This document shows positions 1 to 45,889 of a DNA stretch of 45,889 bases, piece by piece. Location: assembly GCA_000708835.1 (NCBI GenBank), contig DF237615.1:1-45889 (forward strand), written 5' to 3'. The translations under genes and the position numbers were made by a program. Position 1 is the stretch's first letter. Every line of letters begins with the position of its first letter. Under the pieces are notes generated by a model that saw nothing but the letters and a program-made list of their open reading frames with translations, did not search any database and had not been told where the DNA came from. Origin of the DNA: Klebsormidium nitens. Its lineage: Eukaryota > Plantae > Klebsormidiophyceae.

Positions 1-239
1 AAAATCCTGCTAGAACCCCTGGAGCAGACCAAGAACCTTCACTCTCCGGATTTTCCTTCACCTCATCGATGCAGAAACTCATACCTACTTTGATGTTGGT
101 ACCGGCTTGGTTAAGAAAGGGACTCTGGGCAAGTCCAATGCTTTGCAGCGCGATGCACCTTCCGTGGCCTTTGCCGCCAAATGAAAGATCAATTGATGAC
201 ATGCTAGTGCCAGAGATTATAGTACACTCACTGTAAACC

Positions 240-3200
240 ATGGAAGGCGCTCTTGTCTGCCTTTCTGAGAAGCCCCGTCTTACTTTCTGGTCCTCCCTCT
301 GCTGTGGGAGCAGTCAATTAGCCTCCCATTCCGATCAGGCCTTCGACGAACCTTTGTCATCTTCATCACAATCTCCCTTGGTGGAGCTATCTGGCCAGGA
401 AAGCAGAAATGGGCATGCAGGCTCCAAGGTTGAGCAAGAAGAAATCAAGCATGCACTGCTTAGGGAGGATGGTAGTGATGCTGCTGAGGCAGCATTTGAG
501 CACAAGCTGCTGGTAGGCAGCCGAGAGGAGCTGACCAGGCTTGTCCGGGAAAGGGGCCCTGCGTGCTGCATTCTCTGGGTGCAGGGCAATGCTCAGAAGC
601 ATGCACGAAGAACCAGGCAAAAGGAGGTACGTGAACCGTAACCCTAATCTGGCTGAAGTCAAGGGCTGAGCTAGCCGGTGCGAGCTTGATAGACACTTAT
701 TGCGAAGCGCAACAAGCTTGTTCTAGTCCGTGATTTTGAGCTCGGCCCTGCTGGTATTATTAGCTGACCTAATGATTGTTCCTTTAGGAGGGGCCTTTTG
801 ACTGAGGATTGGCAGTCTCGTTGTACTTGATGACCTCATTCAGCTCAACCTCACTCTCACTTGAAATTCGAGCACGATTCTACCAGTTTAAGGGCAAGTG
901 TCTCAGCTGAAATGCAATGCATCGCTTCTGCATACCTGGAAATGCTCGCCCACTTCGACCGCATGTTTTGTGGCCCTTGGTGGCTTGGAAAAATGCTAGA
1001 AGGAACAAGACAAACTCGAGACCTTTCTTTCGTCTTCCGGCAATAGCCTTGTCTTTCTTTCCACCTGACTCTCATCGTTTTGCTGCAGACTGCCTGGAGT
1101 TGGAAGTGGCGCAGGAGGTCCTCCAAGGTGGCCATTGAGCCAGGCTACAAAGTTGGACCTGCCTCGGACGAATCCGGACGAGCTGCGGACGATTCCGCAA
1201 TAGAAGTGGGAAGCAGTGCATCTGAAGAAGGGCAGGTCTGGGTCTCGTACAGACTGCGGTCTGATGAGGTGTACCATAGACCAGTCTTCAGCGGCATCAA
1301 GGCCAGGGTTTTGGAGGAACATGACACAGGGGTGATCGGAAGCAATCATAGCACAACAGAGGCCGCGTCGAGTCATGGCTTTCCAAGCCCGGACAAGAGC
1401 GGCGAGCTCCGTACGATTGGCGGGCATTCTAGTTCCAAGGGAGCTGACCTTACGCGCAAAAGGCGCGTGGGAGTGTGTGGGGAAGAAGCATACGAGCGAT
1501 TACGAACCGCTTTGACGCCAGGGGGGTTTGTGGACCAGCTGCATGGGGTTCTCGCTAACCTGGTTCTCAACCCAGCTTTTTTGGAGACTGATGCGGGCCA
1601 CCTGGATTTGGGGGACGGCGCTTGGGAGGGTGTCGTGTTTGACGGGGAGTGCATTCACACCCTTCCAGTTGGCAGGGGTGGCCAAGAGGTTCAGATCGAC
1701 TGGAAAGAAGGGAAGGTGTTGGCAGATGGTGAGCGGAAAAGACAAAAGGCTGGCCGGGATTCAAATCTGGTTCCGGGGTCCTTGCCGGTTGGGGGAGGGC
1801 GTGACCGGCGACCTCCGGATAAGAACCAGGTTACGGACCAGGTCGGTCAGAACCAGAGTCAGGACCAGGCGAAAGCTGGCAGAAATTCTGGATCTGGGGT
1901 AGCGAGCTCCCTGGCAATTGAGTCCCTGGCGGCGCTGAGAGTCGCATGCGCCTCCACCCCAAAAGAGCGCTGCGCGCTGTCGCAGCTCGCTAGCCACATT
2001 CCTGCCCTCAAGGCACGGGGAATTATCACCATGCTGGAGGCGGTGAGAGAGGACGAGGCACTGCTGGGGGGGGTGACGGGTCCCCTGAATAGTGAGGGGG
2101 ATGGCGGAAGCGTGCGAAACAAGAGGAGAGCAGCGGAAGGTCGGGAGCCTGGGGGATTCTGCTCGAACGGGGGTGCGGTGAGAGGAATAACAGCGGGCGA
2201 AAAGCGGGAAGGGGAAGTTTCGGAAGCCTCAGAATTTCAAGAGCCGGTGGGGGCAGAACATTCGGAAGGAAGCTCAGCCGGGAAGAAGTCGAGCTCTGGG
2301 ATCAGCTCGGAACGTCCAATGGCGCCACCGGTTGCGAGCTCGGAACGGAGCGCAAAGCAATTCCGGACGCGCGCGGATCGAAAAGGGGCGGCGGCGCGCG
2401 CGCTCAATGCGGCAATGCGGGAGCGGGTGTCGGTCAGTCTGCTGAAGCGCGCAGCATGGGTGGATCAAGGGGTTTTGGCGGCGCTAGCGGGGGCGGTGTT
2501 TGACGGGGAGCTATTTCAGAGGCTGTGCCAGGAGCGGGCTCTTTTGGCGGAAGTCACGGGTGGCGGGGGGGTGGACTCAAGGTCTGCCAGGAGTCGAAGG
2601 GAAGGGGGGGTGAGAGGAGAGCGACGGAGCGGGGCGGAGACTGCACGGACAGCAGTGGTCGTGGATGAAGTGAGCGTTCATTGGTTTCATTCCTCTGCCT
2701 CAAACTGCCCACTTGCTTAAGTTTCTTGTCAAGATTGATAGCAGGCCTTTCTTTTCCTGGTAAAGAACCTGGGAGGGCAAGAGCGACGGCTTCCTAGGAT
2801 TGTCAGAGCCCGTTGAGCTACGCAATAGGGACCCATTACATTGGCGTAGGGGTCCGAATCAAAGTTACCGAACTCTCTCAGATGCTGCAACAGGTTCAAT
2901 GCTCGATACAAATCTCTGGGCGACCTGGAAGACCGCGCACTCTCAAATCCTCACGATTGAAGAGCTTTTCTTCTGCGTTGTTTGAGAATGGAACGGTTAC
3001 TCGTCATCATATCAGAAGCACAAGTAGGGACAGCCTTCTCCCAACATCATCAATCATACGAGATACTTGAGTGCTCCACCTCATATCTTATGCCCCTCGC
3101 ATTTCGTATGCCAGGAGGACGAGGCGCGTTTGGTCGAGTACGTGGCGGCTCGTTGCTGCTGGCTCGTGGAAGCGTCCGCAGGCAAGGCGACCCGCCTCCT

Positions 3201-6200
3201 CGGACGGCTCGTCGCGTCCAAACTCGAAGAGCTGACGTCGATGCTGACGTCGCGCACGGGTCAAGAAGGTAAGGAACGCGTTGGCGTGGCAAGCTTGCTT
3301 TGTGGCGACTGTACAGGCCTTCAAAGGGAGGTGATCTCGCCAGATCGACCCATGGGCCATTTGCGCTGACTCTTGGGGAGTTAGTAAAAGCGCTCTGGGG
3401 TTCGAAAACATGGTGAACGCAGTTCTTGAAGGGCCTCATGCTGACGAGCTGGAAAAATGAAACTCCGTGACCGTATTTGCTTCCAAGTAGTTTCGGATAA
3501 CGGCTCCAGCATCCATATCCAACGCCTCTTCCAATATTCTCCACCTTCTGCGCCGATTGTAGGCCTTGTATCTGGAACAAATGGAATTCTAACGGAGAAA
3601 TAAAGGCTGCATCTTAACCCAAATGCAATCTGAATTGTTGACAAGAAGGTACTTTTTAGTGTGGAAAAACATGCTTTTCTGTTGTACTGACACGGTTCTC
3701 GACTCTCTGCAGAGCTCTCGGGCCCCGTCCGCCGCGTCGTCAGCTTCCTCTGCGCCCTCCAGCGCGCGTCTCCGTGGACAACAAGGCCTCTCATCCAAGC
3801 CGGAGCCGTGCCCGCCCTTTTTGGTCTGTACGGACAGCTCTCCGCGGGCGCTTTCGGACCGTCCGGCATTCACGTCACGTCCGACCGTCCGAGAGAGGGC
3901 CCCGACGGCTCCCTATTGCCTGGCTCGGTGAATCGTACCGGGCCAAACAGAGCGGGAAAGCTGGGCAGAAATCTGCGGTCGGGGGGCCAAACTGGCGGCC
4001 ATCGGGATGAAGCCCGGCGTTCGGACGTCAACGGAAACGGTGCGGAATTTCGGACGGTCGGAAGCAAAAGCGTCGAACGGGAAAGCTTGAGAAACAAGGT
4101 CCTGAGCGCGTTGCTGTGTTTGCTGACACGTGGCACGCCGCGGTTGGCGCTGGAGGAGGGGGCGGTGGCGGGCTGGATGCGGGCGTTAGTGGACGGAATG
4201 GTTGGTTCCGTTCTCGCAGCGGAAGAGGGGAGCCGCGGAGAGGCGGCCGGAGCGCGGCGGGAGCGAAGCGAACAGATTGAAGGAACGCATCGAAGCGCGG
4301 CACAGGACGTTATTGTCTGCACCGATTCGACGATGAAAATCGTGAAGCGGCTAGACGAGCTCGGGGCGGCCGCTTCTGAGGCTCTTTGGAAAGAGATGAA
4401 CGGGCGCTTAGCAGCCGGCTTGGGGCTGTTCACACTTGAGGCAGACGGTCTGGGGAAGCTGCCCGAAAGGAGCAGTGGGAAAAGCCGGGCAGGGGCGGAA
4501 AAGCAGACGGAATCTAGCAAGGAAACGGCTGAAGTGAAAGCGGAAAGATCCGAGAACGGGGACGCTAGTCGGGGGCAGGTTTGCAAGGAGGAGACGAGGG
4601 AAGCTATTGAGGTTGCGCGGGGCGGAAAAGAGCTGAGGGCCCTTTTCCGAGTTCTCCGGGAGCTGTTACATGGGTCCGGTGGCCACAGATTAGCAGTTGA
4701 GATAGTGGGGCGTTGTGGAGAGAGTCTACTCGCGGGGGGTCGCTTCCTGGCGGAAATTGTAAACGCGCCGGGCAGCACGGAGCGTCCGAATGTCGCTGCA
4801 GACCGTCCGGCGATCATTCCAGACCGTCCGGTGACACCATCGGACCGTCCGGCGGTCGCTCTGGACCGTTTGACGACGTCCTCCGACCGTGTGAAGGCTG
4901 CTCCAGAGTTCTTCTCCAAACAATCGGATCGCCCAACAAGCGGAGCTGAAATGGAAATTGCGGCTGCGTCTTCTGAAGTGCCAGATTGCGCATTTGCATT
5001 CCCGCTGGCGTCGCAGCTCGTGATCCCGTACGTCGACCTTCTCGCCGCCGTCATGGGTTTGATCCCTAAGCGGCCCCGGTTAGAAGCCCCGGCCGCGTGT
5101 GAGCCGCTCAGGAGCAGGGCAGAGTGCCCGGTAGAGCTAGCTGCGCTTACCGAAAAGAGCTCTGGTGGGTTGGAAGGGGAAAAGTCACCCACTGTGACGA
5201 GTAGGGAAAAAGCTTCGGATACTGGAAAAGCCGAGTTGAACGAAGAGGGCTCTGGAGAGTTAAGAGGGGAAGAAACAGCCACCGTATCGAGTGCGGGAGG
5301 CGCGTCGGAAAGCGGAACTGCGGAAGAGCGGAACGGCGCCGATGTGCTGTCTGGGTTTCTGCTCGAGGCTCTCGGAGGGGCCAATCTTGGCGGGGGTGGA
5401 GAGCTGGGTGCTTCGTCAGGGGGCGATGCACCAGCCAAAGTGGCCGGGAAAGGATTCCCTGGAACCTCCAAGCAACCACGCTCGGTTGCTTGCCTGGTGC
5501 CGTTTGCCGTGGACTGCCTGACCGGAACGAGGAACGGAACTGAGACTGAAGCGGAACGGAGCAGAGGAGATCCAGACACGGTGCAAAAGGCTGCGGACAT
5601 CGTCGGGAGCGTCCGGCGGTTTCTAGAGCAATCGGTGGAGGAAACTCAGGGCGGCAGAGGAGGGTGGATATGGGCGGTGTTACTGCCCTGGTTGGATCCC
5701 GAAGGAGGAGCCGCCCTCAGAATCCTGCGACGGGATGCGAACGACGTTTTGCAGAAAGAGGTTCTCTTGTTGGTGGAGTTTGCCTTCAGCTTGGGGGCCG
5801 TTTCTAAAGCCGATGATCCAGAACAAGCCGCTCGGGGCTTTTTAGTTCCGGCGGAAGGCAGCCCGGTTTTAATAAATGGCCCCCCCAACCCCTTCCACGT
5901 TCCTCTTTTCACCGACGCCTTCCTGGAGCACCACGTGGCCGCCGCTCTGCGACTGCTGACGTCACCCCAATCGGACGCTGCCACGTGTCCCAGTCCACCC
6001 GGGCTGGCTTCCCGGTGCCAGATGACGTCAGCGGAGCTTTGCGCGCTGCACTTGCGGGTGGTGACGGCTATTGCCCGGGGAAAATTACCGGGCGCTGTTT
6101 CGAAGCTGTATCAGCTCGGCGTGATGGGTCGGTTGGTGGAGCAGATTGGCCTGGAGCACGAGTCGACTCTGGTCGCCCTGCCGTCGCCCCTTTCAGGGCT

Positions 6201-9200
6201 GAAAAGAAGCGCGATTAGCCTGAAATTGGGCGACGGTCTGGCAAGCAGGGGACAAAACGGGGAATTGAACATCTCGTTGGACAAACCGAAAGCGGGTGCA
6301 GTCTTGGAGGAGGGGGGAGAAGAGGGATTGGCAGAGAAACTCAAGCACGACTTGGAGAGCGAAAAAGGGGGCGACCAAAGAAAGGAAGAGAGGGTGGATA
6401 TAGCGAAGTATTCCGCCAGGAGCGTAACGGATGCTAGGGCGTCCGGGGGAAACGTTACACCAGTGGTGCCGCGACTCCGTCTCGGCACGCTTCAGTCTCC
6501 AACGACAGGTGTCAAGCCGTTGAGTCCCATCAAGGCGACAGCTGGCAAGTCGGCCCGCCTCGCGAGCCCCGGAAAAGCTCGCGCCTCTAGTTCCCGGAGG
6601 GGTTCCCTCGGCGACAAGGAGAACGTCGCTGTGGACGGCACTAGAGCGGTGGGAGAAAACGGCGGCGGCTCGGGAACGAGAGCGGGCGTAAAACTGCCAA
6701 AGCTGGCCCTTTCAAAGCTGCCGGCAAATGGCGACGGGGGCGGTGCGAAGTCTCCTATCCGGGGGGTTCTCAGCCCGGGCGATTCGGGGGGGGTGCAGAT
6801 GAGCGCGTGGAGCAGCCGGCTGTACGCCAAGGACCCAAGCCGGAAGCACCTCCTGAGCCCGGTTCCGGCTATCCCAGAGCGGAACTCAGCGGAGTCCGTT
6901 CTCGCGACCGGAAAAGCCATATCTGCTCGAGGGGCTCGCAGCCGGAGGGAGCCGTTGCCGAGAAGTCTGACGGCCAGGGTTTCGCTTCCTTCGCAAGAAG
7001 CCGTATTAACACCGCTGTCCGCTCGTAAGCCGGGCGCGGGATCGGTGAGCTCTCGAAAGGACACGTGGCACGATCTGAACGACGAGGTGGAGCGCCAGAT
7101 GGGCGTATCGGACCCCTCGAGCGATTCCGACGCGTCCGACGGAACCTGTTCGGACTCAGAGCCCGAGGGAGATCCCCCGCTGGCCGTCGTGCCTCTGCGC
7201 CACAGTGACGTCGTCCGGCTCGAGAACGACGTCGCGCATGACGTCATTGGGGACAAGATTCGGTCCACGATGAGCCTCGAGAGCAGCTGCAGCAACGTGT
7301 GGGACGACGACGACAAGGAGAGCTCGTGGGAGAGCCGTTCGATGGGCAGCGCGCGGATCGCAGCCGTCGGATTGGGCGGCGCGCAAATGACGGCCGTCGC
7401 ATCGGCGCCCGCGAAACGATCCGAGCCGTTCATGGCGCGAGTGGAGCGGGAAGCGTTAGCCGGGGCTTTGAACGCCTCTGCCTTTGCGGGCGAAGAGGGT
7501 CGGACTTTTGGGTTAGGAAAGCTGGGAACTGAGGCCGGTGTAAAACCTGTCAGGATTGAAAACTTGGGGGCTGTGGAGGGCGTAAAGGCTCTGGGGTTGG
7601 GAAAGGAGGAAGATCCGGTTGGTGTGAAAACCCTCAACGCGCGGCCCGTCCCCCGCTTGAAGCTCCCGCTCGCGGCGCGGAAGGACCAGACACACAAGGA
7701 CCCGCACCACGCCGCGCCAGCGGGCGGTTGGGTCAGCGTAACCAAACCCGTGACCGAGGTCGCTAACCCGCCTCTAAACGGCGCCCCTGTTTCTGAAATT
7801 GGCGGCCGTTCCGAAAGCGGATTCGGTCCCGTCCAGTCTGAAGTTAAGCCGACCTCTCTAAAAGGTTTATCAGGGCCCATCGACAAGGTGCCGAAGCTGT
7901 CCCTGCCAACGCGGGACGGACACGTGTCAGCAGGAGAGAGGCCGGAAGAACGCGGCTCGGGAGATGGGCGGTCGGTCCGCGAGGCGAAAAGGATTGCCGC
8001 GCACTACGAGGCGCGGCGCGCGGGGCGGATGCTGTACCGCGAGGAGGGGCTCCACGTGGCGGTCCTGGAGCTGATACTGTGCATGATGACGTCAGCGGAG
8101 TGAGTGCGCGCGCGAATTGGTGAAAGGTCCACGTGTCTGTTTCAAGCGGAGGCTGCGCTGCGGATGATGTAGTGCATCTGGGATTGTCTCAACGTTTTGA
8201 CGCTCAGAGTTTCTAACGGAGTATGCGTTTGACTTCTCGCATCTCACAGATGAGCTTTGAGTAACAGACAAGCTGTGAATGACAGGATCAAATTGCTCCC
8301 TCTAGTGCCCCTACAGAAATAATCACGCAAACAATTTCGCCTATAACTTCGAACCAATATCAACGATTAGAAGAAAGAACGGATTGCCGGACAAACGAAG
8401 ACCCATCTGATGGCCTCTTTTGGGTCAGCGCACAAGAGCGACAGAAGGACACAGACCACACTCCAGAACTGACCAACTCATCGCTTAAATCGCTTAATTC
8501 AGGGGCGACCTCGAACCGCTGTACTCCGACAACCTGCCGACTGCCAACCGCCGCCTCAACGCCCCCTTCTTCCTCTTCCACCACCTGAACCACCCGGCGA
8601 ACGCGCAAGCCCTCCAAACCCTGTGCGCGCGCGCGCGTGCCCTGGGCGCGCCCGCCGAGCGCATCCTGCGCCTCACGTGCCAGCGCCTTTTCACACCGGG
8701 GGCGTTTCCCACCGAGGGCCGGCAGCGGATCGCGGAAGGGGCGTCGGCGCACGTGGTGCGCTGCCGGGCGCCGGCTTATATACGGAGGACGCCGGGTTAT
8801 GGGGCAGGGCGGGCGTCTGGGGAGCTTAACCCGGCTTTAGAAAACGGGTTAGAGGAGCCTGTATGGGTTGCGCTGAAGATGGTTAACGTGCCGGGGAGTG
8901 TTCACGACCCGTGCGTCTTCCACGACCTCTACTCCGAGGTGAGCTTATTTAGACTCCCTTTCTTGCAAGGGGTCCGAAGCTCTTCTGGCGACTTTGGTGG
9001 GTTCAATAAGGGGACAAGTTCGTTTTGCGGCCGCTGACCGAGGGTCTTTGCTTGTTGGAGCTGCGGATTTGATACCTTAAGCTGGCAAATGTGACAGTTG
9101 AAGTGACTGAATTGGAAAATGGTAGAGACATTCTGGGGCCCGTAGTGAAGCGGAAACCGAATGAGGGGAGATTTCGTGGCGGCTCCCTGGGGAATCTCAT

Positions 9201-11673
9201 ACAGTCCTAAAGTCAGCTCTGCCTGCATATTCTGCCTGCTCTTTCTTCCCCTTGGAAGGAAGGTTCAAAGCGTGGATTCCAGCACAAAGCCCTGAAATAG
9301 ACTTCTCTGTCCTGTTTCCCGACTGCTTTTAATCTCATCCACCTTGAAACCTCAATCCGTTTCCTGCAAGGCGACCCACTTGCTCTCTCGCCACTTCCCA
9401 GGTCGCCATCCTCGAGAAGCTGAAGGGGGATCCCTCCGCCTGCCAGCTGTACGACTACGGCGTCGACGAGAACTGCTACTACCTCGTCCTGAAGCACTAC
9501 CCGTGTAGCCTAAAGGAATGGCGCCTCAGGCGTGAATTCAGGCCCGCCGCAAAATCCTCTAGAGGTTCAGCGGAACCCTCTAGCGGTGCCGCCGGCCAAG
9601 GAACCTCTAGCGGTTCGGCGGAACCGTTTAGAGGTTCCCACGGGCGGCAGGAGCTGGGGCTCTACTTAGAGGTTTTCGCGGCGGTTCTAGAGGCGGCGAG
9701 TAACGTGGCGGAGAAAGGGATCATCCACTTCGACCTCAAGTGCGACAACGTTCTGCTGGAGCCGTTGCCGGGGGTCTCGGAAGAGCGATTCTGGGGCCCC
9801 CCCCTAAGTTGCGGCAGCTCAGCCGTCGATTCTTCACTCATTGAGGCTACAGCCGTTGATTTCGCGACTGATCCGTCCTCAGCCGTACAGACAGCAGAGA
9901 ACCGCGAATTAGAAATGAACCCGGTTCAGTCCAAGCAGGGAAACCCCTCCAAGGCACCCGTTTTAGAACCGGCCCCCCGATCCCGATCTGTACATAAGTT
10001 CCTCCGAAGGCTCTCTTCTAAACCGTCCAACCGGGCCCTTCAAACGGCAGTCCAAAGTCAGGTGCTGAATCCAGTTTCAGAAATCCTCCCTTTGAGTCAC
10101 CCAGCAATCCCGGTTAGCGACGGGGTTAAGCCGCGGGGTTACGCCCTGCCCTTCCGAGTCGTTCTGGCGGACTTTGGGCAGAGCAAGATCTGCCGTCAGT
10201 CTGACGTCAGCGGGGGCGTCACCGTCCGCAATCGTGGCACGGAGTTTGTGAAGAGTCCTGAGATGCTCACGGTGTTCCACGCGGCGCGGGCCTCCGAAGC
10301 GGGGGGACCGAAGAAAGTGAGTGTCTTTTCTCTTTCTTTTTTTTCTTTCTTTTTTTTTGTTTCTTTTTATCAAAGTCATCTGGCCGTAAGCAACTCGTCA
10401 TGGAGGAGGCTGCTGACTGGCATACGCGGTAAAGCGATGGAGAAGGAGGCGAGTGTCGATGTGCTAGATCCAGGATTGATGCGGTGAAAGCCGTTATGAA
10501 AGTGCGAGAAAGAGATTTCGAGATCGACGAGGAGTGTGTAAGAAGCTTGGAGCCACAACATTTACAGGGGGAGAGAAGAGATAAAACATCACTACCAGGT
10601 CTTGAACATTTTGTACACTCCGAGGAAGATCTGATTTGATGTTCTTGTGTTTATGATCTGGTTTTCAAGGATTAACGCAAGTCGTTATCGATGTTAACCC
10701 CGTTTTCTCCCTGTCTCCGCAGCTGGGCGCGGGCAAAGAGAGCGACGTGTAGTCGCTGGGCTGCCTTCTAAGTTGACGCCTCGTGAACGTAACCACGGAC
10801 GTAACCAATGGGCACGTTTGGGATCGATCAAAACCGGATCCAACTACTGACGGTCTTGCTTACCTGTTTCTACAGCTGGCCGCCGGCAAAGAAAGCGACA
10901 TCTCGCCTCTCATCGCCACGCTTTGAAAGCTGGTTTCAATGAGAACCAAAGCGGTTATTGAAGCTAACCCGGTTTTTGCATGTTGTCACAGCTGGGCGCG
11001 GGCAGAGAGAGCGACGTGTGGTCGCTGGGCTGTTTGCTGTACGACAGAGGTGACGTCTCGTCAACCTAACCACCCACATAACTGACGGGCACCTTTTGGA
11101 TCGAACTAATCTGAAACCAACTACTGACGGTTTTGCTTATTTGTCTCTGCAGTTGGGTGCCGGCAAAGAGAGCGACGTGTGGTCGCTGGGCTGCTTGCTG
11201 TACGAGTTGCTCGTGGGCGATTTCCTCTTCTACGACGAGGACTGGGTGCGCTTCTTCATCCGGGTTACGTCCGCTAACCAGGTGGGTTATCTTTCCCCTC
11301 CGCCTTCTCCTTCTTTCGTCCGGTTCATCCTCGATCTAAAAATAGCCCAGTCTTTGGGCATCATCCACTTTTGTTTCTTTTGAACGTTGCTCGCGTGCAA
11401 TCCTTTGCGCTCTTAGCCGCTATTCAATACGTGCAGGACTTGCTCACGAGCAGATCTGCTGAAGACTTAGCCGCTCCTATGTCCGCTTCATCAAAACGAC
11501 ATTGACCTTTGCAGGAGCTCATCTCGTCAGAGAAGGCTGCGAAGCTCGGCAACGATCCGGCGATCCTGGATTTTCTCCGGTTCGCACTGGTGCAAGACCC
11601 GTCGAAACGCCCTTCCCTTGCGCAACTCGTATCCAGATTCGACGGCGTCCGTGCCGCACACAAGGCACGGTAG
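240..11673 (+). CDS. Very large multi-exon Ser/Thr protein kinase with a C-terminal non-RD kinase domain. Proposed exons: 240-626 (uncertain), 1089-2669, 3115-3268, 3713-8099, 8503-8938, 9402-10316, 11153-11281, 11515-11673; about 2,715 aa if the first exon is right.
   Basis: All junctions are GT-AG and phase-consistent. The spliced translation gives kinase subdomains in order: RIAEGASAHV (Gly-loop variant), VALKM, DLYSE, IIHFDLKCDNVLL, LADFG, RGTEFVKSPEML, SDVWSLGCLLYELLVGDFLF, DPSKRPS. Stop TAG is at 11671-11673. The join of 240-626 to 1089 is in phase but has no homology support. Confidence 0.85.
4780..4935 (+). repeat. In-frame 21-bp-period coding minisatellite (core GACCGTCCG) encoding (D/E)RP heptapeptide repeats
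   Basis: Cores start at 4780, 4801, 4822, 4843, 4864, 4885 and 4927 (spacing 21 bp, or 42 for the last). Translation: ERPNVAADRPAIIPDRPVTPSDRPAVALDRLTTSSDRV. Confidence 0.85.
9556..9638 (+). repeat. Near-palindromic coding repeat (GAACCTCTAG[A/C]GGTTC-like) inserted in the kinase domain
   Basis: CCTCTAG at 9556, 9577 and 9604, and degenerate CGTTTAG at 9625. It encodes SSRGSAEPSSGAAGQGTSSGSAEPFRGS between the hinge region and the catalytic loop. Confidence 0.75.
10690..11152 (+). repeat. Three decayed intronic copies of the 3' splice site plus the start of kinase exon 11153-11281
   Basis: CAG followed by CTGGGCGCGGGCAAAGAGAGCGACGTG-like sequence at 10723, 10876 and 10992; the functional copy is at 11153. 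Copy 1 has TGG changed to TAG. Upstream intron blocks are also duplicated (CAACTACTGACGG near 10841 and 11118). Confidence 0.9.
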
Positions 11674-12537
11674 AGCTGAGCTCGAACGAAACGGGGTGGA
11701 GTTGCCGTGCTGGTAGTAAACTTGGAGACCGGTTTGTACAGTAGTGTAAATCACATTGTAAGAGACGGTCGGTTGAGTAACTGGTTATGAGCAAGGTCTT
11801 AGTGACCGATGGTGCAAAGGACTTGATAGAAAGTGAGTACAGCACGCAGAAAGGACGGGCCGTAGGTTTGTCAACATGACTGAGCGGCCATGCCGCGATC
11901 ATACTTCGCGCACGAGCCTTGTCGGCTTGTAGTCATGCTAGCTCGTCGGACTCAGACACATGTGCCAACCGGCCTTCAGATGTGCACATGTACTGCCCAA
12001 AGCCGGCTGTTACAATATACTGAGAACCCGAGTTGTAAGTTTTAAGCTGATTTCTACCTTGCCAAGCCACATGCACAGTGTTACCTCGATATCGCCTCGG
12101 CGCGCGCATTAGTGTGATTGTGGGGGGGCGCGCAAGGACACCCCGGGCGCCGGGCCAAGTGAGATATATGCCAAAGAAGATGATACACAGCACTTGAACG
12201 AGTATAATGGTGGGCTGTATGCCGGAATGTGCTGCCAGATACTAGCGGGCGTCATTCGAACCACCTAGATCGCGCGCGTTAAGCAAGAAAAAGAAAGCTG
12301 GACGCAGACTACAGTACGTGCGCGCGCTAATATGGCGATTAAAGGCAAGTCAGTGTCCGTCAACGTACAATACAAACCCGGCCATCTGGAATATAATTGG
12401 GAAATCATTGGGAAATTCATTGCAGTTGCATGATATCGACATGAAGATCGGCCTTTGGATGGTCAAGAGCGCCAAACCAAACATTCCTTCGACTAGACAT
12501 AACAGGCTGGATAACGGACCGCGGCTGGCAATGAAAT

Positions 12538-12575
12538 GCGAATAAGCCTTTCGAAACGCGAATAAGCCTTTCGAA
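12538..12575. repeat. Short direct repeat GCGAATAAGCCTTTCGAA x2 (20-bp period) between the convergent kinase and thiolase genes
   Basis: Exact 18-bp copies at 12538-12555 and 12558-12575. Confidence 0.85.
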
Positions 12576-12810
12576 TGATTAACATAAAACAGGCTCGAGA
12601 ATCGAACAATCTCTACCTATGCTCGTAATTTCAACTTCCTACAATCTAGTCGTTACTTGGGGAGAGAGTTTGTCGACATTTCCTCTCCAATCGTTGTAGT
12701 ACATGCACCTCGTCGTCACGTGAATCGTCAGCGCAAGTGTGCTATCTATCTATAACAAACCCTTTGGTACACCTCAGCTATGCATTGCAGACTCGAAGGC
12801 CAATCTTCGT

Positions 12811-15800
12811 TTAATCGCTCTGCTCAAACACCGCAGCAGCCCCCATTCCGGATCCGATGCACATGGACACCACTCCGTAACGGCAGCCCTTGCCTCTCTT
12901 CTTCATCTCGTGCAAAAGGGTCGCGACGCAGCGGGCGCCAGTGCAGCCCAGAGGGTGACCGAGAGCAATGGCTCCTCCGTTCACGTTTACCTTCTCCTCG
13001 TCCAAGTGGAGCTTGCGGCAGCAGTACGTGGCTTGGCTAGCGAAGGCCTGCAAAACCGCAAGAACGCCTTTGATTCACCATTTCCCGCCTAGAGAACAAG
13101 AACACAGAGCGCCGCAAAGCAAACCGCTTGCCGCTGAAACCTCGGCCCACAAGTATGTCGCAGTAAGGGTCCAAAGTTGTTCGTTTGAATCGAACGTGAT
13201 GCCACTCGCGGGCCCAAAGTAATAGGACTCTGGCCCGCCAAATACCAGACGCGCACGACAAAGGGCTCAAAGCACAGAGAAAGCGGACCCTATCGAAACT
13301 GGCCAAAGTGAACGTTGTACCGCCTTGAGAGCTGCGAAATTGCTACTACAAGTTCCCTGGCTTAATACAGTCCAGATCGCTTCAATGCCATCTTCAAAAC
13401 ACAATTGGGCTAGCATCAGGATCACCTGGCTAATCATGGCCGGAGAGCCACTGCAGAATCCATCACCGCCAGCTTTTAGTTAAGCGTTCTCGGATGCACG
13501 ACCGACCGCAATTTCACAACTCGCGTGTGCACGACAACGGCATTACCAAGGCACCAGTACTCAACGTAACAACGTATGACCAAAGCAATGAACGCACTGC
13601 AAGCTTTTATTTATAGGAGCTTGCACGGCTCGTAAGTTAAGGAAGGGACGACGATGTAGATCCACCAAAATACTCGTAATTGCTCTCACCTCGTTCAGCT
13701 CAAACAGGTCAATGTCGCGGATCTCGAGGCCCGCGGCTTCGACAGCGGCAGGGATAGCGACGGCGGGACCGACACCCATCACAGCAGGGTCAACTCCGAC
13801 AGCGGCGAAAGTCCTGCCAAGCAGAAAGCAGAGGTTCGTCTCCAGAGTAGGAAGGTTGACAAGAAGGATTGATCGACCCTGATGTTCACAGACTCGCGAA
13901 AGTCTAAAGGCTGGAAAGCACAAAAGGGCTCGACGTCAGGAACTTGGGCTGAAAGAGCCAGGCAAGCAAGCATGCTGACTTAGCGCCACTCAAGGAAGGC
14001 AAAATCTCGACATTGACTGGACGGTCGGATACTCGATTGAAACCAGGACCGATACAAGACAGATTGCCGGGATCCCATAATCCGTTGCTTTGAGCAACCA
14101 CGCCAATAGCCAACCCAAGCAACTTCATTAATTCAAAGGAGCTCCGAAACAGGTCTCTCCCCCATTTCACCAGTTCCGCTCACCTGAACGTCCCCAGGAT
14201 CGGCAATCCTCTGCGGTGCGCCTCCGACCGCTTCATCAGCAGAACTGCCGCCGCGCCGTCGGTGATCTGGCTCGAGTTGCCGGCGGTTGTGGATCCGTCC
14301 TTTTTGAACACGGCCTTCAGCTTGGCCAGACTGGCGGGGGTGACGCCCTCCCGCATGCCGTCGTCCCGTGAGATGGTGACGGGCTTCTCGTCACCGGTCT
14401 TCGGGTCGACGATCTGCAGGTTTTGCAGAAATGCCCTTCGAATTGGATTCCGATGACTCAACTGATTCCGAAGCTTAGTTTCTTCACCGATCTAAGAATG
14501 GAAAATGGAGCGTAAGTGAGTGGACGTTTGCGAGATGTCAACAGTGATCCATAAAACGGCTTCTCCAGATCGAATCGAGTAGCGCACGCCTCACGACGAA
14601 GACGAAAAGAGGTGGCTCTCGACAGGAGAAAAGTTTGTCGAATGAAGGTTTGAGCAGATGGACAGACTGTTGACGGTTGACCACTGTTGACGGTTGACCA
14701 CAGAGCACGGTTGACCACAGAACGAAGAAACCCTGTTCTACAAGTACGCAACTTCCACTTGAGCCGTAAATCGAGCATGGACAGTGCCTCTTGTGTACAA
14801 AAGGGCACGCAACACACAGTGAAGCGGACGAGCTTGCATGAAAGCAGACTACGTCCAGTAGAACGCTTCAGAATCTCAGAACGAGTGACAACGAGATCAG
14901 AACTTCTGCGCTTCCTACCTTCGTCGCCACCGGAATAACCTCGTCCACAAATCTGCCGGACTTCCAAGCTGCCACCGCGCGAGCATGAGAACGAGCCTGG
15001 AACAAGAACAAAAAAGTAGGGGTGAGCGACTTCGTATGAAATGGGCTTTAACCAACACCGAAGAACCAAGCTCAACCACGACCTGTCGTACAAGTGGAAT
15101 CTCGATGTCACATAGATGCCACGACGGCCTTGCTTCTCCGCCTGAAGAAGATGAACTTGCTTCCAAACACGGAGACAACCATCGAATCGGAAACCTTCAA
15201 AAGCTGACTATTGCAAGGTGACTTGGGCTGTCAACCTCGGCTCTCGAGTGAAGCGTCCGAGGGCGTTCGAAAACGACTAGGAAGCGACACTCACGGCCAT
15301 CTGGTCTTGGTCTGCTCTGGTGATGCCGTACCGCTCAGCCACGTTTTCAGAAGTCACACCCATAGGCAGGAGACAGTCTCTAGCCTTCAGGTTCTGCTCC
15401 ACCTGCAAAGCGATGGACCATCCCCCTTCAGGATTTGAACGAGGCAAGATCACCCCTTGGAATGGAAAAAGGTGGAGGCAAAAAGATCTCACTCACGGAA
15501 ATGGGGGCCTGGCAAGACACCGAGGACGAACGAGCTGTGAACCAATTAGCCGCGTCGACGTTTTTTTAAAGCATCCAAGTTGAGCTGAACCGTCTAGAAA
15601 CTCACTAATCCTCACCTGCGGGTTTACACTCCCCTCCCATGCCATGGGGTTCACAGACATGGCCTCGATTCCGGCGCCAATGCCTGCAAGTATATGCGAG
15701 CACGTAAGTTCATACATCAAGATATGTTCACGTCCGCAAAAGAAAGACCACAATAGCCGCATCAGAGCGAGAATAATTGGGTTCCGAAAATGAGTAGGAT

Positions 15801-17577
15801 AGTCTCCGGAGATCGAGCATCCTAAGAGAAAAGATTTCCTGTCCTCAAATTGCTGGAGACCCGAGAAGATCCACCTCCTGAGAGACAAACCAATCAGGAA
15901 AACCTGGCGGTGTGTGCTGCTTACCAATATCATAAAATCCGGCTTTGATTGCAGCTGCCACATCAGCCACTGCCTGAAGTCCTGATGAACATTGTCTGTT
16001 CACAGTCCTCACGGGAACCGTCTCTGCAGAGATAGACGGTGTCGTGAGCTACTTTGCATTTACTGTGTCTTTATAATCATCAATTGCAGTTGCTAAACAG
16101 CTGAAGCACACCTGAATTTTTATGGATAGCCAAAAAAGAACTTCAATCCACTTAAGCAGATGAATTAGAGGACTGACCAGCTCGAAAGCTGGTGAAACGC
16201 GTAGAACCCTTTTCATCTACTGCGATCCCTCCTGTTCTTTTTGCCACTTCACGCCTAATCTACATTCAATGCTGCCAAGCTTATATGAGTGTTTGATACA
16301 TACCTGGAAAGCCAGCAAAGAACGCTGCCATCCTGCACTCATTGGCACGCTGCGCCCCGGGGGCTAGAACACTGCCAACGACGATGTCACCAATGTCCTT
16401 GGGGTTGACGCCAGTCCTCTCCACAACAGCTTTCAAGACAGGCGCCAGGATATCATCAGGCAGGGTGTCCTTCAGACCGCCCCTCTTTGCTTTGCACATT
16501 GGGGTTCGGTAAGCCCTGGCAAGAAGAGGAATAAACAATTATATTATGTTGGCACATGAGCTGGATTATGTACTAGCAACTAGTGTACTTATAGTCGTGT
16601 TTTTTGCAGCATGTTGCCAATTCACATAGCATGCTGGTCACATCTTTCCCAGGGTTCTAGGGTTTCTTCTCAAAGCCTTCCACCAGCTGAGGATCATACG
16701 AACTCTATTGTTTTTCTTGAGGTCTGAGCTAGCAGTGTGAGGCCAGCGACACCGCTTTGGTCGTCTCAAACGCCGCTTTTCATGAGCTGTTCAGATGCTC
16801 CGTATCATCTGTCGTATTAGGAAGGGTCGATGATTCTTGGTCTCACTGGCCATAGCTTTTGAATGCACAGTCTCCTGGCGTTCAAGTACCTCAGAGTGAC
16901 CATGGATTTGCCAATCGAGACCTCTAAAGCTGGTGCTGAACTATCTGATGAGATCCTGACAGAACCTGCAATCAAGATGAGCCAAGCCAAAAAGAAAGTT
17001 GCCTTCACACATACCACCCTCCCAATTCCAACAAATGACACAGATTCTTGAAAAGACCTCTGGTTTCCAATCTGCAGCCGCTCTTCTGCCTGAACTTTCT
17101 GAAAGACATGACCTGCTGAATAAAAGCAAGGGTAAAAAACTTACGCAACAACAACGACATCGTCGCCAGAATCTCCAGCTCTTGTTGCGCAGGCTTCGCC
17201 CTACAAAAAAACAGGTGTTGCAAGATAAGCACCAGCTAAGAATAAGCCAAGAGGGAAATCTGAAGCCTCAAGTAGAACATGCTGCTGCAGCCTTGAAAGC
17301 AGGAAAGCTAGGAAGCATGATATCGAGACCACACCAGACTCATTCATAATTGAAATCCTGATGAGTAGCTTCCACCAGCAATCTGTGACATCATCCCCCT
17401 CAAAAACACCTGATTCAATTGACGGGCAAGACTGTGTCGCGCTGTTCAAACTGCTTCAAACCCCTATCAAACCAATAAAGAGAAATTCATCAGACTTACA
17501 GTGATCGAGGTCCCCTGTCCAGCTGCAGGCCGCAGATGATCAAGCAAGACCTTCTGGCGAAGCAGAGCGCGATCCAT
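12811..17577 (-). CDS. KAT2: Peroxisomal 3-ketoacyl-CoA thiolase (acetyl-CoA C-acyltransferase), 429 aa, 10 exons: 17500-17577, 17145-17200, 16304-16515, 15925-16023, 15616-15683, 15295-15402, 14919-14996, 14184-14413, 13690-13813, 12811-13047
   Basis: N-terminal PTS2 RQKVLLDHL (R-Q-x5-H-L). Catalytic motifs [17 protein letters not shown] and MCIGSGMG; also TTAGNSSQ. Exon lengths sum to 1290 nt with matching phases. The symbol indicates similarity to the plant KAT2/PED1 type, not proven orthology. Confidence 0.97.
14667..14717. repeat. 17-bp tandem repeat (CTGTTGACGGTTGACCA) x3 in a thiolase intron
   Basis: Units at 14667 and 14684 are identical; the unit at 14701 is degenerate (CAGAGCACGGTTGACCA). 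Confidence 0.85.
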
Positions 17578-19631
17578 CTTCGAGGTTTTGAAAGCTGCAA
17601 TCCTGGTGCCCAACCAGTAGCTTCAAGAACTTAGAAAGAGTCTGGTGCAAAACGCTCTCCCAATTAAAGCCGTCAATTCCAGCCGAAAAAAGATCAGCCT
17701 GATGCCAATGACAGCAGTGCCTGCTCAACGTGCAACTTTCCAAGAAAGAGCATTCTAGGTACCTAGTTTGAACGGAAGGCTAGAGTTGTTGTAGGTACTA
17801 AGCAGCCCTTCTTTCTTTTCCAGACTTGCAGCCGCCTTTCTTCTCCTGTCCAAGTCACAAGACCAAGCTGACCAGCTGCTGGCGCAGCCAGCTGATTCAG
17901 CAAAGCAGAAGGTTCCTCTAGTAGTCAAGCAATCCTACGAGCTTCGGAAGGGCTGCAGTGGAGCTCAGTGAGCTTTCATCGCAGAGGATATCTGCTGACT
18001 CATCGCTCGCGCAAGGGCGAAATGCAACTAGAGCGGGTCTCCAGGAAAGTTCCACCAGCTCTCTGAATTTTCCGATGCCGTCAATAAAGGTCCATCGGAC
18101 CGGTGCGCAATGCAAAATGCGTAATCTATAGGAGGCGTCGATACCGGATTGGGTCTTTATCGGACGGAGCTACATTGGGAAACAGAAGCGGCCAAAGCGG
18201 CGGCACATCGATTTATCGATCGTTTGATCAAACTTGAAACAGCGGCGGCGCACGGTTCGCTTCTTGTAGCATCAATCCTTGCAGAAGCAGACCTCAATAT
18301 AGACAGTACCAATATAGGAGAGTTGAGCGAATCTTCAGCCTAGCTGCAGGCTAGCTGGTGACCATGGGAAATGCCAGTGTCCAATTGCTGACCTCTTTAG
18401 GGGCTCTTTAGATTGGGTGTCTAGACCATTATATCCATGTCGGATCTCTAAATAAGCTCATTGGAAGGTTGGTTCTGGCCACCGCACGCTAGATAAGAAT
18501 ACCACCGAACGAGCTGCTTGCAAAAAGCCGTTCTTTCGGACAAAATTGACGTCAACTGAAACAATTTCGATCTGTAGCTTAACCGTGGCCCTTCAATGGG
18601 CATCATATGCAAGATACGTCTGGTCGTTCACGCGTACGGTACATGTTAAGTAGCGCGCTCCTTTCTGAGTTTCTATCCCGTTTATGTTGTGCATCATGAT
18701 ACAATGGAATTGTGACTCATGTTTTGAAAGCATTGTCCCAACTCTGATCACCGCATGTTCTCTGGCCCCAACGCCGGGCCTTCAGAAAACCTCTCTCCTT
18801 CTGAGAGTCGTTGGACGCATCAGAGCATGCAGCAAACGTATCCTGGCTGCCTCGAAAGTTCCGCATGTTACTTCTTCGCAACTCTTCTTGATTGTGTACC
18901 TCGACGCGGACGTTCGTCAAGGGCTTCAAATGTTGACACGTGCTCAATCAATGTGCCGGTCACTTCTTCGTCCCCTTTTGCAACTCGTATTCTGAGCTTC
19001 CTCCTCTCAAGGACCGTTATTTGCTGGCTTGATGTCGTAACCCACGCCTTCATCGACCCGTTACGAAGTTGACGCTTAAGCACATGGACTTGCAGCTTTG
19101 AACGTTTTCTGCCTGCGTATTGCTAACCTTCGAGCCTTATGCCCATTATGTCTCTGTCCTCCAATAAGATGCGCTTAGGAGGGCGTGTGCTGTCACGTGT
19201 CTCGCGGCAACATACACTGGACTGCTTATCGCGAAGCACGTGGCGTTTGCGAGGGAGTGGATGCTTTCAAGGTCATCTGGTCGCTCTGTCAGACATGTCC
19301 CACGACGTCCCCGTCAAACTCCATCAAAACGCCTTCGTTCAGCCCTCGACCTGCTGACCGTCTCCGGAGGAATTGAATTCGACTTCGAGGGCTCGTCTCT
19401 CCGGGATAGCGCATCTCCCTTCTTCCAGCAATTTCGAACCTCGAGTGACCCAGCCGTTCGCTGTAGAGTCCGTTTGCAGCAGGATGTTCCTTGGCCGGAA
19501 CAGCTGACACGAGCTCCCATCGCCCGCGGCCCGATGCGGTCTCCTGCTTATTGGGACTTGACCAACTAGTGTTCAGGCGACGGCCTTCAGAACAGAGCGG
19601 TTTGACGCCATCTGCAGCTTCATGGCGTCAG

Positions 19632-22600
19632 CTACGTCCACCGCACGTGCGGCTTTTCTGACGATTTCTCCTCCCCCTCCGATGGCTCACCCTCTGACTT
19701 TCTTCCGGTCGCTCCCCCCGCGCCCGGGGCCGCTACCCCGACCAGCTTCAGGCCATCCCGATCTAGTTCCTCCAGGCCCGGTATAGATCGCAGCATTTTC
19801 CGGTACCGCTCCTCCGCTCTCCGCTTCCGTTCCGCCTCTTCCAGGTCGCCCTCGATGAGTGTCAGTCGTCGCGCGCGGTGCAAAATGTTTTGCTTCTTGA
19901 AAACTACGAGATCACTCCTCGCCCCGACAATCGACGTGTCTTCTTCTTCCGGGGGGTTCCCCTCCTGCTCCGAATTTGAAGACGTCTCCCCGCCCTCCGC
20001 GTTCACATCCTGCGACACTCTGTCGTTGTTTGGAGACTGAGGCCGAAGCCCGGGGAATCCGTTTTGCGGCCCAGAAGAAGGGCTCTGGGGAACCGGCGGT
20101 ACCGGCCCCCCCGGACCGGGTACCAAAAGTACCACCGGGGAGACAAGCACCTTTCGTTTGGCGGCGAGCCAAACCGCGCGCGCATCTTCCGCTCCCGCTC
20201 CCTCTTCGTCCCCCTCCTCGATTGTTTCCGGCGCCCCCCGGTTGGCCCGCCTCTTGGGTTCCGCCATCGCGGCCGGAACGGCAGCCGTTCCGGTCGTGCT
20301 CAGCGAACTCTCGGCGGAACGGGCCGCCGTCTCTCTTTCGGCGAGCGCCACCGCTGCCGAGTACTCGCCGCTTCCGCTCCTACTCAGCCCGCCGGAATTC
20401 CGCAGGTCCTTCGAGGCTTTGCCAGCGGAACGCCGCGCGGTCTCCACGTGGCCGTCTCCCATTGACCGGCTCAGCTTGATGTCCGCTCTCATCTCTTCGA
20501 GGAGAACGCGCGCGGCCCATGCGCTGCTTCCGAAGTCGTCCGGCTTCTCGGCGGCCTGTTTTCCGCTAAAACTTTTGGAGGCGGCCTCGTAGAGGCGGTG
20601 GTTGAAAGGCGGGTAGTGCAGTGGTCCGTCCACTTGCGACTCGGTGCAGACGCGCGCGGCGAACTTCTCGAGCTGCGCGCGCGGGAGAGGCAGGATGGCA
20701 GCGGCCGCGACTGCGGAAGGGTTCGAGGATTTCGGGGTTTGAGGAAGGGTTTGTAGCTTCAAGAAGGCTCTGAGCTCATCGAGCTTGAATAACCGATTCG
20801 AGAACCAAGGAAGGTAAGTGGCACGAAGGGACGCATCTGCGGTTTGCTTCGGATCTCAAATCACATTGAGTGCGGGACTTACAAAGACACAACAAGAGCG
20901 TCACGCGCTTGTGCCTGCGCTTAAGTTAACAAAGATTGTAACGCGGCAGGATTTTGCGGCGACATGCTCTGCTCGAAGCAATCCTTGCCATCCAATGCTA
21001 GGCAAGGTGTCAGTAAGCAAAAGTTATACGAGAGCTTGCGCTCTTCAAAGAGTTTGGCAAGCTACTTTATGAAAAGATGGATCGTTTAGATTCCCAAGCG
21101 AAGGTTTTTGAAAAGTAAGATGGTCCAAAGACGATTCAAGTGCATTATGCTGAAACGCTTGCGGAGCAGAAGTTGCTGCGACTCACTTCCAGCGGCTATG
21201 TAGTTGCACACGGCTGCCGTCATGGCCGCCTTGTCGATCGCCTCTTTAGGATCTTTAGGCTTCTCCGGCAGCCTCTCCGAGGGCGGGATCCACTCTAGAG
21301 CTTCCATCAGCCGGTGGAACTCGGAAGCGCGCGCGTCCTTCTTGCGCGCGAGCGCGCGCGTCGCGCTCGCGCCCAGGCCTGGGTCGACGGGCACGTGCTC
21401 CAGCTGCCCCGCGACCTCAAGTAGCCGCTCTAGTTTCAGCTGCAGAAGCCGGAGGACTCTCGTGATGTCGACCGCGGTGTCCGGCGGAATTCCGCTCATC
21501 GGGCCCGGAACGTAGACGAGCCCGGACCCGACGTCGCTCTTCATACGGCGCAACGTCTTCTTCGAGTCCTCGTGGCTCGATGCAGAGTCCAGGTTGTCCA
21601 AACCCTCGCCGCCGAGGAGGCGCGCCGCGCCGTCGGTGGTCGCGAGCGCGGCCGCGATCATGCGGTGAAACGCTTGCCCGGGCGGCAGGCCGAACATTTC
21701 CGCGCTGAGCGCGGTCGGCCGCAAGTCGAGGGGCTTGGCGATGGGCGACGGCTCGACGGACTTTCCGGTGAAGAAGTCGACTCCGCTGAGGCTGATTCCG
21801 GCGGAATTGGCGACGATCTCAAGCGACGCTTGCACCTCTTGGACGCGGTATCGGATGGATTCGACGCCCTCGCGCATGCGCAGGTACGACAGCTCGCTGG
21901 CCAGCTGCTTCGACTCGAGCGCGTCGAATCTGGATGGGGCAATCAGCGTTTCGACGATAAACAGGTCCGTTGCACATAAACCCCATCGATCAGCAGTTGT
22001 TTGTTCCAAAAGACCGATGAACACTGGTTTAAGGCACCGATACACTGAACTACTCGACTTTGAAGGGTTAAGGAGACTCGTTTCAGCTTTTGGAAGTCCT
22101 TCGGGGCAAGGAAAGCGGATGACCTTTTTCAATGGGCTAAGCAGACGGGAAAAACTCCTAGGTTTGGCTTCGGGCAGTCTCTGGGGCTCGTGGATGCCTG
22201 ATGAAACGTTCACCTGCTTGCTTCCAATCGAGTCGACAACTGGAGGGCAAAAGCCAGAATTTGATTTACAATCTGCTGAAAGTGATGAATTGACTTACTC
22301 TTTCCATCGAAGCCGTGCACTGTACCCCTCTAGTTCGAAGTCTCCCAGCACCACCTTAAGGGCAGCGAACTCCGTCTGCGAAGATGATGAAGCTTTTTTA
22401 CCTCTGAGTGGATGCGGTAAAAAATTTCATCCGCTGCAACTCAATAACGGCTGGTTATATATTTCCAATACGGTTTCCCATTGCACGGATCGCTGAAGCG
22501 GTGCTTGCTTGGATCATGAATGTCATTGACGAAAACTTTACAGCAATTCGCGCGAATCCCCGACGGTCTTTCAAAAAAGCTGTCTGTGAGAAGAGTCAGA

Positions 22601-25600
22601 TCAGCTACAAGAAGAGTTCGAAGACGAGCTTAATTTGCGAACACCTTCCAAACGTTCCCAAAGCAGAGACACTCAATACGAGAAAAGCCCAGTCCTTTCG
22701 CGCCAGGAATCTACCTTGAGCGCGGCGATCCGCTCTTCCGCTCTCTCCTTTTCCGCTTTCCACTTCTCGACGCGCTCCTTGGGATCCTTAAAGTGGTTCA
22801 CCAGCTCGGTCACGTCCCTGAAAGAGAGGGTATGCGTCTGATTGCGTCCGAAACTGTCCGAAGTGCCCGGATACATCCTATGAATCCTCATTGCACAACC
22901 ATAAGCTGTCCGATGTGGACGAGTCGTATAACTTCAAAAAGCACACTCTTAACATCGTCCGATGTTTCCGAAAGAGTCGTATGAATCCAGGAGGCACGAC
23001 CAAGTCAATGTCACCGGCTCGGCCAAGGTTTTGCACAGAAGACAATTGACATTTGTCCAAAGGCGTCAGCTTGAGATTATGTGTCCAACTATGTCCAGAT
23101 TAGTACTGATTCCAGATCTTATGACTGGTTCGTATGGAATAACGGCTCGACCAGGACTCTGCAACACTAGCAAGGAATCGTTCAGACGCGTCTAAGCTGA
23201 AAGAAGTTCATCTAGGATTGTGTCCCCATTGTCAAGGGATGAATTCTTAGCACTCAAACCTTGATTAAAAATCTTTTGAGAAGTTGCTTCAGCTCCAACA
23301 CTAGGGCTGACACAGCGTTTGAAGGGACCCCGCATCCTAATAAAGTACATGTGTGCGCTCTTCGCGCAGCCTTACCAACGAGCCAAGGCTTTCCACAGCC
23401 TGAGGGCCCAGCAAGACTCATGTTTGTATAAAGAAGCTTTTCGCACTGCAGCCCAAGTACTTGAAATCCTGCGCCCCACAGCCTCGTCACATCCACGACG
23501 CGCTGAGTTACCGTTACAAATCCTTTCCGGATTTGTCAGATGTCAACAGAAAGGGTTCTGAAAAACCCGAAAGCGCGGCGCACCTGAGCCCCGTTGCGTC
23601 CACGATGCGCTGGAACGCGGCGCTCATCTTGATCAGCTGGATCTTGGTCTGGCCCTTCGCGAGCTCGTTCGCGAAGACCGCCTGGGTGGTCTTGATCGCG
23701 GCGTCCTTCGCGGCGACCAGGCTCTCCTCGCGCGCCTCCTGTGCGCGCGTGCGGCGGCGCGTCTCGGTCGCCACTTTGTCGGCCAGGAGCTTCCTCTGGC
23801 GGGCGCAAGGAAAGGTGTTTCAGCGCTATAAATATAAGGAGGAAGCCTTGAAAGATTCCAGATCTTGAGAGTTGAGGTGCAAGGACCGGGAAGGGGATTA
23901 CGTTCCATTTCAAGAAAGAAATAGAGCTTGGTCCAAAGACCTGAGGTTGCGCAAGCGGAAGTCAGGGCTTGTGCTCTGCGTTGACTAGAAACCCGCAGGA
24001 TTCACGTATTTTGGTGAGATAAGTAGCACGAGCAACCTCTCAGGAGTAGGTCTGCGATGCAAACTCGATCAGAGCAATTGTCTTCAGAGAAAAAACTTGC
24101 GATCTGACTATCACTCGGTAAGGAGGGACCCGAGTGCAAAACAACCCTCCGGATTCCTGAAGTGTCAGGCGCACCTGTGTTTCAATGCGCGCGCGCTCTT
24201 CCGCAAGCATTTCCTCCTGGTCCAGCCGTGCATCGATTATGCGCGCGCGTATCGCGGCCGCGTCGGCCTCCGCTTGCTCCTTTTGCACGTGGCTCTGCGG
24301 AGTAGCGGAAATGGGATGATGATTTACGTACTTTTAACATCGATGGGGAATCGGTGAAAGAACGCGGGGAGCAGCTTCGATGACGGATATTGTTCGGTCT
24401 GAGCTTTGTCCTGAAAGCTTATCAGTTGGGTTTCAAAATCAAAAGCGCGCCAAAGGGGTAGTACCGCTCACAAACGGGGATTTGCCAAACAAGACAGGCA
24501 TAAGAGGACCACTGACATTGCATACAGTTTCTAAATGTTCCTGTCCGCATCCAGGCCCACAGAAGCCCTTCAATCGCACTAGCGGTTTCTGTGTGGGTAC
24601 GTTTGAATCGTCTTTCAGCTGAAATCATCTTTCAAGTTTTCACGAGGTGCGGCGCCCTTGATTCTCGTGCGAAGAGGATGCGAAAAACCGGGTGAAAGTC
24701 TCCCGCCGACCCACGCAATTTTCAAAATGATGAGCACTTTGCTTCTGGTTCGGGGTTTAAACCCCTTTATGACCTCGATGAGCGCAAGGCACGATCCCGA
24801 AAGTAAGCGCAACTTTTCTCCGATGGCTTCCAGCGGGCATGGCTCGGCTGAATGGTGCTTTTGCCTATCCAGTTGTTCATCTCTTTCAGTAATCTACGTA
24901 AGTCATCCAAAATCATGGCCTGTCTATGTGGATTCGGGACTGGTACTTACACGCTCGATGCCTCCGATGAGCCTGAGGCACCCTCCCGATAACCTTAGAG
25001 GATCTGGCCCGCTTCCGTCTAAAGTGCTCAGGCACGTCCGCATTCTGACGAAACGCGCTTGACCATATCTCTTATTCGCCCTTTTTGAAGGATGAGGGGT
25101 TCTTCAACTCCTGACCTACATACTGTGATACTTACCCGCTTGATGTCTTCGATGAGCCCGAGGCAGGATCCCGAGAGCTTCTGGAATCTTGCTCGGATGC
25201 TTCCCAGCGTGGAGACGTCCGTCCGCATGCTGTCGTGCAGGCGGCGCATCATGACGTGCAGCCCCACCTTGTCCACCAGCACCGCCTCCTTGCGCAACGC
25301 GCACTCCTCTAGTTGCGCGCTCAGCAACTCAATCTCCTGGAAAGAGGAGGAGACACGCCATTCAATTCCTTTACTCAGAGTGCTGACTCAGCAGGCAGAC
25401 TCCTGTCTAGACAGAGTATGCGAGTGTGTGTCTTCGTGGAGTGCCGCCACGTGTTCATTAGCTCCGCCTCCTTGCCGGCCCCGCACCCCTCTGATTGCGC
25501 GCTCAGCGACTCCATGCCCTGAAGCAGCCCCGGATTTAATGAGCGTCTTCTTTGAATTCAGGGTTTCCTTTTAGTGCAGGTAAATAACTTCTGAAGTGTA

Positions 25601-28317
25601 GCTTAAGATGTGCAGTATGACGGTATTACCAGCACCGCCCGCCGCCTTGCGTGCAGCGCATTCCTCTAGATGCGCGCTCAGCAACTCCATCTCCTGAACA
25701 ACAGCAGAGCTTGTGGTTACCTTGTTGAGTAGCGTTCTCTAAGCGTTGAGCTTTATGTCTGCTTTTGCTCTGTTAAGATCTACGCGCCGACGTTGTCAAC
25801 CAGCACCACCTATCTTGCGCCCTTCTGTACTTGTGGCTCGTAAAAGGAGGGTCTTTAGCAGAGGAGATAATCAAGGCATCAACCGTAAACGATATCGCTC
25901 CGTGGTCAATCGGAATCCTTCTGCCTGATCTTCAATTGCCCACCCACGGAGGTATTCCTACCTGAGATTCAAAGCCCTATGCCCAACATAGCGCTTGCCA
26001 TGTTTGATGCAGAAACGATTCACAGCGTTTTCCAGACACTCCTTTGAACGCACGTGAAACGAGCAGGATTCGCCTTCGGCACATCAAGATTGAACACAAA
26101 ATCCTTAGACATCCTTCGGTTTTGCGAAGTGAACAACTTCCGAGATCCAGAGCGAGGCAGCTCGCACCTCCGAGAACGTCTCCTTCTTCTCCGCCTCAGA
26201 GCTCAGCCCGTCCCTCTGCGCCTGCCACCGCATTCCCAGGCGCTCCAAATGCGCTTCCCTCGCCTGGCCCATCGCGAGCCACGTGTTCAGCTCCCCCCCC
26301 AAAGCGTGCACAGTCTCAATCGAACTTTCCAACTGCTGATCATGCAACAGGGCGTACACTTTCGCTTCCTGCTGGCTCCGCCGCTCTTTCAGCTTCGCCT
26401 CCAAGTCGGGGGTGATCTTTATCAGCGGCAGCGCCCCCCCGTTCGGGTTGCGCGCGGCGAAGTGCGGCTCGGAGCGGCTCAGGGGGCCACTCAGCGAGCC
26501 TTTCCGACCCCCCCGGGGGCGTTTTCCGGAGCTTTCGCTGAGGGGGGCGTGTTTGGGGCTCTTGGTTTGGGGGGGAGGGTCGTATTTCGGCCGCTTTTCC
26601 AGGTCTTCTTTGAGGACGGTGAGTATGAGGGGGAGGTCTTTCTGGACAAAGTGGCCGGAGCGAAGGCTGAGGGCGGCCTTCTGCTTTTTGTTCATGACGA
26701 ACGGGAGGCTGCAGATGGAGAGACAGGGACCAGATGTCTGATCAACCTAGAATTTATTGCAATCTGTGTTTTCTTCCTGACGAAAGGTAGCCACCAAAAG
26801 AAGAGGAAGATGCTTCAGACGACTGGAAGAGTGCAAGTTTAATTTTGGCGCCGCCTGCTCGATGGCACGAACCCACTATGCAGACAACAGGTGTGAGTAT
26901 GCTCTTTGGATCGAAAGTGTTGGCATAGCTTGAAGCTAGATCTTACGGAGCACTAGAGCCTACTTCTGCTTCCGGAGCAGTAATCCACTATCACAAAGCG
27001 CTGACTGTCTTTGCTTGCGAACCACCAAAAGTGAGTTGCTGTCAGGCACTTTGAAGTGGTACATCCTTTGGAGGAAGTCCAAAGGTACATGCAACAACTT
27101 ACCACAAGAGCAGCTTGGTAAGAGTAGGTTCTCAACCCCACCAGCGAGTCAAGTATGAGTGACACCAAGTTCTATGACAACTCCCAAAGAAAGTATGTTG
27201 TTGAGAGCATCATCGGAGCAATTTGAAGCGTATACAAAGAAATGATGGAACAGTTGAGCAAGGAAAGGAGGACGACTCACGTCAAGGGTGGTGCTTTCTT
27301 TGGCACCTCCGCCGGCCGTCCGCATGAAGTTGCCTCGATGAACCCCATCGCAGAATGGGACCTCACCTCAGCATAAGGCGGGATCACCACACTTGCCTTT
27401 TTTCTGCCTTCTGTTAGTGGCCTCTCGTCTGGCCCGTTGTTTTCAACCTTTATCGTTGGCCGTCCTAAACTAAGGAGACCCAAGCTAGGCTTCTTACCAG
27501 GGGCCCCGGGCCCTGTGAGATTGACGGGTGGTTGAGATAGGTTGGCCTGCCTCAGACTTGACACTTGTTCTACTTTTGGTAGCTGTCCTAAACCTGGAGA
27601 TGACTGGGGAAAAGGAGGGGTGTTGAGCTCAGGTGTGGGATAAGACACCACCCTTGCAATTATGATAGCGTTTGACTCCGAGTTCTGCTTAGCCTCTCTT
27701 GAGGTTGACTCTGCTGATTCGCTTTGCGCTTCCTTGTAGCTGAGATTGCTTTTCACTTTGGGAGAATTCGACTGTGCCAAACCAAAGAATGGAGGATCTG
27801 TCCCAGTTTTGGACCTCTTCTCTGTGCTGACAGGTTGGCTTGCTGACTCTGCAACCGCTGCTGCATTTCCGGCTTGCCTCTTCGGGGCACTGATGACCTC
27901 AGCAGCTGATGTTGCTGCTGAATTACCTCCTTCACTGTGATAGTGGATGCCATTTGCCGCCCCATTTGAAGGATCTGTTCTACTACTCTCTAAGTTAGTA
28001 CTTAGTCCAGATACAATATCTTCTATCTCTGCATTACCCTCTCTCTCGGTCAGACTGACCTCTCCTTGGCCCTGGTAATGTATATCGTTTCTTTCGTCAC
28101 CCTCAGGTGGCGTCGAGCGCGAAGAGTTCAGAGCACTCTCATTGAGGATCTGAAAGAGCACATGGTCAGAGAGCTCGTCCACGTGACTGCTCTCGTCTCC
28201 ATTCTGATCTGCCATCTGCAGGAAGCCTGCGCTTTCTGAAGCAGCATTCTGAGAGCTTGTGCTTTCCTTGGCTGATTTTGGCCCTGTATCCCCGCCAGTA
28301 TCTAGCAGCTCAGCCAT
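19632..28317 (-). CDS. Large coiled-coil protein (~1,397 aa) with low-complexity N- and C-termini; candidate member of the ODA-DC / ODA5 / ODA10 (ODAD1/ODAD3-like) family. Proposed exons: 27281-28317, 26168-26708, 25136-25336, 24175-24294, 23584-23795, 22715-22817, 22402-22433 (inferred micro-exon), 21187-21929, 19632-20836.
   Basis: GT-AG junctions are in phase once the 32-nt micro-exon is included (total 4194 nt). The central exons are rich in E/K/R/A/L heptads. The motif AFQRIVDATGLRDVTELVNHF resembles the AFxxIxxATGxxDxxE(L/V)VxxF pattern I recall from docking-complex coiled coils. The 3' end is uncertain because a GTGAGC donor near 19690 could extend the gene. Confidence 0.7.
24762..24803 (-). 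repeat. Decayed intronic copy of the 3' end of exon 25136-25336
   Basis: Minus strand CTTTCGGGATCGTGCCTTGCGCTCATCGAGGTCATAAAGGGG (LSGSCLALIEVIKG) versus exon CTCTCGGGATCCTGCCTCGGGCTCATCGAAGACATCAAGCGG (LSGSCLGLIEDIKR). Confidence 0.8.
25628..25696 (-). repeat. Decayed intronic copy of the acceptor and 5' end of exon 25136-25336
   Basis: CAG|GAGATGGAGTTGCTGAGCGCGCATCTAGAGGAATGCGC (EMELLSAHLEECA) versus the real CAG|GAGATTGAGTTGCTGAGCGCGCAACTAGAGGAGTGCGC (EIELLSAQLEECA). The copy carries a frameshifting insertion further in. Confidence 0.85.
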
Positions 28318-29201
28318 GGCGCCGTTCGTGATAAGTGCAGCTCATACATCGTCGGGACAACTAGAGCAACTTTTCGCTCTGATGAGAAAGTGTGGCTGAG
28401 CTAGAGCTCCCCAAATCACAGACCCTGCAGTTCCTGAATGGAAAGGGCGGCGGGATGCCATCTTCCTTTCCAGTGTCATTTAATTGGTAAAGCAATGCCC
28501 TCAAATACCTGCCGTCTATGCACCGTCTTTCCCCAGCTCACTCTCATGCAGAGCAAAATACATTGCAGAAGATCCTTGCAACGTCATTGAGCAAGAGTCC
28601 AAGTGCAGGCCTTAACCTGCCTTAACCAGCTTGCTGCGTTGGTGAGTACCTAGCGTCAACCTTCGGGTTATGGCAGCAAGGATTTTCCTGTATATGTAAA
28701 AGCCTGTAGGTACAGTTACCTAGGTAGGTATTAGTAAACTTACCTTGTCCGTACCTTGTACCTAGATACGGTAGGTATGTACTTGTACCGTGCACCTAGC
28801 ACCTAGCACCTTAATAAATATTCTGTCGCTGATACGCAATGCTGAAGTAGGCTGAAATCTAAATGCACGCACGTCGACATAATTGCATCTTTACGTTCGA
28901 CGATAAATGTCTGAGCTAGGGGATCGACGGATAACATTCGCCTGGCTTGCTGATCATCCTGCCCAGAGCCTTAGTTGCCTTATAAGTTATAGTTATACCA
29001 CCAACTTTGACAAAGGATGGACGAAGCCTGATCAACAGTGAGTGTCTTAGACAATCCTAAGCTGGTCAGGACATAGTGATTGACTCATAAAGGGCGAAGG
29101 AAACGAGCAGAAGAGCTCCAAGCAAGACATGCAGGCAACAATCTCATAATGCAAGAAGCTAAGAACACGAGCTGACCCAGGAAACCTTGACGCTTGTTGC
29201 C
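28318..29201. promoter_or_regulatory. Probable bidirectional promoter region (~880 bp) between divergently transcribed genes, containing a TAGGTA/TACCTA-rich block
   Basis: Start codons at 28317 (-) and 29202 (+) face away from each other. TAGGTA/TACCTA is clustered at 28707-28777, including the palindrome TACCTAGGTA at 28717-28726. Regulatory function is inferred from position only. Confidence 0.45.
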
Positions 29202-32200
29202 ATGAAGAGAGGGAGAAGGCGGCCCTTCCGGAGCTGGAAGCTGGTCCTCTACTTGCCCAGATCATTATGGCTTCCGACCACCACCTCAAAAGCGAGGTCC
29301 CGAGGATCCCGCAAGTCCCCTTTCCAGCTAGCTATCTACTGCTACCTCTTTCTGCTGCTTCTTGTATCCTGCTCAACCTTGTACAGCTGGCACACTGAGC
29401 ACGGGAGGCAGAATGAATACAAGAGTTTTAACGCTGGGGCGGAGTCGGGTGACTATGAGGGGAGGGTGTTGCGGAGCGGGGTTTCTTTGCGTGGGTTTGA
29501 CACTGGTTCCAGCGTACAAGCTGGACACAAGGCTGGTGCCAGAGATGGTGTTGAACAGGCCAAGTTAAGCAATGCTGGGAATGAGTCTTTTGGACAGGGA
29601 CGCATTAGGAAAGATGAAATTCATTTTGGTGGTGTGAAACGGCAAGAGGAAACGGCAGCCGTGCATAAGATTCATGGGCTGACGAGCTTAGCCCGGGGAA
29701 AGTTACAGAGGGACAGGGCCTTTCAGCACAGAGTCACTTCGAATAGCAATGATGTGGAGAATCTACACGTCTCTCATGAGAATAGAAAGGTTTCAGCACA
29801 TCAGAATGGTAGCCATGAAACTAAGATGGCGCACCACCAGGTCCTGGTGTCATCAGGGCAGCCCAGCGGACAGCCTGCAGCCATTGACACCAACAAAGAC
29901 GTTGGAGCTCAGGATAGTGAGAAAGAGGACTTCAGAGTGACTGCCGTTGAGCCGGCATATGGTCTCCGGTCGGGGGGCTATGCAGTGCTCATCAGGGGCA
30001 GATACTTTGGTCCAATGGGATCATCCCTTCTGGCAACGATCGGCGACGTTCCTTGTAATGTAAGTCTGATTTCGACAAATATTCCCATGGTTTAAGTCCC
30101 TTTTCAAAGGATGTCGATTATGTCTCCTTTAAACATATCCAATGTGTGACACAGTGCTTGTTCATGCTTCCTTCCTCCTTTGTGGCTGCACGCTGTGCAT
30201 GCCAGATCACAAGAGTTCCGTATGACATGAGAAGAAAACTAAAGCACCGAGACTGTAAGGTGCACTATCTGGGACCATTGAAGGGGTGCTTGTAGGGCAG
30301 CGCAGCGCACAGCAATTGGAGAGATCCTCAGGAATGCGGATGAACCTCTGAAAATTGTGGTAGCCAAGAAGGGACCCTCTACTCACGCCAGTTTCACAAC
30401 GCAAGGTTGTGAACGAATAGTCGCAGGGACACAGAGTCATCGCTTCCCTCAAGAGAGCTCCACTTGGCTTTGATTGCCACCATGTTTCAGGGACAATCTA
30501 AAAGGCAGAATGCATAGTACTCACACGAACGTCTGTCCATCTGGCAGGAGACCCGCTGGCTAAGCTCCGAAGCCCTGCACTGCCTGGTTCCGTCTGGCAG
30601 GGGGGTCAATCTGCCAGTAAAAGTGCACCTCTGTTTGTGCCAAAACGTCGATCCTTCCAAAAACGTCGAGGGGTCGGGCCGCGGTCTTCCGACATCGCGC
30701 GTCGGAGAAACGGTTTCAGGCACGCAAGTTACGTTCTCGTATGAGGAGGATGCCGTTATAGCTGCGACCAAGCATCTCGATATGGGCTGGACCGATTCAC
30801 CAATATTACTGCACAGAGGCCTGCTCAAAGAAGAATTGAGCAAGGCTTCCAAGCTGCTCAGCGCAAAGGAGAATCAGTTGCCCGATGGAAGTGAGGAGGA
30901 AAGCACGCGGGTATTCCTCGAGCAGCCGCAACGCATCCCTTATGAGTTCCGGAACAAGAGCTCAGGCCTTATTGACACCTTTATGGTTGCCCCGGCCATG
31001 CTCAAGCTCCTACCGTCCGGTGAGTGCTTTTACCTCACTGTACATCGTGTAATACGTTGCCTGTTCACAGCCGTGCTGAGATAGGCCAAAGTCGATTGTC
31101 CCGGATCTGACGTTTGATCACCTGGCCTGCGTTCGGAGCAGTTGAAAGTCAGCCTAGCATCGAATCTGCTTCCTGATAGGGTGTTTGCGAGATCGATGCA
31201 GAACCTGAACGCAAAAGCTGCAAAGGAGAGACTGCCAAGCCGGCTCGATCAGCTTTGCTTTATCTTTCCGCTCCGCTCCCTCAAACTCGGGTTTGTATCT
31301 CCTTGAATCCTTGGGCATCACCAGATACGTTTCCAGGAAAATTAAAGCTATAGCGAGCGTTCTGCGTTCAGTTCCGTGAGCTCGCCTCTGTACGGAAAAC
31401 TGTCTCTGCGAAGACGCGCTTCTCACGGCTGACTTGCGTCGGTGCCCATCAAACTTTTCCAATATCACTAACCGTCCCCTCATACGAGAGCGTTGAAATG
31501 TGGATGGCGAACGCGTCAGCAGGTAATATCGTGACTGTTCTCTGGCGATGATTTTTAGCCAACAGCCAACTTAGGAGACTCGCAAATCAGCATACAGCTG
31601 TACTAAAGCGCAGCTACTCGGATGTGAACTCCGACGTTGCCGCCTCCTTTCTCCTGTTCGCAACGTCTTCCTTTTTTGCAGTCGATAGTCAAGCACGCTA
31701 TGCGTCCTGCGCCGTCATGGGTCATTCTGGAGCGTTGATTGGTAGCCGGCTGGGGCCGTTGATCGACGGCCACGAAGCCGTCTTCCGCTTTGACAACGCG
31801 CCCACCATTCCGCGGTATGGACCGGACGTCGGCGAGAGAACCACGTACCAGGTAGGCGGAATCATGGATCCTTACCGCCCCTTTCGACATTTGGGATGTA
31901 CCTAACCGCGACGACATTTGAATTTGGTGACAGCAAACTAGAAAAACAAAGCTTCTGACTCAGACCTTTGAAGTCGCAAGCCCCGTTTGATGTTGCTCCT
32001 GCACCCTCAGTTCCTCGGGGGCATGTTAAGATTTGCGAATCATAGTCATTAATCCGACAAAACACCAAAATTTTAAGCAATAAAATTAGCGCGCAAGAGT
32101 GGGATGGTTCTAGCCTTTCCCTCGATGCGCAGTAGGAAATGTCACTCATTTTGCAGTCAGTCGACTCAGTCTTAGGACGTTATCTGCATGTCAAGCTCGT

Positions 32201-35200
32201 TCCAAAAATTCGAAAGGTTGCCAGGATTCGCCCGCTGACAAAGGCACGTCGTACTTCTAGGTCAAAAGCTCGCAAGCAGCTCCTCGATGAAGCTTCTGGT
32301 GGCGAGGTACTCGTCTTAAGAAAGCGTATACGCTGATGGGGGCCTGAAAATCCAGTCCTGGTCAATCTAGCGAAATCCCCACACCTCCGGCGAGCGGGAT
32401 AGTAAATTGAAAAGAGCAAACGCTCATGCGGAGCCCGTTTCCAGGTCTTGGCTAATTCAACGGAGCCCTAAACCCACCCTAAATCCACCCTAAAACCAAC
32501 CCTAAACCCACCCTAAAAAGCACCCTCAAACCCTCGGCAGGTTTTGGACCACCGGTGGGCGCGCGTGCTCATCGGCGCGAGCAGTGACCGGCCCGACCAC
32601 ATCCGCGAGGTCGCGCGCTGGTGGTCCGACACAGCGTCCGTCGTCCTCTGGGCGCCGTCCGCACAGGACGTCTTCGTACGGCTGCGGACGCTCTTCCCAA
32701 CCGCCAGGCAAGTCTTTCGACTCTGCACCATTCCGGTATTCCGTTCGACTTACGGCTGACGAGAAGTGAATGAAATTGAGAAAGCAATCCGGAACAGCGT
32801 CCTGCAATGCTCTGGGCGCCGTCCGCACAGGACGTCTTCGTACGCCTGCGGACGCTCTCTCCCAGCGTCAGGCAAGTTCTTAGGCTTAGCACCAAATTTG
32901 GACTACGTGCGACGATTATTTGAAACCGGAAAAGCTGGGCCGACAAAGCGTCCTTCGTGCTTTGGGCGCCGTCCGCACAGGACGTTTTCGTACGGCTGCA
33001 GACGCTCTTCCCGAGCGCCAGGCAAGTGACTTTCGAGGCAGTCGTGCGCGTTTTTTCTCAGCGTCAGGCGAGTGACTCTTGGGTAGTAATGGTAAACTGA
33101 ATTGGAAGAAGGGGCCCGAAACAACGTTCGCTGTGATCTTGACACCGCTCGGAAAGGACGTCTTCGTCCGGCTGCGGACGCTCTTCTCCAGCGCCAGGCA
33201 ATCCTAGTCGTTTTTGGACATCATCTACTGGCCATTTTGTAGACTCGACTTAAATAAGGAGCTGGAAATCTTTGAGCGCGTCCAAGAAGCGTTCAGAGTG
33301 CCTTGAGGTCCGCAAAATATGCCTGCGTACGGCTTAGGAGGCTTTCCCTAGGGCCAGGCAAGCCCATGGTGCCCCGGCAATACCTTTGAGTAGCCTGACA
33401 TTGATCCAGCATGAGAGTCTCCTGTCGAAGAAAGTTGAAAGAGTCCGAGAAGCACCCATCGTGCTCTGATCGCCGTCCGTTTATGGCGTATTCGCACGGC
33501 TGAGGACGCTCCTCCCAACGCCGGGCAAGCCCACACGTCAGCACCATCTCTTACTGACAACCTGATCCAGTCCCGTTCTCTTGACTACGCCCTATAGAGA
33601 CTCTTAAAAAGCACGAGTTCCGATTGAGACGAGCTGTTTTTTCATGGGACAAGCCTGCACACTTCACAACAGCCTTCCGGAATCTGAGTCAACGCGATGC
33701 TGTTATAGATCGCCCGGACGACACGGGCTTTCTTCCATCAGAACCGGCAACCAGTTGAGTGGCCTGACTTGACACCACAAGGACCGTTCTGCTGAGTGCC
33801 CGCTACCATCTCCCCCGCAGTGTCAAGTTCTTGTCGCCCGAGTTTGTGTCCACCGTCCAAGCCACGACCCTCCGCCTGCGCCGCGTTCTGGAGTCGATTC
33901 TCCTCCCGGGCGCGCCCCCCGAGGATGAGCGCGCGCAGGACGCGGCCGCGCGCGCACTCGAGTGGAGCGCCAACGCGGCGCCGACCTCGCTGTTCAAGAC
34001 GGTCGCGCTCGCGACGCGCGCGTGCGACCAGGTGAGAGATGCTAACGGCTGAATCATGCCAATCTTTGGCGTGAAACAATCTAGGTCTTGGGCCGTCTTA
34101 GGTGAGAGGAATCTGGAAAAAATCGTCGTTCCAGAGCTCAAAGGTCTTGAAGCAAAGCATCGTTAGTCAAAGATCTCGTAAGATTTCGAGCAGCTGCGCT
34201 GCTCGTCAGGTGTCGGGATCGCAAGCTGCCGCCATAACAATTCTTGCTCGCAGTCAGGGGCTCAAAGAGAGAATCCTCTAAACGAAGGATGTGCAATGTT
34301 AGATGGAGCCTGCTTGATGTTACTACAGACCCCGAAGGTGCTTGCTCCGCTGACGGTTCCGTTCCGCCGCTAGAGAAACGGAACAAGAGCACGCCGCCGT
34401 CCTGGCATTGCGGATTCCTCCAAAAGTTGTTGTTTACGTCATCAGATACGCGTATTACGTTCAGAGACCAGACCTTGGACGTCTAAAGCGTAGGAGGTAG
34501 AAGCGCGCGGGTACTAGTTTGTAGCAACTTAAATGCAGAATCCCTTGGCGCTTGGCTTTTCAATCCTCAGGTTACTTTGTATGGTGTTTACGGCCCGTGT
34601 ATCGCCACCAAGAAGACTTGCCACTGGCGATACTTCGACGAGCGGGAGCCAACGGAACCGGAACGACGACGGACGGAATGGGAGGAAACCATACTCTTAG
34701 CTCTAGAAAGGGCGGGTTACCTTAACATAACCGCCTTCGGCAAAACGGAGGGCCGGAAGGCGGGCTACGTCGAAGGGGCGCGCGTCGGGTTGTCCCCACA
34801 AACGGAAACGGAAAGGGAAAAGGAAACGGAATTGAGGAGCAACATGAACAGAACCGATGAGCAGTCTCGGCGACAAAACACGAGCGCCGCACTGGCGGAG
34901 TGTCGCCAAAAGGCGTGCCTTCCGTCCTGCGGGTCCCACGGAACGTTCCGCGACGGAAAGTGCGTGTGCGACTCGATGTACAGCGGAACGGATTGCGCGG
35001 AAAGCGTGTTGCTATCGAAGGGGAGAAACATACTGGACGGCTTGGATTTGCGGTACAAGGGCCCGATGAGGATGAATCGGGAGGAGGTAGAGGAAACTAG
35101 AGACGGGAAGCTGGTGATCAAAGTGCCCGAGGGGACGGCCGGAAACCACACCTTTGACGGCGACCAATACCAGGTGCGTACAGTGAGTATGGCGGCCTGG

Positions 35201-37956
35201 AAGTGAGGAAAGTGTGGTCGGAAAAGGCGCCGAGACGATGCTTGTGGGTGGATCGCACCGAGGACAACCAACGGAGATGCAGAAAGACGCCAGTGTTTGA
35301 AAACCCCGCAGCGCTCTCTCGTAGCTACTTTTTACCTACTTCATTCGTTGTTGCGTCGTATTTCCGTCAGGTGATCTCAGTGTCGTTCCGCCTCGGTGCA
35401 TGGCGCGCAGAACATTGTCGCCTGCAGGCGAAGAATCAGGACGTTCCGATGGACATTTCGTCCTAAGAAATCAATCATTTAGGCTTATACACACCCACTC
35501 TAACCTGGCAGCAACAGGAGTTTTCATTCCAGATGAAGTTACCGAATCAAAGGGCTGTGCCGTTTGCAACGCCGGGGCTTCATCACGAAAACACGCAAGC
35601 AACTGTGTTTTGAGCCCATGTTTCAGTGTTATTTCCATTTCGTACAAACCAGTTCTGAGACCATATCTTACAAACCAGTTCTCTCGATTCCCAATCATCC
35701 ATACCCGATTGCCCCTAACCCGTTTACCGGCTCTCTAGTTGGTTCTACCCGGCCCCCAGCAATCCCTACGACTACGCCGATTGGGTCTTTCCAAACTCCA
35801 CTAAGCAGTGTCTCTAACCCCACGCAATCTCCAACTGGTTCAACGCTTTTCACTGCTCAAACCACACCCACTTTATCCACCGAGTATCCGCCAGGGTCAA
35901 CGCTAACCACAGTCCATATTAACTGCATCGCTCCCCCAACACCGACGCAAAGTGAAAGCACTTCCATTTTGCCCGCTTCTGAGGAAGCTCCACCGACCGC
36001 TCCCACTAGTTTGCTGCTAACCAATCTCGTTACCCTCCACTCAATTCCCCTTCGCTCGTCCCAGTCGTGAACTACTTCATCAGATTCAATCCGAACCTTT
36101 TCTCTCAGGTCGGCCGCCGTTTATTCTCGTTGCTCCCCGCGACAGACCACCGCCCGCGCTTCGGCTCGTGCGCCATCGTCGGCAACTCGGGGTCTATGCT
36201 CGTCACGCGGCGCGGCCGCGCGATCGACGCGCACGACATGGTTTGGAGGTTTAACCAGGCGCCCGTGCAGGGGTTTACGCCGTACGTGGGCAGTAAAACG
36301 GACTTCGAGATGCTGAACAGCGCGTGGGTTAAGCAGCTGCTCGAGGGCGACGACGCGGCCGTCGCGCAGTTCGCGCACATAGGTGAGGGCTTAGGGGTTT
36401 GGGAAATGTGCGAAGGCGTTTGAATTCAGAATCTTGTTTCTGCCGCTATTTTACACAGCTTTGTTTGGATGGGAGGTTTGGCGCCTCAAACACGAAAGCA
36501 AAAGCACATAATCGGTACGCTTTGCTCTTGATGGCGTCGAACCTGTGACCCTCCTCCTCGAGTCTCGACCTTTGGTGCCTGATTTGAACCCGCTGATCGA
36601 TCCAACATGCGAAATATCATTCACGACCGGGTTTCAAGAGTGGCAGATTTTACACAATCAGCTCTACCAAGCTCTATCACTTTCTCGACTGAGTTCCCTT
36701 GGTCGCGCGTCGCCCAATTGAAGTCCCGTTTATGCAGCGGGATGCGGTTCCAAGGTCGAACCTGGTAACTCGTCCTTTACCACCGTTGTAAAGGCAGTTT
36801 TGAATCGGGAACGGCATACTCTCCGCATTGGTGGAGCGGCCTTCCTTCCTTAGGGAAAGAAAACCGGGCCCTCAGAGTCAAACCTGGTGACGCGGTTTTA
36901 ACCCTTTCTAACAACGCGGCTAACCAAAGCTGAACAACGATAACCTTTTTCCAGGTTGGTGGCGCGGTCTTCCTTCCCCGGGGGAAGAGAACGGCCCCCC
37001 CGGGTGGATTTGGCGCGAGCCCAATTCCACGATCGTGCTGTACGAAATGTTCGACCCCGCGCAATTTCCGTTCCGCGACGCGTTCCAAATCGACTTCAAG
37101 CAGAAGTGGTGGCGCGCGAACTACGCGAAGATGCGCGCGCTCTACCCGCGCCGCGCGATTATCTCGCTGTCGCCTCAGTACGCCACGTGGGCGCACAACG
37201 TGTACAAGGCGCTGCGCGCGCGCTTCGAGGGCGCGGGGTTTGGGGTGTTCGGCGGGGAGAAGCCGATGTCGGGGTTCTACGCGATCCTGTACTGCTTGCA
37301 GGTGAGTGAAGGTCCTGCAAAGGGAAAAAAAGGGGAAAATATGTTTGAAAAAAGTTCCCGCAGCGAAGCGGTTTCTTTTCAACCCCTGGCTTCCCTGGAG
37401 CTCCACTAGTACTCACGGGCCTGTGGGGAAAGATCGCCGGTCGGGGCAAGGAAAGCACGTGTTCGTTCAACGTCACTCTATTATCAAGTTGATACCAATC
37501 CACATCTGGATACAAGAAAATTGTTGCAAAGAGTAAGCGAAGGTCGTTTGTCAGCAAAACGTCAGCGCACGCAAGGAGCGGATCCCTCGACGGAAAACTT
37601 ACCACGCGGAAAGGCAAGGCATCATAAGCTTGATAGGCCTTGCTTTCGCTAACCGTTGCGACGTCGGCCGCTCTTCAAAAATCGAGATGGAACCTCGCGT
37701 ATAGCATCACCAAATCACCGACCGTTTGCACGTTTCCACCTGTCGTATGCTTTTCCTTCTGCAGGTCTGCAACAGCATCGACGTCTACGGCTTCACCCCT
37801 TATCGAGACGAAGACGTTCTGGACCCCCTCGCTCTGCAGTACCATTACTTTGACCTGGCGCGGCCGCGCGTCGGGTCGCATTCGTTCGACATGACGCGCT
37901 ACTTTTATGAGCTGTTGGCTGCCAAGTTGGGAGACCATTTTCGGATAGTCGACTGA
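29202..37956 (+). CDS. Type-II membrane protein (1,097 aa): signal anchor, IPT/TIG domain, degenerate GT29 domain, EGF-like module, second GT29 (sialyltransferase-like) domain. Exons: 29202-30059, 30548-31019, 31682-31851, 32541-32707, 33821-34031, 34571-35173, 36109-36382, 36955-37301, 37765-37956.
   Basis: Exons sum to 3294 nt in phase; one intron is GC-AG (AG|GCAAGT at 32708). Anchor: QLAIYCYLFLLLLVSCSTLYSW. IPT: VTAVEPAYGLRSGGYAVLIRGRYFG...VPCN|ETRWLSSEALHCLVPSG. Motif L: CAVMGHSG...IDGHEAVFRFDNAP...DVGERTT and CAIVGNSG...IDAHDMVWRFNQAP...YVGSKT. Motif S: PTSLFKTVALATRACDQVTLYG and PMSGFYAILYCLQVCNSIDVYGF. EGF-like: CLPSCGSHGTFRDGKCVCDSMYSGTDC. Confidence 0.9.
32466..32534 (+). repeat. 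Telomere-motif-like (CCCTAAA core) 11-12 bp tandem repeat immediately before a 3' splice site
   Basis: CCCTAAA at 32466, 32477, 32488, 32500 and 32511, and CCCTCAAA at 32523. The acceptor AG is at 32539-32540. Confidence 0.8.
32795..33530 (+). repeat. Four decayed intronic copies of the 3' end of exon 32541-32707, including its GC donor
   Basis: The sequence ...GGACGTCTTCGTACGGCTGCGGACGCTCTTCCC...CCAG|GCAAGT recurs with the GC at 32872, 33022, 33198 and about 33525; the real donor is at 32708. Confidence 0.9.
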
Positions 37957-38069
37957 AGCGTCTGTCGGTCGCTGAACACTGTGCGCATCGCTCTTGATCA
38001 TTGGGCGAGCGTTGTTGATTGTACATTCTACTCCTTATCCTTCTTCCTAGCTCCTACCGTCCGTATATG

Positions 38070-38156
38070 GTGTTGGGTCAAACTCCTCCGACATGACGCG
38101 CTGCTTCTATGATTTGCTGGCTGCCAAATTGGGTGACCACTTCCGGCTAGTCGACT
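38070..38156 (+). repeat. Diverged duplicate of the 3' part of the last GT29 exon, lying downstream of the stop codon
   Basis: GACATGACGCGCTGCTTCTATGATTTGCTGGCTGCCAAATTGGGTGACCACTTCCGGCTAGTCGACT (DMTRCFYDLLAAKLGDHFRLVD) versus the real exon end DMTRYFYELLAAKLGDHFRIVD*. Confidence 0.9.
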
Positions 38157-39842
38157 CGCGTTGCATTCTGGTCAACTGTTTGCAAGTGTTCTTGACGGAT
38201 CGCCATTCTGTCGATCCGCCGTTTTCGTTTGCGGGATTGATACATTGTAACAGAGCTCCTTCGGAATTCTTGGTGAATGACTGGGTCTTGTATGAAAGAG
38301 AAAATTTATTCATTCAAGTCACGGATCTCCTGTCGGGTGTTTGCACGACGGGTGATCGTCATGTGGCTTAGTGAAATGCAGCTTCTCCCACCGACTCTTG
38401 TTTCTGAGCAACATGAATGCCAACGAGTGTTCGGTTGTCGGATGAAGTACGGTTGTGGAAGGGCGTTTGAGCAAAGACTTAAGCTCTGACTGGATGACGC
38501 GAATTAGCTGTACTTGATCGAGATTACGAACAGAATTCATGCATGGTTGTCGTATCAGATACCCAATTTATGTCTGACTTTTATAAAATTAGTGCTTGCC
38601 GTCTACATATAATCACGGTATATGAAGAGCTTGATCACTTGACAATGATCCGGCCTTTCCATTCAGTCATTCAAAGGCAAGTACGTGATCGATCGCCGAT
38701 GATGGGCAGTGCTTTTTGCTCGTATATATCTTTTGGTATGGTATCTGTCGTTCTCCTTCTGAACACGCTCGCCTGCCGCTGTAGGTCCAGATTGAAATGC
38801 AGAAAGTGCATCACGAGGCCCACTTTTCTTGCACAGCTTGTCGGTCGGCCGATCCATGCACGTGCATGGTGCAGTGGAGCACTGCAAGGTCGGGAATTCC
38901 GGCATGTGTGGACCGTCGTACGTAAAGTATCGTATCTACCAGGCCCGGCTGCATCTCGGGCCCGTTAAACACAGCTAGCATGCATCGAAGGTGTCATGCA
39001 TGCAGCTCGCCTTATGGTTAGAGCTCACGACTTTCCCAGCGGCGCTACCGCACTGTCTGCCGTTCCATGTGCGATGCATCATGTCCCCGCGCCGTTCAGT
39101 GGAGCCCGAGTATGGCGGCTTTGTGGTAGAATAGTAGAACATAGATGTAGCATGCATACTAATACCGTGTTTACATATGCATTCAGACGTGCCAACGATG
39201 GCCGTACGAAATCGAATTGCTTTCAAAGCATGGCAATACTATACTTCTCCGTATATTGCAGTGGCAGTCACTGCACGGCTGGCCAGCCAACGTCAGCACA
39301 TACGAAGTCTAGTATATTCGAGCCAGCGCTGCACAGGTCCACGAGTCAAGTCCTTCTACCAATGCTTAGAGGTTTCTGGATCTCCACGAGTCCTCGTTCT
39401 AGACTTTCTAAGATTCTAATTAATAGATCCTATCGTCTATCAGATTCTCGTACGTTCGGAGCCCAAATTAATCTTGAGGTTGTTTGACGAATCAAGCTTT
39501 CGTGATCTTCATGATTGACTTAATCGATTGAAGACATCCGGCATGTCTTCTTAAGTACGCTGCTTTAAGGAAATCAGCACTTCGGCTACCTTCTCTCTCT
39601 GCAAGTTATCGGGTATTAGAAACTTCAATTCGAGCCTTATAAAGGATTCTAGAGAGAAAAAGCTTTGCGAAAATTAGTTGGAAGAACCTTTGACGTAATC
39701 TTGTAATCTAAACTACTCAGTACTAGTTGGAAGTATTGTCGAGGGTCACTTCTTTTGACAGTCCCTATACGGAAATTGATGTGCAGTACTTTGCTGCTTG
39801 ATACTTATCAAATTATTGGATGCGGGTGGAGCATGATTGGTT

Positions 39843-42800
39843 CTACACGTGGCTCGAAGTGGTTGGATATAAGTTTGGCACATGACTCATGCGCCTCATC
39901 GGAATCGTCTCTAATGAACCGCCCTTCAGTTCCTCGTCGCTTGTGACAATCTCCTTAAAATGCGCCGGCCACGGGAGAGCCCATTCACGACGTAGGTCGT
40001 AAGCGAAGAACATGCCAAAAATGGCCGTGACAAGCGACCAGCCCGCTACAATTTGTGAGAGAATGATGGTCCAATTGATGGGGCTCTTCTCCGTTATGTG
40101 CAACCGTCCTTGCGGGTTAAGAGTTAGCGCCGCATAAAAGTAGTCAGATGCCGGAAAGTCGATTCCATAGGTGCTGTTGAAAGAAGTTACGTAATCCTGG
40201 TGGGTAGTCGCGATACTTCCAGACACCTTCTGCAGAAACGAGGAAGGACCCAATTTGTCAATGACGAAACGCAAATTCTGCCGCGCCAAAGTAGTTGGCC
40301 CAACACGGAGGTTTTCCTTTCAGTTGCAAATTTGGGGGGACTTGTTACACGGTTTGCAACAGCCAAATCGTTATGCTACTATGGCAGGGCGGTTCTGACC
40401 AGGGCGAACATTGATGATGTATCAGGTGCACAAACATCGTAAGCAAACAAACCTAGTTTGTCGATCTTTTGACAAACTTGCCCGAACCTTTTCTTTCTTT
40501 TGACTTTCCAAATTTGTCAGCGCAACGAATCTTTCTCAAGAGGGTTCCTTTGCCCATAACTAAGCTGGTTCTTGCTAGCTCCCAGCTTGTTTAATTTCAG
40601 GACATGGGACTGCTGTAAGATCTAGCATCCCCATGGTAGGCGGGCCGCAGAACCACGAAATGGCCGGGGGACGACCAAGAATCGCAGCGCTGCCGTTCAG
40701 ATTTTGACGTCAAAAAATGAACGCTCTAGATCTTTCCCCGATCTTTCGTTTGTATAGAGTTAGGCAAGGTTTGTCTGAAACCCAGTATCGGAACAGGTCC
40801 TGCTAAATTTTGCGACCCCCTGGCTAAACTTTACAGACTGGAGTCCTTATGTTGAAATCGGACGGTGGCGCTGCGATATCGACCATCGCAAAGTTCTGCG
40901 GTCCGCCTGATGGGATCACACTACACATCATCCATCCGCTCTGCTCTGTCCTGAGCAACTCTACAAGGATGCAAGTGCCACCAGGAGTGCACCAACGCGT
41001 TCCCGCAAGAAAACAATCCGTGTTGCTCAGATTGCCCAAACACACAAGCAGCGTACGATGTGTGTCTACCGTATTGACGGGACACATTCTTTTAAAAGGC
41101 AAGGCCTCTCCATTCGTCTAACATTTGCTCACCTCGGATCCGTTCAGGTACGTCCGCACAGTCAGGGACAACTCTACCTGATCGTTGCCACCTCCGCTGA
41201 TGATCGAACCAGGGAAATCATACTCCCCTCTGCGCACTCCATCGTCCGAAAATGCCGCTAACACATTCGCGCCCCTTGTGTAACCATTAAGCGGGGCCAC
41301 GGGCGGTAGAGTCCAGTAAAAGCTCATGAAGACGCCTTGGAAGGTGCTCGCAATCAACTCCGGTGTGAAACTGAACCTACTAGTGTTGTAGCGCAGGCAT
41401 AGGCTGCTCCCTAGCACTGTGTTGTTTTGGCCCTCATGTGAAAAATCGGGCGAGGGCAGCTCAACGCCTTCCACCTCGTAGTCGCTATCTGTATCGCCCT
41501 TGTACTCGAAGGTCTTCGACGCATCGCGCCTGGAATTGCCCAGCGCCCAATTGACTGACCCGCGGGTCAAACCGGTTGTCAAACCGGTGGCCCCCGGCCC
41601 TGGCACTTGCTTGGGAAAATATCTGTTGCACGAGCCTGTCATGCTTGTGATCGGCAGCGTGGTTGCATAGGAGCTGAAGAATGCATACGGGCATATGTAA
41701 ATGTTTGGCAGCTGCGTGAGTTCCACCTTGTAGTCGAAGGAGACGGCCGGCACATTCCGGCTCCTGTACGCCTGCGAAAGAAAATCAGTGCACGGGGATC
41801 ACAATCGCGGTGAAAGCTCTCGCCCATGAGCTTAGAAGCTTCATTATCCCCCACAAAAGCACGCTGTTTAATGCAGCAGCGACTCATGCTGGAGCTTGGA
41901 ATTGGGCAAATCAGCAAATGCAGTCCTAGCGTACGTAAGCCTCGCCAAAGGCGAGGGTTGACCATGACCGACCATGCGCATCACGCCTAGTTAGTGCATG
42001 GAGTCATGCCTTGGGGGTGTTTTGCGCGTCCGAGACAACTGCCAATGAGCTGACCATCATCATTTCTGTGGGTGCTCACCTCTATGGAGTTTGCAAGTTT
42101 GATTTTAGCAAGTCTTTTTCGAACAAGAGCTTTTCGGCTGTCTTATAAAGAAGAGTCAGAACTCTGCTCTGAGTCTAGCTCTAACTCAAAAAGCTAGCTC
42201 GACTTGTGCCATTCTACCTACAACTTGACTGGCGCATTATGTCCGCACGACAGCACTCCTGCAGTTTATCCCACAAAAGTGCAGGCTTGGCATTGTTCTT
42301 GTGCGGTTCACCCAGAATTGAGGCTTGAAAGCTCCGTCTCCTTTCAGGAACAGATAGAACATTCAACAACCACCATGGGTAACAATGACAAGAACGAAAA
42401 CAAGGTGGGTTTAGGTGCCAGCACTTAGCATGACGCTACTAAGCCGCAATCATGCCATGCACTCAGCAGATAAGTCACAGGTGGCACCCTCCTTGCAACT
42501 GTGTGGGGCCGGCTGATGACGATATATGATACGAAAAATGTTGCTCCCAGCTACCAAGGTAGTTGAAGGGAAAATAACCAGAATCAGCGGCGTATTTCTC
42601 CGAGCAGAGCCCCTAGAGACAAAAAGCCTGGGTCCTGTTTTGGAGGGGAATCCTCAGTGAAGGCACCAAGAACTTCCAGCAAAAGAAGCAACACTTGGGG
42701 AATGTGGTGGGTCCTTACCAGCCAGAACACAGTGGCTGCGTAGCCGATGAAAGCGCACACCAGGACGACGTACATGAACCAAGCGCACCGCCTCAGAGTG

Positions 42801-42853
42801 CGGACGTTCCTGGCCCCGGACTTTATCTCCGTGGGTAACAGAAGGAACGCCAT
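39843..42853 (-). CDS. Two-transmembrane protein with a large extracellular loop (~386 aa); PAC/TMEM206 (proton-activated chloride channel)-like, with DEG/ENaC-type topology. Exons: 42719-42853, 41133-41771, 39843-40229.
   Basis: All three junctions are phase 0 with GT-AG. TM1 is CAWFMYVVLVCAFIGYAATVFWL, followed by PAVSFDYKVELTQLPNIYICP. The loop has N-glycosylation sequons (NNT, NTS, NGS, NST) plus GVFMSF and SIISGGGNDQVELSL. TM2 is WTIILSQIVAGWSLVTAIFGMFF. The exon-3 acceptor could instead be a later CAG. The gene model is more certain than the family call. Confidence 0.75.
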
Positions 42854-43016
42854 TGTTCAATGCAGCTGCCCAGCTCGATAATGCCAATCAGGCCGGTTCC
42901 TGCCCTGTCAAGCTGGAAAGTGGAGTTGGACCAACCTAGCAGAAGACGAGACACAATCTGAAGACCTGAGCTCGAGTCCAGGGCACAAGCCTTCAAAGAC
43001 TGTCATGCAGAGACTC

Positions 43017-43089
43017 CACTTGAGCAATTATGCACTGGTGACTGAAGCCCTGTCAAAGAGTTGAAGACTCACTTGAGCAATTATGCACT
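43017..43089. repeat. Exact 20-bp direct repeat CACTTGAGCAATTATGCACT x2 upstream of the PAC-like gene
   Basis: Copies at 43017-43036 and 43070-43089. Confidence 0.85.
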
Positions 43090-44425
43090 CCCTCGATCCA
43101 TCCAGTCGAAACAGGGCGCCCCCGACTCCCCGGGCCACACGACTTGGATCTTCGACGCGTAACAGTAGAGGTCTACCTACTCGAACTTGAACTTTGAGGT
43201 AGGTACCGGTAGGTACTTTTTGTTTTTTTAGCTCGGTTTTTTGTAAAAAACGAGCTTTCGTTATGACCCCTGAACTTGGTTTTGGGATAAAGTGTCGCTC
43301 CAGACTGGATCACTCAGTTAAGCATATTTTTAGTATCGAACGCCTTTTTTGAGTGCGTTCAGGTATGATACCGCTCGACTTTAGTTTTCGACGGCCTAGG
43401 TGGTCTATCGAACTCTTGCTGCTTTATCTGTTGGGTTAAACCTCTCACGTGGCCCCTTCCAGCCGCGGGCAGGAGCTAGGCACGCGGCGGTCCTGTCCCG
43501 ACGCCCGGCCGCGTCGGATTCGGGCAGCTGCCGCCGTTCGATCATCTGCCTTACGCCTTCAGATTACTTTTTTACACGCGTGAGAATCAGCTTCTAGCGC
43601 CTGCGTATTGAAGCCCCGACGACGCAAATGCGTCGACTTTGACAGTCACCTAAGACAACCCGGTAGAGAGCTCCATACGACCTCGTATCTGAGTTTCTTC
43701 AATAAGCGATCAGTGAATCTTCTGCGTATGAGGCGCTATGTGCGTATTTTAGCCCCGGGTAGAAATCTGTCGACTCAGCATTTTATAAGAAGTCCCCGGT
43801 TGACCACATACGAACTTGGAATTTTCGAATTAGACTGGCAACGATCAGTCGCGTGAACTGTTACTATTAGTTCACGAGTCGAAACAGTAGAGTTTCGACT
43901 CACCCGGGCATTCCAACTAGAACCCCTAAACCAGAAAATGCTTGCGCTCCGCACCCGAAATCCCCCCCTAACCACCCTAGAACCCTAGCTGTCTCCCGGG
44001 CGCTTTTCTTAGTTCACGCGAAAGTTGCCAAACTTCTATCGAAATGCCCGCGATTGAGTTTTGAAGAACTTGTGCCAGTGGGCTCACGCCGTCCGATCGA
44101 CACATTGCGTTCTGCCTGCAGACGAGGATCGTCGACTCTTGTGTTTGCGTACTTAAATAGGTAACTGGTTGTATAGGTAGCTCAGGGTTGACTGCAACAT
44201 ATGTTGCACAATAAACTTCTCTCGCATGTGAATGAGCTTCTTCTAATCGACTCTTCCCCAAACAGGCACTTCAAGGAGGCGAAAACCGAGCATTAACACC
44301 GCTTCGCGGTTTCGCATTTTTTACCTAGGCCATTTTGGCCCCCGGTAGAGCAGGTGGGTGCAAACGAGCACGCCAACTTCGCCCGGGGATTTGAACCCCG
44401 GCCACCTTCTCTGCGATCGAGGTAC

Positions 44426-45348
44426 TTAACCCTTTGTCGGCGGGGAAACTTTCGGTCAATTCTACCGCACGTGAATTTTCGCGATAATCGCAAAATCAAA
44501 TTTGGACCGTCCGATCGATCGAGCGGACGGCGCCGATGGTATATACTGACGGTCCGGCACGCCGGTCCGCGACGGTAGCAGTCAAACACTTCCGCGCANN
44601 NNNNNNNNNNNNNNNNNNNNNNNNNNNNNNNNNNNNNNNNNNNNNNNNNNNNNNNNNNNNNNNNNNNNNNNNNNNNNNNNNNNNNNNNNNNNNNNNNNNN
44701 NNNNNNNNNNNNNNNNNNNNNNNNNNNNNNNNNNNNNNNNNNNNNNNNNNNNNNNNNNNNNNNNNNNNNNNNNNNNNNNNNNNNNNNNNNNNNNNNNNNN
44801 NNNNNNNNNNNNNNNNNNNNNNNNNNNNNNNNNNNNNNNNNNNNNNNNNNNNNNNNNNNNNNNNNNNNNNNNNNNNNNNNNNNNNNNNNNNNNNNNNNNN
44901 NNNNNNNNNNNNNNNNNNNNNNNNNNNNNNNNNNNNNNNNNNNNNNNNNNNNNNNNNNNNNNNNNNNNNNNNNNNNNNNNNNNNNNNNNNNNNNNNNNNN
45001 NNNNNNNNNNNNNNNNNNNNNNNNNNNNNNNNNNNNNNNNNNNNNNNNNNNNNNNNNNNNNNNNNNNNNNNNNNNNNNNNNNNNNNNNNNNNNNNNNNNN
45101 NNNNNNNNNNNNNNNTACAGTCCACTAGGGCAACAGGGCAACATAGGGGTACCCGAGTGTACTCGTACAAAACCCCCCGGAACCCCCCAAAACATTTTTT
45201 TCTTATTTTTGTATTTTTCTTTGGGTCGATTGACACCTCCTTCCGAAGTTTCGGGTCAAAGGGTTCGCTTTTGGGTGTTGTTGCCACGCGTTTTCATAGA
45301 GTGTTAAAGAAAAGCAACAAAAGGCAACACCCGCCGACAAAGGGTTAA
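44426..45348. mobile_element. piggyBac-type DNA transposon ends (non-autonomous, or with a collapsed interior) spanning the assembly gap
   Basis: TTAA (44426-44429) + CCCTTTGTCGGCGGG (44430-44444) on the left; CCCGCCGACAAAGGG (45330-45344) + TTAA (45345-45348) on the right. These are perfect 15-bp inverted repeats flanked by a TTAA duplication. No transposase sequence is visible. Confidence 0.8.
44599..45115. other. Assembly gap (517 N)
   Basis: Run of n characters; the true length is unknown. Confidence 1.
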
Positions 45349-45681
45349 AGTCGCAAGTTGCAACCCCTCTCCGGCCCTAATTTTTGCGATTCGGTGGGGC
45401 ACTGGAGTCTGGAGTCTGGAGTCACCGTCCAGAGTCTGGACCCGTTAGGACTCCCGAAAAGGGAGCGGGGTATCGTATTTTGGTCCCCCAGTCCAGGTTA
45501 CCTAAACTAGGTAATCCGTAGTGCACACTGCACAGCGCACACGCCTCGCGGATAGCTTGTCGAGCGACGTCACGGTTTGACCGCTCTCCCAGCGCGCTAG
45601 GTAGACGCGTTGGTCAACCAAGGTACCGGTCACACCCTCCTACCTAGGTATGCGGACATTGCTGAATTGCACGAAAACGTC

Positions 45682-45705
45682 ATGTTGACATCAATGTTGA
45701 CATCA
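45682..45705. repeat. 12-bp tandem duplication ATGTTGACATCA x2
   Basis: Exact copies at 45682-45693 and 45694-45705. Confidence 0.8.
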
Positions 45706-45889
45706 ATAAGAGAGGCAACAACCTTGAACATGATGGTATCATTTACAATCCGACCGTTTTACCGGTACGGAGATGGGATGTGTCGACGGTTCTCATCCTA
45801 TGCTCCTACAGATACCAAAAAGAGCATAGAACTACCACAAGCAGCTCGATGCGTATACGCCGAGTTCTACCGGGGTTCTACCTCTAGAG

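Follow-up and report, generated by a model that had tools for sequence, protein, structure and literature searches.

KFL_006660060 of the alga Klebsormidium nitens is a genuine, expressed three-exon gene for a two-pass membrane protein, and it is conserved and under purifying selection. Its nearest characterised look-alike appears to be the animal proton-activated chloride channel (PAC), a likeness that comes from low-confidence fold evidence and not from membership of a sequence family. We tentatively read the product as a two-pass membrane glycoprotein, a putative channel subunit of the PAC/DEG-ENaC class that founds a very small algal family, and we put this reading a little short of an even chance. 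The gene lies on the minus strand of contig DF237615.1, whose whole stretch of 45,889 nucleotides is referred to here as the window.

Gene structure and expression

Splicing of the three exons in phase gave a CDS of 1161 nt whose translation is an exact match to the deposited 386-aa 'hypothetical protein KFL_006660060 [Klebsormidium nitens]' (P0005; Table 1), which bears out the three in-phase exons and the length of ∼386 residues proposed in a preliminary description of this DNA. Both splice joints (40229 to 41133, and 41770/1 to 42718/9) were present in Logan RNA contigs from the same organism; the joint ends of both introns read CT..AC on the plus strand, i.e. GT..AG on the minus strand, and the GTAAGG donor of exon 1 was among the sites backed by an RNA joint. 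A single RNA contig of 1873 nt covered 43015–42718, 41770–41133 and 40229–39500, with a further ∼200 nt outside the 43015–39500 span, so that the exons encoding the first transmembrane helix (TM1), the loop and the second helix (TM2) are joined in one transcript. A longer model of 415 aa, with an in-frame acceptor at 40316 adding 29 aa, was rejected because the RNA joints and the transcript of the ortholog (see below) both use 40229.

Table 1. Positions in the window of the exons, introns, transcribed span and conserved protein features of KFL_006660060.
Feature	Positions	Strand	Description
Transcribed span	39500..43015	-	RNA contigs; 5' end at least to 43015, 3' UTR past 39500
Coding exon 1	42853-42719	-	Residues 1-45; ATG to CTG/GTAAGG (slash, exon boundary); K/R-rich, predicted cytosolic N-terminus and most of TM1
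Intron 1	42718-41772	-	947 nt, GT..AG, phase 0; RNA joint in two runs
Coding exon 2	41771-41133	-	Residues 46-258; cag/GCG to GAG/GTGAGC; end of TM1, then the bulk of the predicted extracytosolic beta-rich loop
Intron 2	41132-40230	-	903 nt, GT..AG, phase 0; RNA joint in two runs
Coding exon 3	40229-39843	-	Residues 259-386 and stop; starts ctgcag/AAG; end of loop, TM2, predicted cytosolic tail
Post-TM1 block	41682..41759	-	Residues 50-75; RNVP, DY.VE and LP..Y.CP.A invariant in four lineages
Pre-TM2 block	40068..40109	-	Residues 299-312; G.L...EKSP.NWT across four lineages
TM2	40005..40073	-	Residues 311-333; outer half conserved (T312, Q317, G321, W322)
C-terminal N/D-L-Y-(P/S) motif	39864..39875	-	Kept in all four lineages; remaining tail variable

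Topology of the predicted protein

Kyte-Doolittle windows above 1.6 were found solely at residues 22–48 and 311–333 of the 386-aa protein, with a loop of ∼262 aa between the two helices and a tail of 53 aa after TM2. Clusters of K/R precede TM1 and follow TM2, a pattern that fits two transmembrane helices, cytosolic termini and a large outer domain. Hydropathy thus agrees with the short N-terminus, TM1, loop, TM2 and short tail described earlier; the loop had also been called glycosylated, and here five N-x-S/T sequons were seen (N161, N174, N255, N276 and N310, all within the loop), from which we infer glycosylation itself. The loop contains three cysteines (C72, C93 and C170). No K or R occurs at residues 311–335, the nearest basic residues being R338 and R339, past the helix.

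Relatives and selection

An exhaustive phmmer search using exon 2 against 1.84 billion cluster representatives recovered three relatives in total, all of them algal. The ortholog (P0001), with 68–69% identity, is encoded on an intronless transcript contig (L001) whose alignment to the gene breaks at the same exon boundaries, and the two more distant relatives, which are genomic (L002 and L005), are likewise split into three phase-0 exons. The dN/dS ratio against the closest relative was 0.28. Comparison of the surroundings of L002 and L005 with the window revealed nothing in common except the gene itself. A further product of the phmmer search (P0004) was discarded as a low-complexity repeat protein. 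In word-indexed searches, neither the ortholog nor a four-sequence profile retrieved anything beyond the family itself, and scanning metagenomes for conserved peptides, among them EKSP.NW and NVP..S.DY, produced pattern matches, with zero confirmed relatives. KFL_006660060 is the founding member of a very small family whose members to date all come from Klebsormidium-like streptophyte algae.

Such a narrow distribution favors a reading in which this is a lineage-restricted two-pass protein with an ectodomain whose fold and function lie outside the characterised families, and in which the PAC likeness reflects length and the layout of helix, beta-rich domain and helix, as seen through a poor model. 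We regard it as possible, if doubtful. The nearest neighbors by language-model features suggest a wider family instead of an orphan: these are Mucoromycota two-TM clusters annotated as 'Transmembrane protein', at a score of 0.96 to the algal protein with 222 of 256 features shared, followed by ciliate PF27811 (Y80K_N) proteins at 0.91. The same two groups were also nearest in Atlas structure (TM-score 0.55–0.57 by query). HMMER with the algal family profile did not detect these uncharacterised proteins; the likeness is one of features and structure.

Sequence comparison with known families

The preliminary description had proposed a PAC/TMEM206-like gene. By sequence, KFL_006660060 is not a demonstrable member of TMEM206: hmmscan of P0005, P0001, P0002 and P0003 gave no match to PF15122 at E<=10, nor any at that threshold to PF13850 (ERGIC_N), PF07970 (COPIIcoated_ERV) or PF10149 (TM231), and PF15122 was not matched by the exon pieces either. 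Searches against solved structures were similarly empty, with the exon pieces and the full-length protein as phmmer queries giving chance chaperonin matches at E>1 only, and hmmsearch of the family profile against PDB chains returning none at E<=10.

The sole Pfam signal was to ASC (PF00858), the DEG/ENaC/ASIC family. It scored 17.1 bits in P0005 (E 3.1e-3; residues 18–81 against profile positions 18–83 of 455) and 19.3 bits in the ortholog (E 6.3e-4) in the same register, both short of the 23.6-bit gathering threshold, and the match spans TM1 and the first strand only (the N-terminal 65 residues). No Pfam family thus exceeded its threshold, as the lineage-restricted reading would have it. The ASC match falls in the post-TM1 block, where the algal VPAVS is reminiscent of the FPAVT-type motif of DEG/ENaC proteins. 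Hallmarks of DEG/ENaC channels are a His-Gly before TM1 and cysteine-rich extracellular domains. A conserved HG before TM1 was absent across the four N-termini of the family; together with the presence of only three cysteines in the loop, this means that the hallmark features are missing. The topology class is shared, but the algal ectodomain is far smaller than that of DEG/ENaC/ASIC proteins and has neither a cysteine-rich thumb nor a finger. The selectivity filter in DEG/ENaC TM2 is G/S-x-S, and the algal TM2 carries G321-W322-S323 (G-W-S/G/T in the four lineages), with no alignment to the TM2 of ASC to back an equivalence.

Four ordered motifs had been aligned with human PACC1 in the preliminary description. 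The three longer PAC fragments proved to be exact human PAC residues 99–120, 229–254 and 280–314, and were scored against shuffles; the six-residue LVFLQF was too short and stood outside the test. PAC 99–120, which had been placed in the post-TM1 block, and PAC 229–254 found their best local match at topologically equivalent sites as claimed, yet with p∼0.05 and p∼0.15, and the pairing of PAC 280–314 (the TM2 motif) with the algal protein scored at chance level, so that none of the three was significant. Non-significant motif scores are what the lineage-restricted reading would predict.

These comparisons also bear on a closer relationship, in which the protein would belong with vertebrate PAC/TMEM206 as a true orthologue or family member and would be an acid-gated, outwardly rectifying chloride channel. 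PAC was the top fold match (see below), and a weak pattern after TM1, P..S..YK...P.I...P, is common to the algal protein and human PAC 99–120. Orthology nevertheless seems highly improbable given the silent PF15122 profile, identities of 11–14% in the fold alignments to PAC, the chance-level TM2 motif and the lack of a basic residue in TM2. In human PAC, K319 is the basic TM2 residue that we take to set anion selectivity; with no Lys/Arg in its TM2, the algal protein therefore has no counterpart of such a selectivity residue. It should not be presumed to conduct chloride on activation by protons, and acid gating is purely conjectural. The taxonomic record also speaks against orthology: the algal family is confined to streptophyte algae, and the TMEM206 homologues reported so far come from vertebrates and a hemichordate alone (PMC6663466).

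Structure prediction and fold comparisons

Alignments that drew on no more than four lineages gave two AlphaFold (AF2) models, with pLDDT of 48.5 (model 1) and, barely improved, 50.6 (model 2). For model 2, exon 1 of L002 and L005 was kept out of the alignment because its inclusion had misaligned TM1 onto TM2. The predicted secondary structure consists of two long helices enclosing 10–11 strands and a short helix.

Foldseek comparisons against the PDB placed PAC/ASOR/TMEM206 chains at ranks 1–13 for model 1 (E 4.9e-5 to 5e-3, probability up to 1.00) and at rank 1 for model 2 (E 3.6e-4). Against AFDB Swiss-Prot, human PACC1 came first (E 1.4e-4, probability 0.99) and PACC1 orthologues made up eight of the top nine. 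The structural comparison placed PAC/ASOR first in both databases, but at pLDDT ∼50 and with TM-scores of 0.2–0.35, and the E-values were just 1–2 orders of magnitude ahead of those of clearly unrelated beta-rich membrane proteins. The low TM-scores, and the retrieval of several unrelated two-TM families at similar TM, suit a lineage-restricted protein; PAC nonetheless ranked consistently first in PDB, in Swiss-Prot and in an independent, ESMFold-based Atlas comparison, in which the Atlas's own model matched a PAC cluster at TM 0.50/0.52 over 264 residues and an ASC cluster at 0.51/0.49. Also against a merely generic likeness, P2X, a two-TM beta-rich trimer of similar size, was absent among the 50 PDB matches listed for either model and ranked under PAC by language-model features, by which PAC was the nearest Pfam-named family once PF27811 and a single WW-domain cluster were set aside. 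A shape search of the Atlas with the AF2 model was uninformative, as everything it returned was an unrelated beta protein from bacteria, at TM<0.3, and AFDB clusters of unnamed proteins were matched at E 9e-6 to 3e-4.

The same searches retrieved proteins that form no pores, namely the cargo-receptor and ciliary-gate proteins ERGIC3/Erv41-Erv46 and TMEM231, which likewise have two transmembrane helices around a similarly sized beta-sandwich, luminal or extracellular. ERV/ERGIC clusters were among the Atlas neighbors (TM 0.47/0.59 and 0.49/0.40), ERGIC3 appeared in the Swiss-Prot matches (E 1e-2), and an AFDB cluster, 'Transmembrane protein 231 (Fragment)', had the top TM of the AFDB cluster list (0.35/0.46, E 1e-4). 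The algal protein could accordingly be a non-channel two-TM protein akin to ERGIC/Erv41-Erv46 or to the ciliary transition-zone TMEM231, with the (N/D)LY(P/S) element, a short motif conserved within an otherwise variable cytosolic tail, as a sorting signal. We consider this unlikely, as these families had no Pfam match (above), the Foldseek probability was 0.2–0.28 for ERGIC3 versus 0.75–0.99 for PAC, and the language-model score was 0.69 for ERGIC versus 0.84 for PAC.

Comparison with PAC (PACC1; Pfam PF15122; structures 7JNA, 7SQG, 8H8D and 7JI3) thus yields similar lengths (350 aa versus 386 aa in the alga) and a shared plan, with cytosolic termini and two transmembrane helices flanking a beta-rich ectodomain (predicted in the alga) that carries one small helical insert, but differences in profile-level similarity and in the basic residue of TM2. 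The earlier suggestion of a member of the PAC/DEG-ENaC superfamily is favored by the first rank of PAC in the fold searches, and is weakened by the lack of a significant TMEM206 or ASC profile match and by the low pLDDT. On balance, the algal protein may have a PAC/DEG-ENaC-type architecture.

Proposed architecture and evolutionary context

Under our preferred reading as a channel subunit, the N- and C-termini would face the cytosol and the beta-rich domain of ∼262 aa would lie outside the cell or in a lumen. The predicted models suggest a fold of TM1, a beta-domain of about 10–12 strands with one short helical insert, and TM2. Three copies might assemble as a homotrimer, and, if the protein is active as a channel, TM2 would be the main lining of an ion pore.

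Published accounts hold PAC and ASIC/ENaC to be convergent in structure or unrelated in sequence (PMC7904269), and DEG/ENaC channels are treated as essentially animal, apart from rare cases in Heterokonta and Filasterea (PMC9822975). We searched the literature for algal, plant or fungal relatives of PAC or DEG/ENaC and came across no relevant report. If the architecture is true, a streptophyte-algal case would bear directly on whether the fold arose by convergence or is a shared, ancient inheritance, and would provide a new candidate ion-channel class for the lineage ancestral to land plants. A bolder version holds that a genuine trimeric channel with the PAC/DEG-ENaC fold is present in Klebsormidium and its relatives, diverged past the reach of sequence detection, and that together with the Mucoromycota and ciliate two-TM families it would constitute a pan-eukaryotic architecture older than animals, with this protein as the first member from the plant lineage; we think this rather unlikely. 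Should the PAC resemblance be spurious, the gene would still represent a membrane protein family that is conserved, expressed and uncharacterised, if of modest interest. Since the gene model is firm and a full-length transcript is known, expressing the protein and recording from it would test the channel question directly.

Gene structure and transcription

The gene under study is read on the minus strand as three open stretches with canonical splice signals at their borders, according to the ORF listing and a reading of the region itself (see the table below). Two in-frame acceptors are available to exon 3, a weak one at 40316 (aag) and one at 40229 (ccttcctcgtttctgcag). With the latter, the coding sequence is 1161 nt long and its translation (386 aa) is identical to P0005, recorded in the database as 'hypothetical protein KFL_006660060 [Klebsormidium nitens]'; K. 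nitens is a streptophyte (charophyte) green alga. The three-exon gene and two-TM protein of ∼386 aa reported in a preliminary description were confirmed in full. A 415-aa model that uses acceptor 40316 (aag then GAA), with 29 additional loop residues, was rejected: the contigs of four RNA runs contained no joint at this acceptor, and the segment is absent from the orthologue P0001.

Coordinates of the gene and of neighboring features in the window
Feature	Position	Strand	Signals or remarks
Exon 1	42853-42719	-	ATG ... CTG, donor GTAAGG
Exon 2	41771-41133	-	acceptor tttcgcag before GCG; ends GAG, donor GTGAGC
Exon 3	starts 40229; stop codon 39845-39843	-	acceptor ccttcctcgtttctgcag
Intron 2	40230-41132
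Low-depth RNA contigs in intron 2	40202-40288, 40307-40519, 40747-40923
Imperfect inverted repeats in intron 2	40638-40666 / 40880-40908; 40681-40696 / 40862-40877
Perfect 20-nt direct repeat	43017-43036 and 43070-43089		CACTTGAGCAATTATGCACT; copies 53 nt apart
Assembly gap	44599-45115		517-N run near right end; ORFs across gap are artefacts

Twelve probable-RNA runs from three K. nitens studies contained 13–42% of the sampled words of 39700-43000, which is about the exonic share of this interval. Splice joints were read from the contigs of four of these 12 runs. The joints 40229->41133 (903 nt skipped) and 41770/1->42718/9 (947 nt skipped) were each found in two runs, both as CT..AC on the plus strand and hence GT..AG on the gene strand. 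One 1873-nt RNA contig covers 43015-42718, 41770-41133 and 40229-39500 with zero mismatches. A single transcript thus links TM1 to the loop and to TM2, and the gene withstands the refuting condition set in the preliminary description, namely transcripts that leave these exons unjoined.

The low-depth RNA contigs within intron 2 resemble precursor RNA before splicing, or else an element of the intron. Those at 40307-40519 and 40747-40923 lie entirely between its borders. This intron also contains two pairs of imperfect inverted repeats, and at 40668 an RNA contig ends loosely; the signals could represent intron retention, or a separate transcript or small element inside the intron. The direct repeat sits directly upstream of 43015, where the longest RNA contig has its 5' end, and may be a promoter-proximal element.

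Topology and sequence comparison with known channels

Kyte-Doolittle averages over 19-residue windows exceeded 1.6 at residues 22-48 and 311-333 only, in agreement with the two-TM topology originally described and with a loop of ∼262 residues (previously ∼270). Basic residues precede TM1 (K11, R15, R18, R21, R22) and DLRRE follows TM2, which fits cytosolic termini and an external loop. The loop, previously called glycosylated, does carry all five N-x-S/T sequons of the protein (N161, N174, N255, N276 and N310), of which N174 is invariant across the family (P0005 and its relatives P0001, P0002 and P0003), and would probably be modified at such sites. It contains only three cysteines (C72, C93, C170).

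Membership in TMEM206 (PF15122), the family of the proton-activated chloride channel PAC, failed by profile, with no PF15122 match for any family member at E≤10. The only Pfam family listed at this threshold was ASC (PF00858, DEG/ENaC). P0005 matched it with 17.1 bits (E 3.1e-3), its residues 18-81 aligning to positions 18-83 of the 455-position profile, and P0001 did so in the same register (19.3 bits, E 6.3e-4); both matches fall under the 23.6-bit cut-off and span TM1 and the first strand only. Exon 2 alone had no Pfam match, and neither phmmer nor a family HMM retrieved a relevant chain from the PDB, be it PAC, ASIC or another.

The preliminary description had aligned four PAC motifs with the protein. 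The three long ones are exact human PAC sequence (residues 99-120, 229-254 and 280-314), and these three were compared individually with P0005 by Smith-Waterman alignment against 2000 shuffles. PAC 99-120 matched best at P0005 53-73 (score 29, reached by 4.8% of shuffles) and PAC 229-254 at 237-258 (score 27, 15%), both the placements originally given. The pre-TM2/TM2 fragment, PAC 280-314, matched best at 340-356 (score 31, 6.6%) rather than at 288-322 as originally paired (score 18, 99.5%). Two of the three long motifs are therefore positioned as homology predicts, but none is significant against shuffles and the TM2 motif is unsupported.

PAC is reported to have a basic selectivity residue in TM2, K319; there is no basic residue in TM2 of P0005, and K319 thus has no counterpart. 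That P0005 is specifically an acid-gated chloride channel is very improbable.

Fold-level comparison

AlphaFold2 models were obtained from a four-lineage alignment (model 1; pLDDT 48.5, pTM 0.37) and after adding exon-3 pieces of L002 and L005, the contigs encoding P0002 and P0003 (model 2; pLDDT 50.6, pTM 0.41). In both, two long helices flank 10–11 strands and one short helix (221-225), a predicted order of elements that fits a PAC/DEG-ENaC-type architecture. In Foldseek searches of the PDB, model 1 retrieved PAC/ASOR/TMEM206 chains at ranks 1–13, over ∼350 columns, with E from 4.9e-5 to 5e-3 and prob up to 1.00; such chains also headed the list for model 2 (E 3.6e-4). In AFDB Swiss-Prot the best match was human PACC1 (E 1.4e-4, prob 0.99), and eight of the top nine places went to PACC1 orthologues. 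Foldseek TM-scores were only 0.2–0.35, and unrelated beta-rich membrane proteins followed within 1–2 orders of magnitude in E. The PAC-like interpretation of the preliminary description stands in part, as a plausible architecture, but not as TMEM206 membership or acid gating.

The ESM Atlas has its own model of P0005 (pTM 0.46). Structural neighbors of that model include the PAC cluster (264 residues aligned, TM 0.50/0.52) and an ASC cluster (0.51/0.49). ERV/ERGIC clusters are also among these neighbors (0.47/0.59). When the AlphaFold2 model was used as query, the Atlas shape search was uninformative. The best TM in the AFDB-cluster list belongs to a 'TMEM231 fragment' (0.35/0.46). Such non-channel two-TM sandwich proteins compete as structural matches, and an ERGIC/TMEM231-like identity, while unlikely, ranks third among the readings.

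The other AFDB-cluster matches were two-TM proteins without a name, at E 9e-6 to 3e-4, with A0A1Y1HMT9 (469 aa, E 8.8e-6) at the top, which from its accession range we presume may be another K. nitens protein. By language-model features, the nearest clusters were unnamed Mucoromycota 'Transmembrane protein' clusters (0.96, 222/256 features) and clusters with PF27811; of the other Pfam-named families, TMEM206 (0.84) stood behind one WW-domain cluster (0.85) and ahead of P2X (0.73), ERGIC (0.69) and ASC (0.68). That the fold is unrepresented among characterised families is rather doubtful, although second in likelihood. PAC was the nearest characterised family in all structure-aware methods used. 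A PAC/DEG-ENaC-type subunit is the single most likely reading of the protein, but a tentative one, because each signal is weak or based on a poor model and because of the non-channel competitors. No paper on proteins of this kind in algae or plants came up in a literature search. We regard P0005 as a worthwhile, directly testable channel candidate.

Relatives and conservation

Exon 2 was searched exhaustively with phmmer against 1.84 billion cluster representatives. Four proteins had E≤1e-3; P0004 was discarded from among them as a low-complexity repeat protein. P0001 (368 aa) is 68% identical to the query over exon 2 and 69% over the whole protein, and lies on L001, an intronless 1558-nt Logan contig. 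The similarity blocks of L001 to the window stop at the same exon borders as the P0005 gene, and it is evidently a transcript contig. P0002 (47% identity) and P0003 (38%) are exon-2 ORFs on the genomic contig L002 and the 101-kb metagenome contig L005; matching exons 1 and 3 were located in both, with the same three-exon, phase-0 layout. Word-indexed searches and metagenome scans revealed no further relative.

The dN/dS ratio between the window CDS and L001 was 0.28 (dS 0.76, Nei-Gojobori). The gene is real and subject to purifying selection, and it belongs to a very narrow family. Conserved blocks in the family alignment are RNVP..(S/G).DY.VE...LP..Y.CP.A directly after TM1, FNTS(R/K)F, G.L...EKSP.NWT leading into TM2, the outer half of TM2 (T312, Q317, G321, W322), and (N/D)LY(P/S) near the C-terminus.

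In L002, the sole in-phase end of exon 1 before a stop (3245/3246) is followed by GCGAGC instead of GT, which points to an intron of the GC-AG type where intron 1 is conserved. L005 also encodes a 711-aa MscS-like protein (PF00924; 9811-11946, minus strand) whose best named matches are K. nitens proteins at 35–38% identity; the contig therefore derives from a more distant, unsampled streptophyte-type alga.
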